A DNA stretch of 64,000 bases from Candidatus Omnitrophota bacterium (GTDB lineage: Bacteria > Omnitrophota > Gorgyraeia > Zapsychrales > Zapsychraceae), in NCBI GenBank assembly GCA_020429915.1, contig JAGQKV010000001.1, forward strand, positions 28,971-92,970. The letters run 5' to 3'. Under the pieces are notes generated by a model. That model searched no databases and was not told the DNA's origin. It worked only from the letters and a program-made list of their open reading frames with translations. Shown here in pieces: positions 1 to 64,000 of this stretch; within the stretch, counting starts at the first letter, position 1, and each line of letters begins with the position of its first letter. A program made the position numbers and the translations under genes.

Positions 1-2
1 TG

Positions 3-1010
3 CCTGAAAAGCCGAACAAGTACAAGTCCAAGAAGTCGGCGCAGGAGGCGCACGAGGCGATCCGACCGACGGACCTGGCACTGACGCCGGAAATTGTGGC
101 CAAGTACGTGGAGAAGGACCAGTACAAGCTTTACGAATTAATTTACAACAAGTTTGTGAGCTGTCAGATGGTCCCGGCGGTGTATGAGTATAAAAAGATG
201 GAGATCGCCGCCGGCAAGTACCAGTTCGGCGCCTCCGGTTCCACGCTGAAGTTCGACGGCTATCTCGCCGTCGACCGTGAGGCGCGCGAGGAGGAGAAGA
301 AGATCGACTTCTCTCACTTTTCCAAGGACGACAAGCTCAACGTCGAAGAGATCAAGCCCACACAGCATTTCACCAAACCCCCTCCGCGTTATTCGGACGC
401 GAGTCTGGTCAAGGCCTTGGAAGAAGACGGGATCGGTCGGCCGAGTACCTACGCTTCGATCATCTCCACTTTGGTCCTGCGCAACTATGTCCTGCGCGAC
501 CGCGGCTATCTGAAGCCGACCGAGTTGGGGATCATGATCTGCGAGCTGCTCGTGGAGTATTTCGCCAAGATCATGGACGTCGGCTTTACCGCCGAGATGG
601 AGGAAAAACTCGACCTGATCGAGGAAGGCAAACTCGGTTATCCGGAGCTGCTCGAAAAGTTCTATGGCAACTTCAAGGAGGAGCTCGATCACGCGGAAGA
701 GAGTATCGTCAAGACACAGAATTTTATAGACCGGGATTGCCCTGAGTGCGGTAAAAAACTGGTCATCAAGTGGGGACGGCGCGGCAAGTTCATCAGCTGT
801 TCGGGATTTCCGGACTGCAAGCACGCGGAACCCTTCACCGCGGGCGTAAAATGCCCCGAGGAAGGCTGTGATGGTGAGCTGGTGCAGCGGCGCTCCCGGC
901 GCGGTTCTTTTTACGGTTGTACCAATTATCCCAAGTGCACATACGTGACCCGGGAATTGCCGAAGAAGGAGGGCGAACAATCTGCGGAATCCTCCTCCGG
1001 CGATGAGTGA
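3..1010 (+). CDS. topA: DNA topoisomerase I, C-terminal part (5' end lies outside the window); includes C-terminal Cys4 zinc-ribbon repeats
   Basis: Frame is open back to nt 3 (PEKPNKYKSKKSAQEAHEAIRPTDLALTPE...). Contains the PPPRYSDASLVKALEEDGIGRPSTYASII topoisomerase IA motif and CPECG / CSGFPDCKH / CPEEGC...CTNYPKC zinc ribbons. The ORF track starts it at GTG 96, but the gene is 5'-truncated by the window edge. Confidence 0.9.
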   Translation, partial: PEKPNKYKSKKSAQEAHEAIRPTDLALTPEIVAKYVEKDQYKLYELIYNKFVSCQMVPAVYEYKKMEIAAGKYQFGASGSTLKFDGYLAVDREAREEEKKIDFSHFSKDDKLNVEEIKPTQHFTKPPPRYSDASLVKALEEDGIGRPSTYASIISTLVLRNYVLRDRGYLKPTELGIMICELLVEYFAKIMDVGFTAEMEEKLDLIEEGKLGYPELLEKFYGNFKEELDHAEESIVKTQNFIDRDCPECGKKLVIKWGRRGKFISCSGFPDCKHAEPFTAGVKCPEEGCDGELVQRRSRRGSFYGCTNYPKCTYVTRELPKKEGEQSAESSSGDE

Positions 1011-1029
1011 CGCCCGTTAATGAGGCCTT

Positions 1030-1890
1030 ATGAACCGCTATGTCCGAAAATTCATCTCCTATCTTGAGGTCGAAAAAAACTACTCTCCGCACACCATCCA
1101 AAACTACACCTCGGACTTGGAGTACTTTCTGAATTTTATCGAGAAGACGCCGGTGACCAAGGTCGACTATCAGCTGTTGCGCAAGTATCTCGCGCATCTG
1201 CGCGGCCGGCAGTTGAAGCCCCGGTCCCTGGCCCGCAAGCTATCCACCCTGCGCAGCTTCTACAAATTCCTTTTTCGCGAGGGGATCATCGATGACAGTC
1301 CTGCCGCGCTCTTGATGTCGCCCAAACTCGACAAGACCCTGCCCAAATTTTTAAGCGAGGACGAAATGGTCGCCCTGATTGAGGCCCCGGACCTGAAAAG
1401 TGTGTCGGGCAAACGGGACCGGGCGATCCTGGAGACGCTGTATTCGACTGGCATCCGGGTCAGTGAGCTGGTCGGCATGAATATCGCTGACGTCGATTTG
1501 ATCGGCAATATCGCGCGGGTGCGCGGCAAGGGCAAGAAAGAACGGCTGGTCCCGATCGGCTCGAAAGCCGTGACCGCGATCAGGAAATATCTGGACGAAC
1601 GGCCAGACCGGCCCGAGGCCATGTTTCTCAACAAAAACAGGACGCGTTTGACCCGGCGCGGGGTGTACGATATCGCCGACAAATACATCAGACAAACCAG
1701 TACCAGCAAGGGAATTTCGCCGCACGTGCTGCGGCATTCGTTTGCCACGCATCTGCTCGATCACGGCGCGGACCTGCGCTCGGTTCAGGAATTGCTCGGG
1801 CATGTCAACCTCTCGACAACGCAGATCTATACCCACGTGTCCACGGATAAACTCAAGAAGATCTACGACAAGGCCCATCCCCGGGCATGA
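1030..1890 (+). CDS. Tyrosine site-specific recombinase, XerC/XerD family
   Basis: 286 aa. N-terminal SAM-like core-binding region, then a C-terminal catalytic region with HVLRHSFATHLL...LLGH...TQIYTHV (R-H-R-Y catalytic residues). I cannot separate XerC from XerD by eye. Confidence 0.85.
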   Translation: MNRYVRKFISYLEVEKNYSPHTIQNYTSDLEYFLNFIEKTPVTKVDYQLLRKYLAHLRGRQLKPRSLARKLSTLRSFYKFLFREGIIDDSPAALLMSPKLDKTLPKFLSEDEMVALIEAPDLKSVSGKRDRAILETLYSTGIRVSELVGMNIADVDLIGNIARVRGKGKKERLVPIGSKAVTAIRKYLDERPDRPEAMFLNKNRTRLTRRGVYDIADKYIRQTSTSKGISPHVLRHSFATHLLDHGADLRSVQELLGHVNLSTTQIYTHVSTDKLKKIYDKAHPRA

Positions 1891-1894
1891 CGCC

Positions 1895-3178
1895 ATGGCG
1901 ATCCTGTTTGACATCATATACGCGGTTCTCTTTGTCCTTTATTTGCCGGTTCTGAAGTGGAAGGGCAAGCTTCACGCCGGTTATCCGATGCGTATGGGAA
2001 GGATTCCGCCGGATATCCAACAAGCCTTAGCCACGAAACCGAATATCTGGATTCATGCCGTCAGTGTCGGGGAGGTCCTGGCAGTGGCCGATTTGATCGA
2101 CAAGCTGATGCAACGCTTCCCCGATAAGCGCGTCGTATGTTCGGTCGTGACCGATACCGGCTATGCGGTCGCCCGGGAGAAGCTGCCCGGAGGGGTACAG
2201 GTGATCTACGCGCCGCTCGATTTCAGTTGGGTCGTTCGCCGATTCGTGAAGCTCATCCGGCCGGAGATCTATATCTTTGCCGAGACTGAGATCTGGCCGA
2301 ACCTGTTCGATCACCTGCACGCCGCCGGCGTGCCGATGATCCAGGTCAACGGCCGTATCTCCGACAAATCCTTCGGCGGATACAAACGGTTGCGTCCGGT
2401 GACGCGGCGGGTCCTCGGCAAGGTCGACCGCTTTCTGATGCAGTCGCAAACGGACGCCGACCGGATCTGCGAACTCGGCGCGCACCCAGCTGCAGTCCGG
2501 GTCCCCGGCAATCTGAAATTCGACAGTTTGCCCGAGGCAGTGGTGCCCGATCCGGCCCGTTTCGGTCTGGGAACAACGGACCAACCGCTGATCGCCGGCA
2601 GCACCCATCCGGGCGAGGAGGAAATACTGCTAGACGTGTTCGCAGTGTTGAAGCAGGCTCATCCGGCGGCCCGGCTGATTATCTGCCCGCGGCATGTGAC
2701 GCGTTGCGACGAAGTCCTGAGTCTGATCCGCGGCCGGGATATGACCGGCGTCGCGTTGAGCGCGGCACAGGAAACCGGTGCTCCTGCGGACGCGGTCATT
2801 GTGGTCGATACCATGGGGCAGCTGCGGGATTTGTACAGCGTGGCGCGGGTAGTCTTCGTCGGCAAGACGTTCACGGTCCAGGGCGGTCAAAACATGATCG
2901 AACCCGGCTTCTTCGGCAAGCCGGTGATCGTCGGACCGTACACGCAAAACTTCAAAGACGTGATGACGATTTTTAAACGCGAGAAGGCCATCGTGCAAGT
3001 GAATGATCCGGACGAATTGCGAGAGGAACTGCTGGATATCTGGGACAATGCTATCCGCCGTGAGTCGCTCGGGATGGCGGCCAGGCGGGTGGTGGAGAAG
3101 TTTCAGGGGGCCACCGAGAAGACATTACTCGAGATCGAAACATTGGGACCGGGACGCCAGGATGCGGCGATACATTAG
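1895..3178 (+). CDS. waaA: 3-deoxy-D-manno-octulosonic acid (Kdo) transferase WaaA/KdtA
   Basis: In-frame ATG at 1895 just after the xer stop. Protein MAILFDIIYAVLFVLYLPVLKWKGK...IWIHAVSVGEV...GGQNMIEPG matches the KdtA N- and C-terminal motifs. The track ORF starts earlier at 1742 and overlaps xer, which is unlikely to be real. Confidence 0.85.
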   Translation: MAILFDIIYAVLFVLYLPVLKWKGKLHAGYPMRMGRIPPDIQQALATKPNIWIHAVSVGEVLAVADLIDKLMQRFPDKRVVCSVVTDTGYAVAREKLPGGVQVIYAPLDFSWVVRRFVKLIRPEIYIFAETEIWPNLFDHLHAAGVPMIQVNGRISDKSFGGYKRLRPVTRRVLGKVDRFLMQSQTDADRICELGAHPAAVRVPGNLKFDSLPEAVVPDPARFGLGTTDQPLIAGSTHPGEEEILLDVFAVLKQAHPAARLIICPRHVTRCDEVLSLIRGRDMTGVALSAAQETGAPADAVIVVDTMGQLRDLYSVARVVFVGKTFTVQGGQNMIEPGFFGKPVIVGPYTQNFKDVMTIFKREKAIVQVNDPDELREELLDIWDNAIRRESLGMAARRVVEKFQGATEKTLLEIETLGPGRQDAAIH

Positions 3179-4217
3179 CGCACTCATGCATGACGAGCGC
3201 CGGGGAACCGTCGACGCGCTGCCCAAGGCATTGTTATGGATGTTGTCCGTCGTATACGGACTGTTCATGCGCGGACGCAACTTGGCGTATGATCGCGGAT
3301 GGAAACCATCCTCCGATGTCGGAGTTCCGGTCATCAGCGTCGGAAATATCACGATGGGTGGGGCGGGCAAGACCCCGCTGGTTGTTTATATTGCGCGTGA
3401 AATCGTCCGGGCCGGCGGCAAACCCGTGGTCTTGCTGCGCGGTTACATGCAACAGGATCGTTCCGCCACGGACAGCGACGAGGCCGAAGTGATCCGCCGC
3501 AAGGTCCCGGGCATCGACGTTATCACCGGGGCCGACCGGGTGGGTCGTGCCCGCGATTATTTGAAGCAGGCGCAGTGTGACGTTTTTATCCTTGATGACG
3601 CATTTCAACACCGTAAAATTAAACGACGGCTGGATATCGTCGTCATCGACGCCCTGAATCCGTTCGGTAACGGGCAGGTTATCCCCCGCGGGATTCTGCG
3701 GGAACCGCTTGGCGGTTTGGGCCGAGCCGATCTCACCGTGGTGACCCGGACGGACCTAAATGCCGGGGCGCTGCCGGAGATTGAAAATACACTGAAGACG
3801 CGGGGCAGGCAATCTTCGTCCATTCACTCGGTGCACCGGGCGGAGGGGTTCGTCAATCTAAAGAGCGGCGAAAGACGGGACGTCAACGGTTTTGCCGGCA
3901 ATCCGGCCGTCGCTTTTTGCGGCTTGGGGAATCCGGACGGTTTTCGCCGTACGTTGGAAGCCCTGCGCGTGGATTTACGGCACTTCGTGGCTTTTGAGGA
4001 TCATCATCGCTATACGGCGGGAGATTTTCAAATGTTGACGTCGCAGGCGGCCGAGAGCGACACGAAAGTGCTATTAACGACGTTGAAGGATGCGGTCAAG
4101 TTGACGGCGATCAAGGGGTTGCCGCTCGACCGCATTTACTATCTTGATATCGGGATTGAGATAACCCATGGGAAAGACGAACTCACAGATCGAATCCATA
4201 GCGTACTACGCGGTTAG
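3162..4217 (+). CDS. lpxK: Tetraacyldisaccharide 4'-kinase LpxK
   Basis: ATG at 3162 overlaps the waaA stop by 17 nt. ISVGNITMGGAGKTP is the LpxK P-loop signature. About 351 aa. Confidence 0.85.
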   Translation: MRRYISALMHDERRGTVDALPKALLWMLSVVYGLFMRGRNLAYDRGWKPSSDVGVPVISVGNITMGGAGKTPLVVYIAREIVRAGGKPVVLLRGYMQQDRSATDSDEAEVIRRKVPGIDVITGADRVGRARDYLKQAQCDVFILDDAFQHRKIKRRLDIVVIDALNPFGNGQVIPRGILREPLGGLGRADLTVVTRTDLNAGALPEIENTLKTRGRQSSSIHSVHRAEGFVNLKSGERRDVNGFAGNPAVAFCGLGNPDGFRRTLEALRVDLRHFVAFEDHHRYTAGDFQMLTSQAAESDTKVLLTTLKDAVKLTAIKGLPLDRIYYLDIGIEITHGKDELTDRIHSVLRG

Positions 4218-6150
4218 AGCAATCGCCGGCATCCTGCGCCGGCTGCCGGTGAATGCCGCGCTGGCATTCGGCCGGGGAGTGGGCTGGTTCATGTTTTACG
4301 TGGACCGCCGTCACAAGGAACTGGCCTTTGCCAATGTCACCAAGGCCCTCGGCCATGAAAAGTCTCCCCGTGAGATTCGCGCTATTGTTAAGAAATTGTA
4401 CAAGAACATCGGCATGAATATCGTCGAGCTGTTCCGGCTCAAAGACATGACCCAAGAGCTCTACGACAAGTACGTGGATTGCGAAGGCCCGCCCCATATC
4501 GACCAGGCCGTGAAGGAAGGTCGCGGCTGTATCCTGCTGGCCATGCACATGGGCAACTGGGAACTGGCCAATATCTACTGCGCGCTGCACGGTATTCCGT
4601 ACAAGGTCCTGGTCCGCCCGCAACCCGGATGGGACCGTTTGAACGACCTGCTCAATTCGTACCGTTCCTGCAACGGGGCCGTCGTCGTTAAACGGGGGGG
4701 CGGGACGCGGGAACTGATCAAGAGTCTGAAAGACAATCAGGTGATTGCCATGGTCGTCGATCAAGGCGGACGCCAGGGCGTGCGTGTTCCGTTCTTCGGC
4801 CGCAAGGCCTCAATGTCGTCGGGTGCCATCCGCATTGCGATGAAAATGAACGTGCCGGTGCTGGTGTCGATCATCACGCGCAAGAACGGCGCTTATCATC
4901 AGGTCAAGGCCTTTCCCAAACTGGACCTCGTCGACACCGGGAATCCCGAGCAGGATGTCGAGGCCAATCTCAAACAAGCCATCAAAATATTCGAGGATTA
5001 TGTCCGGCAGAATCCCGATGAGTACGTGTGGACATACAAGGTCTGGAAGTATTCCGACCAGAGCAATATCACCATCCTCTATGACGGACGGACCGGTCAT
5101 CTGCGTCAGTCGCAGGCCGTGGCCAAATGGACACAGAAGGCGCTGGAGGAGCGCGGCATCGCATCCGAGGTCAACGTCTGTGAAATCCGTTACCGCAGCA
5201 AAAAGCACCGGACCTGGTTCGCCGTCCTGTATCAGGCGTTCGGCTGGTTTTTACGTTACGGCCGGCACGACATTTTGCAGCGTTTTATCACCGAGGAAAG
5301 TTATCGTTCCTTGAACCGGGTTCGCAGTGACTATATCATTTCCACCGGCACCGGGGTGGCCCCGCTGAATCATCTTCTGAGCCGCAATCTGCAGGCCAAG
5401 AGCGTGGCGATCCTCAAACCCGGACTGATGCACACCAACAAGTTCGACCTGGTCTTTCTTCCGCAGCACGACGTCGTTTCGGACGAGTACATCAGTGAGA
5501 AGGTGCGGATCGTACGCGGCGCGCCTAATCTGGTCACACCGGAGTACCTCGAAGAGCACAAGCAGCGGTTGTTGAAGAGATTTTCCCACTTGAAAACCAA
5601 GGTCCGTTTTAAGATCGGGCTGCTGATCGGCGGCGACGCCAAAGGGATGTACGTGGGCGAGGACCAGGTGCGGCTGATTTTGCGGCAGATCAAGGAGGCG
5701 CAAAAGGCCATTGATGCCGACCTGCTGGTCACCTCATCGCGGCGGACCCCCGCCTTTATTGATCAGCTCCTGGTTCGTCAACTGCGCAAGGACCCGCGGT
5801 GTCCGCTGCTGATTCTGCCCAACCGGGAGGACGTGCCGGAGGCGATCGGCGGGATCCTCGCGCTGTGCGATTTGCTGATCGTGTCCGGTGATAGCATCTC
5901 GATGGTCTCGGAAGCGGCCAGCTCCGGCAAAAAGACGATTGTCTTCTTTCCCAAGACCCAGGAAGTCCTGCTCCACGCAGGCAACAAGCACTGGAAGTTC
6001 ATCAATAAACTCAATGATCAAGGATACGTGCTCGCATCGCAGGCCAAGGATGTCGGGCGTTCGATTTTTGACATCGTCAAACAGAAGATCAATACCCGGC
6101 CCCTGGATGACAACAAGACCATTCTGAAGGCCGTCCGTAAAATTATTTAA
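4168..6150 (+). CDS. Fusion protein: N-terminal lipid A biosynthesis (Kdo2-lipid IVA) acyltransferase LpxL/HtrB-family domain + C-terminal ELM1/DUF1022-like domain
   Basis: 660 aa continuous ORF. Residues 1-~300 resemble LpxL/LpxM acyltransferases (N-terminal TM segment, RRHKELAFANVTKAL...; HMGNWE, the HX4D-type acyltransferase motif). Residues ~310-660 carry ITILYDGRTGHLRQSQAV..., which resembles the bacterial 'mitochondrial fission ELM1' family (DGKPGHxNQ motif). Family assignment of the C-terminal half is from memory, not a search. Confidence 0.7.
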   Translation: MGKTNSQIESIAYYAVRAIAGILRRLPVNAALAFGRGVGWFMFYVDRRHKELAFANVTKALGHEKSPREIRAIVKKLYKNIGMNIVELFRLKDMTQELYDKYVDCEGPPHIDQAVKEGRGCILLAMHMGNWELANIYCALHGIPYKVLVRPQPGWDRLNDLLNSYRSCNGAVVVKRGGGTRELIKSLKDNQVIAMVVDQGGRQGVRVPFFGRKASMSSGAIRIAMKMNVPVLVSIITRKNGAYHQVKAFPKLDLVDTGNPEQDVEANLKQAIKIFEDYVRQNPDEYVWTYKVWKYSDQSNITILYDGRTGHLRQSQAVAKWTQKALEERGIASEVNVCEIRYRSKKHRTWFAVLYQAFGWFLRYGRHDILQRFITEESYRSLNRVRSDYIISTGTGVAPLNHLLSRNLQAKSVAILKPGLMHTNKFDLVFLPQHDVVSDEYISEKVRIVRGAPNLVTPEYLEEHKQRLLKRFSHLKTKVRFKIGLLIGGDAKGMYVGEDQVRLILRQIKEAQKAIDADLLVTSSRRTPAFIDQLLVRQLRKDPRCPLLILPNREDVPEAIGGILALCDLLIVSGDSISMVSEAASSGKKTIVFFPKTQEVLLHAGNKHWKFINKLNDQGYVLASQAKDVGRSIFDIVKQKINTRPLDDNKTILKAVRKII

Positions 6151-6165
6151 CTGAGATATCAGGGC

Positions 6166-8259
6166 ATGCACATTTTACAGATTCTCCCCGAGCTGAACGT
6201 CGGGGGTGTCGAAACCGGAACCGTTGATTTTGCCAATTATTTGGTCGAAAACGGACACAAGTCGGTGGTGATCTCCAACGGCGGTCGCCTCGTCGATAAA
6301 CTGGAAGAACAGGGATCGACGCATTACACACTGCCCGTACATAAGAAATCATTGATGACGGCGTGGCGTATGATCGAGAAAGTACGCGAGATTATTCATG
6401 CCGAAAAGATTCAGATCGTCCACGCCCGTTCACGGGTGCCGGCCTGGATCGCTTACTTCGCCTGCCGCAAAACCAGGGCGATGTACATCACCACCTGCCA
6501 CGGATTTTACCGGCATCCATGGTACAGCCAGGTGATGGGGTGGTCGAAGCTCGTCATCGTGCCCAGCGAGGCCATCGCCCGGCACATGATCGATACTTAT
6601 CATGTCCCGGCCGAACGCATCCGATGTATTCCGCGCAGCGTGGACATGACGCGCTTCGAAGGGATCAAGCGACGCAAGCGCAAAGACGGCAGCTTCGTGG
6701 TCACGATCCTCGGCCGGCTGACGCCGTTGAAGGGGCATCCGTATTTTCTGCAGGCGATGGCGCGTGTGATGCGTCAGGTCCCGCATGTGAAGATTTGGGT
6801 GATCGGCGACGCGCCGCAAAAGAAGCCGGAGTATCGCGAGGAATTGGAGAAGCAGGCCGCGCGACTGGGGCTGCGCAACAATATCGAGTTTTTGGGCAAC
6901 CGGGCTGACGTCCCGCAGCTGTTGGCGCAAACCGACGTGCTGTGCTTTGCCTCGACCGAACCGGAATCCTTCGGACGGGCCATTGTGGAGGCCCAGGCGG
7001 CGCATGTCCCGGTGGTCGCGACCAAGGTCGGAGGCGTACTCGATATCATCGAAGACGGTGATACCGGATACTTGGTCCTGCCCAAAGATGCGGCCGCGAT
7101 GGCCGACAAGGTGCTGCATATCTACCAGCATCCGAAGGAAGCGAGGCGTATTTCCGAAGCCGCCTATACCAAGGTTAAGGAAAATTACACCATCGACCAC
7201 ATGGCAGGGCGTACGCTGAAGGTTTATAAAGAAATGCTGCGTATGGTCAATATTCTGGTCCTGAAGATCAGCGCGATCGGGGACGTGGTCCTGGTCACCG
7301 CCTCGCTTAAGGCCATACGCCAGAAGTATCCGCGGGCCAAGATTTATTGTCTGGTCGGGACCGAGTCGCGCAAGATTCTCAGCAACTGTCCCTATCTCGA
7401 CGGGATCATCGTTTACGATCACCGGGGCAAGGAGCGCGGCTACTGGCCGCTATGGAAGCTGTCCCGGAAACTGCGCGGCTACCGTTTCGACATGGCGATT
7501 GATTTTCAGAACAACCGCAAGAGCCACCTGCTCGCATTCTTGAGTATGGCGCGGGAGACATACGGATTCGATAACGGCAAATGGTCGGGCTTGCTGACCG
7601 ATCCTGTCCCCAACGACAGGCCGGACCTCCCGGCCGTGGCGCATCAGTTTCAGGTGTTGCAGGAACTTAAGATCAACTATGACCCGGATCAGCGTCTGGA
7701 GCTGTGGCCGACCAAACAGGACCGCCAGTACGTAGACGCGTTCTTCGATGAGGAATGGCTGGGTAACGCGCGCAATATCGTCGGTATCAATATCGCGGCA
7801 TCCCCGAAGTGGGGGACCAAGAACTGGCCGCCTGAGTATATCGCGGAATTGTGCGACAAGCTGGCCGCCAAGAATGTCCGGGTGATCCTGACCGGATCGG
7901 ACCGCGACCGGGAACTGGCCAAGTATATTCAGGAAAATGCCAAGTCCAAACCCACGGTGAGCGCGGGTAAGACCGATATCCTGCAACTGGCGGCGCTGAT
8001 CGAACGCTGCCAGGTGTACATCACCCCGGATTCGGCGCCGCTGCACGTTGCCGCCGCCGTCCACACGCCGGTCATCGCGTTGTTCGGTCCGACCGATTCC
8101 CGGCGGCACGTTCCGCCAGCCGATCAGCTGGCGGTTTACCAGCGCAAAGTGCCCTGCGCTCCGTGTTATTCGGGGCAATGCAAAATCCGGACGCACGATT
8201 GTATGCGCGAGATCAAACCGGAACACATTTTCAAGAAGGTGATGTCGCTGATATCTTGA
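6166..8259 (+). CDS. Fusion glycosyltransferase: N-terminal GT4 (RfaG-like) domain + C-terminal GT9 (ADP-heptose:LPS heptosyltransferase-like) domain
   Basis: 697 aa, no internal stop. N-terminal half: MHILQILPELNVGGVETGTVDF... and EPESFGRAIVEAQAAHVPVVATKVGG (GT4 EX7E region). C-terminal half starts at internal MVNILVLKISAIGDVVLVTASLKAIRQKYP... (the GT9 ILVIRLSAIGD signature) and ends with YITPDSAPLHVAAAVHTPVIALFGPTD. Confidence 0.75.
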   Translation: MHILQILPELNVGGVETGTVDFANYLVENGHKSVVISNGGRLVDKLEEQGSTHYTLPVHKKSLMTAWRMIEKVREIIHAEKIQIVHARSRVPAWIAYFACRKTRAMYITTCHGFYRHPWYSQVMGWSKLVIVPSEAIARHMIDTYHVPAERIRCIPRSVDMTRFEGIKRRKRKDGSFVVTILGRLTPLKGHPYFLQAMARVMRQVPHVKIWVIGDAPQKKPEYREELEKQAARLGLRNNIEFLGNRADVPQLLAQTDVLCFASTEPESFGRAIVEAQAAHVPVVATKVGGVLDIIEDGDTGYLVLPKDAAAMADKVLHIYQHPKEARRISEAAYTKVKENYTIDHMAGRTLKVYKEMLRMVNILVLKISAIGDVVLVTASLKAIRQKYPRAKIYCLVGTESRKILSNCPYLDGIIVYDHRGKERGYWPLWKLSRKLRGYRFDMAIDFQNNRKSHLLAFLSMARETYGFDNGKWSGLLTDPVPNDRPDLPAVAHQFQVLQELKINYDPDQRLELWPTKQDRQYVDAFFDEEWLGNARNIVGINIAASPKWGTKNWPPEYIAELCDKLAAKNVRVILTGSDRDRELAKYIQENAKSKPTVSAGKTDILQLAALIERCQVYITPDSAPLHVAAAVHTPVIALFGPTDSRRHVPPADQLAVYQRKVPCAPCYSGQCKIRTHDCMREIKPEHIFKKVMSLIS

Positions 8260-8260
8260 T

Positions 8261-9352
8261 ATGAACGTGATGCTTTTAACAACTCATTTGAATGCCGGGG
8301 GGATCACCAGTTATCTGCAGACCCTTTGCCGTGGACTGACTGCCGACGGGCACGGCGTGTGGTTGGTTTCGTCGGGCGGTGAGCGCGCAGGCGATTTTCA
8401 AGCCATGGGCTGCCGGCTGGTAACGCGGGATATCAAGACCAAATCCGAGGTCAGTCCGAAAATCTATGCTGTCCTGGGTGAGCTCAAAGACATCATTCTG
8501 CGGGAGAAAATCGAGGTGTTGCACGCACACACCCGGATCACCCAGGTGATGGCGGCCTGGTTACGGCGCATGAGCGGCCGGCCCAACATAGCGACCTGTC
8601 ATGGATTCTTTAAGACGCGCTGGAACCGGAGATTGTTTCCGTGCTGGGGTATCCGGACGATTGCGATCAGCGAACCCGTGGTACGGCATTTGACCGGGGA
8701 CTTTCGTTGCCCGCCGGAGACGGTCAAGTTGATCCCCAACGGCATAGACCTGGAACGTTTTTTTGTGGCGGCGGACGAAGATCGCACGGCCTGTCGGGAA
8801 CGCCACGGCCTGGGTGACGAACCGGTCGTCGGAATTATCGCGCGATTATCCGACGTGAAGGGGATCGATATCCTGATCGAGACAATCCCCCGGGTCAAAG
8901 AACGGATTCCTGAGGTAAAACTTGTCATCATGGGGGAGGGCCGCGAGGAACAGGCCTTGAAAGATCTGGTTCGCCAACGGCACCTGGAAGGCACGGTCCG
9001 CTTTTTTTCGGGCGTGGATGACATGGCGCTGTGCCTGAATATGTTTGACGTGTTCGTTATGCCGTCGCGGCAGGAGGGATTGGGGCTGTCGGTGCTGGAA
9101 GCCCAAGCGTGCGGATTGTGCGTGGTTGCCTCGCGAGTCGGCGGTTTGGTCTCCATCATCGAGGACGGAGAGACGGGATTTCTCGTCGACCCGGAGGACC
9201 CCGCAGTTCTGGCGGCGCGCATCACGGCCGTGTTGACCGACGATTTCACGCGCCGCAAGGTCGGCCGTCAGGCCCGCGCGCGGGTGGGCGAACATCACGC
9301 GGCGTCACGCATGGTGGCCGAGACCGTTAAGGTGTATCGGGAGGTAATATAA
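8261..9352 (+). CDS. Glycosyltransferase family 4 (LPS core/sugar transferase)
   Basis: 363 aa. MNVMLLTTHLNAGGITSYLQTL...; C-terminal PSRQEGLGLSVLEAQACGLCVVASRVGG has the GT4 E..E motif. Confidence 0.8.
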   Translation: MNVMLLTTHLNAGGITSYLQTLCRGLTADGHGVWLVSSGGERAGDFQAMGCRLVTRDIKTKSEVSPKIYAVLGELKDIILREKIEVLHAHTRITQVMAAWLRRMSGRPNIATCHGFFKTRWNRRLFPCWGIRTIAISEPVVRHLTGDFRCPPETVKLIPNGIDLERFFVAADEDRTACRERHGLGDEPVVGIIARLSDVKGIDILIETIPRVKERIPEVKLVIMGEGREEQALKDLVRQRHLEGTVRFFSGVDDMALCLNMFDVFVMPSRQEGLGLSVLEAQACGLCVVASRVGGLVSIIEDGETGFLVDPEDPAVLAARITAVLTDDFTRRKVGRQARARVGEHHAASRMVAETVKVYREVI

Positions 9353-9355
9353 ACG

Positions 9356-10378
9356 ATGACCGGCATCCTGGTGGTCAATGTTAACTGGCTGGGCGACGTG
9401 ATCTTCTCGGCACCGGTCTTTCGCGCGTTGCGGGACGCGCAGCCCGATGCGCATATCGCCTGCCTGGCTGTGCCGCGGGTCGTGGAGATCCTGCGGTGCA
9501 TACCCGAAATCGACGAGGTAATTCCGTACGATGAATCCGGCGCGGACAAAGGCGTGGGGGCCAAGCTGCGCCTGGTGCGCCGGATCAAACGGCAGGGTTT
9601 CGACCGGGCCTACTTTTTGTCGCGTTCGCTGTCGCGCGCGGTCCTTATCCGGCTGGCCGGTATTCCGCAGCGTTTCGGCTATGAGAATAAAGGGCGGGGC
9701 CGCCTGTTGACTGGCGTGACTCCGCCGCCGACGGAACAGTTGCATCGCAGCGATTACTATCTCAGGGTGATCGAGGATGCCGGCGTACCCGTCCGCGACC
9801 GCACGACCCGCCTGCAACCGCCGGACGAATCGGCCGAAAAAGTGACGCGGCTGCTGACAGCGCACGGCCTGAGCGCCGGCGGAACCCGGATTGTCGTCAA
9901 TCCCGGCGGAAATTGGGATCTGAAGCGGTGGCCGTGCTTGTCATTTGCCCGGCTGATCGACAAGCTTGATGAACTGCCCGGAGCACGGATTATCATAACC
10001 GGTGCGCCGGACGATCGTGAGCTGGCCGCCGAGATCTTGAGCATGGCCCGGCGCCCGCAGGCGGTCACCGATTTGACCGGACAATTGACCCTGACCGAGC
10101 TGATCGCGTTTTTGCGCCATATCGATATTTTTGTCTCGGCCGACTCCGGACCGTTGCATATTGCGGGCAGCGTCGGGACGACGGCCGTCGGCATCTTCGG
10201 ACCAACGCGGCCGGAATGGACCGGTCCGCGGGGGAGCGCCGAGGCGCACATTCTGCAGCGGGATGTGGGCTGTAACCGGGAACCCTGTTACTATCTAGAG
10301 TGTCCCGACAACTTTTGTATGCGGGCCGTCACGGTGGACGATGTTTTTTCGCGTATCCGACAAATCCAAAGTGCGTAA
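9356..10378 (+). CDS. ADP-heptose:LPS heptosyltransferase family (GT9)
   Basis: 340 aa. MTGILVVNVNWLGDVIFSAPVFRALRDA...; C-terminal VSADSGPLHIAGSVGTTAVGIFGPT is typical of WaaC/WaaF/WaaQ-type GT9 enzymes. Confidence 0.8.
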   Translation: MTGILVVNVNWLGDVIFSAPVFRALRDAQPDAHIACLAVPRVVEILRCIPEIDEVIPYDESGADKGVGAKLRLVRRIKRQGFDRAYFLSRSLSRAVLIRLAGIPQRFGYENKGRGRLLTGVTPPPTEQLHRSDYYLRVIEDAGVPVRDRTTRLQPPDESAEKVTRLLTAHGLSAGGTRIVVNPGGNWDLKRWPCLSFARLIDKLDELPGARIIITGAPDDRELAAEILSMARRPQAVTDLTGQLTLTELIAFLRHIDIFVSADSGPLHIAGSVGTTAVGIFGPTRPEWTGPRGSAEAHILQRDVGCNREPCYYLECPDNFCMRAVTVDDVFSRIRQIQSA

Positions 10379-11333
10379 GATCCTGGTGATCTCCCTGTCG
10401 AATATCGGGGATGTGGTGTTGACCCTGCCGGTGGTCGATATTCTGCTGCGGGATTTTCCTAACAGTACGGTATCCGTGGTGGTCGGTCCCAAGGCCGAGT
10501 CGTTGCTGCGCGACAATCCGGTGCTGGCTGAGGTGATCGTACTGGACAAACACCAGTCGCGCTCGGCGCTGTGGTCCTGGGTCGCGGAATTGCGCCGGCG
10601 AAAATTCGACATGATCATCGATTTGCGAAACTCGATGATTCCGTTGATGCTGATGGCGCGTTACATGACGCCACCGGAGATGCGGCGGGTCAAGGGACAA
10701 CACATGCGGCGCAAGCACCTCGCGCGCCTGCGTACCGTCCATCACTTCGCAGACGACAACGCGCCGTGCCGGTGCCTCACCGCGACCGCGTCCGACGCGG
10801 GAGCTGTGGATGCACTTCTGGGTGATTCCGGTCCTTTCGTGGTGATGGCGCCCGGTTCGGCGGATCAGGCCAAGCGCTGGTCGCCGTCCGGTTTCGCGGC
10901 AGTAGCCAAATATGTGAAAAGCGAGTATGATCTAGGGATTGTTTTTCTCGGTGACCGTCACGATCGGGAGATCGCGGCGCGCATCACTGCCGCGTTGGAT
11001 GTCCCGGTCCTCGACCTGTGTGGCCGGACAACGCTGAGTCAATCCGCCGAAATCGTCCGGCGGGCGGCTGCGGCGGTCGTTAACGACAGCGCGGTCCTGC
11101 ACTTGGCCGGGTACCACAATATTCCCACGGTTGCCTTGTTCGGTTATACCGACCCGGTGAGGTACGGACCGTGGAGCGAACAGCGCGTCATTGTGACCCC
11201 GGAAGGCACGCCGTTACCGAAGGACAGCAGCACCGAGCGAAAGGTGGCGTATATCGAAAGCATTCCCCCGGAAGCGGTGATTAGCCGGCTGTGTTACACC
11301 GACGGGAGGATGCGACTGGTGAGCGACGAATGA
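10341..11333 (+). CDS. ADP-heptose:LPS heptosyltransferase family (GT9), second copy
   Basis: RKILVISLSNIGDVVLTLPVVDIL...AVVNDSAVLHLAGYHNIPTVALFGYTDP. The true start may be GTG at 10371 (GTGCGTAA overlap with the upstream stop); the ATG at 10341 overlaps the upstream gene by 38 nt. Confidence 0.75.
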   Translation: MFFRVSDKSKVRKILVISLSNIGDVVLTLPVVDILLRDFPNSTVSVVVGPKAESLLRDNPVLAEVIVLDKHQSRSALWSWVAELRRRKFDMIIDLRNSMIPLMLMARYMTPPEMRRVKGQHMRRKHLARLRTVHHFADDNAPCRCLTATASDAGAVDALLGDSGPFVVMAPGSADQAKRWSPSGFAAVAKYVKSEYDLGIVFLGDRHDREIAARITAALDVPVLDLCGRTTLSQSAEIVRRAAAAVVNDSAVLHLAGYHNIPTVALFGYTDPVRYGPWSEQRVIVTPEGTPLPKDSSTERKVAYIESIPPEAVISRLCYTDGRMRLVSDE

Positions 11334-12373
11334 AGACTTATAAAAACATCCTGGTTGTACGCACCGACCGGATCGGGGACGTGATTCTGACCACGCCGGC
11401 GATCAAGGCCCTTAAGGATAAATTTCCCCAAGCCCGGTTGACGGTGTTGGTGGCCCCGCTGACATACGATTTGTTGCACGGCCTGAAGTGGATCGACGAG
11501 ATTATGGTGGATGACCGGGCCGGTTTGAACAAGGGCATGATGGGATTCTTTCATCTGATGCATTCCCTGCGTCACAAGAAGTTTGATCTGGCCGTCGTCT
11601 TCCATACCAAACGCCGGACGAATTTGCTCTGTTTTCTGGCGGGCATTCCCAACCGGCTGGGATACCGCAACGGCAAGTACGGCTTTTTGCTCAACAGGCC
11701 CATGGACGACGACCGGCATCACGGACAAAAGCACGAGGCCGCCTATTGCATAGACCTGCTTGCCGCGGTGGGCGTCAAGGCCGGACCGCCCGAATTGGCG
11801 GTGGCTGTCCAGGAGTCGTCCGAACAATGGGTGCTGGATTTTCTTAAAGGCAAGGGCGTGGAGCCCGCGCACCATCTCTACATCATACATCCGGCGGCCA
11901 GTGATCCGGCCAAGCAGTGGCCCAAGGAGAACTTCGCCGAATTGATTGATGCCATCGCCAAACGGGACGCCAACGCGCGTTTTCTGATCGTCGGCGGCAA
12001 CGAGAACCAGCCCACCGCCCGGAATATCCAAAATAAAACCAATACCGAGGTCCTGGACACCTCGGGCCAGCTGACCATCCGCCAGCTGGTATCCGTGATC
12101 AAGCACTGCCATATGCTGATCTCAAATGACTCCGGTCCGGTGCATATCGCTGCCGCGCTTAAAACCCCGGTGGTCTCGATCTTCACCCGAAACCAGCCCG
12201 GGATCAACCCGCAGCGATGGGAGCCCTTGGGGGAGAAAGCCCGGGTCGTCAGCGTGGCTCCGGACGCCGGTTCCGACTTCCGCAAAGCCCGCCCGTATGA
12301 TCCTAACTGTATGAAACCTATACCAGTTAGGGACGTCGTTGCCGCGGTTGACGCGCTTTTGAAACTGTGTTAG
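11330..12373 (+). CDS. ADP-heptose:LPS heptosyltransferase family (GT9), third copy
   Basis: ATG at 11330 overlaps the previous stop (ATGA). MKTYKNILVVRTDRIGDVILTTPAIKALKDKFP...ISNDSGPVHIAAALKTPVVSIFT. Confidence 0.8.
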   Translation: MKTYKNILVVRTDRIGDVILTTPAIKALKDKFPQARLTVLVAPLTYDLLHGLKWIDEIMVDDRAGLNKGMMGFFHLMHSLRHKKFDLAVVFHTKRRTNLLCFLAGIPNRLGYRNGKYGFLLNRPMDDDRHHGQKHEAAYCIDLLAAVGVKAGPPELAVAVQESSEQWVLDFLKGKGVEPAHHLYIIHPAASDPAKQWPKENFAELIDAIAKRDANARFLIVGGNENQPTARNIQNKTNTEVLDTSGQLTIRQLVSVIKHCHMLISNDSGPVHIAAALKTPVVSIFTRNQPGINPQRWEPLGEKARVVSVAPDAGSDFRKARPYDPNCMKPIPVRDVVAAVDALLKLC

Positions 12374-12434
12374 AATCGAACGTTTTTCCACTACACTATC
12401 ATACGCCATATCAACATTTTAGCTTCCCGGATGC

Positions 12435-13469
12435 ATGAGAAATTACCGCTCTGTCATATCCAAGTTCTCTAAGCAGTCTGTATTGGTGATCGGAGACCTG
12501 ATTCTCGATCAGTATATCCGGGGGAGTGTTTCGCGCATTTCGCCTGAAGCCCCGGTACCTGTTGTCCTGCAACAAGATTCGTTCTATACGCCGGGAGGTG
12601 CCGCCAATGTGGCGCATAATCTTAGCGGACTCGGAGCGCAGGTCACCCTGATGGGGATCATCGGCAAGGACGACGAAGGCCAGATCCTGGTGAAGGATTT
12701 GAAGAAACGCAAAATCGACACCAAGGGCATCCTGGTGGACGCTCTCCGGCCGACGGTGACCAAGACCCGGGTGATCGCCCAGCATCAGCAGGTGGTCCGG
12801 ATCGACAAGGAGGACATGGACACGCCGCTCGCCGCGGGCGCCATTAAGAAACTGCACGGATTTCTCGACCGGCACCTTAAGGACTATGACGCGGTAATCC
12901 TGTCCGACTACGGTAAAGGACTGCTGACGGCGCAAACGGTGCAGTATGCGGTCACGCTGGCCCGGCAGCACAAGGTGATCATCACGGTCGATCCCAAGGT
13001 CGAACACTTTGACTATTACCGCCGGGTCACGGCCATCACGCCGAACCTCAAGGAGACCGAAAACGCGATTCGCAGCATCAAGATCACCTCGCCGGAGTTG
13101 TCGCAAAAGCTCGGCGTGAACTCGGACAAACTTCGCACGGATGAAGAGATCGACTGTGCCGGTCGGGAGCTGCTCAAGTGCCTTGAACTCGAATCCCTGC
13201 TGGTGACTTTGAGCGAACGCGGCATGCGGCTATTTGAGAAAGGCCGCCGTCCGGTATCGATTAAGACCAAGGCCATCGACGTCTTCGATGTCACCGGCGC
13301 GGGCGACGCGGTCATCTCCGTGTTCACGCTGGCCCTGGCCTGCGGGGCAAGCAAGCCGCTCGCCGCTGATTTGGCAAACGTGGGCGCGGGAGTGGTCGTC
13401 GGAAAGCTGGGGGCCGTAGCCGTCACTAAAAGGGAATTGCTCGACGCCCTCAGAGAGGGAGAAAAATGA
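12435..13469 (+). CDS. hldA: D-glycero-beta-D-manno-heptose-7-phosphate kinase (HldE kinase domain only, HldA-like; pfkB/ribokinase family)
   Basis: 344 aa. LVIGDLILDQYIRGSVSRISPEAPVPVV...GGAANVAHNLSGLGA...DVTGAGDAVISVF (the pfkB GAGD motif). It ends where kdsB starts; there is no C-terminal adenylyltransferase domain. Confidence 0.8.
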   Translation: MRNYRSVISKFSKQSVLVIGDLILDQYIRGSVSRISPEAPVPVVLQQDSFYTPGGAANVAHNLSGLGAQVTLMGIIGKDDEGQILVKDLKKRKIDTKGILVDALRPTVTKTRVIAQHQQVVRIDKEDMDTPLAAGAIKKLHGFLDRHLKDYDAVILSDYGKGLLTAQTVQYAVTLARQHKVIITVDPKVEHFDYYRRVTAITPNLKETENAIRSIKITSPELSQKLGVNSDKLRTDEEIDCAGRELLKCLELESLLVTLSERGMRLFEKGRRPVSIKTKAIDVFDVTGAGDAVISVFTLALACGASKPLAADLANVGAGVVVGKLGAVAVTKRELLDALREGEK

Positions 13470-14200
13470 ACGTGATCGGCGTCATTCCGGCGCGTTATGA
13501 CTCGGTACGTTTTCCCGGCAAGGCCTTGGCCGAGATCGACGGCCGCCCGATGATTCAACACGTTTACGAACGGGCCAGCCGGAGCCTGAGCCTGACGGAA
13601 GTGGTCGTCGCCTGTGACGATGAACGGATCAGGGACGCCGCGGCGGCGGCCGGGGCCCGGGTGATCATGACCCGATCCGATCACGCCTGCGGGACAGACC
13701 GCATCGTTGAGGCGGTGCAGGGTATCGAGGCCGACATCATCGTTAATATTCAGGGGGATGAGCCGCTGATCCAGCCGGATATCATCGATACGCTGGTGGC
13801 CTGTCTCGGCGAGGACTCACAGCAGGTCATGGCCACGGTGGTCAAGAAGATCGAGGACCCGCAGGAGATCGCCGATCCGAATGTGGTTAAGGTCGTCCTG
13901 GACAAGCAGAACTTCGCGATTTATTTTTCGCGCTCCCCGATACCGTATAACCGGGCGGGCACACAACTCACTTATCACAAGCATCTGGGAATTTACGCCT
14001 ATACCAAGCCCTTCCTGCTGATTTATGCCGCCCTGCCGAAAACCGCGCTGGAGCAGGCCGAGTGTCTGGAACAACTGCGCGCCATCGAGCACGGATTCAA
14101 GATCAAGACCGTCGCCACGCAGCATGAGAGCATCGGCGTGGACACGCCTGAAGATTTGGCAAAGGTGACGGCACTCATTAACGAAAGCAGGGGCACATGA
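13466..14200 (+). CDS. kdsB: 3-deoxy-manno-octulosonate cytidylyltransferase (CMP-Kdo synthetase)
   Basis: MNVIGVIPARYDSVRFPGKALAEIDGRPMIQHVYERA...NIQGDEPLI, classic KdsB motifs. ATGA overlap with the upstream gene. Confidence 0.9.
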   Translation: MNVIGVIPARYDSVRFPGKALAEIDGRPMIQHVYERASRSLSLTEVVVACDDERIRDAAAAAGARVIMTRSDHACGTDRIVEAVQGIEADIIVNIQGDEPLIQPDIIDTLVACLGEDSQQVMATVVKKIEDPQEIADPNVVKVVLDKQNFAIYFSRSPIPYNRAGTQLTYHKHLGIYAYTKPFLLIYAALPKTALEQAECLEQLRAIEHGFKIKTVATQHESIGVDTPEDLAKVTALINESRGT

Positions 14201-15018
14201 AAAGCATTCGCATCGGCGACATCCAGATTGGCGGGAAGAATCCGCTGGTCCTGATCGCGGGACCGTGCGTGGTTGAAGACCGCGCAACCACTCTCAAGAT
14301 AGCCGCAGGCCTGAAACGCATCACGGACAAGCTCAAGGTCCCGTTGATTTTCAAGGCCAGCTATGACAAGGCGAACCGCACGTCGCTGAACTCCTACCGC
14401 GGTCCGGGCATCACCGCCGGTCTCGAGGTGTTGGAAGAGGTCAAATACAAATACGGTGTTCCGGTGATCAGTGACGTGCATAATATCGGCGAGGTGGACC
14501 AGGCCGCCCGGGTCTTGGATGTTCTGCAAATTCCGGCCTTTCTGTGCCGGCAGACCGATCTGCTGGTCTGCGCAGGAAGCACGGGCAAAGTGGTCAATAT
14601 CAAAAAGGGTCAGTTCCTGGCCCCGGAAAACATGCGCCAGGCCGCGGCGAAGGTGGCCAGCACCGGCAACAAAAGGATTTTGCTGACCGAGCGCGGCGCC
14701 AGTTTCGGTTATAATAACCTCGTCACCGATTTCCGAGCCTTGGCCATTTTGAGGGAATGCGGATATCCGGTCGTGCTCGACGCTTCACACAGCGTTCAGC
14801 AACCCGGGGGGTTGGGGCATGCCTCGGGCGGTCGACGCGAATTCATTCCGCTGCTGGCGCGCTGCGGTGTGGCGGCCGGCTGCGACGGAATCTTTATGGA
14901 AGTGCACACCGATCCGACAAAGGCCCTGTCGGACGGGCCGAATATGCTCCCGCTGCGACAGCTCGAAAAACTGCTCGCGGACTTGGTGGCGATCGACCGG
15001 ATCGTCAGAAAGAAGTGA
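14197..15018 (+). CDS. kdsA: 2-dehydro-3-deoxyphosphooctonate aldolase (Kdo8P synthase)
   Basis: LVLIAGPCVVEDRATTLKIAAGLK...FKASYDKANRTS...VVLDASHSVQQPGG, typical of KdsA/DAHP-synthase-I family Kdo8P synthase. Confidence 0.9.
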   Translation: MKSIRIGDIQIGGKNPLVLIAGPCVVEDRATTLKIAAGLKRITDKLKVPLIFKASYDKANRTSLNSYRGPGITAGLEVLEEVKYKYGVPVISDVHNIGEVDQAARVLDVLQIPAFLCRQTDLLVCAGSTGKVVNIKKGQFLAPENMRQAAAKVASTGNKRILLTERGASFGYNNLVTDFRALAILRECGYPVVLDASHSVQQPGGLGHASGGRREFIPLLARCGVAAGCDGIFMEVHTDPTKALSDGPNMLPLRQLEKLLADLVAIDRIVRKK

Positions 15019-15019
15019 T

Positions 15020-15979
15020 ATGTCCTTAAAGAAAGCACAGGAAGTCATCAAGATCGAGGCCCGCGAACTGCAGGCTCTGGCCGGCCGGATCAACCGCAAT
15101 TTCAGCCGTGCGGTCAACATGATGGCCGAATGCCGGGGAAGGGTCGTGGTGACCGGCATGGGCAAGGCGGGATTGGTCGGCAGCAAGATTGCCGCGACCC
15201 TGTCGTCGACCGGAACGCCGAGCATCTCGATGCACAGCGCCGACGCCGTTCACGGAGACTTGGGTCAGGTCACACAGCACGATGTCCTGATTCTGATTTC
15301 AAAAAGCGGGGAGACCGACGAGACCAAACGTCTGCTTCCGTTGCTGAAGAAGATCGGCTGCAAGACGATCGCGATGACCGGCAATGTGAAATCCAGCCTC
15401 GCCAAATACAGCGATGTGACGCTGGATGTCTCGGTTAAGCAGGAAGGCTGCCCGCTGGGGCTGGCCCCGATGGCGTCCACGACGGCTATGCTGGCCTGCG
15501 GCGACGCCTTGGCCGCGTGTCTGATCATCAAGAAGGGCTTTAAGCGCGAGGACTTCGCTTTTTATCATCCGGCCGGAAGCCTGGGGCGGCAGCTTTTGCT
15601 CAAGGTGGAAGATATTATGCGTAAGGGGGCGGCTTTTCCTAAGGTGCGACAGACGACACCGGTCAAGCAGGTGTTGCTGGCCATCACCAAGGCGCGCTGC
15701 GGTTCCGCCTGTGTGACCGACCAGTATGGCGTGCTAGTGGGCATCTTTACCGATGGGGACTTGCGCCGGCACATCGAATCCGACCCTGACCTGCTCAACC
15801 TGAAGGTCAGCAAAGTGATGACCAAAAAGCCGGTCACCATCAATCAGGATAAGCTGGCCGCCGAGGCGCTGGCGCTGCTGAAGACACGTAAAATCGACGA
15901 AGTTCCGGTTGTGGACGATAGTCACAAACCGGTCGGACTGTTGGATATCCAGGATCTCCTGAAGGTAGGTTTGCTGTGA
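15020..15979 (+). CDS. kdsD: Arabinose-5-phosphate isomerase KdsD/GutQ (SIS + tandem CBS domains)
   Basis: ATG at 15020, 2 nt after the kdsA stop. VVVTGMGKAGLVGSKIAATLSSTGTPS...ILISKSGETDE (SIS domain), then C-terminal CBS pairs. The track ORF start at 14819 is an upstream in-frame artefact. Confidence 0.85.
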   Translation: MSLKKAQEVIKIEARELQALAGRINRNFSRAVNMMAECRGRVVVTGMGKAGLVGSKIAATLSSTGTPSISMHSADAVHGDLGQVTQHDVLILISKSGETDETKRLLPLLKKIGCKTIAMTGNVKSSLAKYSDVTLDVSVKQEGCPLGLAPMASTTAMLACGDALAACLIIKKGFKREDFAFYHPAGSLGRQLLLKVEDIMRKGAAFPKVRQTTPVKQVLLAITKARCGSACVTDQYGVLVGIFTDGDLRRHIESDPDLLNLKVSKVMTKKPVTINQDKLAAEALALLKTRKIDEVPVVDDSHKPVGLLDIQDLLKVGLL

Positions 15980-16524
15980 ATAAAACGTTGAAAGATAAGT
16001 TTAATCGGGTTAAACTGCTAGTCCTCGATGTGGACGGTATCCTTACCGACGGCCGCATTATCGTCAATGATCAGGGACGCGAAACCAAGCACTTTGACGT
16101 GCAGGACGGTTTCGGGATTGTCCTGTTCCAGCGCGCCGGGTTTAAAGTGGCCATTATTTCGGCCCGCGGGTCGGATGCGGTCAAGGCCAGGACGATGGAT
16201 CTGAAGATCAGCAAAGTCTATCTCAACGCGCGCAACAAGCTCAAGATCTACCGGCAGCTCGCCAAGAGTTCCGGCGTCGACGACCAGGAGGTGTGTTTTA
16301 TGGGAGACGATCTGCCCGATCTCGGGGTGGCCCAGACCGTCGGCACGGTATGTACCGTTCCCTCCGCGCGCGAGGAAATCCGGAAAGAAGCCGACTATGT
16401 TACGTCCTGTTCCGCCGGACGCGGAGCGGTTCGCGAAGTGATTGAATTGATCCTGAAATCCAAGGGGATGTGGGAAGACGTGGTAAAGGAGTACGCGAGT
16501 GATCAACAAGTCCGTAATCATTAG
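15976..16524 (+). CDS. kdsC: 3-deoxy-D-manno-octulosonate 8-phosphate phosphatase KdsC (HAD superfamily)
   Basis: GTG start overlapping the kdsD stop (GTGA). KLLVLDVDGILTDGRII...IISARGSDAVKARTMDLKI...CFMGDDLPDL; HAD motifs I-III in KdsC arrangement. Confidence 0.85.
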   Translation: MNKTLKDKFNRVKLLVLDVDGILTDGRIIVNDQGRETKHFDVQDGFGIVLFQRAGFKVAIISARGSDAVKARTMDLKISKVYLNARNKLKIYRQLAKSSGVDDQEVCFMGDDLPDLGVAQTVGTVCTVPSAREEIRKEADYVTSCSAGRGAVREVIELILKSKGMWEDVVKEYASDQQVRNH

Positions 16525-17353
16525 TTTGTTGCTGGCCGTGACCGTCACGCTTCCCGTCGCCGCGCAGCAGGACGAACAACGCTTTCAAGGGTTCAACCTG
16601 CAGGGTTACAACGACAGCGGGGAAAAGGCCTGGGACGTCGTGGGCGAGACCGCCGATGTGGTGGACGGGACCAAAATCCAGTTGACCAACATCAATGCCA
16701 ACACCTACGGCGAGCGGTCCTTAAATGTCACCGCCGCCGAAGGGCTGGTGGACCAAACATCCGGTTTCATGAAACTGGAGAAGGATGTGGTCATCACCAG
16801 TGACGACGGTTCGCAGATGATGACGGATTACGTCGAGTGGAACCGGGAAGAAGATCTGGTGCAGTCGGATGATGAGGTTTTTATCAAGAACGATAATTTT
16901 ACGGCCACCGGGACCGGACTCGAGGCCCGTCCGGGGATGAAAAGCGCGCAACTGAAGAAGGACGTAACGGTGCGCGTCGATACCAGCCAGCTGGCCCCGG
17001 AATCGTCCGCCGAACCGGTTGAGCCGCCCAAGCAATTTCTCACCGTGACCAGCGACGGACCGATGGTCCTTGATCAGCTCCTCAATAAGGCGCGTTTCGA
17101 GGTGAATGTGGTGGCCGAGCAGGAAGACCAGACGCTCAAGGCGGACGTCATTGAAATTTATTTTAAAGAAGGCATGCGCGATATCATCGAGATGGTCTGC
17201 ATCGGGAATGTAGAAATCACTCAGGGCGACAACAAGACCTATGCGGAAAAGGCGACATACAATGCCGAGGACCAGAAGCTGACATTGTCCGGAAGACCCA
17301 AACTGATACTGGAAACGGGGGGTGAGAATGGCATTGCACCTCTTGGAAACTAA
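16499..17353 (+). CDS. LPS transport periplasmic protein, LptA/LptC (OstA-like) family, N-terminal signal/anchor
   Basis: 284 aa with a hydrophobic N-terminus MINKSVIISLLLAVTVTLPVAAQQ. Sits between kdsC and lptB, where lptC-lptA sit in Proteobacteria. Has beta-jellyroll-like repeat segments (NVTAAEGLVD...; NVEITQGDNKTYAEKATYNAEDQKLTLSG). Only one such gene is present, not two. Confidence 0.6.
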   Translation: MINKSVIISLLLAVTVTLPVAAQQDEQRFQGFNLQGYNDSGEKAWDVVGETADVVDGTKIQLTNINANTYGERSLNVTAAEGLVDQTSGFMKLEKDVVITSDDGSQMMTDYVEWNREEDLVQSDDEVFIKNDNFTATGTGLEARPGMKSAQLKKDVTVRVDTSQLAPESSAEPVEPPKQFLTVTSDGPMVLDQLLNKARFEVNVVAEQEDQTLKADVIEIYFKEGMRDIIEMVCIGNVEITQGDNKTYAEKATYNAEDQKLTLSGRPKLILETGGENGIAPLGN

Positions 17354-18056
17354 GAGTCTGGTAAAGCAATACGGCGGCCGGCGGGTGGTAGACGGATTGA
17401 GTATTTCCGTGGGCCGGTCGGAAATCGTCGGGCTGCTCGGCCCCAACGGTGCCGGCAAGACCACAACGTTTTACATGGCCGTGGGGATCATCCAGCCCAA
17501 CGAAGGGCAGATCCTCTTTGACAACGAAGATATCACACGCAAATCGATCCACCAACGATGCCGTCTGGGTATGGGGTATCTCGCCCAGGAGCCGTCGATC
17601 TTCCGGAAGCTTACGGTAGAGCAGAACATCATGGCGATTCTGGAGACGCTGGATATTGGACCCCGTGAACGGCGTAAGCGGCTCGAATCCCTGCTGGAAG
17701 AGTTGAACATAGCGCACTTGGCCAGGAGCAAGGCCTATACGCTGTCGGGCGGGGAGCGGCGCCGGTTGGAGATCACCCGCGCGCTGGTCACCAATCCGTC
17801 CTTTCTGTTGTTGGACGAGCCGTTTTCCGGGATCGATCCGATCGTCGTGGCGGAGGCCCAGGAGATCATCAAGGAATTGAAGAACCGCGGTTTGGGGATC
17901 CTGCTGACCGATCACAATGTCCGTGAGACGCTATCGATTACCGACCGGGCGTACCTGGTTAAGGACGGAAGGATTTTCCGCTCCGGAAATGCGCAAGAGT
18001 TGATCAACGACCCGGATGCCCGCCGGTGGTACCTGGGCGAGAATTTTCGTATGTAG
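17322..18056 (+). CDS. lptB: LPS export ABC transporter ATP-binding protein LptB
   Basis: LLETKSLVKQYGGRRVVDGLSISVGRSEIVGLLGPNGAGKTTTFYM...LSGGERRRLEITRAL...LLLDEPFSGIDP. Walker A, ABC signature and Walker B in LptB context. Confidence 0.9.
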   Translation: MRMALHLLETKSLVKQYGGRRVVDGLSISVGRSEIVGLLGPNGAGKTTTFYMAVGIIQPNEGQILFDNEDITRKSIHQRCRLGMGYLAQEPSIFRKLTVEQNIMAILETLDIGPRERRKRLESLLEELNIAHLARSKAYTLSGGERRRLEITRALVTNPSFLLLDEPFSGIDPIVVAEAQEIIKELKNRGLGILLTDHNVRETLSITDRAYLVKDGRIFRSGNAQELINDPDARRWYLGENFRM

Positions 18057-18177
18057 TTTCTGCGACGGCAGGGACGAACGGTCTTAGTAAAAGACGGCGG
18101 ACGCGCCGCACCCAAGTGGTCTGTCGGCAGCTCAGCTTGCATCGGAAGGCTATCAAGAAGAAGGAGTATCAGACAAG

Positions 18178-19056
18178 ATGAAAGTAGACGTCAAGAAAGT
18201 CAACGAAGTGGCCCGTGAACTTACTTTCGAGGTCCCCAAGGAAACCGTAACTCCCAAGTTTGATGAGGTATACAAGGACCTGGCGAAGAAGGTCACGGTG
18301 AAAGGTTTTCGCAAGGGCAAGGTCCCTCGTAACATTCTGGAAACGCATCATCGTCAGCAGGCCGAGGAAGAAGTCATTCGCAAAGTGGTCGGCGAGGCTT
18401 ATGAAAAAGCGTTGCAGGACGAAGATATCCATCCCATCGACCTGCCGGAGATTCATGACGTCTCGCTGAAAGAGGGCGTCGTCCGTTTTACCGCCAAACT
18501 CGAAATCAAACCGGATATCCAGCTGAAAGAATACAAGGGACTTAAGGTGAAGCGTAAGGATTCCAAGGTCACCGACGACGAACTGAACAAAACGCTGGAA
18601 GTGTTCAAGCAAGGTCAGGGCAAGGACGTCGAAGTGAACGATGACTTTGCCAAGGGAATGGGTTTTCCCAGTTTGGAAGAATTCAAAAAGTCTTTGGCGC
18701 GTCAGCTTGAGATGGAAAAGGATCGCCAGAACAAAGTGGATGTCGAGAATCAGATTATCGAACAGCTGCTGAAATCCACCAAGGTGACCGTACCGCAGTC
18801 ACTGGTCGAGCGTCAACTGCACCGCCGGTTGCACGATTATCAAAATCAAATGCAGCAACAGGGTGTTGCGGCCGAGGAAGCGCAGAAGCGTATCAATGAA
18901 TCCGAAAAGGAATTGCGGACTGCGGTCGAAAAGGACGTGCAGGTTTATCTGATCCTCGACAAGATCGCCGCCGAAGAGAAGATGGATATCAAGCAAGGCG
19001 AGAACCTTCCCGCGAAGGTTATCGAATTTCTGCTTAAGGAAGCAAAGTGGAGTTAA
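18178..19056 (+). CDS. tig: Trigger factor homolog lacking the central FKBP-type PPIase domain (N-terminal ribosome-binding domain + C-terminal chaperone arms only)
   Basis: 292 aa. N-terminal domain has the GFRKGKVP ribosome-docking signature (VKGFRKGKVPRNILE). After ~residue 130 the sequence passes directly into C-domain-like helices; no GxxxG/FKBP segment. Located immediately upstream of clpP, as in the canonical tig-clpP arrangement. Confidence 0.75.
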   Translation: MKVDVKKVNEVARELTFEVPKETVTPKFDEVYKDLAKKVTVKGFRKGKVPRNILETHHRQQAEEEVIRKVVGEAYEKALQDEDIHPIDLPEIHDVSLKEGVVRFTAKLEIKPDIQLKEYKGLKVKRKDSKVTDDELNKTLEVFKQGQGKDVEVNDDFAKGMGFPSLEEFKKSLARQLEMEKDRQNKVDVENQIIEQLLKSTKVTVPQSLVERQLHRRLHDYQNQMQQQGVAAEEAQKRINESEKELRTAVEKDVQVYLILDKIAAEEKMDIKQGENLPAKVIEFLLKEAKWS

Positions 19057-19121
19057 AGGCCATTCGTTCGACGGCCGGTTGTTCCACGCAACACAATCTC
19101 TAATACGGGAGGCAGGAGAAT

Positions 19122-19733
19122 ATGGAAGTGAATAATTCCCTACTGGTACCAATGGTGGTCGAGAAATCGGGACAGGGCGAACGCGCCTACGACATTTATT
19201 CCCGCCTGTTGAAGGAGCGCATTGTTTTCATCGGGACCGCCATTGATGACAATGTAGCGAACCTGATTATCGCGCAGCTGCTCTATCTGCAAAGCGAGGA
19301 TGCCAAAAAAGATATCCATGTGTATATCAATTCTCCCGGAGGGTCGGTCACTGCGGGGTTGGGCATTTACGACACGATGCAGTTTGTGAAGCCGGACGTA
19401 CGGACGTATTGTATCGGTCAGGCCGCCAGTATGGGGTCGTTATTGCTGACCGCCGGCGCGCCGGGCAAGCGATACTCTTTGCCGTATTCACGGATCATGA
19501 TCCACCAACCGTGGGGCGGGGCCCAGGGGACAGCTAGTGACATTCATATTCAAGCCCAGGAAATCCTGCGGATGAAGGAAGAGTTGACCGGGATCCTGGC
19601 CAAGCATACAGGGCAGGAATTCGCCAAGGTCGAACGGGACTGCGACCGGGACTACTACATGTCCGCCAAGGAAGCCAAGGAGTACGGTCTGGTCGATGAA
19701 GTGATTGAAGCCGTGCCCAAAGACAACAAGTAA
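19122..19733 (+). CDS. clpP: ATP-dependent Clp protease proteolytic subunit ClpP
   Basis: [56 protein letters not shown]...[11 protein letters not shown]...IMIHQP. Ser-His-Asp triad context typical of ClpP. Confidence 0.95.
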
Positions 19734-19770
19734 CCGGACCATGGGGCCGGTCGCGGATCCCCATCAGCTC

Positions 19771-21350
19771 ATGAAAATACTCGTCAGCGACAAATTGGCC
19801 CCTGAGGGCCTGGCGATTCTCGAGGCTCAAAAGGAATTCCAGGTGGATGTCCGTAACGGGATGTCTCCCGACGAACTAAAGAAGGTCATCGGCGAGTACG
19901 ACGCCATTATCATCCGTTCGGCCACCACACTGACCGGGGATATTATTGATGCCGGCGCCAAGTTAAAGGTGATCGGCCGGGCGGGCGTGGGGCTCGACAA
20001 TGTCGATCTGCCGGCGGCGACCAAAAAAGGGGTCGTCGCGATGAACACCCCGGGAGGAAACACGACCTCCACGGCGGAGCACACGCTGAGCATGATGTTG
20101 GCCTTATCACGCAACATTCCTCAGGCGTGCGCCGCGATGCGTGCCGGCCGTTGGGACCGCTCGCAATTCAGCGGTGTTGAGCTGCACGGCAAGACCTTGG
20201 GTATCATCGGCTTGGGCCGCATCGGCTCCACGGTTTCCCGTTACGCCAAGGCCTTCGGCATGCAGGTGCTGGCGTATGATCCGTATCTGTCGATGGAGGC
20301 AATCCAGCAGCAAGGGGTTGCCGCCGGGCCTTTGGAACGGCTCTATGAAAATTCGGACTACATCTCGGTTCACATCCCTAAAACTGCGGAGACCGAGAAT
20401 TTGATCGGGGCCACAGAGATCGCTAAAATGAAACCGGGTGTGCGCTTGATCAATTGCGCGCGCGGCGGCATTATTGATGAAGCGGCCTTGGATGAGGCAC
20501 TGGCGTCGGGGCGCATCGCCGGCGCGGCACTGGATGTCTTTGCCGAAGAGCCGTTGGCCGCGGATTCACCGTTACGTGGTCGCGAAAATTGTGTCCTCAC
20601 TCCGCACCTCGGGGCTTCTACCTCCGAGGCGCAAGTCAATGTGGCGATTGAAATTGCCGAATGTGTGCGTGACGCCCTGATGGGCCGTGGGATCGTGAAC
20701 GCCGTCAATTTTCCATCCGTCGACGGGGAGACATACAGGCAACTGGAACCGTATATTCATCTCGGTTTCTGCATGGGTAAATTCGCCGGACAGTTGATCA
20801 ATGGCCGCATCAGCGAGGTCAAGATTACCTATAACGGCATCCTGACCCGGTACAAGACGGCACCGGTCACCTTGTCATTGGTTAACGGGCTGTTGACACC
20901 GATCCTGGAAGACCGGGTGAATTACGTCAACGCTCTGGATGTGGCCCGGGAGCGGGCCATCGCAGTGCAGGAGATCACGTCCACCCGCGACGAAGAATTC
21001 ACGAATTGTGTGAAGGTCGAGATCGAGACGGACAAGATTCCCTTTCTGATGATGGGGACGCTCTCCGGAAATAACTTGCCGCGAATTGTGCGTATCAATC
21101 AGACTTATATGGAAGCGATTCCGGAAGGAAACATTCTGTTTATCCACAATAACGACAAACCGGGTATGGTGGGCGCCATCGGGGCCACACTAGGCGAAGG
21201 TCAGGTGAACATTGCGGGCATCACGCTTGGTCGGCGGACCGATACCGGCACGGCCATCAGTGTCATCAATGTGGACAGTGAGGTCCCCGAAGCGGTCGTG
21301 GAACGGCTTAAACAGATTCCCGATATCCTGTATGTCAGGGCGATGAAGGT

Positions 21351-21354
<4 letters not shown>
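19771..21354 (+). CDS. serA: D-3-phosphoglycerate dehydrogenase SerA (with C-terminal ACT domain)
   Basis: MKILVSDKLAPEGLAILE...GRAGVGLDNVDL...LGIIGLGRIGSTVS (NAD-binding GxGxxG). C-terminal ACT-like region NNDKPGMVGAIGATLGEGQVNIAGITLGR. ATG at 19771 chosen; earlier in-frame ATGs at 19705/19741 overlap or abut clpP. Confidence 0.85.
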
Positions 21355-23446
<2,092 letters not shown>

Positions 23447-23450
23447 TTTC

Positions 23451-23467
23451 GTATCCTATTGGGATAC
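23451..23467 (+). terminator. Hairpin (GTATCC-tattg-GGATAC) followed by a T-rich tract, possible purA terminator
   Basis: Perfect 6-bp inverted repeat 5 nt after the purA stop, followed by ATTGAGTTGTTATAATTTT. Confidence 0.35.
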
Positions 23468-23487
23468 ATTGAGTTGTTATAATTTTC

Positions 23488-23516
23488 TTGACTTTAAATT
23501 ACACTCATGCTAATGT
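23488..23516 (+). promoter_or_regulatory. Sigma70-like promoter upstream of the OmpA-family gene (-35 TTGACT, 17-nt spacer, -10 TAATGT)
   Basis: TTGACT at 23488-23493, spacer ttaaattacactcatgc (17 nt), TAATGT at 23511-23516. A good SD (AAAGGAGG) follows before the ATG at 23542. Confidence 0.45.
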
Positions 23517-23541
23517 TGGGTATTGCTAAAGGAGGAAAAGC

Positions 23542-24174
23542 ATGCATTTTCACTTGAGAAAGCTTTCTATGGCCGTTATTGCCGTTTTTGTTACGGTGAG
23601 CACCAGCGGCTGCACCTTTATTTTCCAGAAAAACCGCCGACCCGATGTCGATAAGATTCAAGCGATGCAGGATGAAGTTCGTTCGCTGAAAGATGAAAAG
23701 TCCCAGCTCCAGCGCGCCAAGGAAGAGCTGGAGAAGCAGATGTCCCAGGAGATCGCGGACAAAGAGGTCAAGGTCCAGATGCTCGAGCGGGGCCTGGTTA
23801 TTACGTTTGTGGCCGAGGTCCTGTTTGACTCCGGAAAGGCGGACCTGCGCGAAGGCTCCAAATCCCGTTTGAGCAAGGTTGCCAACACGCTCAACACCAC
23901 CGTCAAGAATCTGGATGTCGGTATCGAAGGACACACCGATAATGTTCCAATCAAATACTCGGGTTGGAAATCCAACTGGGAGTTGTCCAGCGCGCGTGCG
24001 CTCAGCGTCCTGCACTTTTTGATCGAACAGCACAAGGTCGACCCCAATCGTTTAGCCGCTACCGGTTACGGCCAATACAAACCAGTCGCTTCCAACAATA
24101 CCGCGGAAGGTCGCCAGAAGAATCGTCGGGTGGAAATCGTTATCCTGCCTGAGGCCGAAGTAGAAGGAAGATAA
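23542..24174 (+). CDS. OmpA/MotB-family peptidoglycan-binding lipoprotein (Pal-like) with a central coiled-coil segment
   Basis: Signal peptide with lipobox-like VSTSG|C. Coiled-coil QAMQDEVRSLKDEKSQLQRAKEELEKQ. C-terminal OmpA-like domain (ITFVAEVLFDSGKADLREGSKSRL...GHTDNVPI...SNWELSSARALSVLHFL...RRVEIVI). Confidence 0.8.
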   Translation: MHFHLRKLSMAVIAVFVTVSTSGCTFIFQKNRRPDVDKIQAMQDEVRSLKDEKSQLQRAKEELEKQMSQEIADKEVKVQMLERGLVITFVAEVLFDSGKADLREGSKSRLSKVANTLNTTVKNLDVGIEGHTDNVPIKYSGWKSNWELSSARALSVLHFLIEQHKVDPNRLAATGYGQYKPVASNNTAEGRQKNRRVEIVILPEAEVEGR

Positions 24175-24181
24175 CCGAATT

Positions 24182-24526
24182 ATGCGCATTTTTGCGATGA
24201 TAGTCGCGATTGTCATTACCGCGGCGTCGGTCGGTTTGGCGTACCGTTATTACAAAGGCGCCAGCAAGGCCGAAAACGATCTCAATCAGGAACGCTATCA
24301 GCGTATGGTGGCAGAGGAAAATCTGCAAAACACCAAGCTGCAGGTCAAGAGCCTCGAAGGACAATTGCAAAAGTCCGAACAAAAGGCTCAGAGCCTTGAA
24401 CAGCGGGCTCAGAAATTTGCCGCGATCAACGAGGACCTTAAAATGCGCCTCGAAAAGGCCTCCGAAATCCAGAAGCGGCTCGAAGAAAAGATCCTCGAGT
24501 TCGATATGATTTCACAGCAGTTGTAG
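24182..24526 (+). CDS. Small membrane-anchored coiled-coil protein, function unknown
   Basis: 114 aa. N-terminal TM helix MRIFAMIVAIVITAASVGLA, then a heptad-like coiled coil (LQNTKLQVKSLEGQLQKSEQKAQSLEQRAQK...). Begins 8 nt after the OmpA-like gene stop. Confidence 0.5.
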   Translation: MRIFAMIVAIVITAASVGLAYRYYKGASKAENDLNQERYQRMVAEENLQNTKLQVKSLEGQLQKSEQKAQSLEQRAQKFAAINEDLKMRLEKASEIQKRLEEKILEFDMISQQL

Positions 24527-24565
24527 CGCAGCTGCCTAACAGCCTGAATCTCGAGAAGTTTTCGG

Positions 24566-24597
24566 ATGGGGGATAATCAATCCCCCATTTTGTTTGT
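24566..24597 (+). terminator. Rho-independent terminator
   Basis: Stem ATGGGGGA / TCCCCCAT with loop TAATCAA, followed by TTTTGTTTG; directly after the stop of the 24182 ORF. Confidence 0.6.
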
Positions 24598-24605
24598 AAA
24601 CGACC

Positions 24606-25337
24606 ATGAACCAGGAACTTGATAAAGAACGGATCCCCAGGCACGTTGCCATCATCATGGACGGTAACGGTCGTTGGGCCGAAAAGCAAAATCTGTCGCG
24701 AACGCAAGGGCATATCGCCGGAGTCAAGCGGGTCGAAGAGATCATCGACTATGCCAGCGAAATCGGCATCGAAGCGGTAACCTTATACACCTTCTCATCC
24801 GAAAACTGGAATCGTCCCAGCAATGAAGTCTCCACGATTATGAATATCGTGGCCGCGGTCTTGAACCGGAAGTTGAAGAAACTTAAACAGGACAACTTCA
24901 AATTCCGTATGATCGGCCGCGAAGAGGGGTTGCCTGAGAATTGTCTGGAGGCCATTAAGCTCGTAGTCGAGGAAACCAAGGAAAATAAGGGCGTAAAGAT
25001 CAACTTGGCGTTCAATTACGGATCACGTATTGAGATTCTCGATGCCATCAAAAGCATCGCCCGGTCAGTTCAGCAGGGGGAACTTTCCGTCGAGGATATC
25101 GACGAAGACTCTGTCAATAATGCTTTGTACACGCATGGATTGCCGGACCCGGACCTGTTGATCCGGACTTCCGGTGAACAGCGGATCAGCAATTTTCTGC
25201 TGTGGCAATTGTCCTACGCAGAGCTTTATTTTACCGATAAATTCTGGCCTGACTTCAGTATTGAGGAGTTCAAACGGGCCTTGCTGGACTATCAGAACCG
25301 GCAAAGGCGTTTTGGGAATCTGACTCCCCAGTCTTGA
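24606..25337 (+). CDS. uppS: Undecaprenyl pyrophosphate synthase (di-trans,poly-cis-decaprenylcistransferase)
   Basis: PRHVAIIMDGNGRWA...EAVTLYTFSSENWNRP...IRTSGEQRISNFLLWQLSYAELYF; canonical UppS motifs. Confidence 0.95.
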   Translation: MNQELDKERIPRHVAIIMDGNGRWAEKQNLSRTQGHIAGVKRVEEIIDYASEIGIEAVTLYTFSSENWNRPSNEVSTIMNIVAAVLNRKLKKLKQDNFKFRMIGREEGLPENCLEAIKLVVEETKENKGVKINLAFNYGSRIEILDAIKSIARSVQQGELSVEDIDEDSVNNALYTHGLPDPDLLIRTSGEQRISNFLLWQLSYAELYFTDKFWPDFSIEEFKRALLDYQNRQRRFGNLTPQS

Positions 25338-25341
25338 GCCC

Positions 25342-26160
25342 ATGAACAGAGACCGCTGGATTAGTTCGACGATCATGATCACTCTTACGGTGGGGGCATT
25401 GCTCAACCGTTGGGTGTTGCTCTTTGTCACGTTGGCGCTGACGATCGGCGCGATGTACGAGTTCTTCCACCGCATTAAGAAGAAGGGGATCCCGATATAC
25501 AGCTATACAGGGATCGTCATCGGGGTGATCATCCCGTTGGTGGCTTTCTTCCAACTGGAACCGGCACGCAAATGGGACCTGCTTTTCATCGCCGCCGCTC
25601 TTTTGGTAATTTTTGTCATGCAGCTCAGCCGCAACGACAATACCAACGCGATCGTCGGCATTTCATGTACCCTGTTCGGCGTGCTGTACGTGTCTTGGTT
25701 TTTCAGCTTTCTGATCAAGATTTATTACCTGATGCCCGAGATCCCGAACGCAGGTGTGAAGATGCTGGCGTTCCTGCTTTTGGTTACCAAGTGCGGCGAC
25801 ATGGGAGCTCTGCTCGTCGGATCGAAGTACGGCAAGAAATTGCTGGTGCCCAAGATCAGTCCCAAGAAAACCGTGGAAGGGGCGATGGGCAGTACGGCGG
25901 CGAGTGTCATGGCCGCGCTGATCGGTTGCCAGTTAATCCCGGTGCAGTTGGATCTGTCACTGTGGCACATTGCCCTGATGGGGGCGGTATTCGGCGGATT
26001 AGGCCAGTTGGGGGACATGTCCGAATCAATGATCAAGCGGGATTTGGGGGTCAAGGACTCGGGCAAGATGTTGCCGGCCTTGGGAGGCGCTTTGGACGCC
26101 ATCGACAGCCTGCTGTTTTCGGCACCGGTGTTTTATTTCTACATCATATCCCTGATATAG
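25342..26160 (+). CDS. cdsA: Phosphatidate cytidylyltransferase (CDP-diglyceride synthase)
   Basis: Multi-TM protein with C-terminal KISPKKTVEGAMGSTAASV...GDMSESMIKRDLGVKDSG...GGALDAIDSLLF; CdsA signature. Confidence 0.9.
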   Translation: MNRDRWISSTIMITLTVGALLNRWVLLFVTLALTIGAMYEFFHRIKKKGIPIYSYTGIVIGVIIPLVAFFQLEPARKWDLLFIAAALLVIFVMQLSRNDNTNAIVGISCTLFGVLYVSWFFSFLIKIYYLMPEIPNAGVKMLAFLLLVTKCGDMGALLVGSKYGKKLLVPKISPKKTVEGAMGSTAASVMAALIGCQLIPVQLDLSLWHIALMGAVFGGLGQLGDMSESMIKRDLGVKDSGKMLPALGGALDAIDSLLFSAPVFYFYIISLI

Positions 26161-26172
26161 ATTTTTGTTTTT

Positions 26173-27327
26173 ATGGCGGCTAAAAATATTGTTATTCTCG
26201 GTTCGACCGGCTCGATCGGCATCAGCACGCTGAAAGTTATTGAGCGCTATCCCGCGCGATTCAGGGTCTTCGCCTTGAGCGCGTATAACAACGTTCAGCT
26301 CCTTGAAAAACAAATTCATACGTTCCGGCCGCGGTATGCCGTAGTCAGCGACCGGGGTATGGAATATTTTCGTGGCCGCTCCCTCAACGGGACCAAGTTG
26401 TTGCACGTCGATCACGACCTGGAAGATATAGTCGCCCGACGGAGCGTATCGCACGTGGTCATCGGAATGCGCGGAAGCGCCGCGTTGGGTCCCTTCCTGA
26501 GCGCGGTCAACAACGGTAAGACCGTGGCCCCGGCGAACAAGGAAGCCCTGGTCATCGCCGGGGAACTGATAATGCGGCAGGCCCGGCGCCACAACGCCGT
26601 CATTGTCCCGGTGGACAGCGAACAAAGCGCTATTTTTCAGTGTCTGCAGGGTCAAAACCGGCCTGAATTGAAGAAGATTTATTTAACCGCCTCCGGAGGG
26701 ACATTACGCACCGTCGCCCGGCAGCGGTTCGACAAACTGTCGGTCGCCGAGATCCTCAATCATCCGCGCTGGAAGATGGGTAAGAAGATCACGGTCGACT
26801 CCGCGACCTTGATGAACAAGGGATTTGAAATTATCGAAGCATTGCGTTTGTTCGACTTAACGGTCGAACAGGTGGAAGTCGTCATCCATCCCGAGGCTAT
26901 TATCCATTCCATGGTTGAATATGTGGACGGATCCATCATCGCGCAGCTGGGGGTCACCGATATGCGGATTCCCATTCAGTACGCCTTGACATATCCCCAG
27001 CGGCTTGATGCCGGCTTGAAGCCTTTGAACTTTGCACGGCTCAAATCGCTGAATTTTGAAAAACCGGATTACCGGAAGTTTCCGGCCTTGTCGCTGGCCG
27101 TTGCGGTCGCGCGCCAGGGGGGGACGCTGCCGAGTGTCCTGAACGCTGCGGACGAAGAGGCGGTTGAAGCCTTCCTTAATAAACAAATCAAGTTGACGGA
27201 TATCTACCGGTCCGTGGAGAAAGTGGTCGCGCGGCACCGGGTCAGAGCAAAACCGAACCTCAATCAAATCCTGGAGGCCGATGTTTGGGCCCGGGAAGAA
27301 ACCAGAAAGGTGATTTCTGAGTTATGA
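26173..27327 (+). CDS. dxr: 1-deoxy-D-xylulose 5-phosphate reductoisomerase
   Basis: IVILGSTGSIGISTLKVI...PVDSEQSAIFQCLQG...LTASGGTLR...NKGFEIIEA; Dxr motifs. Confidence 0.95.
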   Translation: MAAKNIVILGSTGSIGISTLKVIERYPARFRVFALSAYNNVQLLEKQIHTFRPRYAVVSDRGMEYFRGRSLNGTKLLHVDHDLEDIVARRSVSHVVIGMRGSAALGPFLSAVNNGKTVAPANKEALVIAGELIMRQARRHNAVIVPVDSEQSAIFQCLQGQNRPELKKIYLTASGGTLRTVARQRFDKLSVAEILNHPRWKMGKKITVDSATLMNKGFEIIEALRLFDLTVEQVEVVIHPEAIIHSMVEYVDGSIIAQLGVTDMRIPIQYALTYPQRLDAGLKPLNFARLKSLNFEKPDYRKFPALSLAVAVARQGGTLPSVLNAADEEAVEAFLNKQIKLTDIYRSVEKVVARHRVRAKPNLNQILEADVWAREETRKVISEL

Positions 27328-28715
27328 TGGCATTCGAGGGAGTTTTATCGGGATTTTGGAGCACGGCAATATTTCTGCTGGTGCTCAGCATCCTCATTGT
27401 GGTGCATGAATGGGGCCATTTCATTACCGCCAAGCTGCAGGGCATCCAGGTCGACGAATTCGCCCTTGGATTCGGGCCCACATTGTGGCAGCGGAAATGG
27501 CACGGGACCAACTACATGATCAAGGCCTTTCCCTTGGGCGGGTATGTCCGTATGGCCGGTGACGAACGGGAGAAGGCGACCGGGGCGCCGGACGAATTCT
27601 TTTCAAAGTCTCCCGAACAAAGGGCTCTGGTGGTGTTCAACGGCCCCCTCATAAACTTTGTCCTGGCTTATGTCAGTTTTGTGCTGGTCTTTATGCTGGG
27701 ATATCCGGACCTGTCGACGAAGGTGACCGAAGTCGTTCAAGACGGGCCGGCGGTCACCTCCGGCATTCAGGTCGGGGATCGTGTGGTCGCGCTGAACGGG
27801 AAGAAATTGTGGGGGCTGATGCATATGGAGCGGCTGCTTGAGGGAACGGATGACTCCCCGATGACCGTGACCATCGAGCGCGGCGGCCAAAAGATGGATT
27901 ATCAGATCAAGCCTGAAGTGGAGGAACGGCCGGACCTGTTGCAGGTCCCGACGATGTTCCGTGAAATCGGACTCGGCTTTCTTCCCAACCGGGTGGCGAT
28001 CGTGGACGACACGCCCGCAGATAAGGCGGGGTTGATGCCCGAAGACGTTATTGTCGGGATCGACAATATGACCGTCACCAATTGGCGCACCTTGCACGAG
28101 GCGGTGGCGGATACCACCGGGGAGTTTATCAAGGTCAGCTATATACGTGACGGCAAGCCGGCAGTGATGAACATCAAGCCGAAGATCGTCGAACGCACCG
28201 ACAGCGAGACCGGCGAAATGAAGAAAGTCCGGCAGCTGGGCGTCGCTCCGATGCAGGACACCGCCCGTTACCGGTTCGGTTTTCTGGAATCGTTCGGCTA
28301 TGGCTGGGACCAGTTGTGGTATATTACCACGTTGACCTATGAGGCGCTTTACCGGATGGTGACCAAGACCATGCCGGCGCGCGATTCGCTCACCGGACCG
28401 GTGGGGATCTTTGTGATCGTGCAGGAATCGGCCAAGCTCGGACTTTCGCCGCTGATCTTTACGCTGGGTGTGATCAGCGCCAGTCTGGCCATTTTCAACC
28501 TGCTACCCATGCTGCCGCTGGACGGCGGGCATTTGGCTTTGCTGGCCGTGGAAAAGGCACGCGGCCGACCATTATCACAAAAAGTGGATGAGTTTTTCGC
28601 CAAGCTCGGGTTCACATTCATTATTCTTTTGGCGTTGTACGTCTTTTATATCGATTTCGACCGATTCGGCTGGATAGCGACCGTAAAAGACTTTTTTACT
28701 AATTTGGGAAAGTAA
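27324..28715 (+). CDS. rseP: RIP zinc metalloprotease RseP (site-2 protease) with PDZ domains
   Basis: N-terminal HEWGHFITAK (HExxH). C-terminal LPMLPLDGGH (LDG motif). Central PDZ-like segments (GIQVGDRVVALNG; PADKAGLMPEDVIVGIDN). Confidence 0.9.
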   Translation: MMAFEGVLSGFWSTAIFLLVLSILIVVHEWGHFITAKLQGIQVDEFALGFGPTLWQRKWHGTNYMIKAFPLGGYVRMAGDEREKATGAPDEFFSKSPEQRALVVFNGPLINFVLAYVSFVLVFMLGYPDLSTKVTEVVQDGPAVTSGIQVGDRVVALNGKKLWGLMHMERLLEGTDDSPMTVTIERGGQKMDYQIKPEVEERPDLLQVPTMFREIGLGFLPNRVAIVDDTPADKAGLMPEDVIVGIDNMTVTNWRTLHEAVADTTGEFIKVSYIRDGKPAVMNIKPKIVERTDSETGEMKKVRQLGVAPMQDTARYRFGFLESFGYGWDQLWYITTLTYEALYRMVTKTMPARDSLTGPVGIFVIVQESAKLGLSPLIFTLGVISASLAIFNLLPMLPLDGGHLALLAVEKARGRPLSQKVDEFFAKLGFTFIILLALYVFYIDFDRFGWIATVKDFFTNLGK

Positions 28716-28735
28716 TCTGAGAAAGGAGTGCTGCC

Positions 28736-30004
28736 ATGGCTGAGGACCTCAGAGATAAAGTCAACCGGTATCTGATTAATAGCACCGAGTTTCTCAAGGT
28801 CAAAGATCAGATGACGGAGGACCAGTTGCGCGCGTTCGTCAACCGGTCCATTGACGATATGATCAATGAGCAGGACCTCGAGATCAGCATGGAGGAGCGC
28901 GGGGCCCTGATCAAGTCCATGGTCAGTGCGGTGCTCAGTCTCGGACCGTTGCGGCCGTTGATGGAGGATGAAACCATCACCGAAATTATGGTCAACGGTT
29001 ACGACACGATTTACATCCAACGCTTCGGGAAGATCGAGAAGACCGATGTCAAGTTCGAGAGCAACGCCGCGTTGGCGCACACCACCCAGAAAATTCTGGC
29101 GACGTCCGAGTCCAACAAGCGGTGCGACGAGTCCAATCCGTACGTTGACTTTTCATTGCGCGATGGATCTCGGGTCAACGCGATCTTGCCTCCGTGTTCA
29201 CTGATGGGCCCGGTGTTGACGATCCGTAAATTTAAGGAAGATATCGGCTCCACCCAGCAGCTGCTGGAGATCAAAGAATTGAACGACGCCATGCATGAGT
29301 TGCTGGTCGCCGGGATGAAGTCCAAGTGCAACGTTATTTTCTGCGGGGCGACAGGTGCCGGAAAGACCACTTGTATGAACTGTTTCTCCACGCACATTCC
29401 CGAGGAGGAACGGATCATTACCATCGAGGACACCCCGGAGTTGAATCTCATGCAGGACCACGTCGTACGTCTGCAATCCAAGCCCCCCAACATTGAAGGC
29501 AAGGGGGAGATTACCATGGCCGATCTCTTTACCAATTCTTTGCGTATGCGTCCGGACCGGATTATCATCGGGGAAATCCGGGGCAAGGAAATGCTCGACT
29601 TGATTCAGTCGATCAGTTCCGGCCACAGCGGGTCGCTGGCGATCGTCCACGCGGAGTCTCCGGAAGACTGTTTCAGCCGGATGGTTACCATGATGTTGAT
29701 GACCGGGATTCGCCTGAGCAACGCGGAACTGCAAAAGCAAGTGGCCCGTGCGGTCGACATGATTGTGCACGTCGAGCTGTACAACGACGGGGTCCGCCGG
29801 ATCGCCAACATCACCGACGTTGTGTGGGATGAGGAAAAACAAAAGACATACCTGCACGACATCTGGTACTGGAAGCAGACCGGAGACATGGTTGACGGCG
29901 TTTTGCAGGGTGACTGGGTCAAGAATCGCCGGATACCGTCCTTCATGCAAAAATTCATCAAACACCGGGTGGAATTCCCGAAGGATTATTTCGATAAAGA
30001 GTAG
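28736..30004 (+). CDS. CpaF/TadA-family secretion ATPase (type II/IV secretion system ATPase superfamily), orphan
   Basis: 422 aa. ITEIMVNGYDTIYIQRFGKIEKT; Walker A FCGATGAGKTT; RIITIEDTPEL; IIGEIRG (Walker B/Asp box); His box SGHSGSLAIVHA. No other Tad/pilus or T2SS genes nearby. Confidence 0.8.
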   Translation: MAEDLRDKVNRYLINSTEFLKVKDQMTEDQLRAFVNRSIDDMINEQDLEISMEERGALIKSMVSAVLSLGPLRPLMEDETITEIMVNGYDTIYIQRFGKIEKTDVKFESNAALAHTTQKILATSESNKRCDESNPYVDFSLRDGSRVNAILPPCSLMGPVLTIRKFKEDIGSTQQLLEIKELNDAMHELLVAGMKSKCNVIFCGATGAGKTTCMNCFSTHIPEEERIITIEDTPELNLMQDHVVRLQSKPPNIEGKGEITMADLFTNSLRMRPDRIIIGEIRGKEMLDLIQSISSGHSGSLAIVHAESPEDCFSRMVTMMLMTGIRLSNAELQKQVARAVDMIVHVELYNDGVRRIANITDVVWDEEKQKTYLHDIWYWKQTGDMVDGVLQGDWVKNRRIPSFMQKFIKHRVEFPKDYFDKE

Positions 30005-30008
30005 CCTT

Positions 30009-31190
30009 ATGCATTGGAGTCATTCGTTTATACCCACTCTCAAAGAAACCCCGCAGGGGACCGAGGCCGTCAGCCATCAACTCCTGTTGCGTGCGGGCAT
30101 GATCCAGATGCTCACCTCGGGAGTGTACAATTACCTGCCGCTCGGGCTGAAGGTCCTGTCTAACATCGAACGCGTCATCCGCGAAGAGATGGATGCCGCC
30201 GGGGCCAACGAGCTCTTAATGCCCAGCGTGCATCCGCTGGATATCTGGAAACAGACGGGCCGTGACCAGACATTGAAGGACGTGATGCTGACTTTTCAGG
30301 ACGGTAAAGGCCGAGACATGTGCTTGGGGCCGACTCACGAGGAGATTATTACCGATATCGTGCGAAATCATGTGCAGTCATACCGGCAGCTTCCCGTGAC
30401 GCTGTATCAGATCCAAACCAAATTTCGTGATGAACTGCGGCCGCGTTACGGGATTGTCCGGGCGTGTGAATTCGTGATGAAGGATGCCTACAGTTTTGAC
30501 CGCGACAAGGAAGGACTGCAGAAGAATTATGACATCATGTTCGAGGCCTATCAGAAAGTGTTCAAAAGGCTGGACCTGAACGTGGTGATCACGGAAGCCG
30601 ATTCGGGGGCAATGGGCGGGGACGTTTCCCATGAATTTATGGTCCCGGCGGAGATCGGGGAAGATGAGGTGGAGGTCAACGGTGAGCAGAAGGTCGCGAT
30701 GGAACTGGGCCATATTTTCCAGCTGGGAACCAAGTACAGCGACGCCTTGGGTGCCAATTTTCTGGACGAGGACGGTAAGTCCAAGCCGATCATAATGGGC
30801 TGTTACGGCATCGGGGTCAGCCGCGTTATCGCCGCGATTATCGAAACGCATCACGACGATAAAGGCATCATCTGGCCGCGCGAGGTCGCTCCTTACGCGG
30901 TGGAGGTCCTACCGATCTTCAAGAAATCCGAGGACGATACGTTGAGCCTGGCGCGGCAGTATCATGACGAACTGCTGAGCCGAGGGGTCGCCGTCCTCTG
31001 CGATGACCGGGATGAGTCCGCCGGGAAGAAATTCAACGACGCGGATTTGATCGGGATTCCGTGGCGTATCATCATCGGTCAGCGCAATCTGGCCGAAGGC
31101 AAGGTCGAACTCAAGGAGCGCGCCAGCGGTGAAACGACCCTGGTGGATAAGGACCAGGCCGTGGCGGCGTTGGCGGAACGATTGAATTAG
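30009..31190 (+). CDS. proS: Prolyl-tRNA synthetase, compact form lacking the INS editing domain
   Basis: ATG at 30009, 2 nt after the cpaF-like stop. Class II motifs present (motif 2 FRDELRPRYGIVRACEFVMKDAYSF; motif 3 GCYGIGVSRVIAAIIE). Only ~30 residues between them where E. coli ProS has a ~180-aa insertion domain. About 394 aa. Confidence 0.8.
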   Translation: MHWSHSFIPTLKETPQGTEAVSHQLLLRAGMIQMLTSGVYNYLPLGLKVLSNIERVIREEMDAAGANELLMPSVHPLDIWKQTGRDQTLKDVMLTFQDGKGRDMCLGPTHEEIITDIVRNHVQSYRQLPVTLYQIQTKFRDELRPRYGIVRACEFVMKDAYSFDRDKEGLQKNYDIMFEAYQKVFKRLDLNVVITEADSGAMGGDVSHEFMVPAEIGEDEVEVNGEQKVAMELGHIFQLGTKYSDALGANFLDEDGKSKPIIMGCYGIGVSRVIAAIIETHHDDKGIIWPREVAPYAVEVLPIFKKSEDDTLSLARQYHDELLSRGVAVLCDDRDESAGKKFNDADLIGIPWRIIIGQRNLAEGKVELKERASGETTLVDKDQAVAALAERLN

Positions 31191-31196
31191 AGCGCC

Positions 31197-31652
31197 ATGA
31201 GTGAGAGCATTCTTGAGGAAGTTCAACAGCTCGCTGAAAACTTGTGTGAGCAGCTCGGGTTGGATCTGGTTCATATCGCCGTAAAGCGGGTCAACCAGGT
31301 CACCAACATCGATGCGTTGACCGACCGGCCGCGCGGCGGCATTACGATCGAGGAATGCAGCCGGCTGAACAGACTGTTGTGCGACGAGGTGGACGCTCGT
31401 GAACTGTTCCCCGCCGGCTACACGGTGCGGGTATCCTCGCCCGGCGTTGACCGGCCGTTGCGTCACGAACGGGATTTTTTGAGAGTGATCGGGCGGCCCG
31501 TCAGATTTTATTTGTCGCAAAAGGTCGCCGGCAAGCTCGAACAGGTCGGGCTGGTTGAAACGGCCGATGCCAACGGGGTTATGATTTCACAAAATTCGGA
31601 ATCATTGACGATTCCGATGGAACTAATAAATAAGGCCATTCAGGAAATTTAG
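31197..31652 (+). CDS. rimP: Ribosome maturation factor RimP
   Basis: 151 aa immediately upstream of nusA. ...VRVSSPGVDRPL... is typical of RimP. Confidence 0.8.
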   Translation: MSESILEEVQQLAENLCEQLGLDLVHIAVKRVNQVTNIDALTDRPRGGITIEECSRLNRLLCDEVDARELFPAGYTVRVSSPGVDRPLRHERDFLRVIGRPVRFYLSQKVAGKLEQVGLVETADANGVMISQNSESLTIPMELINKAIQEI

Positions 31653-31670
31653 AACGAGAGAGGACGAACG

Positions 31671-32960
31671 ATGGAAAGCAGTGAACTCTTAGCGATCTTG
31701 GAGCAGTTGGAGCGCGATAAAGGTATTAACAAGGATGTACTGGTGGAGGCCGTTGAGGCCGCGGTGGCATCGGCGGCCAAGAAATTGTGGACGGTGGACA
31801 AGGACGAAGAAGTTCGCGTCGAGCTGGACAAGGTTACCGGCAAGCTCACGGCTTATGCCGGCGACGAAGAGATCCGCTCCAGCGAGTTCGGACGTATCGC
31901 AGCGCAGACCGCCAAACAGGTTGTCATTCAGAAGATCCGTGAGGCCGAGAAGGATGTCGTGTACGATGAATACCAGAAGCGTATCGGAGAAATCATCAGT
32001 GGGAGTGTGTACCGGTTCGAACGTGGCAATATAATCATTGATCTGGGCAAGACCGAGGCGCTGATCCCGCGCCGCGAGCAGTCATCCAAAGAGGAATTCA
32101 AACAGGGTGACCGGATCCGCGCGTATGTTCTGGACGTCAAACGCGAAAACCGCGGGCCGCAAATTATATTGTCTCGCGCACATCCCCAATTCGTCAAACG
32201 CCTCTTTGAGCTCGAAGTTCCCGAGATCCTGGAAGGTATTGTCGAAATCAAATCCATTTCCCGCGACGTCAGCGAACGGACAAAGATCGCGGTTCATTCC
32301 AAGGACGAGAAGGTTGACTCGGTCGGCGCGTGCGTGGGTATGCGCGGGTCCCGCGTCAAGAATATCGTCTCGGAACTGCAGGGAGAAAAGATCGACATCG
32401 TGCGTTATTCTCAGGACATTAAGGAATATATCCAGGCGGCGCTGTCGCCTGCGGAGATCTCGCAAATTCAGCTCGACTATGACGGCAAGAAAGCGAATAT
32501 CATCGTTGCCGATGATCAGCTGTCCCTGGCGATCGGCAAGCATGGTCAGAACGTGCGTCTCGCCAGTCAGCTTGTCGGCTGGGAATTGGATCTGTTTTCA
32601 TTTGACCAGTGGGCCGAATACCAGGAGAAGCTGGAGCAGGAGGAAGAAGCGGATCAGGATGAAGCGGCCGCTGGAACCGAAGAAGAGGCCTCGCCGACAT
32701 CCGGAGCAGGCGATTCGGGGGAAGACGGCGATCAGGAAGAATACGAAGAGGAAATCATCCAGGAAATCTCGATTGCCGATTTAACCGGTGTCGGCGACAA
32801 GCTGATCGCCGAGCTGGAGGCTAAAGATCTGGGGACCCTGGACAGCATCGCGGAGGCGAGTGTTGAGGATTTGACACAAATCAAGGGATTGGGTAAAATC
32901 AAGGCTCAAAAAATGATCGAGGAAGCCAAGAAATTACTCGCCGAATGCGAAGAGGAGTAA
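31671..32960 (+). CDS. nusA: Transcription termination/antitermination factor NusA (with acidic C-terminal region and HhH)
   Basis: N-terminal NusA domain, S1 and KH regions (GACVGMRGSRVKNIVSELQGEKIDIV), acidic linker, C-terminal helix-hairpin-helix (LTQIKGLGKIKAQKMIEEAK). Confidence 0.9.
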   Translation: MESSELLAILEQLERDKGINKDVLVEAVEAAVASAAKKLWTVDKDEEVRVELDKVTGKLTAYAGDEEIRSSEFGRIAAQTAKQVVIQKIREAEKDVVYDEYQKRIGEIISGSVYRFERGNIIIDLGKTEALIPRREQSSKEEFKQGDRIRAYVLDVKRENRGPQIILSRAHPQFVKRLFELEVPEILEGIVEIKSISRDVSERTKIAVHSKDEKVDSVGACVGMRGSRVKNIVSELQGEKIDIVRYSQDIKEYIQAALSPAEISQIQLDYDGKKANIIVADDQLSLAIGKHGQNVRLASQLVGWELDLFSFDQWAEYQEKLEQEEEADQDEAAAGTEEEASPTSGAGDSGEDGDQEEYEEEIIQEISIADLTGVGDKLIAELEAKDLGTLDSIAEASVEDLTQIKGLGKIKAQKMIEEAKKLLAECEEE

Positions 32961-32972
32961 GGTGTTAGCTGT

Positions 32973-35369
32973 ATGAAAGTTGTTGAATTAGCGAAAGAAC
33001 TGAACACGGATAGCGAAACGATTCTGGCGGCGCTGAAGAATCTGAAGCTCAAGGCCAAGGATAGCGAACAGGACCTGAATGTGGCGGTCGTGTCCGTGGT
33101 GAAGAGTGCCTTCAAGAAGGGCGACATTCCCAAGGTGGTCAAAAAGAAGGCCGTGAAGAAAGCGGCCAAAGCGGACGCCGAAGAGGCGCCGGCTAAGAAA
33201 ACCGTCAAGAAGGTCGTCAAGAAGGTCGTTCGTAAGAAGGCCGAGGACAATGAAGGGGAACCGGTCAAGAAGACGGTCAAAAAGAAAGTCGTCAAGAAAA
33301 AGGTCGTCAAGAAATCGGTTAAGGTCAAAAAGAAGGATGACGAGGCGGATGCCATGGCCGCGTCGAAAGATGCCGATGCCATGAAGGCCAAACCGGCGGA
33401 AGACAAGCCGGCGGCGGAGACCAAACCGAAACCCAAGAAGAAGATCAATCAATCACCGGTGATCACTCTCAAGCCGCTGTCCCGCAAGCGTCGCAAGTCG
33501 GCTCGCGACGATAAGAAGGAATCGGCGACCCCGACCCAGCCGACGGCAGAGCAATCCGCCGACAAATTGGCCGAGGCCGAAAAGGCCCTGGACAATCTGC
33601 TTTCCGACGAGAATCTTCCGGAAATCGAAATCAAGGTGCCTATCACCGTTAAGGATTTTGCTACGACCATCCAGCAAAAGCCGAGCATGGTCCTCACCCA
33701 CATGATGAAAATGGGTATGTTGGCCCATATCAATCAGAGCCTCGGGGAAGAAGTGGTCAGCAAGCTCACGCGGGAATTCGGATTCAAGCTGACAAAGATT
33801 AAGACCCAGGAAGAGCAGCTGATCGACATGCACATCCAGGAAGACGACGATGAATCGGAACTGCTGCCGCGGGCACCGGTCATCACCTTTATGGGACACG
33901 TCGATCACGGAAAGACGTCACTCCTCGACCGCATCCGCAAGTCCAAGATTACCGACCAGGAACACGGCGGGATTACCCAGCATATGGGGGCCTATTCCGT
34001 TGAAATGCCTAAGGGCCGGATCACGTTTCTGGACACGCCGGGTCACGAAGCCTTTACCGCTATGCGGGCACGCGGGGCGCACATTACGGATATCGTGGTC
34101 TTGGTTGTGGCCGCGGACGAAGGGATCATGCCGCAGACCGAGGAAGCGATCGATCACGCCCGGGCGGCGAATACTCCCATTGTCGTGGCGATGAACAAGA
34201 TGGATCGGCCCGGCGCCAACCCGGACAATGTCAAGAAGCAACTCGCCGAACGGGATTTGGCCTCGGAAGACTGGGGCGGCAAGACGGTGGTCGTCGGTGT
34301 CTCCGCCATGACCGGCGAAGGGATCGATGAGTTGCTGGAAATGATCCTGCTGGAAGCCGAACTTCTTGAATTAAAAGCCAACCCGCACAAGCGCGCCTCC
34401 GGCATCGTCGTGGAAGCGCATCTCAGCCAAGGGAAAGGGACGGTCACCACTTTGATCGTGCAGAGCGGAACGTTGAGCGAAGGCGATTATCTGATCGCCG
34501 GACCGCATTGGGGCAAGGTCAAGGCCTTGTTCGACGATCACGGCCGGACCATCAAGGAAGCCGGTCCGTCGATGCCGGTGGAAATCCTCGGCCTCTCCGA
34601 AGTGCCGGACGCGGGGGAGATGTTTTATGTCGTTCCGGACGAACGGCAGGCCAAAGAGATTTCTTACACCCGCCAGGAAAAGATCAAGAACAAGAAGATG
34701 CAGGCTTCGTCCGCCATATCGCTGGACGACCTCTACGCCCAGATCCAGGACGGTGCGATCAAGGAGCTGAACGTCGTCCTCAAGGCGGACGTGCAGGGAT
34801 CCCTGGAGGCACTTAAGGATTCCCTGGAAAAGATCCCCAGCGACAAGGTAAAGGTCAAGTTTATCCATGTCGGCGTCGGTGAAATCAATACTTCCGATGT
34901 GTTGCTGGCGGTCGCCTCGAAGGCCATCATTATCGCCTTTCACGTGGGCATCAATCCCAAGGCCAAGGAGGCCCTGGAAAAAGACCCGGTGGAGGTTCGT
35001 GAGTACCGCATTATTTACGACGCGGTTAACGACATCCGCAATGCCCTGGAGGGTATGCTTGAGGCCAAGACCAAGAAAAACTTCTTCGCCAAGATCGAGG
35101 TCCGGCAGGTCTTTAAGTTGACCAAGGGGATCGTCGCCGGCTGCTACGTCACCAAGGGGAAAGTCCCGCGCAAGGCGCATGTGGACCTGGTCCGCGAAGA
35201 CGAAATCGTCTACTCCGGGATTATCGCGTCGCTCAAGCGCTTTAAGGAAGATGTCAAGGAAGTGACGGAAGGCATGGAGTGCGGTATTCAACTGGAAAAC
35301 TTTACCGAATACCAGGCCGGCGATATGCTCGAAGTCTACACCATCGAAAAGATTACCCAAAGGCTGTAA
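32973..35369 (+). CDS. infB: Translation initiation factor IF-2
   Basis: 798 aa. Lys/Val-rich repetitive N-terminal region. G-domain [12 protein letters not shown]...DTPGHEAFT...NKMD. C-terminal beta-barrel domains. Confidence 0.95.
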
Positions 35370-35403
35370 CAGCCAAACCCGTCATACCAGATTACGATCC
35401 ATC

Positions 35404-36384
35404 ATGAAGAAAACCGTTTTCAGCGGCATGCGCCCGACCGGAAAGTTGCATCTCGGCCATCTCGTGGGTGCCCTGCACAATTGGCTGGCGCTTCAGGAGC
35501 AGCATCAGTGTATTTTCTGTATCGTGGACTGGCACGCCCTGATGGGCGAATACGAACAGAGCGAACAGATTCGCGAGAACGTCCTGGAGATGGCGATCGA
35601 CTGGATCGCCTGCGGGATCGATCCGGAGCGGTCGATTATCTATGTGCAGTCCGAGGTCCCCGAGCACCTCGAATTACAGATGATCTTATCCTGCATCACA
35701 CCGTTGGGCTGGCTGGAGCGTAATCCGACCTACAAAGAGCAATTGCGGGAGATCAAGACCCGCGATCTGCAGACCTATGGATTCCTGGGCTATCCGGTGC
35801 TCCAGGCCGCGGATATCCTGCTTTACCGCGCTAACGCCGTCCCGATCGGAGAGGACCAGCTGCCCCACCTGGAGCTGACCCGCGAGATTTCGCGGCGATT
35901 CAACCATATTTTCAAGACCGATTATTTCGAAGACTGCGAGGCCATTCTCACCCAAACGCCCCGGCTGATGGGCCTGGACGGCCGAAAGATGAGTAAGAGT
36001 TATCAGAACGCCATCAATCTCAGCGATGATCCCGAGGAGATCGGAAAAAAGGTCAAGACTATGATCACCGATCCCGAACGAGTCCGTCTGAAAGACCCCG
36101 GTCACCCCGACGTCTGCAACGTCTACAGTTATTATCAAGTTTTTGCTCCACAACAGGTCAAAGAGGTATATAATTGGTGTACGGGCGCGCAGAAGGGGTG
36201 TACCGAGTGCAAATCGATCCTCGCCGGGCATTTGGCCGACACACTGCGGGACGTCAGCGCCAAACGCCGGGAGCTCACCGGCGACCGTGACCGCATCAGA
36301 GATATATTGTCAGACGGACGCGACAAGGCTCGTCAAATTGCCGCGCAAACAATTGCCGAAATCAAAGAGATAGTTTTTCCATGA
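35404..36384 (+). CDS. trpS: Tryptophanyl-tRNA synthetase
   Basis: SGMRPTGKLHLGHLVG (HIGH), KMSKS present (KMSKSYQN), class I Rossmann context. Confidence 0.95.
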   Translation: MKKTVFSGMRPTGKLHLGHLVGALHNWLALQEQHQCIFCIVDWHALMGEYEQSEQIRENVLEMAIDWIACGIDPERSIIYVQSEVPEHLELQMILSCITPLGWLERNPTYKEQLREIKTRDLQTYGFLGYPVLQAADILLYRANAVPIGEDQLPHLELTREISRRFNHIFKTDYFEDCEAILTQTPRLMGLDGRKMSKSYQNAINLSDDPEEIGKKVKTMITDPERVRLKDPGHPDVCNVYSYYQVFAPQQVKEVYNWCTGAQKGCTECKSILAGHLADTLRDVSAKRRELTGDRDRIRDILSDGRDKARQIAAQTIAEIKEIVFP

Positions 36385-37154
36385 GCTACAAATTACGCCT
36401 CGATGTTTTCGAAGGTCCGCTGGATCTGCTGTTGTATCTGATTAAGAAGAACGACATCGATATCAAAGACATCCCGATCGTCAAAGTCACCGAACAGTAC
36501 ATGGAGTACATCGAGATGATGAAGCTCCTGGATCTGGAAATCGTCGGTGACTTTCTTGTTATGGCGGCCACCCTGATTCAAATCAAATCCAAGATGCTGT
36601 TGCCGCCGGACCCCTCCGCGGAAGAGGAAGATGAAATCGATCCCCGCGATGAACTCGCCCGCCGTTTGTTGGAGTACAAGCGGTTCAAGGAAATTGCCGA
36701 GACCCTGGAAACCCATGAATTGCAGCGTAAGGACTATTATGCGCGCCGTCTCGACGACGATCAGATGCAGCAGATTAAGGACGATGCCCGTGAGGTATTC
36801 TTTGAGGCGAGCCTTTTTGATTTGATCACCGCCTTTCAGGAAGCCCTGCAACGGACGCCTGAGGAGATTATCCATGAAATCATCCAGGAAGAGTTCACCG
36901 TTGAGGACAAGATTCACGATATTTTGCATGAACTGATTCAGCAGGAAAAGATGTCCGTCCAGGCCATATTCAAGAGATGTCGGAGCCGCTCAGAGATCGT
37001 CGTATCGTTTATCGCTGTGCTGGAACTGATCCGTTTGAGAGAAATAAAGGCCTATCAAGCCGCCCCGTTTGACGATATTCAAATCGTACGCAACCAGGGC
37101 AGTAAAGACCGGGACCAACCGCCCGCCGAACCCGGCCCGTCCGATCCGCAATAA
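36381..37154 (+). CDS. scpA: Segregation and condensation protein A
   Basis: [27 protein letters not shown]...; ScpA N-terminal signature. 257 aa. Confidence 0.85.
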
Positions 37155-37168
37155 ATAACCTGTCGCCT

Positions 37169-38197
37169 ATGGAAGAGCACCGCAAGATTATTCTGAATCA
37201 GGAGACCGAGGAAGACCAGGTGTACAGCCTGTCGTTGCGTCCGCAGATGCTCGGTGATTTTGTGGGGCAGCGGGACGTCGTCGACAATCTCAAAATAGCG
37301 ATCCAGGCGGCCAAACTGCGGCAGGAGCCGCTGGAGCACGTCTTGTTTTCGGGCCCGCCAGGCTTGGGGAAAACCTCTTTGGCCAATATCGTGGCCAATG
37401 AAATGGGCTCGCGGATAACGGTCACTTCCGGGCCGGCGATTGACCGGGCCGGCGACCTGATCGGGATTTTGACCAATCTCGAGAAGGGAGACATCCTGTT
37501 CATCGACGAGATCCACCGGTTGTCCAAAATGGTGGAAGAGTTCCTCTATCCGGCGATGGAAAGCTTCAAGATTGATTTCATCGTGGACAAAGGGCCGTAC
37601 GCGAAGACCATCAATTTCAACCTCAAACCGTTTACCTTAATCGGAGCCACCACACGTAGCGGGCTTTTGGCCTCACCGCTGCGAGACCGGTTCGGCATCT
37701 TTCATCATCTGGATTTCTACACCCATGATGATCTGGCTTCCATCGTGGGCCGTTCGGCGGAGAAATTGAATATGATCATCGATTCGGAAGCCGCGTTGGA
37801 ATTGGCCCGGCGTTCGCGCGGGACGCCGCGGATCGCCAATCGACTGTTGCGCCGGGTCCGGGACTACGCTCAGGTCAAGAAGGAGTCCGACAATATTTGC
37901 GCCCGCGTCGTCGAGGAATCGATGCGGACCCTCGGTATCGACGCCTGCGGTCTGGATGATGCCGACCGGAGACTGTTGAACGTCATCAAGGAAAACTATA
38001 AAGGCGGGCCGGTCGGAATCGAAACCCTGGCGGCCACCCTTAATGAGGAAGTGGATACCCTGGTCGATGTCATCGAACCGTATCTTTTGAAAATCGGCTT
38101 TTTGAACCGTACTCCGCGCGGACGTGAACTGACCGAGTCCTCGCGACGGCATATCCGGATGCCTGCCACCGGCAAAGGGCAGAATCAGCTCTTCTAG
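37169..38197 (+). CDS. ruvB: Holliday junction branch migration helicase RuvB
   Basis: [12 protein letters not shown]...[23 protein letters not shown]...[10 protein letters not shown]...TRSG; AAA+ RuvB motifs. Confidence 0.95.
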
Positions 38198-38213
38198 GAA
38201 GGAAGCGTCGGCC

Positions 38214-38420
38214 ATGGCCAGGATCTTGATCATAACGGGAGCGATTTTGATTCTGCTCGGCGGACTGTTGACGTTCCTTCCCAAGATACCGTGGCTGGGG
38301 CGCTTACCCGGCGACATCCTGGTCAAGCGGGAGAACTTGACGTTTTATTTTCCGCTGGCTACCTGCATCCTGCTCAGTCTGTTGATCAATTTGATCCTCT
38401 ATCTTATAAATAACAGGTGA
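38214..38420 (+). CDS. Small membrane protein, DUF2905 family
   Basis: 68 aa, two TM segments with central ...LPGDILVKRENLTFYFPLATCILLS..., typical of DUF2905. Confidence 0.55.
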   Translation: MARILIITGAILILLGGLLTFLPKIPWLGRLPGDILVKRENLTFYFPLATCILLSLLINLILYLINNR

Positions 38421-39571
38421 TCATGAGGCTACTGCGTTTGCTGTTGAGTGTTTGTCTGGCCGTTGCCGTTGCGTTCCCCACGGCGGCGGATGACGATCCC
38501 GTTATCCGGGTGGCGATCCTCCAGGATGAAGGGGATTTTGTGATCTCCGCGCGCGGCGTGTACACCGTTACCGATCAAAAGTCCGGAGAGCTGTTGGTTC
38601 AGGGCCGCCGGCTGCGACGGTCGCGCGTGCAGGCCGTCGACGGCGGTTTGGCCATCGGCAGCAAGTTCTTTGACAGCCGGCATCTGCGGGTCTCCTCGCA
38701 AAAAGATGTGACCATCTATGCCCACAACAAGCAGGGACAGTTCCGGGGATCAATCGATATCATAGAGGGTAAGGACAGAAAATTGCTGGTGATCAATCGG
38801 CTGGATCTGGAGTCGTACGTCAAGGGCGTCCTGTTGCATGAGGTCTCCGACCGCTGGCCGATTGAGGCCACCAAGGCCCAGGCGGTGGCGACGCGCACCT
38901 ACGCCCTGTACAAAGCGGCGGAGAACAAGGATCAACCGTTTGATGTGACCAGTGATATTTACTCGCAGGTGTACGGCGGCAAAACGGCAGAGCGTTTTCG
39001 CACCGACATCGCCGCTGAGTATACTAAAGGGCAGATCATGGTATTTGAAGGGAAGATCATCCCCGCGTTCTTTCACGCCAACAGCGGCGGGCACACCGAA
39101 GACGCGAATATCGTCTGGGGTATCGACCTGCCGCCTCTGAAAGGGGTGGAGGATCCTTATTCGAAGGACATGCCGGCCTACACCTGGAAAAAAAATTTTC
39201 AGTCCCGCGAGATACAGGAAAAGTTGCAGGCCGCGGGCATCAAGGTGGGGATGATCAAGGATATCGAGGTCACCAACAGGACGCCCAGCGGACGCATACA
39301 GGAGCTGGTGATCCGCTCCCGCGACGGGAAAACCACACGGTTGTCGGGAAAGAAATTCCGCGACATCATCGGCCCTAATCTGGTGCGCAGCAACATGTAT
39401 GAGGTCGACATGCAGGGTTTTTATTTTGATTTGACGGGAAAAGGCTGGGGGCACGGTGTCGGGCTGTGCCAGTGGGGCGCCTATCAGATGGCCCGCCAGC
39501 GGCATGATTACGATGAAATCCTGCGCTATTACTATCCGGGCATTGAAATCAAGAAGGTGAAAGCGGATTGA
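38417..39571 (+). CDS. SpoIID/LytB-domain protein (amidase enhancer family), secreted
   Basis: Signal peptide MIMRLLRLLLSVCLAVAVAFPTAA; SpoIID-family motifs FHANSGGHTEDANIVWG and GHGVGLCQWGAYQMA. Confidence 0.8.
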   Translation: MIMRLLRLLLSVCLAVAVAFPTAADDDPVIRVAILQDEGDFVISARGVYTVTDQKSGELLVQGRRLRRSRVQAVDGGLAIGSKFFDSRHLRVSSQKDVTIYAHNKQGQFRGSIDIIEGKDRKLLVINRLDLESYVKGVLLHEVSDRWPIEATKAQAVATRTYALYKAAENKDQPFDVTSDIYSQVYGGKTAERFRTDIAAEYTKGQIMVFEGKIIPAFFHANSGGHTEDANIVWGIDLPPLKGVEDPYSKDMPAYTWKKNFQSREIQEKLQAAGIKVGMIKDIEVTNRTPSGRIQELVIRSRDGKTTRLSGKKFRDIIGPNLVRSNMYEVDMQGFYFDLTGKGWGHGVGLCQWGAYQMARQRHDYDEILRYYYPGIEIKKVKAD

Positions 39572-40581
39572 TGCGGCTGCAGGACTTTGCCTACGAACTC
39601 CCCGACGAGTTGATTGCCCAATATCCGCTGAAGAAGCGCGAAGACGCCCGCCTGATGATCGTCGATCGCGACTCCGGTGAGATCCACCACGACGTATTCA
39701 AGAATATCGGCCGTCACCTTCCGGCGCGAAGTCTGCTCGTTCTGAACAACAGCAAGGTCGTGCAGGCGCGCCTTTACGGGGAAAAAGAGTCAACCGGGGC
39801 GAGGATTGAAGTATTCCTCTTAAACCGGCTTCCGGACGGATACAGCTATGAAGTCCTGATGCGGCCGTTGAAGAGGCTCAAGAACGGCGACCGGATTGTG
39901 TTCCCCAAGGAAAAGATTGCCGCCGAGGTTGTCGACCGGGACGCCCGTGTCGTCCGGTTTAATCGCAAGAATCTGACATCGTTTCTGGAAAAGCACGGTC
40001 ACATTCCTTTGCCGCCGTACATCAAACGTGACGACCGGGCGATCGACCGGACGCATTATCAAACAGTGTACGCCGACAAGCTCGGGTCCGTTGCCGCACC
40101 CACGGCGGGATTGCATTTCAGTAAGTCCGTCCTAAACCGGTTGGCCGGCGCAGGGCACGATATCAGGGAAGTGACCCTGCATATCAATTACGGAACGTTT
40201 AAACCCGTCGAGGAAGATGACATCACGCGCCATCGGATGCATTACGAGTCTTACCGGGTTACCAAGACGGTTCACCGGGCATTGCTCAAAGCGCACGAAT
40301 CGGGCAAGCCCATCGTTGCGGTCGGCACGACGGGAACGCGGGTGATCGAAAGTCTGGCCCACGGTTATCCTCTCGAGGGGGAGACCAATTTATTTATATA
40401 CCCGGGGGTGAAACTGCGCTGGGTCGACGTCTTGCTGACCAATTTTCACCTGCCGCACAGCACACTCTTAATGCTGGTCAGCGCCTTCGGCGGTACGGAC
40501 TTAATCCGACGGGCCTACCGCGAGGCGGTCCGGGAACGCTATCGTTTTTACAGTTACGGCGACGCAATGCTGATTATTTAA
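39568..40581 (+). CDS. queA: S-adenosylmethionine:tRNA ribosyltransferase-isomerase
   Basis: DFAYELPDELIAQYPLKKREDARLMIVDR...VAAPTAGLHFS...VGTTGTRVIES; QueA signature. Confidence 0.95.
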   Translation: MMRLQDFAYELPDELIAQYPLKKREDARLMIVDRDSGEIHHDVFKNIGRHLPARSLLVLNNSKVVQARLYGEKESTGARIEVFLLNRLPDGYSYEVLMRPLKRLKNGDRIVFPKEKIAAEVVDRDARVVRFNRKNLTSFLEKHGHIPLPPYIKRDDRAIDRTHYQTVYADKLGSVAAPTAGLHFSKSVLNRLAGAGHDIREVTLHINYGTFKPVEEDDITRHRMHYESYRVTKTVHRALLKAHESGKPIVAVGTTGTRVIESLAHGYPLEGETNLFIYPGVKLRWVDVLLTNFHLPHSTLLMLVSAFGGTDLIRRAYREAVRERYRFYSYGDAMLII

Positions 40582-40582
40582 T

Positions 40583-41713
40583 ATGTACAAACTCATCAAA
40601 AAAGATAAACACACCAAGGCCCGATTGGGTGTCCTCTCGACGGCGCACGGCGACATCGAGACTCCGTTCTTCATGCCGGTCGGGACCAACGGGACGGTTA
40701 AATCGCTGACCTGCGATAATCTCAACGCGATCGGCGCGCAGCTGATGCTGTCCAATACCTATCATCTGTACCTGCGGCCGGGAATGGACATCATCCGGCA
40801 GGCGGGCGGTCTGCATGCTTTTGCCGGCTGGAATAGGCCGATCCTGACCGACAGCGGCGGGTATCAGGTCTTCAGTCTTTCCAAGCTGCGAACGATCAGT
40901 GATGACGGTGTCGAGTTCCGCTCCCACCTCGACGGGTCCGCGCACTATTTCGATCCGGAGAAGGTGATGGAGATTGAGGCGGTACTCGGATCCGACATCG
41001 TCATGCCGCTTGACGAATGCGCCCCGTATCCGTGTGATCGCAAACAGGCGGAAGAGTCGGTCCGGCGCACCACCGCTTGGGCGCAACGTTCGAAGGATTA
41101 TTTTTACGAGCACGGTATGAACGAACGGCAAAAGTTATTCGGTATCATTCAGGGTTCCGTGTACGAAGACCTGCGGGAGCAGTCGGCCCGCGAGATCCTC
41201 GATATCGGCTTTGACGGTTATGCCATCGGCGGGGTCAGCGTCGGGGAGACGGTTAAGGAGATGTTCGATACCCTGCGCTGGGTCGAACCGCTGTTGCCGT
41301 CGGATCAGGCCCGCTACTTCATGGGCATCGGCTATCCGGATCAGATCGTCAAGGCGGTAGGTGAGGGGGTCGATATGTTCGACACGGTCCTGCCGACACG
41401 CTTCGGCCGGCACGCGACGGCCTTCACACGCCGGGGACGCGTGGTCCTGCGAAACAGCGAATTTTCCGACCGCTTCGAACCGCTCGACCCGGACCGCGAT
41501 ATTCCGTATTGCCAAAATTACAGCCTGGCGTACCTGCGGCACCTGGCCAATCAGAATGAAATCACCGCGCTGCACATCTTATCTTATTGCAACGTGCATT
41601 TCTACGTGAATCTGATGCGACAGATGCGCGAGGCGATCAAGGAAGACCGTTTCGCTGAGTTTCAGCATGATTTTCTGACCGAGTTTAATTCGGAGCTGGC
41701 CGATGCGCTTTGA
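40583..41713 (+). CDS. tgt: Queuine tRNA-ribosyltransferase
   Basis: ARLGVLSTAHGDIETPFFMPVGT...ILTDSGGYQVFSL...; Zn-binding C-x-C-x2-C...H near the C-terminus (CQNYSLAYLRHL). Confidence 0.95.
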   Translation: MYKLIKKDKHTKARLGVLSTAHGDIETPFFMPVGTNGTVKSLTCDNLNAIGAQLMLSNTYHLYLRPGMDIIRQAGGLHAFAGWNRPILTDSGGYQVFSLSKLRTISDDGVEFRSHLDGSAHYFDPEKVMEIEAVLGSDIVMPLDECAPYPCDRKQAEESVRRTTAWAQRSKDYFYEHGMNERQKLFGIIQGSVYEDLREQSAREILDIGFDGYAIGGVSVGETVKEMFDTLRWVEPLLPSDQARYFMGIGYPDQIVKAVGEGVDMFDTVLPTRFGRHATAFTRRGRVVLRNSEFSDRFEPLDPDRDIPYCQNYSLAYLRHLANQNEITALHILSYCNVHFYVNLMRQMREAIKEDRFAEFQHDFLTEFNSELADAL

Positions 41714-42383
41714 TATCATTACCATATTTCCCGATGTGGTGCGCGCCGCCGCCGAAGAGTCGATCCTCAAACGAGCCCAGGCCAAGAAGAAGGTCGTCAT
41801 CAATGTCCATGATCTGCGGGACTATACCGATGACAAGCATCTGAAGGTGGACGACCGGCCGTTCGGCGGTGGGCCCGGGATGGTCATGGGCTGCCAGCCA
41901 ATCTTCGATGCCGTGAAAAAGATTAAAGGCCGCCGCAAGGCCCATGTGATCCTGACCTGCCCGCGGGGCAAGACCCTCACCCAAAAGCGGGTAAAAAAGT
42001 TGACAAGTCATCGAAATATCATTATTATATGCGGTCATTACGAAGGAGTGGACGAGCGGGTCAATCAGTTCCTGGTGGATGAATGTCTGTCCATTGGGGA
42101 CTACGTGCTGACCGGCGGCGAACTGCCCGCCATGGTCGTTATGGATGCTGTAACCCGTTTGATACCAGGCGTTTTAGGGAGAGAAGAGTCGTTGGTGGAC
42201 GAATCGTTTGAGCACGGCCGCCTGGACTATCCCCACTACACGCGGCCGGCAGATTTTCGTGGCAAAAAAGTACCGGATGTGTTACTATCTGGTAATCATG
42301 CGGATATAAACGCTTGGCGCGAGAAGCAGGCGCTGGCCATCACTCGCAAGAATCGTCCTGATTTACTGAAGGATTCCAAATAG
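41703..42383 (+). CDS. trmD: tRNA (guanine37-N1)-methyltransferase
   Basis: MRFDIITIFPDVV...DDRPFGGGPGMVM...GHYEGVDERV...LTGGELPAMVVMDAV; TrmD SPOUT motifs. Confidence 0.95.
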   Translation: MRFDIITIFPDVVRAAAEESILKRAQAKKKVVINVHDLRDYTDDKHLKVDDRPFGGGPGMVMGCQPIFDAVKKIKGRRKAHVILTCPRGKTLTQKRVKKLTSHRNIIIICGHYEGVDERVNQFLVDECLSIGDYVLTGGELPAMVVMDAVTRLIPGVLGREESLVDESFEHGRLDYPHYTRPADFRGKKVPDVLLSGNHADINAWREKQALAITRKNRPDLLKDSK

Positions 42384-42404
42384 TTTAGGGTATGGAGGTT
42401 AAAA

Positions 42405-42764
42405 ATGGCCACTAATATCGGTGCAACCATCGCTAAGGTCGAGGAAAAGTACAGAAAGAAGATGCCGGAATTTGACGTCGGTGATACCGTCAAGATGCAG
42501 ATTAAGGTTCAGGAAGCGGACAAGATTCGTATGCACCCGTTTGAAGGAACGATTATCCGTAAGACCGGGCGCGGCCTGAAGGCCACGTTCACGGTCCGCA
42601 AGATATCTTTCGGTGAGGGAGTGGAGAGAAGTTTTCCGATGCATTCGCCGGTTATCGACAGCATGTTGGTCACCAGCAAGGGTATTGTTAAACGCGCCAA
42701 GCTGTACTATCTTCGCGACCGGGTCGGCAAGAAGGCCCGCGTGAAACGCAAGCAAACGCAATAA
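42405..42764 (+). CDS. rplS: 50S ribosomal protein L19
   Basis: FDVGDTVKMQIKVQEADKIRMHPFEGTIIRKTGRGLKATFTVRKISFGEGVERSFPMHSPVIDSM; canonical L19, downstream of trmD. Confidence 0.95.
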   Translation: MATNIGATIAKVEEKYRKKMPEFDVGDTVKMQIKVQEADKIRMHPFEGTIIRKTGRGLKATFTVRKISFGEGVERSFPMHSPVIDSMLVTSKGIVKRAKLYYLRDRVGKKARVKRKQTQ

Positions 42765-42819
42765 CCACAACACATTCACCATCCCCCGTTTAGACCATTC
42801 CCCTCGCGACGGGATATTC

Positions 42820-43416
42820 ATGATCAATTTCGAGTTATCCATCAAGGATGAGGGGTTCGACCATATCGTCGGCATTGATGAAGCCGGACGCGGCCCGCTC
42901 GCCGGGCCCGTTGTGGCCAGTGCCGTTCTCGTCAAGGACTATCACTTTACCGCCAAGATTGCCGATTCCAAGAAGATCAGCGCACGTCAGCGCGAGGCCG
43001 CCTTTCATGAGATTCTGGATAAGGCCTGCGTCGGGGTGGGCATCATCAGCGAAGCGGTGATCGACCGGATCAACATTCTCGAGGCGACCTATTTGGCGAT
43101 GAACAATGCGGCCGCCCGGGTTTTGGAAGAATCCGGCCCCCAGCGGACTTGTCTGTTGGTCGACGGCAACCGTTTTAAAACCGATCTGCCGACGCCGTTC
43201 AAGACAGTCACGGCCGGAGACAGCAAGTCCTTCAGCATCGCTTGCGCCTCAATCGTGGCCAAGGTCATCCGGGACCGGATCCTGACGGCCTATGACCAGG
43301 TGTACCCGCAGTACGGGTTCAAACAGCACAAGGGATATGGGACCGTTTTGCACCGGCAGGCCATCCGGACGTACGGTCCGTCGCTGATTCACCGCCGGAG
43401 CTTCATTCATTTATGA
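42820..43416 (+). CDS. rnhB: Ribonuclease HII
   Basis: IVGIDEAGRGPLAGPVVASAV...DSKKIS...LVDGN...GDSKSFSIACASIVAKV; RNase HII catalytic motifs. Confidence 0.95.
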   Translation: MINFELSIKDEGFDHIVGIDEAGRGPLAGPVVASAVLVKDYHFTAKIADSKKISARQREAAFHEILDKACVGVGIISEAVIDRINILEATYLAMNNAAARVLEESGPQRTCLLVDGNRFKTDLPTPFKTVTAGDSKSFSIACASIVAKVIRDRILTAYDQVYPQYGFKQHKGYGTVLHRQAIRTYGPSLIHRRSFIHL

Positions 43417-43790
43417 GTTCCCGGTCGCCGGTCCCCGGCAGCGGCGGCGTGGCGGAACAGCTGGCTGCGGAACGTCTTTGTCAATCCGGTTATGTGGTGC
43501 GCGAGAAAAACTACCGCTGCCCGTTGGGCGAAATCGATATCGTCGCTGAGGACGGTGACGTGCTGTGCTTCATCGAGGTCAAGTTTCGGGCCGGAGAGCA
43601 GCAGGGGCATCCGCTGGAAGCCATCACACCGGCCAAGCGGCGGACTATCAGCCTGGTCGCGCTGCATTACCTCCAGGCGTATGCTGTCGCTGACGACGTG
43701 ACCGTAAGATTTGATGCGGTGGCGGTCACTCTGGGGGAAGACAGCTGCGAGGTTCAAATTGTCCCGGGAGCATTTGAAAGTTCGATCTAA
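43413..43790 (+). CDS. yraN: YraN-family (UPF0102) predicted endonuclease
   Basis: GEIDIVAEDGDVLCFIEVKFR...; restriction-endonuclease-like fold signature of UPF0102, in the conserved rnhB-yraN pairing. Confidence 0.75.
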   Translation: MSSRSPVPGSGGVAEQLAAERLCQSGYVVREKNYRCPLGEIDIVAEDGDVLCFIEVKFRAGEQQGHPLEAITPAKRRTISLVALHYLQAYAVADDVTVRFDAVAVTLGEDSCEVQIVPGAFESSI

Positions 43791-43904
43791 AAAGCTGATG
43801 AAATGATTGCAATGCCCCGTCGATTTCGCTAATATTAAATTTGTTGCAACACAATATCATTTCAATAATTTCCATATCCCGGCTTCGATTTATTCCAATA
43901 TCCC

Positions 43905-44390
43905 ATGGCCAAGCGCTTAAAAAACCACACGCTTGATCAGTACCTGACCGTGTTGGCAAAGAAGGAACCCACCCCCGGCGGAGGTTCGGCGGCCGCCATG
44001 ACTGCGGCCATGGGGGCGGCTCTGTTGGCGATGGTGACCCGGTATTCCATCGGAAAAGGTCACTCCAAAACCGTGGACAATAAGTTGCGGCGGCACCTGA
44101 CCAAGGCCGAGGAACTACGCAAGAAGCTGACGGAACTGGTCGATCGCGATGCCGAGGCCTACCAGCAGGTGGTGAAGGCCCGCGGCCAAACTGCGGCGCG
44201 CCGCCGCGCGGCGGAACGGGCAGCGGCCAAGGTCCCCGGGGAGGTCGGCCGCTTGTGTTATCAGGCCGTACAGTTGGCGCCGTATCTGGTGGAAAAGGGC
44301 AACAAGTATTTGTTGTCCGACGTCGAGATCGCGGTGGAAATGCTCAAGTCGGCATACAACTCCGCCTTGGTTCTGCAACATCATCACTAA
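43905..44390 (+). CDS. Cyclodeaminase/cyclohydrolase-family protein (FTCD C-terminal-like; candidate methenyl-THF cyclohydrolase FchA)
   Basis: 161 aa with PTPGGGSAAAMTAAMGAALLAMV, the hallmark of the formiminotransferase-cyclodeaminase C-domain/FchA family. Sits directly upstream of folD. Confidence 0.65.
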   Translation: MAKRLKNHTLDQYLTVLAKKEPTPGGGSAAAMTAAMGAALLAMVTRYSIGKGHSKTVDNKLRRHLTKAEELRKKLTELVDRDAEAYQQVVKARGQTAARRRAAERAAAKVPGEVGRLCYQAVQLAPYLVEKGNKYLLSDVEIAVEMLKSAYNSALVLQHHH

Positions 44391-44399
44391 AAAACAATT

Positions 44400-45281
44400 A
44401 TGCTCGCTATGGCTCAATTACTTGACGGCAGGGCGTTGGCCAAGGACATCAAAGCAGGATTGTCCGCGCAGGTCGCGCGTTTGCACAAAGAATTCGCACA
44501 AGTCCCGCGCATGGTCAACATTATGATCGGCAACGACGACGGGTCCTGCGCCTACGCCAATTCCCAGAAGAAAGTTGCCCAAGCGATCGGCATCGAGTAC
44601 GAACTCGTCAATTTACCGTTGGACATCACTCAGGAACATCTCAGTGCGGAGATCAGCCGTTTCAATGCGGACCCGCAGGTCAACGGGATCATGCTGCATA
44701 AACCGGTTCCGGAGCATATCGATTACAACAGCATCGCCAATCTTGTTCAGATCGAAAAGGATCTGGAAGGTATTAACGTGGCCAACATCGGCAAGATGCT
44801 CTTGGGCGAGACCACGATCATCCCATGCACGCCCCAGGCGGTCATGGAGCATATCAAGTCGACGGGTGTCGACATCCGGGGGAAAGAGGCGGTGATTGTC
44901 GGGGCCTCGGGGATTGTGGGGAAGCCTTTGAGTATTCTGTTGGTGGAGCAGTACGTCACCGTCACGGTGTGCCACATCGCCACCAGTGAGGCCGGCCGAT
45001 TGGAAGAACATGTCCGGCGTGCCGATATCCTGGTCGTGGCGGTGGGACGCGCGCGTCTGATCCCGGGCCTGTGGATCAAGGAAGGCGCTATTGTGATCGA
45101 CGTCGGCATTAATCGTGTGGAGTCCGGAATTGTCGGCGACGTCGACTTTGACGCGGCGAAGGAACGTGCCGCGTATATCACGCCCGTCCCGGGAGGCGTC
45201 GGGCCGGTGACGGTCTGCATGCTGATGAAGAACGCGGTCGAGGCCTTCAAGCTGCAAAACATCAAGCGGAGAGACGCATGA
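44400..45281 (+). CDS. folD: Bifunctional methylenetetrahydrofolate dehydrogenase / methenyltetrahydrofolate cyclohydrolase
   Basis: AQLLDGRALAKDIK...IMLHKPVPEHID...DLEGINVANIGKM...VIVGASGIVGKPL...PVPGGVGPVTV; FolD motifs. Confidence 0.95.
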   Translation: MLAMAQLLDGRALAKDIKAGLSAQVARLHKEFAQVPRMVNIMIGNDDGSCAYANSQKKVAQAIGIEYELVNLPLDITQEHLSAEISRFNADPQVNGIMLHKPVPEHIDYNSIANLVQIEKDLEGINVANIGKMLLGETTIIPCTPQAVMEHIKSTGVDIRGKEAVIVGASGIVGKPLSILLVEQYVTVTVCHIATSEAGRLEEHVRRADILVVAVGRARLIPGLWIKEGAIVIDVGINRVESGIVGDVDFDAAKERAAYITPVPGGVGPVTVCMLMKNAVEAFKLQNIKRRDA

Positions 45282-46570
45282 ATAAACTCGTGTTGTTAGG
45301 CGGATCCGTGGCCGCTCTGCGGGCCGTGGAGATCCTGCGGGACCGTAACCGGTTACCGGACCAGGTTATCATGTTGTTGTCCGACTGCAATACGATTGCC
45401 GCGCGCGACCGCTATCCCGACGGAATTATCAGTCAGAAGAAACCGCGGCAGCTATGCTACCGGCCGGAGGATCAGATTATCGCCGGCGGCATCGATATCG
45501 TCAGCGATAAGGTGGCCACGCGTGTCAACGTAACACGTCAGAAGATTCACTTCGACGACCGTTCTCAAATGGATTACGACATGCTCATCATCGCCGACAC
45601 GCCCGGTCACAAGATGGACGCCGTCAAAGGGCACAACAAGGAAGGGGTCTTCGGCTTTATCGAACCCGGCCATATGAACCGGATCGGGACCTTGGCCGCT
45701 CTGAATGAAAGCATCACTATTCAAAGTGACCACTGGTGGGGGATGGATCTGGCCCTGCGGTTGGGCGGCAAGGGCAAAGACGTGATCCTTTCGATTTCGG
45801 ATCGTCATCCTTTGGTGCGGACGACCGATCAGGAATACCGGGACGGATTAACGGCGGTCATGAGCAAACGGAATGTCAGCCTGCTGATTGACAACCCGAT
45901 TGAGGAGATTCTCGGCGACAGCGATGTTAAGGCGGTCAAGATGCGCAGCGGCAAAGTGTATGCCTCCCAGGTAGTCGTCCTGGACGAAGCCCGGCTTGAT
46001 TTGCGTATATTTAGTGAAGGGCTCGAAACGGAAGCGGAACGGATCACCGTGGACGAGTGCTACCGGACCAACATTCCCCATGTCTATGCGGTCGATTACG
46101 CGGCCCATCGCAGCGGACGGCTGTGGCAGAACTATGGGCCGCAAACGTCATTCCTTGAGTACCAGGGGCAGGTCGTGGCCGACGTGATATCAGAGTACGC
46201 GGAATTTCCGTCTCCACCGATTCCGCAGGCCGCCTATGGTCCCCAGGAGTACCGGATTGTATCGGCCGGGCAGTTGACCGAGGGAAGGTCGGTGTCAAGC
46301 CGATGCCGGATGGATCCGCGCGGCGGACGGTTAGTCAGGATTTTTGTCCGGGACGAGATCGTGGTCGGCGCGTTGGCGGCCGGTACGGATATCCCGGCCG
46401 AAAGACTTTTTGCCTGTGTTGAGGGCGGTTATCCCGCGGATATGGCCTGGGACGAGTTTTCGGCGGCGATCCCGGCGGGGCAGCCCGAAGAGGCGACGTC
46501 AGATGAGCCGGCGGCTGAGGTCCCGGCAACCCATGACACGCCGTCGGTAACGGCTCAGGAGAAAGGGTAA
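45278..46570 (+). CDS. FAD/NAD(P)-binding oxidoreductase-like protein (pyridine nucleotide-disulfide oxidoreductase fold) with degenerate dinucleotide-binding motifs
   Basis: 430 aa. N-terminus KLVLLGGSVAALRAVEIL sits where GxGxxG is expected; second Rossmann-like LALRLGGKGKDVIL; C-terminal region typical of NADH-oxidase/CoA-disulfide-reductase-like dimerisation domains. The glycine motifs are not intact, so this is possibly a non-catalytic paralog. Confidence 0.5.
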   Translation: MNKLVLLGGSVAALRAVEILRDRNRLPDQVIMLLSDCNTIAARDRYPDGIISQKKPRQLCYRPEDQIIAGGIDIVSDKVATRVNVTRQKIHFDDRSQMDYDMLIIADTPGHKMDAVKGHNKEGVFGFIEPGHMNRIGTLAALNESITIQSDHWWGMDLALRLGGKGKDVILSISDRHPLVRTTDQEYRDGLTAVMSKRNVSLLIDNPIEEILGDSDVKAVKMRSGKVYASQVVVLDEARLDLRIFSEGLETEAERITVDECYRTNIPHVYAVDYAAHRSGRLWQNYGPQTSFLEYQGQVVADVISEYAEFPSPPIPQAAYGPQEYRIVSAGQLTEGRSVSSRCRMDPRGGRLVRIFVRDEIVVGALAAGTDIPAERLFACVEGGYPADMAWDEFSAAIPAGQPEEATSDEPAAEVPATHDTPSVTAQEKG

Positions 46571-46600
46571 ATAGACTTGTCAAAGCAGGAATAATGTATT

Positions 46601-47446
46601 ATGCTTGTCAGGAAGAATACAAAGCCACCGAATTTGCATGCCGTTTTTATTCTTCTGTCATTCATATCTTTTGTTACCTTTCATACAGATGTCCTAGCTG
46701 CTCCCAAACAAACCCTATACGAAAAATACCGTGATCTTGGTTATCAAGAGCAGCAGCAGGGCAATTTTAATGCGGCCTTGGCCTACTTTTCCAAAGCCGT
46801 TTCCCTGGGTATCGAGGACCCCGTCGTCTTTAATGACATGGGCGTCATTTACGAGCAACTGGGATATTTGGGCAAGGCCGAGAAATATTATGGTAAGGCC
46901 CTGACCATTGATCCCGAGTATTTACCGGCCTACAGTAATATCGCTTATTTATATCTGAACAACGGCTTCCCGGACAAAGCCTTCCCGTATTTCAAAAAGC
47001 GTCACGAGTTATCATCGTTGGGAGACGTGTGGGGAGAGCGGGCCAAAGAAGAGATGCTCAAGATCAAGCCCGAGTATCATGCCTGGATTGTTCATCAAGA
47101 AGCCGAAAAACTGGACCGCGAGCTTCAGCAGAAATACCATGAGGATTTCGTGGATAAGGTCAACCGCTCGTATGAACATTACCAAAAGGGAAGAACGTAT
47201 CTGAAGAATGAGGAGTTAGAGGAGGCCTTGAATCAATTCAATCTGGCGTTGCGGTTGACACCGAATAATCCCAAGTTCGTGGATGCCCGCGAAGAAGTCA
47301 AGCGGGAGATATCGCGGCGCCAAATGAAGTCGCAAATGGAAAGCGCCCTGCGCCAGTTTGAGGCCGGGCATTCCTATTCGGCCAAACGCGAGCTTCAAAA
47401 ACTACTCACCAATTTTCCTGACGAACCGCTTTTGAATTCAAAATAA
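46601..47446 (+). CDS. Secreted TPR-repeat protein
   Basis: Signal peptide (HAVFILLSFISFVTFHTDVLAA). Several 34-residue TPR-like units (AALAYFSKAVSLGIEDPVVFNDMGVIYEQLGYLGKAEKYYGKALTIDPEY...). Confidence 0.7.
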   Translation: MLVRKNTKPPNLHAVFILLSFISFVTFHTDVLAAPKQTLYEKYRDLGYQEQQQGNFNAALAYFSKAVSLGIEDPVVFNDMGVIYEQLGYLGKAEKYYGKALTIDPEYLPAYSNIAYLYLNNGFPDKAFPYFKKRHELSSLGDVWGERAKEEMLKIKPEYHAWIVHQEAEKLDRELQQKYHEDFVDKVNRSYEHYQKGRTYLKNEELEEALNQFNLALRLTPNNPKFVDAREEVKREISRRQMKSQMESALRQFEAGHSYSAKRELQKLLTNFPDEPLLNSK

Positions 47447-47520
47447 ACATCGATCATGCGACCCACATGATTCATATACCGCCTTTGATCCGGCTGACCA
47501 ACTACGCACAATGCTGATTT

Positions 47521-50088
47521 ATGAATAGGTTGTTTCTCATCGATGGGCACGCCCTGTGTTACCGCTCTTTTTTTGCGATTCGCGAATTGGTGGCCAGCAA
47601 CGGCCAGGCCACCAATGCGGTCTACGGTTTCGTCAACACCCTGCGCAAAATCCTGCGGGAATTCGAGCCGCAGTTTTTAGCCGTCTGTTTCGATTCCAAG
47701 GAGCAGACCCTGCGGGAAAAAAAGTATTCCGAATACAAGATCCAGCGGCCGCAGATGCCCGAACAGCTCATCAGCCAGATCAGCATCATTAAGGATGTGA
47801 TCCGGGCCTACAACGTATCCATTTTCGAAGTGCCCGGCTATGAAGCTGATGATATTATCGCGACGCTGGCCCGGGAGGCCCATGAGAATAAACTGGATGT
47901 GACCATAGTGACTGAAGACAAGGATATGTTTCAACTCAGCGACGCGCGCACGGAGTTCTTCAGCGCCCGTAAAGACAAGATTCTCAAAGAACGTGACGTC
48001 AACGATAAGCTCGGCTTTGCTCCGGTCCGCATCACGGATTTCATCGCATTGGCCGGCGACAAATCAGACAATATCCCCGGGGTACAGGGGATCGGCCAAG
48101 TCACGGCGACCAAACTGATCAAAAGCTATGGAAAACTGGAAGACATTTACGACCACATTGACGAAGTCCGCCCGGATAAGGTGCGGCAAAAGCTTGAGGC
48201 GCAACGGGACATGGCCTTCCTGAGCAAAGAACTGGCTGTGTTGGAAAAGAATGTCCCGCTGGCATTCGATCTCGACGACCTCAAGGTCGGCGATGCCGAC
48301 CGGGGAACCCTGCACGAAATCTTCAAGCGGATGGAATTCCGGCGGCTCGCCGAGGAATACGGCGACACGCGGGCTGCCGACATCGAGGTCGAGGTCCGTA
48401 CGCTGAAAAGCGATAAGGATGTCCAGGAACTGGTTGCCGCTGTGCGCCGGTCCGGACATTTTTCCTATCTCAATGACGAACCGGACGACACGATGTTCGG
48501 GCAGCTGACCGTGGGAGTCGGCGAGGATACCGTCTATATCGTCGGTCACGACCGACTCGGACAACTGCGGGAATTGTGGGAAGACCCCGCCGTCACAAAA
48601 ATTACGCATAACAGCAAGGAGATGTTCAAGTTCCTGGCGCGCCAGGGAATTGAATCCGCCGGGGAAACCTTTGATACTTTATTGGCCGGCTATCTGTTGG
48701 CTTTGAATAATGCTCCGGCTTCGCCGCGCGAGTTGGCATGGACGTACTTTCATATCTCCTTACGCGGCGATCAGCTCGAATACAAGGAAGCGGCATTATT
48801 GTGCCGGCTATTTCCGGCGTTGCGGGAGCGACTCGAAGCCGAAGGCCTGCTTTCGCTATACCGCGACATCGAAGTACCCCTGTCGCGTGTCCTGTTCCTT
48901 ATGGAGACTACGGGTGTCCGCCTCGATGATCAACTGCTGCGGAAGCTGTCCGCGGATTGCCAAAAGAAGATCGAGACGTTGACCGCGCGCCTGTTCGAGA
49001 TGGCCGGTGAGGAATTCAATGTGAATTCGCCCAAACAGCTTGGCGTGATTCTCTTTGAGAAGCTGGAACTGCCGGTGATCAAACGCACCAAGACCGGCTA
49101 CTCCACGGATGAAGGAGTGCTGGTCAAACTCAGCGAGATGCATGAATTCCCGTCACTGATCCTCGAGTACCGGCAACTGTCCAAATTGAAATCCACCTAT
49201 TTGGATGCGCTGCCCAAGCTGGTGGATCCGGTCACCCGCCGTATTCACGCCGAATTCAATCAGATCGGCGCCGAGACCGGCCGGTTGAGTTCGCGGCATC
49301 CCAACTTGCAGAATATTCCGATCCGGACCGAGCTGGGCCGGCAGGTTCGCCGGGCGATTGTCCCATCCGAAGGGATGACGCTTTTGGCGGCCGATTATTC
49401 GCAGATCGAGCTGCGCATTCTGGCGCACCTGTCAGGAGACGATACCCTGCTGAAGGCCTTTCAGGAAGATCAGGACATCCACCGTTACACCGCGTCATTG
49501 ATCTTTGATGTCGCCCCGGAAGAGGTGGATTATCCGAAACGTGACACCGCCAAGCGGGTCAACTTCGGAATCGTCTACGGCATGAGCGGATTCGGTCTGT
49601 CCAAGGACCTCGGGATTTCCCAGCCCGAGGCGCAGGAATTTATCGACCGGTACTTCGAGCGTTATCCGAAGGTCAAAGATTTTATGGATGAGCAGAAGAA
49701 GATATGCAAGGAACGCGGATATGTGGAGACCATACTTCACCGGCGGCGCTACATCCCGGAGATCGGCAGTAAGAATCCGGCGGTGCGGCAATTTGCCGAA
49801 CGCCAGGCGATCAATACGCCGGTGCAGGGCTCGGCCGCAGATCTGATGAAGTTGGCCATGATTAAGGTGCAGGAGCAGATCGAAGCGCGTGCCTGGTCGT
49901 CCCGCATGCTGATCACCGTACATGACGAACTGGTATTCGACGTGGACCCGGCGGAACAGGATGAGCTTATCGCCATGGTGCGTGAGACGATGGAACACAC
50001 CATCGAACTGGCGGTCCCGGTCAAAATCGATATGAAGAGCGGACCCAATTGGCTCGATATGGATCCGGTCAGCGAGGTGCGCGCATGA
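47521..50088 (+). CDS. polA: DNA polymerase I
   Basis: 855 aa. N-terminal 5'-3' exonuclease (LFLIDGHALCYRSFFA); C-terminal family A polymerase motifs (DYSQIELRILAHLS; RRRAKAINFGIVYG-type RDTAKRVNFGIVYGMS; VHDELVFD). Confidence 0.95.
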   Translation: MNRLFLIDGHALCYRSFFAIRELVASNGQATNAVYGFVNTLRKILREFEPQFLAVCFDSKEQTLREKKYSEYKIQRPQMPEQLISQISIIKDVIRAYNVSIFEVPGYEADDIIATLAREAHENKLDVTIVTEDKDMFQLSDARTEFFSARKDKILKERDVNDKLGFAPVRITDFIALAGDKSDNIPGVQGIGQVTATKLIKSYGKLEDIYDHIDEVRPDKVRQKLEAQRDMAFLSKELAVLEKNVPLAFDLDDLKVGDADRGTLHEIFKRMEFRRLAEEYGDTRAADIEVEVRTLKSDKDVQELVAAVRRSGHFSYLNDEPDDTMFGQLTVGVGEDTVYIVGHDRLGQLRELWEDPAVTKITHNSKEMFKFLARQGIESAGETFDTLLAGYLLALNNAPASPRELAWTYFHISLRGDQLEYKEAALLCRLFPALRERLEAEGLLSLYRDIEVPLSRVLFLMETTGVRLDDQLLRKLSADCQKKIETLTARLFEMAGEEFNVNSPKQLGVILFEKLELPVIKRTKTGYSTDEGVLVKLSEMHEFPSLILEYRQLSKLKSTYLDALPKLVDPVTRRIHAEFNQIGAETGRLSSRHPNLQNIPIRTELGRQVRRAIVPSEGMTLLAADYSQIELRILAHLSGDDTLLKAFQEDQDIHRYTASLIFDVAPEEVDYPKRDTAKRVNFGIVYGMSGFGLSKDLGISQPEAQEFIDRYFERYPKVKDFMDEQKKICKERGYVETILHRRRYIPEIGSKNPAVRQFAERQAINTPVQGSAADLMKLAMIKVQEQIEARAWSSRMLITVHDELVFDVDPAEQDELIAMVRETMEHTIELAVPVKIDMKSGPNWLDMDPVSEVRA

Positions 50089-51509
50089 AGGTGCTGTTCT
50101 GTTCATCGGAAGTCTTTCCCTTTGCCAAGACCGGCGGTCTGGCGGATGTGTGCGGAACGCTCCCCCCCGAGATCGCCCAGTGCGGCGCCGAAGTCAAGGT
50201 GATCATGCCGTTGTACCGTGAGGTCCGCAAAAAGACCAAGAATCTGGAAGAGATCGATGAAACAGTTTCACGGGCCATGTTGAGCGACGACGTGGAAATT
50301 CTGTTTGTACGCAATGATGACTACTATGACCGGGCCGGTTTGTACGGCGATGAAAACGGTGACTTTCCCGACAATTTAATGCGCTTTCAATTCTTCAACC
50401 GGCAGGTTCTGAAGACCCTAAAGATGCTCGACTGGCAGGCGGACATCATCCACTGCCACGATTGGCATGCCGCGCTGATCCCTGTCTATCTGAAGACCAA
50501 ACACAAAGATGACAAGTTTTTCCGCGACACCAAGACCGTCCTGACGATTCACAACTTGGCGTTTCAGGGGTTGTTCCCCAAGGATCAGTACCCGTTGCTC
50601 GGACTTCCGGACGACTTGTACAGCGAAGAGGGATTTCAATACTACGATCAGATCAACCTGCTGAAGGCGGGCATCATCTACAGCGATGAGGTCACCACGG
50701 TGTCTCCGCAATATGCCACCGAGATCCAGACAGAGGAATACGGCTGCGGACTCGACGGTGTCATTCAAAAGTATCGCAAAGGGGTCGTGGGGATCCTTAA
50801 CGGGCTGGATTACCACTACTGGAATCCGGCCAAGGACCCGTTCATCGCCAAGCATTATGACCGCGACAGCGTCATATCCGGCAAGGCGGAGACCAAGGCG
50901 GTTTTACAGCGGGAAATGGGCTTGCCGGTCGATATCGACCGGCCGGTATTCGGCTATGTCGGGCGGTTGTCACATCAGAAGGGAATGGACCTGGTCGTCG
51001 ACGCGTTAAGCGCCTTGCAGGGTGATGATGTCCAGGTCGTCATCCAGGGATTGGGTACTCAGCAATATCAGGATGAACTTTCCGAGCTGCGCAACGAGAT
51101 GCCGGACCGGCTGGGCATTTGTTTTTCGTACAACGAACGGCTGGCACACACCATTTACGCCGGCAGCGACTGGTTCTTGATGCCGTCGAACTTTGAACCG
51201 TGCGGACTGGCGCAGATGATCAGCATGCATTACGGCACGCCGCCGATTGTGTACCGCACCGGCGGGCTGGCGGATACCGTGGAATCGTTTCAGCTCGATG
51301 AGGCCAACGGCAACGGGCTGGTTTTTCAGGAATACACCACCGACGCGCTGTTGCAGGCCGTGCGGCTGGCGGAAGAAATTTTCCGGGACAAACGCCAGTA
51401 TTTCAGTCTGGTCGCCAACGCGATGCATACATTGTTTCCGTGGCGTGAGTCCGCTATGAAATACTTTGAACTCTACCGATGCCTACGCTTGGAATCACAG
51501 GAGGTTTAG
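50085..51509 (+). CDS. glgA: Glycogen synthase (ADP-glucose type, GT5)
   Basis: ATG at 50085 overlaps the polA stop (ATGA). MKVLFCSSEVFPFAKTGGLADV... is the hallmark KTGGL motif of bacterial GlgA. 474 aa. Confidence 0.9.
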   Translation: MKVLFCSSEVFPFAKTGGLADVCGTLPPEIAQCGAEVKVIMPLYREVRKKTKNLEEIDETVSRAMLSDDVEILFVRNDDYYDRAGLYGDENGDFPDNLMRFQFFNRQVLKTLKMLDWQADIIHCHDWHAALIPVYLKTKHKDDKFFRDTKTVLTIHNLAFQGLFPKDQYPLLGLPDDLYSEEGFQYYDQINLLKAGIIYSDEVTTVSPQYATEIQTEEYGCGLDGVIQKYRKGVVGILNGLDYHYWNPAKDPFIAKHYDRDSVISGKAETKAVLQREMGLPVDIDRPVFGYVGRLSHQKGMDLVVDALSALQGDDVQVVIQGLGTQQYQDELSELRNEMPDRLGICFSYNERLAHTIYAGSDWFLMPSNFEPCGLAQMISMHYGTPPIVYRTGGLADTVESFQLDEANGNGLVFQEYTTDALLQAVRLAEEIFRDKRQYFSLVANAMHTLFPWRESAMKYFELYRCLRLESQEV

Positions 51510-52084
51510 CCAGCGGCAAGAGCACCGCGGCCGAGGCCTTTGCCGGATTGGGGGCGGATGTCATCGACGCCGACCGGATCGCGCATCAGCTGATCGGCGG
51601 CGGTGGGCCGTGCGTGGATGAGATCCGGCGGATATTCGGAGACCAGGTGATTTCCGGCGGGGCCGTGAACCGGCCGGCCTTGGCCAGGGTCGTTTTTGCC
51701 GACCGCGCCGAACTCAGCAAACTGGAAGCGATCGTTCATCCGGAGGTCCGTCGCGTGATGCAGTCCCGGATCGATGAAATCAGAAAATCCGATCCGGACA
51801 AAGTGATCGTTATCGATATCCCGCTGTTGTTTGAAGCGGGTATGGAGGACATGGTCGACATCAGCATCGTCGTCCGCTGTGAGGAGCGGCAACAACTCGC
51901 ACGGGCCACCGAAGCGCTCAAAATCGCAAAGCAGGACGCTTTGTTAAGGATTCAATCGCAGATGCCCCTGAAGGAAAAGGAACAACGGGCGGATATCGTG
52001 ATTGACAATACAGGCAGTAAACTAGAATTGACAAAAGAGGTCAAACGAATATGGCAAAAAGTTCAATCAACTCAAGGACGGTAA
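51479..52084 (+). CDS. coaE: Dephospho-CoA kinase
   Basis: [35 protein letters not shown]...; P-loop plus CoaE context. Confidence 0.9.
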
Positions 52085-52101
52085 AAGGGGGGGGCCGAGA
52101 C

Positions 52102-53484
52102 ATGGCTAAGACGGCGCAATCGAAGGATAAAGGCACAGCAGGCAAAAAGCCGGCCAAAGGTAAGAACGGCAGCGGAGCCGATGGTGAACTCGAGAACGGG
52201 GCACACGAGGACGTCATCGAGAGCGGCGACAACATCGATATCACCCGGTTGAAGGAGATGAAGATGTCGGAGCTCAGCAAGATCGCGAAGGAGCTGGATA
52301 TCACCGGAACCAGCGGTTTGAAGAAGCAAGATCTGATTTTCAACATCCTGCAGGCGCAGGCGGAGAAGGAAGGACAGATGTTCGGCGGGGGGACGCTGGA
52401 AATCCTTTCGGAAGGTTTCGGCTTTTTGCGTAGCGCGAACTACAACTACCTGCCGTGTCCGGACGATATCTATATCTCACCGTCGCAGATCCGCCGGTTC
52501 GATTTGAAAACCGGTGACAGCGTCAGTGGACACATCCGTCCGCCGAAGGAAGGGGAAAAGTATTTTGCCCTGCTGAAGGTGGAAGCGGTCAATTTCGAGA
52601 ATCCGGAGAAGTGCAAGGACAAGATCTTCTTCGACAATCTCACCCCGCTTTATCCCAAGGACCGGATCCTTCTTGAGACGTCCCAGAAGGATATTTCAAC
52701 CCGGATTATGGATATGCTCACGCCGCTGGGCAAGGGCCAGCGCGCCCTGATCGTGGCGCCCCCGTTCAGCGGGAAAACGGTGCTTTTACAAAAAGTCGCC
52801 AATTCGATTATGCAGAACCAGCCGGATGTCATCCTGATCGTTTTGCTTATCGACGAACGCCCGGAGGAAGTTACGGACATGCAGCGCAACGTCAAGGGTG
52901 AAGTTATCGCCTCAACCTTCGACGAACCGGCCGAGCGTCACGTGCAGGTGGCGGAAATGGTGCTGGAAAAGGCCAAACGGCTGGTGGAGCACCAGCGTGA
53001 CGTCATCATCCTGCTGGACAGTATTACGCGTCTGGCGCGTGCTTACAACACGGTGGTGCCGCACTCCGGGAAAATCCTCTCCGGCGGGGTCGACTCCAAC
53101 GCCTTGCACAAGCCCAAACGCTTTTTCGGGGCGGCGCGCGCCGTGGAAGAAGGTGGCAGCCTTACGGTTATTGCCACCGCCTTGGTTGAGACCGGCAGCC
53201 GGATGGATGAGGTCATCTTTGAGGAATTCAAGGGGACGGGTAATATGGAGCTGCAACTCGACCGTAATCTGTTCCAGCGCCGTATCTATCCGGCGATCGA
53301 TATCAAGCGTTCCAACACCCGTCACGAGGAATACCTGATTCCGGAAGACGATCTGCAGCGGATCTGGCTGTTGCGCAAGGCGATCAATGACCTGAATTCC
53401 GCTGAGGCCATGGAGCTGCTGATCGACCGGATCGGCAAGTACAAGTCCAACAGGGAATTTCTCGACAATCTCAACAATATGTAG
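52102..53484 (+). CDS. rho: Transcription termination factor Rho (with ~40-aa Lys-rich N-terminal extension)
   Basis: ATG at 52102. N-terminal RNA-binding domain ([15 protein letters not shown]); RecA-like ATPase ([17 protein letters not shown]; [12 protein letters not shown]); Q- and R-loops. The track ORF start at 52051 overlaps coaE. Confidence 0.9.
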
Positions 53485-53545
53485 GGATTATATTCAAGTC
53501 ATTGGTATACAACAGTTTGCGGCATATTAACGGGGTGGAGAAAAA

Positions 53546-53573
53546 TTGTACAATTTTAAATTTGTGCTATAAT
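53546..53573 (+). promoter_or_regulatory. Sigma70-like promoter upstream of rpmE (-35 TTGTAC, 16-nt spacer, -10 TATAAT)
   Basis: TTGTAC at 53546-53551 and a perfect TATAAT at 53568-53573, about 60 nt upstream of the rpmE ATG, with a GAGGAGAAA SD. Confidence 0.5.
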
Positions 53574-53632
53574 TGGTCTTTCCAATTAAATAGCCAGCTG
53601 CCCGCTGCTGCGATTAAACGAGGAGAAATGCG

Positions 53633-53833
53633 ATGAAGAGCGATATCCATCCTGAATACCATAACACCACGATCACATGCGTGTGCGGAAATGTCGTGCA
53701 GACACGATCGACCGTGCAGAATATCCGCGTGGAGATCTGTTCAAGCTGCCATCCGTTCTTTACCGGTGAAAAGAAATTCGTCGACACCACCGGTCGGATC
53801 GAACGCTTCCGGAAACGTTACAAGAAGAAGTAA
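53633..53833 (+). CDS. rpmE: 50S ribosomal protein L31 (Zn-ribbon type)
   Basis: [27 protein letters not shown]...[12 protein letters not shown]...; C-x-C...C-x2-H L31 signature. Confidence 0.95.
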
Positions 53834-53840
53834 ACCTTTG

Positions 53841-53873
53841 GGGCCGCATGTTTTGCGGCCCTTAGTGTTTTTT
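53841..53873 (+). terminator. Rho-independent terminator after rpmE
   Basis: GGGCCGCA-tgttt-TGCGGCCC 8-bp GC-rich stem, followed by TTAGTGTTTTTTGTC. Confidence 0.6.
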
Positions 53874-53877
53874 GTCA

Positions 53878-54942
53878 ATGGACCCCGATAAATTCGATCA
53901 ACTGGAAGCGCGCTTCGTCGAACTGGAAAATCTCCTTGCCGATCAGGATGTTATCGCGGATCAGAACCAGTACCAGAAACTCGCCAAAGAGTATTCCGAC
54001 ATCACCCCGACCGTCACCGTTTACCGGGAATACCAGGATGTGTCCCGCCAGATTGCCGATACCGAGAAGCTACTCACCGAAAAACACGATGCCGAATTCG
54101 AAGAGCTGGCCAAGGCCGAGCTTGCGGAACAGACTGCCGAAAAATCACGTCTGGAGCAACAACTCGCGGACCTAACGAATCCCCGGAAACAGGAGCAAAA
54201 CCGCGACCTTATCCTGGAGATCCGCGCCGGCACCGGCGGTGAGGAGGCGAGCCTGTTTGCCGCCGACCTCTACCGGATGTACACAAAGTATTGTGACAAG
54301 AAGGGATGGCGATTGGATCCCATCAGTTCCAATCCGTCCGAGACCGGCGGCTTCAAGGAAGTTATTTTCAGTATCAGTGGCGTGGGCGCCGAGAAACATT
54401 TAAAATGGGAAAGTGGCGCGCACCGGGTTCAACGTGTTCCGGCAACCGAGGCGTCCGGACGCATTCACACCTCAGCCGCCACGGTCGCCGTACTCTTCGA
54501 GCCGGAAGAGGTTGAGGTCGAGATCGATCCCGGTGATTTGCGGATCGATATCTTCCGGTCCTCCGGACCCGGCGGGCAGAGTGTTAACACCACCGACTCG
54601 GCGGTACGCATCACTCACATGCCCACCGGTGTGGTGGTCCAGTGCCAGGACGAACGTTCACAACTGAAAAATAAGAACAAGGCGATGCGCGTTCTGCGCG
54701 CCCGTTTGCTCGACAAAATCCGTTTGGAGACGATGGAACAGGAATCGCAGGACCGCAAGCTGAAAGTCGGCAGTGGCGACCGCAGTGAGAAGATTCGCAC
54801 CTATAATTATCCGGACCGCCGGGTCACGGATCACCGCATCGGATTTACGACCCACAAATTATCGATGGTGCTGGACGGGGAACTTGATGAGTTGACCGAA
54901 GCCCTGATCAAGGCCGAACAAGAGGACTCCATGAATGAATGA
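53878..54942 (+). CDS. prfA: Peptide chain release factor 1
   Basis: ...RSSGPGGQSVNTTDSAVRITHMPTGVVVQCQDERSQ (GGQ motif) and the PxT-type RF1 context. The track start at 53872 is a TTG; ATG at 53878 is preferred. Confidence 0.9.
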   Translation: MDPDKFDQLEARFVELENLLADQDVIADQNQYQKLAKEYSDITPTVTVYREYQDVSRQIADTEKLLTEKHDAEFEELAKAELAEQTAEKSRLEQQLADLTNPRKQEQNRDLILEIRAGTGGEEASLFAADLYRMYTKYCDKKGWRLDPISSNPSETGGFKEVIFSISGVGAEKHLKWESGAHRVQRVPATEASGRIHTSAATVAVLFEPEEVEVEIDPGDLRIDIFRSSGPGGQSVNTTDSAVRITHMPTGVVVQCQDERSQLKNKNKAMRVLRARLLDKIRLETMEQESQDRKLKVGSGDRSEKIRTYNYPDRRVTDHRIGFTTHKLSMVLDGELDELTEALIKAEQEDSMNE

Positions 54943-55753
54943 GCAAGAACAGATGCTGACCTCGGTAATGAATTGCCGGCGCGTTGATCTCTACGTCGAT
55001 AAGAAGGAGATGACGCCTGTACAGGAACGGCAGTACGCGCGCATGCTTAAGCGCCGTCAGCAAGGCGAGCCGCTGCAATATATCATCGGCCATTGCGAGT
55101 TCCTGAATACGAAACTCTTCGTGAATGAGCATGTGCTGATCCCCCGGCCTGAAACGGAACTCCTGGTGGAAATGGCGGTTCAAAAGTTGCGCATGACCAC
55201 CCGGCGGCCGTTACGCATCCTTGATTTGGGGACCGGTTCGGGGAATATCGCCATTGCGATCGCCAAACGGATTTACGAATGCCACGTCGATGCTATTGAT
55301 ATATCCCGCGAGGCGATCATGGTCGCACGGCACAATGCCGAAAAGAATTTCGTCCAAAAGAAAACCACCTTTATTTGGTGCGATATGTTTAACTGGCTTG
55401 GCCTGGACGAAGATCTGATAAAACCTTATGATATGATCATATCCAACCCCCCGTATATTCCTTCGGCCGATGTGGCCGGTTTGCCGGCCGACGTGCAACG
55501 GGAGCCGCACATTGCACTCGACGGGGGAGTCGACGGGCTGGCTTACTACCGCGGCATCATTGCCGCCGCCGGCAAGTTCCTGAAGCCGGACGGTTATCTC
55601 ATGCTCGAGATCGGCGAGGAACAAAGCGCCGCGTTAAAGGCCGTCTTTAAGCAGTACTCCGATTTTCAGAAAGTGTTTGTGTTCCGCGACTACACCGACG
55701 CCGACCGGTTCCTGTGCGCCCAGTACGTCCCGGACACGACCGCAAACAATTAA
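54935..55753 (+). CDS. prmC: Release factor glutamine N5-methyltransferase PrmC/HemK
   Basis: ILDLGTGSGNIAIAIA (motif I) and IISNPPYIP (NPPY), immediately after prfA. Confidence 0.9.
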   Translation: MNEQEQMLTSVMNCRRVDLYVDKKEMTPVQERQYARMLKRRQQGEPLQYIIGHCEFLNTKLFVNEHVLIPRPETELLVEMAVQKLRMTTRRPLRILDLGTGSGNIAIAIAKRIYECHVDAIDISREAIMVARHNAEKNFVQKKTTFIWCDMFNWLGLDEDLIKPYDMIISNPPYIPSADVAGLPADVQREPHIALDGGVDGLAYYRGIIAAAGKFLKPDGYLMLEIGEEQSAALKAVFKQYSDFQKVFVFRDYTDADRFLCAQYVPDTTANN

Positions 55754-55773
55754 CGTCCCCGCATCCCGGAATT

Positions 55774-57036
55774 ATGGATAAACTCGTAATAGAAGGCGGG
55801 CACCCTCTGCAAGGAGAGGTGACCATCAGCGGCTCCAAGAATGCCGCACTTCCGATCATCGCCGCCACCTTGTTGACCGACGAAAAATGCGTGTTGCGCA
55901 ACATTCCCAATTTGCGCGACACCAATACCATGCTCAAGCTGATGGAATCCTTGGGCAAGGTCGTTGAGTACAAAGACAACACGGTCACGATCACTTCATC
56001 GGGTAAAATCAATCCTTTCGCGGATTACAACCTGGTATCGACCATGCGCGGCACCTTCTGTGTGCTGGGGCCGCTGCTGGCCAAAGTCGGTCGCGCCAAG
56101 GTTTCGTTGCCGGGCGGATGTGTCATCGGGATCCGGCCGGTCGACCTGCACGTGAAGGGATTGAAAAAGCTTGGGGCCAAGATGGACATCGCCGGCGGTT
56201 ATGTGATCGCCAAGGCGAACCGGCTGCAGGGGCGGCGCGTATATCTCGGCGGGGTTTTCGGGTCTTCGGTGCTGGCTACCGCCAACGTGTTGATGGCGGC
56301 CGTGCTGGCCGAGGGAGAGACCGTGATCGAGTTTGCGGCCTGCGAGCCGGAGATCGAAGACCTCTCATGCATGCTCAACAAAATGGGCGCGAATATCAAG
56401 GGCGTCGGCAGCGCCCGGCTGATCGTCACCGGAGTCAAGGAGCTGAAGGGCGTTAACTATAAGGTGATCCCCGACCGTATTGAAGCCGGGACATACATAT
56501 TGCTCAACGCCGCCACCCGCGGGAACATTACCCTCAAGGGAGCGGAGTCGGCCCATTTGATGGCGCTCGATGACAAGCTTGAAGAGGTGGGCGTGCAGAT
56601 GATCCAGGAGGGCGATTGCATCCGCTGCAAGCAGCTGCGCAAACTCCATCCGGTAAGCATTACCACTTATCCGTATCCCGGTTTTCCCACCGACTTGCAG
56701 GCTCAGTTTATGTCCCTGATGGCCATGGTCGAAGGGGTCAGCGTGATTACCGACAAAGTTTATCCCGACCGCTTTATCCACATCGCCGAGCTCAACCGGA
56801 TGGGCGCGAACATCCGACGTGAGGGAACCAACGCGATCGTGCAGGGGACCAAGCAGCTGCGCGGCGCGCCGGTGATGGCCTCGGACCTGCGGGCATCCGC
56901 CGCTCTGGTTATCGCGGGTCTGGCCGCGCGGGGGACAACCGAGATAAACCGGATCTATCACCTCGAACGGGGTTATGAAAAACTGACAGAGAAGCTGACG
57001 GCCCTGGGAGCCAAAATCACCCGCGAGAAAGCCTGA
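55774..57036 (+). CDS. murA: UDP-N-acetylglucosamine 1-carboxyvinyltransferase
   Basis: ATG at 55774. [34 protein letters not shown]...; active-site region [15 protein letters not shown]. The track start at 55714 overlaps prmC. Confidence 0.95.
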
Positions 57037-57038
57037 CC

Positions 57039-57602
57039 ATGATATTGATGATCGACAATTACGACAGCTTTACTTATAACCTCGTCCAGTATTTCGGCGA
57101 ACTGGGCGCGGATCTGAAGGTGTACCGCAACGACGCCTTGACGGTCGACGATATCCGCCGCATGGGGCCACAGAAGATCGTCATTTCGCCGGGGCCGAGT
57201 AATCCGGACCACGCTGGCATTTCGCTCGATGTGATCCAGCATTTCAAAGGTCAGGTCCCTATTTTCGGAGTGTGCCTCGGCCACCAATGCCTGGGACAGG
57301 CCTTCGGTGGAAAAATCGTGCGCGCGGGCAAACTGATGCACGGTAAGACTTCCCAGATCCGGCACAACGGTAAAGACATTTTTAAAGACGTGGCCAATCC
57401 GTTTGAGGCGACGCGGTATCATTCCCTGGTCATCGAGCGCAAATCTATCCCGGCCTGTTTCGAGATTACCGCAGAGAGCGAAGACAATGAGATTATGGGC
57501 GTGCGTCACCGCGAATTACCGCTGTGGGGCGTTCAATTCCATCCCGAGTCGATTCTGACCACCGAAGGAAAAAAGCTGCTCGACAACTTTCTCAATTTGT
57601 AA
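57039..57602 (+). CDS. trpG: Anthranilate synthase component II / aminodeoxychorismate synthase glutamine amidotransferase (TrpG/PabA)
   Basis: [19 protein letters not shown]...GVCLGHQCL...VQFHPES; class I GATase triad. Confidence 0.9.
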
Positions 57603-57612
57603 GGGGCTTTCC

Positions 57613-58623
57613 GTGCGCCGTTATCTGGACAAACTGCACAGCAAGGAGAATTTGACCGAATCCGAAATGGAGGAGGTTATGGATACCATCATGTCCGGTG
57701 AGGCGATTAAAGAAGAGGTCGCCAGTTTTCTGATAGCCCTGCGGGAAAAAGGGCCGACCGTGGCTGAAATCACCGGCGCGGCGCGCATCATGCGCCGCTT
57801 TGTCGTCGGGATCAAATCCGATCATAAGGTTGTCCTCGACACCTGCGGCACCGGCGGCGACAAGTCAGGGACATTCAACATATCCACCTGCACCGCGTTT
57901 GTGGTGGCCGGCGCCGGCGTGGCGGTGGCAAAGCACGGCAACCGTTCGGTGTCCAGCAAATGCGGGTCCGCCGACATTCTGGAAGGTTTGGGTGTCAACC
58001 TCGACATTCCGGCCGAACGTGTCGAGCAGTGCCTTAATGATGTCGGCATCGCCTTTCTTTTTGCGCAACGGCATCACCCGGCCATGAAGAATGTGGCGGC
58101 GATCCGCAAAGAACTCGGGGTGGAGACCATCTTTAATGTGCTGGGTCCGTTGACCAATCCCGCGCAGGCCACGCATCAGATGATCGGCGTCTACCATCGC
58201 CGGCTGGTGGAGCCCATGGCCAGGGTATTGAGCAACCTAGGCCTCAGGAGGGCCCTGGTCGTGCACGGCAGCGACGGACTGGATGAAATCACCACCACCG
58301 GTCCGACACACTTTTGTGAGTATAACGGCGAGGACTTGTTATCCTACGATATCTCGCCCGAGGAGATCGGATTGCCGGTGGCTTCCCCGGAAGATCTGAA
58401 GGGGGGAAACCTTGATGAAAACCTGCGCATATTCAGCGCCATCCTGGACGGAGAACAGGGCCCTCGGCGCGATATCGTGCTGTTGAACGCGGCGTATGCC
58501 CTGTATCTCAGCGAGAAGGTCACCAGTATCGAGGACGGTTTGCGGTTGGCGGCCGCATCCGTCGACGACGGCAGGGCTCGCGCCAAGCTCGAAGCGTTGA
58601 AAGAATTCACCCATGCCGAATGA
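57613..58623 (+). CDS. trpD: Anthranilate phosphoribosyltransferase
   Basis: CGTGGDKSGTFNISTCTAFVVAGAGVAVAKHGNRSVSSKCGSADILE; TrpD signature. Confidence 0.95.
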   Translation: MRRYLDKLHSKENLTESEMEEVMDTIMSGEAIKEEVASFLIALREKGPTVAEITGAARIMRRFVVGIKSDHKVVLDTCGTGGDKSGTFNISTCTAFVVAGAGVAVAKHGNRSVSSKCGSADILEGLGVNLDIPAERVEQCLNDVGIAFLFAQRHHPAMKNVAAIRKELGVETIFNVLGPLTNPAQATHQMIGVYHRRLVEPMARVLSNLGLRRALVVHGSDGLDEITTTGPTHFCEYNGEDLLSYDISPEEIGLPVASPEDLKGGNLDENLRIFSAILDGEQGPRRDIVLLNAAYALYLSEKVTSIEDGLRLAAASVDDGRARAKLEALKEFTHAE

Positions 58624-59404
58624 TTTTCTCACCCGTATTATCGATTACAAACGGGAACTGATCGCGCAGAAAAGCGATTACTACCGCGCCCTGCGGGACA
58701 AGATCGAAGGGACGGACATCACCCCATATCGTGTCTTTCAGAAGGCGTTGGAAGGACGTGATCGGATCAGCCTCATTGCCGAGATTAAAAAGGCATCTCC
58801 GTCGCTGGGGGTAATCCGCGAGGAGTTCGACATCTTAAAGATCGCCAGCGCATACCGTGATCATCACGCCGCGGCCGTGTCCGTATTGACCGAAGACAAG
58901 TGGTTTCTCGGCAAGCCGGAATACATCCGCCGGGTCAGCGAGCATACCCGGCTGCCGATCCTGATGAAAGATTTCTTTATAGACGTCAACCAGGTGTTTG
59001 AGGCCTTCGCGCACGGGGCCAGCGCGATCCTGCTGATTGCGGCCGTGCTTACCGACGAGCGGATGGTCGAACTGAAGCGTGCCGCCGATGACCTCGATCT
59101 GGATTGCTTGGTCGAGATCCATGATGAAGCGGAGCTGCGGCGGGTGCTCAAACTGGATATGCCGATTATCGGTATCAACAACCGCAACCTGCACACCTTT
59201 GAAGTGACGCTCGATACCTGCCGCCGGCTGATACCGATGATTCCGGAGGACAGGATCGTCGTGGCTGAAAGCGGGATCAAGTCCCACAAAGATGTCCGCG
59301 AACTGCATCAGCTCGGCGCGCGGGCGGTCCTGATCGGGGAAACGTTTATGCGTGCGCCGGATATCGGAGCGAAGGTCGATGAATTGATGGGAGCAGAATC
59401 ATGA
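58613..59404 (+). CDS. trpC: Indole-3-glycerol phosphate synthase
   Basis: ISLIAEIKKASPSLG...ILLIAAVL...LVEIHDEAEL...IGINNRNL; TrpC motifs. Confidence 0.95.
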   Translation: MPNDFLTRIIDYKRELIAQKSDYYRALRDKIEGTDITPYRVFQKALEGRDRISLIAEIKKASPSLGVIREEFDILKIASAYRDHHAAAVSVLTEDKWFLGKPEYIRRVSEHTRLPILMKDFFIDVNQVFEAFAHGASAILLIAAVLTDERMVELKRAADDLDLDCLVEIHDEAELRRVLKLDMPIIGINNRNLHTFEVTLDTCRRLIPMIPEDRIVVAESGIKSHKDVRELHQLGARAVLIGETFMRAPDIGAKVDELMGAES

Positions 59405-60012
59405 TGAAGGTCAAGATTTGCGGCATCACGAACCACGAAGATGCCCAGAAGGCGATGTACTACGGCGCCTATGCCGCCGGATTTATTTTTCACAAGAAGA
59501 GTCCGCGCTATGTCAGTCCAAGCAAGGCGCGCAAACTGATTGAGGCCCTGCCGCCGTTTATCGTGCCGGTGGGCGTGTTCGTGGATTTGAAGGAAAAGGC
59601 GGTGCGCGATATCTGCCAGTTCACCCGGATCCGCACCGTGCAGTTTCACGGTGAGGAAACGCCGCTGTACTGCAAACGCTTCACCGACTACAAGATCATC
59701 AAGGCCTTCCGGGTCAACGACATGTTCGACCCGGTCGGCGTCCGCAAGTACAAGGTTGACGCCTATCTGTTCGACACCTACCAGGAGAACGTGATCGGAG
59801 GCACGGGCAAGACCTTTAATTGGGAAGTCCTCAAGGGCCACAAATTCGAGAAGCCCGTCATCCTCTCCGGCGGTCTCACCGCGGAGAATGTGGCCGATGC
59901 CATCGGCTCGGTCAACCCCTACGCGGTCGACGTCTCCAGCGGGGTGGAGAAAACCCCCGGAATCAAAGACCCCCGCAAGATCCGCGAATTCATGAAAGCC
60001 GCTTTGATCTAG
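59401..60012 (+). CDS. trpF: Phosphoribosylanthranilate isomerase
   Basis: MMKVKICGITNHEDAQ...VQFHGEETP...LSGGLTAENV; TrpF (PRAI) motifs. ATGA overlap with trpC. Confidence 0.9.
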   Translation: MMKVKICGITNHEDAQKAMYYGAYAAGFIFHKKSPRYVSPSKARKLIEALPPFIVPVGVFVDLKEKAVRDICQFTRIRTVQFHGEETPLYCKRFTDYKIIKAFRVNDMFDPVGVRKYKVDAYLFDTYQENVIGGTGKTFNWEVLKGHKFEKPVILSGGLTAENVADAIGSVNPYAVDVSSGVEKTPGIKDPRKIREFMKAALI

Positions 60013-60243
60013 CCGTCTCAGGTTCACCGTGGAGGAGGCGGGATCGATCCCACCGCGGGGGAGGTCCGGCCCTGATAGGTCCCCCGTCCGGCAAATAGTT
60101 ACCCGAAGGATGCCGCACCCGGGCCCAACCGGCGAAAATGTCCTATCCCGGACACACCCGGACATAAACCTGTGACTGGTTCAAAAGTCTTTATTTTACA
60201 ATGGATTATCTCTTTGTGGCTGGTCGGGGTGTGTGGTATCCTT

Positions 60244-60483
60244 AAAAAAGCCGATAAAGGTAAACCCGGGGAAACCCGGGGACTCCCGGATTTATGAGGT
60301 CCGGGACCAAGGGCATGCCTGGACTCTTGGACAAAACCACAGACCTAAGGTGTTTGCGACCATAAGGCCCGATCAGGCCGCCGGCCGGGGCAAAACAGAC
60401 TGGTAGAGAGGTCAAGGACGCGATGGTGGCTGGGTTGCCGAAGTGCGGTGAGGGAGACATCCTCGCCTTTATCGGCTATTTTT
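60244..60483 (+). other. Inverted-repeat-bounded ~240-nt GC-rich non-coding element: candidate structured RNA (riboswitch-like leader / sRNA) or MITE-like repeat; family undetermined
   Basis: AAAAAAGCCGATAAAGG (60244-60260) is the near-perfect reverse complement of CCTTTATCGGCTATTTTT (60466-60483), with a 12-bp perfect core. Inside sits a CCCGGG-GAAA-CCCGGG hairpin (60265-60280, GNRA-type loop) and several other GC-rich palindromes. No plausible ORF. U-rich tracts follow the 3' arm on both strands. Confidence 0.3.
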
Positions 60484-60539
60484 CCCCTTTTCGGGTGATT
60501 TCCCGGACCGGGGATTTCTTTTGGGCAGCCACATTTTAT

Positions 60540-60568
60540 TTGCCATCAGTATATATATCAATTATACT
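60540..60568 (+). promoter_or_regulatory. Sigma70-like promoter upstream of the giant ORF (-35 TTGCCA, 17-nt spacer, -10 TATACT) in an AT-rich tract
   Basis: TTGCCA at 60540-60545, spacer tcagtatatatatcaat (17 nt), TATACT at 60563-60568. The predicted transcript start is ~45 nt upstream of ATG 60618. No canonical SD; the leader contains CCCCUCC instead. Confidence 0.4.
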
Positions 60569-60617
60569 AATTTTATCCAATTCCCCTCCGTAACCGCTCT
60601 TAAATCCCCTTAAAACC

Positions 60618-63600
60618 ATGTTTAGAAAATTTCACCATCGGCGCGTCCGTGCATGCGCCGTTTATTTTATTTGGTTCCTGACCCTGAGTCTGGTGCCGGG
60701 TCCGGTTGCGGCTTCCGTGCCGGCCGATGAGCTGTTGCCTATGCCCGATCCCGGAGTCATGGTTCATCGCAGCACTTCGTACGCTCCGGCCATGATGAAC
60801 GGCGTAACGATTCATCCGGACAGGCCATTTCATTTTGATTTCGTCATCGACAAAGGAGAATCCGCCTCCCAAGATGAGTCATTCCGTAATGAGTCCATGC
60901 GGCTGGTCCGTTATTTCCTGGCCTCATTGACCGTCCCGGAACAGGACCTGTGGGTCAATCTCTCACCCGAGGAAGCGGACCGTACCATCCCGCCCGAATT
61001 CGCGCAGACCGACATGGGGCGCGACCTTCTTCTGCAGGACTATCTGCTAAAACAATTCACCGCCTCGTTGATGTACCCCGACAAGGAAACCGGACAGGAT
61101 TTCTGGCGGCGCGTGCACCGCCGTGCGCAGCAATTGTTCGGGACGACCGATGTGCCGGTCAACACCTTCAACAAGGTGTGGATCGTGCCGCAGGCCGCGG
61201 TCGTCTATCAAAACGGCAACTCGGCCTACGTGGTGGAAAGCACTTTAAAGGTCATGATGGAAGAGGACTATCAGGCTGCAGCCGCAGGGCAGCCTTCGCC
61301 GCCGTTGCCCGCGGACCGATTTGCCGATGAGATTGTTCGCGACGTGCTGATCCCGGAGATCGAATATGAAGTGAATCACGGCAAACAGTTTGCCCGCCTG
61401 CGGCAGATCTATCACACGCTGATCCTGGCGACGTGGTACAAGGAGAATATCCGCGCGTCGTTCGTTAACGAGATGTACTCCAACCGCAATAAAATCGCCG
61501 GGATCGATATCAGTGATAAGGACTCGAAGGAAGAGATTTACGCGGCTTACTTGGCCGCCTTCCGTCGCGGGGTCTACAACATGATCCGGGAGGATTACGA
61601 TCCCTACAGCCGGCGCATGATCCCCCGCAACTATTTCTCCGGCGGAATGAACATTAAACCCGTGGTGACCGTCACCGAATCGGCCGCCGCCCTGCCGCAG
61701 GGGGGTGATATGGCCCTGCTCGCGGTGAAACTGGATCCCATGAACAACGGCCGGATCGTGAATGTTGCCGAAGCCGCTGGGGACCAGGCACTGTTGAGCG
61801 AACAGCTCGATCCGGACGAACGCCGCCGCTACATCCGGTCCTTAATCAACCGGCGGGTAACGCGCCCGGAACCCGAGGAATTGGAGGGCATCGGTCCCCG
61901 GGAAATCGCCTTGGCCGCCCGCGGCCTCGCGGCACCGGTCAATCCCATCAGGGACTACACGCGGCTGCATGAATTGGCTCTTCCGCTGCTAAAGGCCAAG
62001 CTCAACGCGGTGCTGCGCCGGCATGCGGCTGAGCAACCGACATATGTGGTCCTGGCACGGGACGGTGATATGCTTTACGACATGCTCAGGCTCATGGACC
62101 CGAACGCGGCCGCCCAAGGCCGGATCAAGCTGATCAACATCAGCCTGCGGCAAAGCGAACGGATTGTCGATCCCGGAAGTCCGTTTTTTGACGCTGAACA
62201 GGCCGCTTCCATGCGGGCCTTTTTGCGCCAGGAAGGTGTGGGGACGGATGATTTGCAGTCGGGGAAATTTGTCTTTATCGACAGCGCCTACAAAGGGTCC
62301 ATCTTTGATACCATCCTGCGTCTCAATAATCTCAAGCCGGAGGATGTGTCCGGTCGCGTAACCGGTTACCTTGTGTTTCGTGACGATGCCCGGTCCGCTT
62401 ACACCGAAATGCCCGATATTTCCCCGAACGAAGCGATGGACGCGCTGACCGGTCTGGCCGCGGTCTTCGATCGCAGCCTGCAGGATCTGATGCCCGGATT
62501 CGTCAAAGAGCAATGGGCGTCGTTGAGTCTCCAGCGGCGGTTGAATTTTATGCTGGCTCTGTACTTGCAGGTGCAACCGAAGTTCCTGCGGAATGCCAAC
62601 GCGGTCGAGTATATCGATGGCCGCTGGTATTCCCTGAACAGGGCGTACGAAAGTTATTTTCAAGATTTGGAACCGCTGGACGAATTGACCTTTCATAATC
62701 CGCATCAGATGGACCCGGTTGCCGCGCTGCAGTTGCAGGCGATGACCGCCGGATATTTCCGTGAACAACAGCCGGGTGACGCTGCGATCCTGGTCCATGC
62801 AGGCGGGCGGATCAGTTTCGACGGTCCATATTTGGAGCCGGCGTTTCCGTTCTACGCGATGCGTCACGGCGAGACGCCGGCCAATGCCCGCAATATATTT
62901 CAAGGTTCCACCGACGATCCGAAGTTGAATTATCTGTCCCCGAAGGGTCTGGAAGACGCGCGGAAGGGAGCGCAAACCCTGTACGATCAGATCGCCCCGC
63001 TTCTCAGACGCGGGAAAAAGGTCCTGCTGCTGACCAGCGGGCTCACCCGGACCAAGCAAAGCCTGCAACCATTTCTGGACTTGATCGCCGCCAAGATTGC
63101 CGCCGGCGAGTTACCGGAGGACATCCGGTTGGAAGTCCGGGCGGATCCTGATCTGAATGAAATCAATTTCGGATCACTGAGCAATACCGATCCCGCGGAT
63201 TACACCGCTGAACAGGCGGCGTTTGAACAGGCGTACCGCCGCGGCAAGAACGCGACGCTGCCCGCGCCCGGGGGGGAAAGTTACCTGGATCTCATCGAAC
63301 GCGGCCTCAAATGGTTGGAGGGAATGAATAGCCGCTTTGCCGACGGGGAGACGGCGGTGGTGGTTTTCGGGCATGGAACGTTTCTCTCCACTTTGCAGAT
63401 CCTGACCGGCATCAAGGATATGGCTGATGCGACCGGATATATCGACTGGATCAGCAACCGGCCGCGTAACGGAGAGGTCGTGACTTTCCGGCCCGATCAG
63501 GCGATTCTGACGGAGGCACCCGGCAGGGACGGCGTGGAGACTCTCACTATCCCGCGCTTTGAAGGCACTTACGCGGAAATCGGGCGCTTCTTTGTGTACT

Positions 63601-64000
63601 ACCGTTCCGCCTTGCCGGCCGCGTTGAGCGGCGGGCAGACAGCTTCCCGCTGGGCGGATGAGGAAACGGTGGCAGCGGCCCGGTCGCGCGGCAAAGAAGT
63701 GATTTCACTGGCTGATTACTCCCGCTTTCGCAACCGGCCCGTGTATGAATCCGTCGAGGCGGATGAAGAGCCCGTCCGGGTTTGGGATCACACCCAAGCC
63801 GCTGTCGCGGCACTGCAGAGCGTTGATCTCAAGGGCAAGACGGTAGTGGAGCTGGGTGCCGGCGACGGGATTTTATCGGTGGTATCACTGCGTTTGGGGG
63901 CCCGCAAGGTCGTCGCCGTCGACGGCATGAACACCGCCGGATTGATTGAGATGAATATGGGTGAGAACGAGCCGGGCTTCGGCGACTACACCGGCAGGAC
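60618..64000 (+). CDS. Giant secreted multidomain protein, 3' end outside the window (>=1127 aa): signal peptide + ~700 aa unassigned region + PGAM-type histidine phosphatase domain + start of a PrmA-like SAM-dependent methyltransferase domain
   Basis: I translated the + strand in frame 3 from ATG 60618 codon by codon to nt 64000 and found no stop. The in-frame stop upstream is TAA 60591-93, so 60618 is the first possible start. N-terminus MFRKFHHRRVRACAVYFIWFLTLSLVPGPVAASVPA is a typical signal peptide. Residues ~745-960 (nt ~62850-63500): FYAMRHGETPANARN (RHGxT catalytic His), ...PGGESYLDLIERG..., ...VVVFGHGTFLSTL (second His), i.e. the histidine phosphatase clade-1 motif set. Residues ~1070-end (nt ~63825-64000): KTVVELGAGDGILSVVSLRLGARKVVAVDGMN, a class I MTase motif I/post-I most like PrmA. 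Not in the supplied ORF track because it has no stop inside the window. The minus-strand 61989..63068 and plus-strand 60950..61330 track ORFs are shadows of it. Confidence 0.8.
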   Translation, partial: MFRKFHHRRVRACAVYFIWFLTLSLVPGPVAASVPADELLPMPDPGVMVHRSTSYAPAMMNGVTIHPDRPFHFDFVIDKGESASQDESFRNESMRLVRYFLASLTVPEQDLWVNLSPEEADRTIPPEFAQTDMGRDLLLQDYLLKQFTASLMYPDKETGQDFWRRVHRRAQQLFGTTDVPVNTFNKVWIVPQAAVVYQNGNSAYVVESTLKVMMEEDYQAAAAGQPSPPLPADRFADEIVRDVLIPEIEYEVNHGKQFARLRQIYHTLILATWYKENIRASFVNEMYSNRNKIAGIDISDKDSKEEIYAAYLAAFRRGVYNMIREDYDPYSRRMIPRNYFSGGMNIKPVVTVTESAAALPQGGDMALLAVKLDPMNNGRIVNVAEAAGDQALLSEQLDPDERRRYIRSLINRRVTRPEPEELEGIGPREIALAARGLAAPVNPIRDYTRLHELALPLLKAKLNAVLRRHAAEQPTYVVLARDGDMLYDMLRLMDPNAAAQGRIKLINISLRQSERIVDPGSPFFDAEQAASMRAFLRQEGVGTDDLQSGKFVFIDSAYKGSIFDTILRLNNLKPEDVSGRVTGYLVFRDDARSAYTEMPDISPNEAMDALTGLAAVFDRSLQDLMPGFVKEQWASLSLQRRLNFMLALYLQVQPKFLRNANAVEYIDGRWYSLNRAYESYFQDLEPLDELTFHNPHQMDPVAALQLQAMTAGYFREQQPGDAAILVHAGGRISFDGPYLEPAFPFYAMRHGETPANARNIFQGSTDDPKLNYLSPKGLEDARKGAQTLYDQIAPLLRRGKKVLLLTSGLTRTKQSLQPFLDLIAAKIAAGELPEDIRLEVRADPDLNEINFGSLSNTDPADYTAEQAAFEQAYRRGKNATLPAPGGESYLDLIERGLKWLEGMNSRFADGETAVVVFGHGTFLSTLQILTGIKDMADATGYIDWISNRPRNGEVVTFRPDQAILTEAPGRDGVETLTIPRFEGTYAEIGRFFVYYRSALPAALSGGQTASRWADEETVAAARSRGKEVISLADYSRFRNRPVYESVEADEEPVRVWDHTQAAVAALQSVDLKGKTVVELGAGDGILSVVSLRLGARKVVAVDGMNTAGLIEMNMGENEPGFGDYTGR

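Follow-up and report, generated by a model that had tools for sequence, protein, structure and literature searches.

A long reading frame behind trpF in an uncultured Omnitrophota bacterium encodes a member of a very large family of probably exported proteins with exchangeable enzyme cargo

What does the long open reading frame (ORF) that follows the trp genes in this stretch of DNA encode, and is the product a system in its own right? The Omnitrophota are widespread, uncultured and ultra-small, and predatory or parasitic lifestyles are suspected among them. The window, by which we mean the whole stretch of 64,000 nucleotides that was analysed, ends inside an ORF that a sequence-only reading had interpreted as a secreted protein joining a histidine phosphatase to a protein methyltransferase, with no counterpart in any described system. 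We think it most likely that the gene specifies an exported, riboswitch-controlled modular enzyme carrier with conserved ends and exchangeable cargo; the stretch of the ORF inside the window would then supply the N-terminal 1127 of its 1878 residues.

From the ATG at 60618 on the plus strand, frame 3 is open for 1127 codons up to the last base at 64000, and re-reading of 60618–64000 revealed no in-frame stop. Given the base composition, the probability of 1127 open codons arising by chance is approximately 6e-18. An in-frame stop lies 24 nt 5' of the ATG, which is therefore the sole possible start. The product is 100% identical over its entire length to a database protein, P0001, which is found on contigs of many samples and carries the NCBI title 'MAG: histidine phosphatase family protein [Candidatus Omnitrophica bacterium]'. 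Since the contig locus L001 overlaps the window by 13,383 nt with 0 mismatches, a further 751 codons and the downstream genes can be read; extension past 64000 thus completes the ORF to 1878 amino acids and recovers its neighbours. A related species possesses an ortholog, P0121 (2102 amino acids), that is colinear with P0001; the whole-gene dN/dS is about 0.22 and purifying selection is evident in every domain. This selection and the colinearity indicate a functional gene rather than an artefact. The ORF is a genuine gene of an uncultured Omnitrophota bacterium, and the claim of a real reading frame running to the end of the window, with coding-like conservation in its homologs, holds.

The protein begins with a predicted Sec-type signal peptide (60618–60713, plus strand; residues 1–32), recognized from hydropathy, with a basic n-region, a hydrophobic core and a V-A-A/S cleavage site. 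Family statistics agree with this assignment, as the earlier reading had it. Amongst 169 members with a full N-terminus the h-region is present in 168, a net positive n-region in 153 and a small-x-small site in 159, with Ala at position -1 in 133 and Gln at position +1 in 118. The sequence LLPMPDPG that follows the signal peptide in the window protein displays the LPxPG trait of the family.

The first 700 or so residues had been described as free of recognizable motifs. This is not the situation for residues 39–385 or thereabouts (60732–61772, plus strand), which constitute the defining N-terminal module (N-module) of a huge family, common to 119 of 119 other top matches at about 50% identity. 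The motifs LPxPG, WVNLSP, NTFNKVWI and YFSGG are invariant, as are about 25 polar or charged residues across the phylum. Pfam returned zero matches at E<=10 over residues 1–745, and relatives of the N-module are absent from Pfam, NCBIfam, the PDB and BFVD (viral folds). Structure prediction with AF2 gave a mixed alpha/beta model (pLDDT 71.6, pTM 0.70), and the fold search that accompanied it produced no PDB relative. The family alignment, used as a profile against PDB sequences, matched low-complexity linkers alone, for example the polyQ/P of huntingtin, and these were rejected.

A second conserved module (C-module) of about 60 residues, GGIDL…PVIINI.P..NLPLLLG, followed by an acidic tail, lies past the window at residues ~1790–1850 of P0001. 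Of the 120 top matches, 74 (~60%), members of 4–5 kAA included, carry it at their extreme C-terminus; it is without a match in Pfam, NCBIfam, solved or viral folds. In a short family member the C-module is modelled at pLDDT 75–84 within an otherwise disordered region. An invariant Gly-Gly pair marks both module borders, at the end of YFSGG and the start of GGIDL. The window protein therefore combines all of the family traits: signal peptide and LPxPG, N-module motifs, and C-module with acidic tail.

In the carrier model the end modules would be common handling parts for export, anchoring or assembly, and the cargo between them the exchangeable working part. Position and conservation suggest the handling role of the N-module, which could itself be an enzyme because of its approximately 25 invariant polar residues. 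The same residues, invariant across the phylum, are what would be expected if the N- and C-modules formed a functional machine, such as one that processes itself, forms a pore or builds a lattice, whose Gly-Gly borders may mark double-glycine protease sites that free the cargo. Both borders are invariant, the C-module is confidently modelled amid disordered surroundings and may dock on the N-module, and C39 peptidase domains have been reported in giant Omnitrophota proteins. Nevertheless, fold and sequence searches gave no similarity to a protease, pore or lattice protein, and a non-exhaustive search of the loci examined gave no C39 gene nearby. We consider such a machine improbable.

Between the conserved ends, P0001 carries one domain without assigned function, one histidine phosphatase that is catalytically intact as judged by its residues and three SAM methyltransferases. 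The first of these domains (61773–62852, plus strand; residues 386–745) contains the motifs RPEPEEL.G, RDGDM.YD and D.AYKGS. It is found again in P0121, with 64% amino-acid identity and under purifying selection, in P0007 and, internally, in P0059. Pfam gave no match at E<=10 to residues 380–745, and a four-sequence profile gave nothing credible against the PDB (best 7shg, E=0.053).

The phosphatase (62853–63395, plus strand; residues 746–926) matches Pfam His_Phos_1, branch 1, with E=1.9e-20 and 73.8 bits against a PF00300 gathering score of 21.7. Its complete R-H…R…E…H set (RHGE, T-R-T, NE..FG and GHG) is kept in an alignment with Schizosaccharomyces pombe PGM (1FZT), so that the catalytic set claimed earlier is indeed complete. 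The spacer between the two His motifs, earlier regarded as unusually long, is normal by the same end-to-end alignment; the match covers 181 residues against 153 model positions. In the comparison with P0121 this is the segment under strongest constraint (86% identity, dN 0.098). None of the NCBIfam equivalogs was reached: CobC scored 46.8 against 162.9 bits, and GpmA and GpmB fell far below cut-off.

The first of the three class I SAM methyltransferases starts at 63792 (plus strand) and runs past 64000, with VVELGAGDG as motif I and VVAVD as motif II. Its PrmA-type Rossmann start (residues 1059–1103) matches Pfam PrmA with E=8.6e-8 and 32.4 bits, over only model positions 148–192 of 296. In full-length P0001 the methyltransferase domains occupy residues ~1059–1225, 1321–1410 and 1594–1715; Methyltransf_11/25/31 are matched above cut-off, and residues 1069–1164 resemble the PADLOC mad2 methyltransferase. 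The domains that had been named from the RHGET/GHG and ELGAGDG motifs are real. A methyltransferase module is thus present as had been proposed. Its likeness to PrmA does not extend to orthology (TIGR00406, 28.3 bits where the cut-off is 183), and by these profile scores the domain at residues ~1059–1225 is a generic class I SAM methyltransferase, not a PrmA ortholog. A defence-system or phage origin was rejected, with nothing found beyond generic methyltransferase and phosphatase domain matches.

Could this be a one-off system, a secreted protein that acts both as phosphatase and as protein methyltransferase and is linked in function to the trp genes? Both kinds of domain are real and intact, and the combination is retained in P0121. 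PrmA orthology fails, however, and the combination is one of many behind the N-module. The genomic slot also argues against the idea. The last gene before the leader is trpF (59401–60012, plus strand, from the ORF list; Pfam PRAI on the identical contig), so the position directly after the trp genes is correct. The order trpC–trpF–family gene recurs in the loci L008, L023, L032 and L072, and five lineages have a family gene in the slot behind prfA-prmC-aroA-trpGDCF, with cargo that differs in each: phosphatase and methyltransferases in the window, a kinase-like domain in L023, PGK and enolase in L032, WD40 propellers in L008 and a DRAT-like ADP-ribosyltransferase in L072. The N-module alone is common to the five genes (48–50% identity). 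A tie to trp function is further opposed by the layout of the locus, a five-gene block between trpF and trpB with its own leader and housekeeping-type neighbours; the downstream genes encode a zinc-ribbon protein, an M20 peptidase and a PD40 propeller. We regard a one-off system as very unlikely. The view that no described system corresponds to this protein survives in part: it is not a unique system but one cargo combination among thousands, and the literature searched describes neither of its modules.

The extent of the family is considerable. In phmmer searches the N-module occurs in at least 7,935 representative clusters (50% identity), always once and always N-terminal. GTDB species genomes gave 581 N-module matches, and all of the listed records are Omnitrophota or Omnitrophota MAGs deposited under another name. 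Genomes hold several copies, which range from 0.5 to 5 kAA; 15 of 80 loci contain head-to-tail arrays whose members are separate ORFs, every one starting with a signal peptide of its own. The idea that such tandem units are fused into one polypeptide was rejected: at every junction examined, a stop codon follows the C-module and the next N-module is preceded by a fresh signal peptide. The cargo includes PGK, enolase, PEPCK, PFK, PGM, kinases, NUDIX, WD40 and ADP-ribosyltransferase domains, as well as response regulators, HTH and DnaJ domains, and in some members the typically extracytoplasmic LysM, GH26 and VWA. Complete enzymes begin right behind the N-module (PGK, PFK with iPGM, PEPCK at 354 bits, PGM, and AlaDH with guanylate kinase). 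All-against-all clustering of the genes at 80 loci yielded no transporter, protease or immunity candidate as a conserved partner; the recurrent neighbours are generic, namely histidine-kinase/response-regulator hybrids (14 loci), methyltransferase/GT2 proteins and TPR membrane proteins. On these sequence comparisons the family is very large and Omnitrophota-specific, with a signal peptide, N-module and C-module that appear to frame exchangeable enzyme cargo.

Where, then, does the cargo act? In the model that we favour the protein would cross the cytoplasmic membrane by the Sec route, with removal of the signal peptide, and the enzymes would then act outside the producer cytoplasm, in the envelope, at the surface or inside a host or prey cell after delivery. 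The suggestion of an exported effector or envelope factor is plausible. A complicating factor is that SAM methyltransferases, kinases and glycolytic enzymes are without obvious substrates or cofactors in the periplasm or outside the cell. A rival reading is that the protein is a membrane-tethered scaffold, in which an uncleaved anchor, or an N-module bound to the inner face of the envelope, keeps the cargo cytoplasmic and so organizes metabolism and signalling in an ultra-small cell. The cargo is overwhelmingly of cytoplasmic type (SAM methyltransferases, PGK, enolase, PEPCK, PFK, response regulators, HTH, DnaJ), and similar Pfam content in long proteins with only a transmembrane segment has been read as inner-membrane-anchored cytoplasmic domains (10.64898/2026.06.07.730766). 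The basic n-region, small-x-small site and mostly Ala -1/Gln +1 pattern are, however, the signature of a cleaved Sec signal that leaves the remainder outside; most members have no second transmembrane segment to return the cargo inside, and the LysM, GH26 and VWA domains are typically extracytoplasmic. We judge a scaffold unlikely on balance.

For an exported carrier, predicted topology and cargo biochemistry remain in conflict unless there is delivery into another cell. The cargo types need ATP or SAM, and from this we infer that a host or prey cell would be the best-fitting destination. We can extend this, tentatively, to a possible but doubtful proposal: that the Omnitrophota, ultra-small and probably host-dependent, have an unrecognized delivery or display route in which signal peptide and N- and C-modules would carry entire enzymes of cytoplasmic type (glycolytic enzymes, kinases, phosphatases, methyltransferases, ADP-ribosyltransferases) out of the cell and possibly on into a host or prey cell, whose metabolism would be rewired or harvested, with cassette-like swaps of cargo and some copies switched by c-di-GMP riboswitches.

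The leader, earlier noted as long and structured, folds with z = -2.87 and contains a probable c-di-GMP-I-type aptamer at 60246–60446 (plus strand; Rfam RF01051, 34.3 bits against a gathering score of 35, E=5e-5) and, between aptamer and start codon, a terminator-like hairpin with U-run at 60500–60524 (plus strand), the candidate expression platform. The core is nearly identical to the above-threshold aptamers of L032 (62.1 bits) and L023 (61.4 bits, as c-di-GMP-I-GGC), which occupy the same syntenic position after trpF and before the family gene; there, promoter-like site, aptamer, terminator-like site and ORF follow one another as they do here. A purpose-built covariance model recovers these three and one in L057. 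All four riboswitch matches in 964 kb are directly 5' of family genes, although the riboswitch is limited to 4 of the roughly 98 family genes examined, and the syntenic loci L008 and L072 lack it. A GEMM-I regular-expression match on the minus strand of L026 was a false positive, unsupported by Rfam.

From its core and position, the leader is probably a c-di-GMP-I-type riboswitch with c-di-GMP as its putative ligand. In the window aptamer the P2 hairpin is extended, and there is a 47-nt insertion (60284–60330) in a junction adjoining ligand-contacting nucleotides; this insertion and a score just below the Rfam cut-off mean that it may be inactive. A promoter-like site at 60540–60568 lies downstream of the terminator-like hairpin and counts against riboswitch gating. 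In the carrier model the riboswitch followed by the terminator would probably gate transcription of the window copy.

With thousands of distinct members taking a sizeable share of small genomes, the family is likely to be central to Omnitrophota biology. If export is true, then the role of ATP- and SAM-dependent enzymes outside the cytoplasm needs explaining, with delivery into another cell the obvious answer. Both modules clearly qualify as candidates for definition as new domain families, and they would allow the Omnitrophota secretome to be catalogued simply, by sequence. The conserved locus of trpF, riboswitch and family gene, with its swapped cargo, is a natural system in which the exchange of cassettes and control by c-di-GMP could be studied within a candidate phylum.

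Two preprints (West-Roberts et al., 2023, 10.1101/2023.11.21.568195; 10.64898/2026.06.07.730766) have already noted long Omnitrophota proteins that combine several enzymes with a signal peptide; connections to c-di-GMP are also reported, with PilZ genes adjoining giant genes. Our family resembles these in its frequent signal peptides and its methyltransferase, HATPase, GNAT, HAD, starch synthase, PGM, receiver and NUDIX cargo. In the two preprints, from whose descriptions we draw the distinction, very long proteins are sorted by their Pfam content and topology. Neither sets out the N- and C-modules, the 0.5–5 kAA range, the riboswitch or the arrangement of separate ORFs in tandem, and a full-text literature search gave no description of either module.

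Amongst known elements, the phosphatase conforms to branch 1 of its superfamily (PhoE/CobC/dPGM-like), with the Pfam cut-off passed and all catalytic residues aligned, but it reaches no equivalog model and is embedded in an 1878-residue predicted exported multidomain protein. The leader shares with c-di-GMP-I (GEMM-I; RF01051/RF03167) the core sequence, a P1b hairpin with GAAA loop, the P2 stem, a downstream terminator and the 5' position. It differs in that each of the three Omnitrophota versions has a P2 extension of about 65 nt; the copy in the window further departs from a typical RF01051 by its 47-nt insertion and a score 0.7 bit under gathering, and for the L023 sibling the GGC variant class gives the best score.

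Known secretion and toxin systems were considered and rejected. A single GGID motif, no Pfam RTX match and the presence of a Sec signal argue against an RTX or type I substrate. Two-partner secretion (TpsA) fails for want of a Haemagg_act domain and a nearby transporter gene. A polymorphic toxin system does not fit an internal variable part and downstream zinc-ribbon, M20 peptidase and PD40 genes with no immunity gene; at the loci examined, no TpsB-like partner, transporter or immunity gene adjoins family genes. The resemblance to polymorphic toxins or effectors and TpsA exoproteins (CdiA, FHA) is nevertheless clear: a long, here predicted, exported protein with a Sec signal and an N-module of 250–350 residues, variable recombining domains behind that module, many paralogs and replacement of cargo at a conserved locus. 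Unlike TpsA, the Omnitrophota N-module is not a TPS/Haemagg_act beta-helix (no Pfam match, a mixed alpha/beta model, no PDB relative). In contrast to this whole group, conservation extends to both ends of the Omnitrophota proteins, with the variability in the middle, and the cargo consists mostly of complete metabolic or signalling enzymes rather than toxins.

Translation of window 60618-64000 (+) gave 1127 sense codons and no stop, a run with a chance probability of about 6e-18 at the local base composition. ATG 60618 is the sole possible start because the frame is closed by a stop codon 24 nt further upstream. The translation matches the database protein P0001 (1878 aa; indexed in 41 blocks of the assembly collection) with 100% identity over its full length. 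Because the window overlaps the contig of locus L001 identically (13,383 nt, no mismatches), the 751 codons beyond the window end could be read there, together with the genes that follow. The sequence-only reading, that a frame open to the window end had been dropped by a tool that omits ORFs lacking an in-window stop, is thus borne out for this ORF, and extension past nt 64000 recovered the whole gene and its neighbours. NCBI already annotates the gene as encoding a histidine phosphatase family protein. A 359-aa antisense ORF (window 61989-63068, -), wholly within the coding region, most likely arises as a shadow of the GC-rich sense frame.

Purifying selection acts on every part of the gene. 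The ortholog in a related organism, P0121 (2102 aa; locus L083), follows P0001 colinearly through every domain, and the same downstream neighbour genes are kept. The whole-gene comparison (Nei-Gojobori) gave dN of about 0.30 and dS of about 1.34, so dN/dS is near 0.22. Constraint is strongest in the phosphatase (86% amino-acid identity, dN 0.098); identity is 72% in the N-module and 64% in the middle domain.

P0001 begins with a Sec-type signal peptide (aa 1-32) with a basic n-region, a hydrophobic core and a V-A-A↓S site, as had been recognized from the DNA. The first ~700 residues had been described as unplaceable. They do lack a Pfam or NCBIfam match, even at permissive thresholds for aa 39-385, but that segment is the conserved N-terminal module of a protein family. 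It is followed by a cargo domain of unknown function (aa 386-745), which recurs in three other proteins. A query with this middle domain (window 61755-62852) found nothing in the large database and missed even its parent P0001, which suggests that true matches are hidden in the word-index search and that this negative is not trustworthy.

The histidine-phosphatase motifs belong to a real domain (His_Phos_1, aa 746-926, E=1.9e-20). Aligned with S. pombe phosphoglycerate mutase (1FZT), it has the catalytic residues all in place: the His of RHG, the second Arg, the Glu and the second His. The spacer between the His motifs, earlier considered unusually long, finds no support as such, because the domain exceeds the model length by ~28 residues. 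Three SAM methyltransferases follow, at aa ~1059-1225 (inside which the window ends), 1321-1410 (Methyltransf_11/25) and 1594-1715 (Methyltransf_31). The first is a SAM methyltransferase with the PrmA-like Rossmann start that had been proposed, but orthology to PrmA fails: the match is confined to model positions 148-192 of 296, and the score against the NCBIfam prmA equivalog is 28 bits, with a cut-off of 183. A conserved C-terminal module (aa ~1790-1850) and then an acidic tail complete the protein.

The P0001 gene reveals a large, unnamed and biologically puzzling family, and its membership and architecture are essentially certain. The other best database matches (n=119) share with the query only residues ~10-375, at ~50% identity; the last ~60-100 residues are also common to 74 of the 120 best matches. 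When the N-module alone was searched against 1.84 billion representative proteins, 7,935 clusters were recovered at E<=0.001 (6,164 of them at E<=1e-30), in which the module is always N-terminal and nearly always a single matching stretch. Family proteins range from ~450 to 5,358 aa, and even those of 4-5 kAA carry the C-module at their very C-terminal end. A GTDB scan (one genome per species) returned at least 581 confirmed matches; among the matches listed, all records are Omnitrophota MAGs, some deposited as "uncultured Planctomycetales" or just "bacterium", and several genomes carry many loci. Head-to-tail arrays with short intergenic gaps occur at 15 of 80 loci (among them L065 412-11645, L081, L072, L037, L007 and L020) and hold as many as four units within 11.6 kb; every unit is an individual ORF that begins with a signal peptide and ends in a stop codon of its own. 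At 14 of the 80 loci a gene for a hybrid histidine kinase/response regulator is found close to a family gene, mostly upstream on the same strand (L014, L015, L020, L026, L040, L049, L057, L060, L061, L067, L078 and others); these neighbours may merely reflect the abundance of such genes.

Pfam scans, both precomputed and re-run, place whole enzymes directly behind the N-module, from aa ~400-460: phosphoglycerate kinase, PFK with iPGM, a complete GTP-PEPCK (354 bits), a four-domain phosphoglucomutase, and alanine dehydrogenase with guanylate kinase. Other members carry NUDIX, PP2C, HAD, GNAT, HATPase, receiver, HTH, DnaJ, starch synthase, GH26, LysM or VWA domains. In many a Gln/Pro-rich low-complexity linker stands right behind the N-module (positions ~358-469 of the profile from the family alignment A1).

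Among 169 members with a complete N-terminus, a hydrophobic core is present in 168, a small-x-small site in 159 and a net positive n-region in 153; residue -1 is Ala in 133 and residue +1 is Gln in 118. Most members have no further transmembrane-grade segment. By these sequence features the family proteins are predicted to be cleaved Sec substrates, and export of P0001 is likely. The cargo enzymes need ATP or SAM, and such biochemistry would suit a scaffold that remains tethered to the cell; the signal-peptide statistics speak against that arrangement, which we consider unlikely. Omnitrophota are suspected of depending on hosts (PMC10066038; 10.1101/2023.11.21.568195), and delivery into another cell would reconcile the topology with the cargo biochemistry; this specific version we regard as more doubtful than likely.

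An AlphaFold2 model of residues 1-400, from 45 sequences (pLDDT 71.6, pTM 0.70), displays the signal helix and then a fold in which long beta-hairpins are mixed with helices. Foldseek returned no relative of the N-module among viral models and none of a short full-length member in the PDB. A profile search of PDB sequences with the family alignment matched the low-complexity linker only; its huntingtin hit is spurious and derives from the Gln/Pro-rich linker. The model of that short member gives the C-module a pLDDT of 75-84 amid disordered cargo, a hint that it may pack against something. The N-module has ~25 invariant polar residues. That the end modules form an active machine or processing unit seems to us a rather improbable reading. 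An invariant Gly-Gly marks both module borders, in YFSGG (window 61632-61646, aa 339-343) and GGIDL (aa ~1792-1796); we speculate that these might be double-glycine (C39-type) protease sites freeing the cargo from both modules. Since neither a fold relative nor a conserved partner gene accompanying the family was found, we infer the role of the end modules from position, conservation and analogy: they may be common export, anchoring or assembly handles.

The order prfA-prmC-aroA-trpG-trpD-trpC-trpF followed by a family gene recurs in five lineages, represented by the window (L001) and loci L008, L023, L032 and L072, and the cargo is entirely different in each. The window gene encodes the middle domain, the phosphatase and the three methyltransferases; L023 a protein-kinase-like domain (at least 2691 aa); L032 a 2-hydroxyacid-dehydrogenase-like domain with complete PGK and enolase (at least 2695 aa); L008 many WD40 propellers (at least 2759 aa); and L072 a DRAT-like ADP-ribosyltransferase (974 aa), followed by a second family gene with LysM. 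In a comparison of the window, L023 and L032 proteins, only the signal peptide and N-module are common, at 48-50% identity. This is the behaviour of a modular, cassette-exchanging family. The dedicated phosphatase/methyltransferase system proposed earlier does not survive the comparison, as the syntenic slot carries other cargo in other lineages, and a one-off system linked to trp is very improbable. In the window's genome the trp operon is split, with trpF separated from trpB-trpA by the family gene and four more genes (window 60013-64000 and L001 9396-18910). These four encode a 100-aa zinc-ribbon protein, an M20/M28 peptidase, a PD40 beta-propeller protein and an unknown 229-aa protein.

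The long structured leader noted earlier contains a c-di-GMP-I-like aptamer and a terminator-like hairpin. The Rfam c-di-GMP-I match at window 60249-60442 scores 34.3 bits (gathering score 35; E=5e-5), and matches in the same place in L032 (62.1 bits) and L023 (61.4 bits, c-di-GMP-I-GGC model) are above threshold. When aligned, the three aptamers have a nearly identical core, a P1b hairpin with a GAAA closing loop and a P2 extension of ~65 nt. The window's lower score is due to its main difference, a 47-nt insertion (60284-60330) between GGGGAC and ACAAAACC, the latter being GCAAAACC in L023 and L032. All three leaders have a terminator-like hairpin and U-run between aptamer and ORF (window 60500-60524). 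The syntenic relatives and the terminators make the leader most likely a transcription-attenuating cyclic-dinucleotide riboswitch. A promoter-like site lies immediately 5' of the aptamer in L023 and L032; another, TTGCCA-17-TATACT, between the hairpin and the start codon in the window (60540-60568), would if active bypass the riboswitch. Segment GCCUUUAUCGGC (60466-60477), 3' of the aptamer, and the conserved segment GCCGAUAAAGG in the 5' part of the aptamer (60250-60261) are complementary, and their pairing may act as the switch of the expression platform; a terminator-like stem in L023 has the same UUUAUCGGC as its 3' half.

A covariance model built from the three aptamers added a fourth element in L057, which is compact and precedes another family gene by 64 nt (29.3 bits, E=1.8e-4). 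All four matches in 964 kb are directly upstream of family genes. Riboswitches precede about 4 of 98 such genes, so are not general to the family, and are absent from the syntenic loci L008 and L072. In L032 a small PilZ-domain ORF (3183-3590; Pfam E=4.1e-11) between trpF and the riboswitch is a second c-di-GMP link at this locus; PilZ genes have been reported downstream of giant Omnitrophota genes (West-Roberts et al., 10.1101/2023.11.21.568195).

On balance, we think it probable that P0001 is an enzyme carrier whose transcription would be gated by the riboswitch and which would be exported via Sec, the end modules serving as shared handling parts and the cargo as the exchangeable part.

Long and giant multi-enzyme Omnitrophota proteins that share this Pfam repertoire and often have signal peptides have been catalogued (10.1101/2023.11.21.568195; 10.64898/2026.06.07.730766). 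In neither preprint are the end modules, the family spanning 0.5-5 kAA, its arrays, the syntenic cargo swapping or the riboswitch described, nor did our non-exhaustive search of other literature find a description of them. P0001 has no RTX repeats. It differs from TpsA exoproteins in lacking a TPS domain and from polymorphic toxins in lacking a terminal toxin and immunity gene; with their Sec signal, conserved N-terminal module and variable, recombining domains, these two groups are nevertheless the closest functional analogues.
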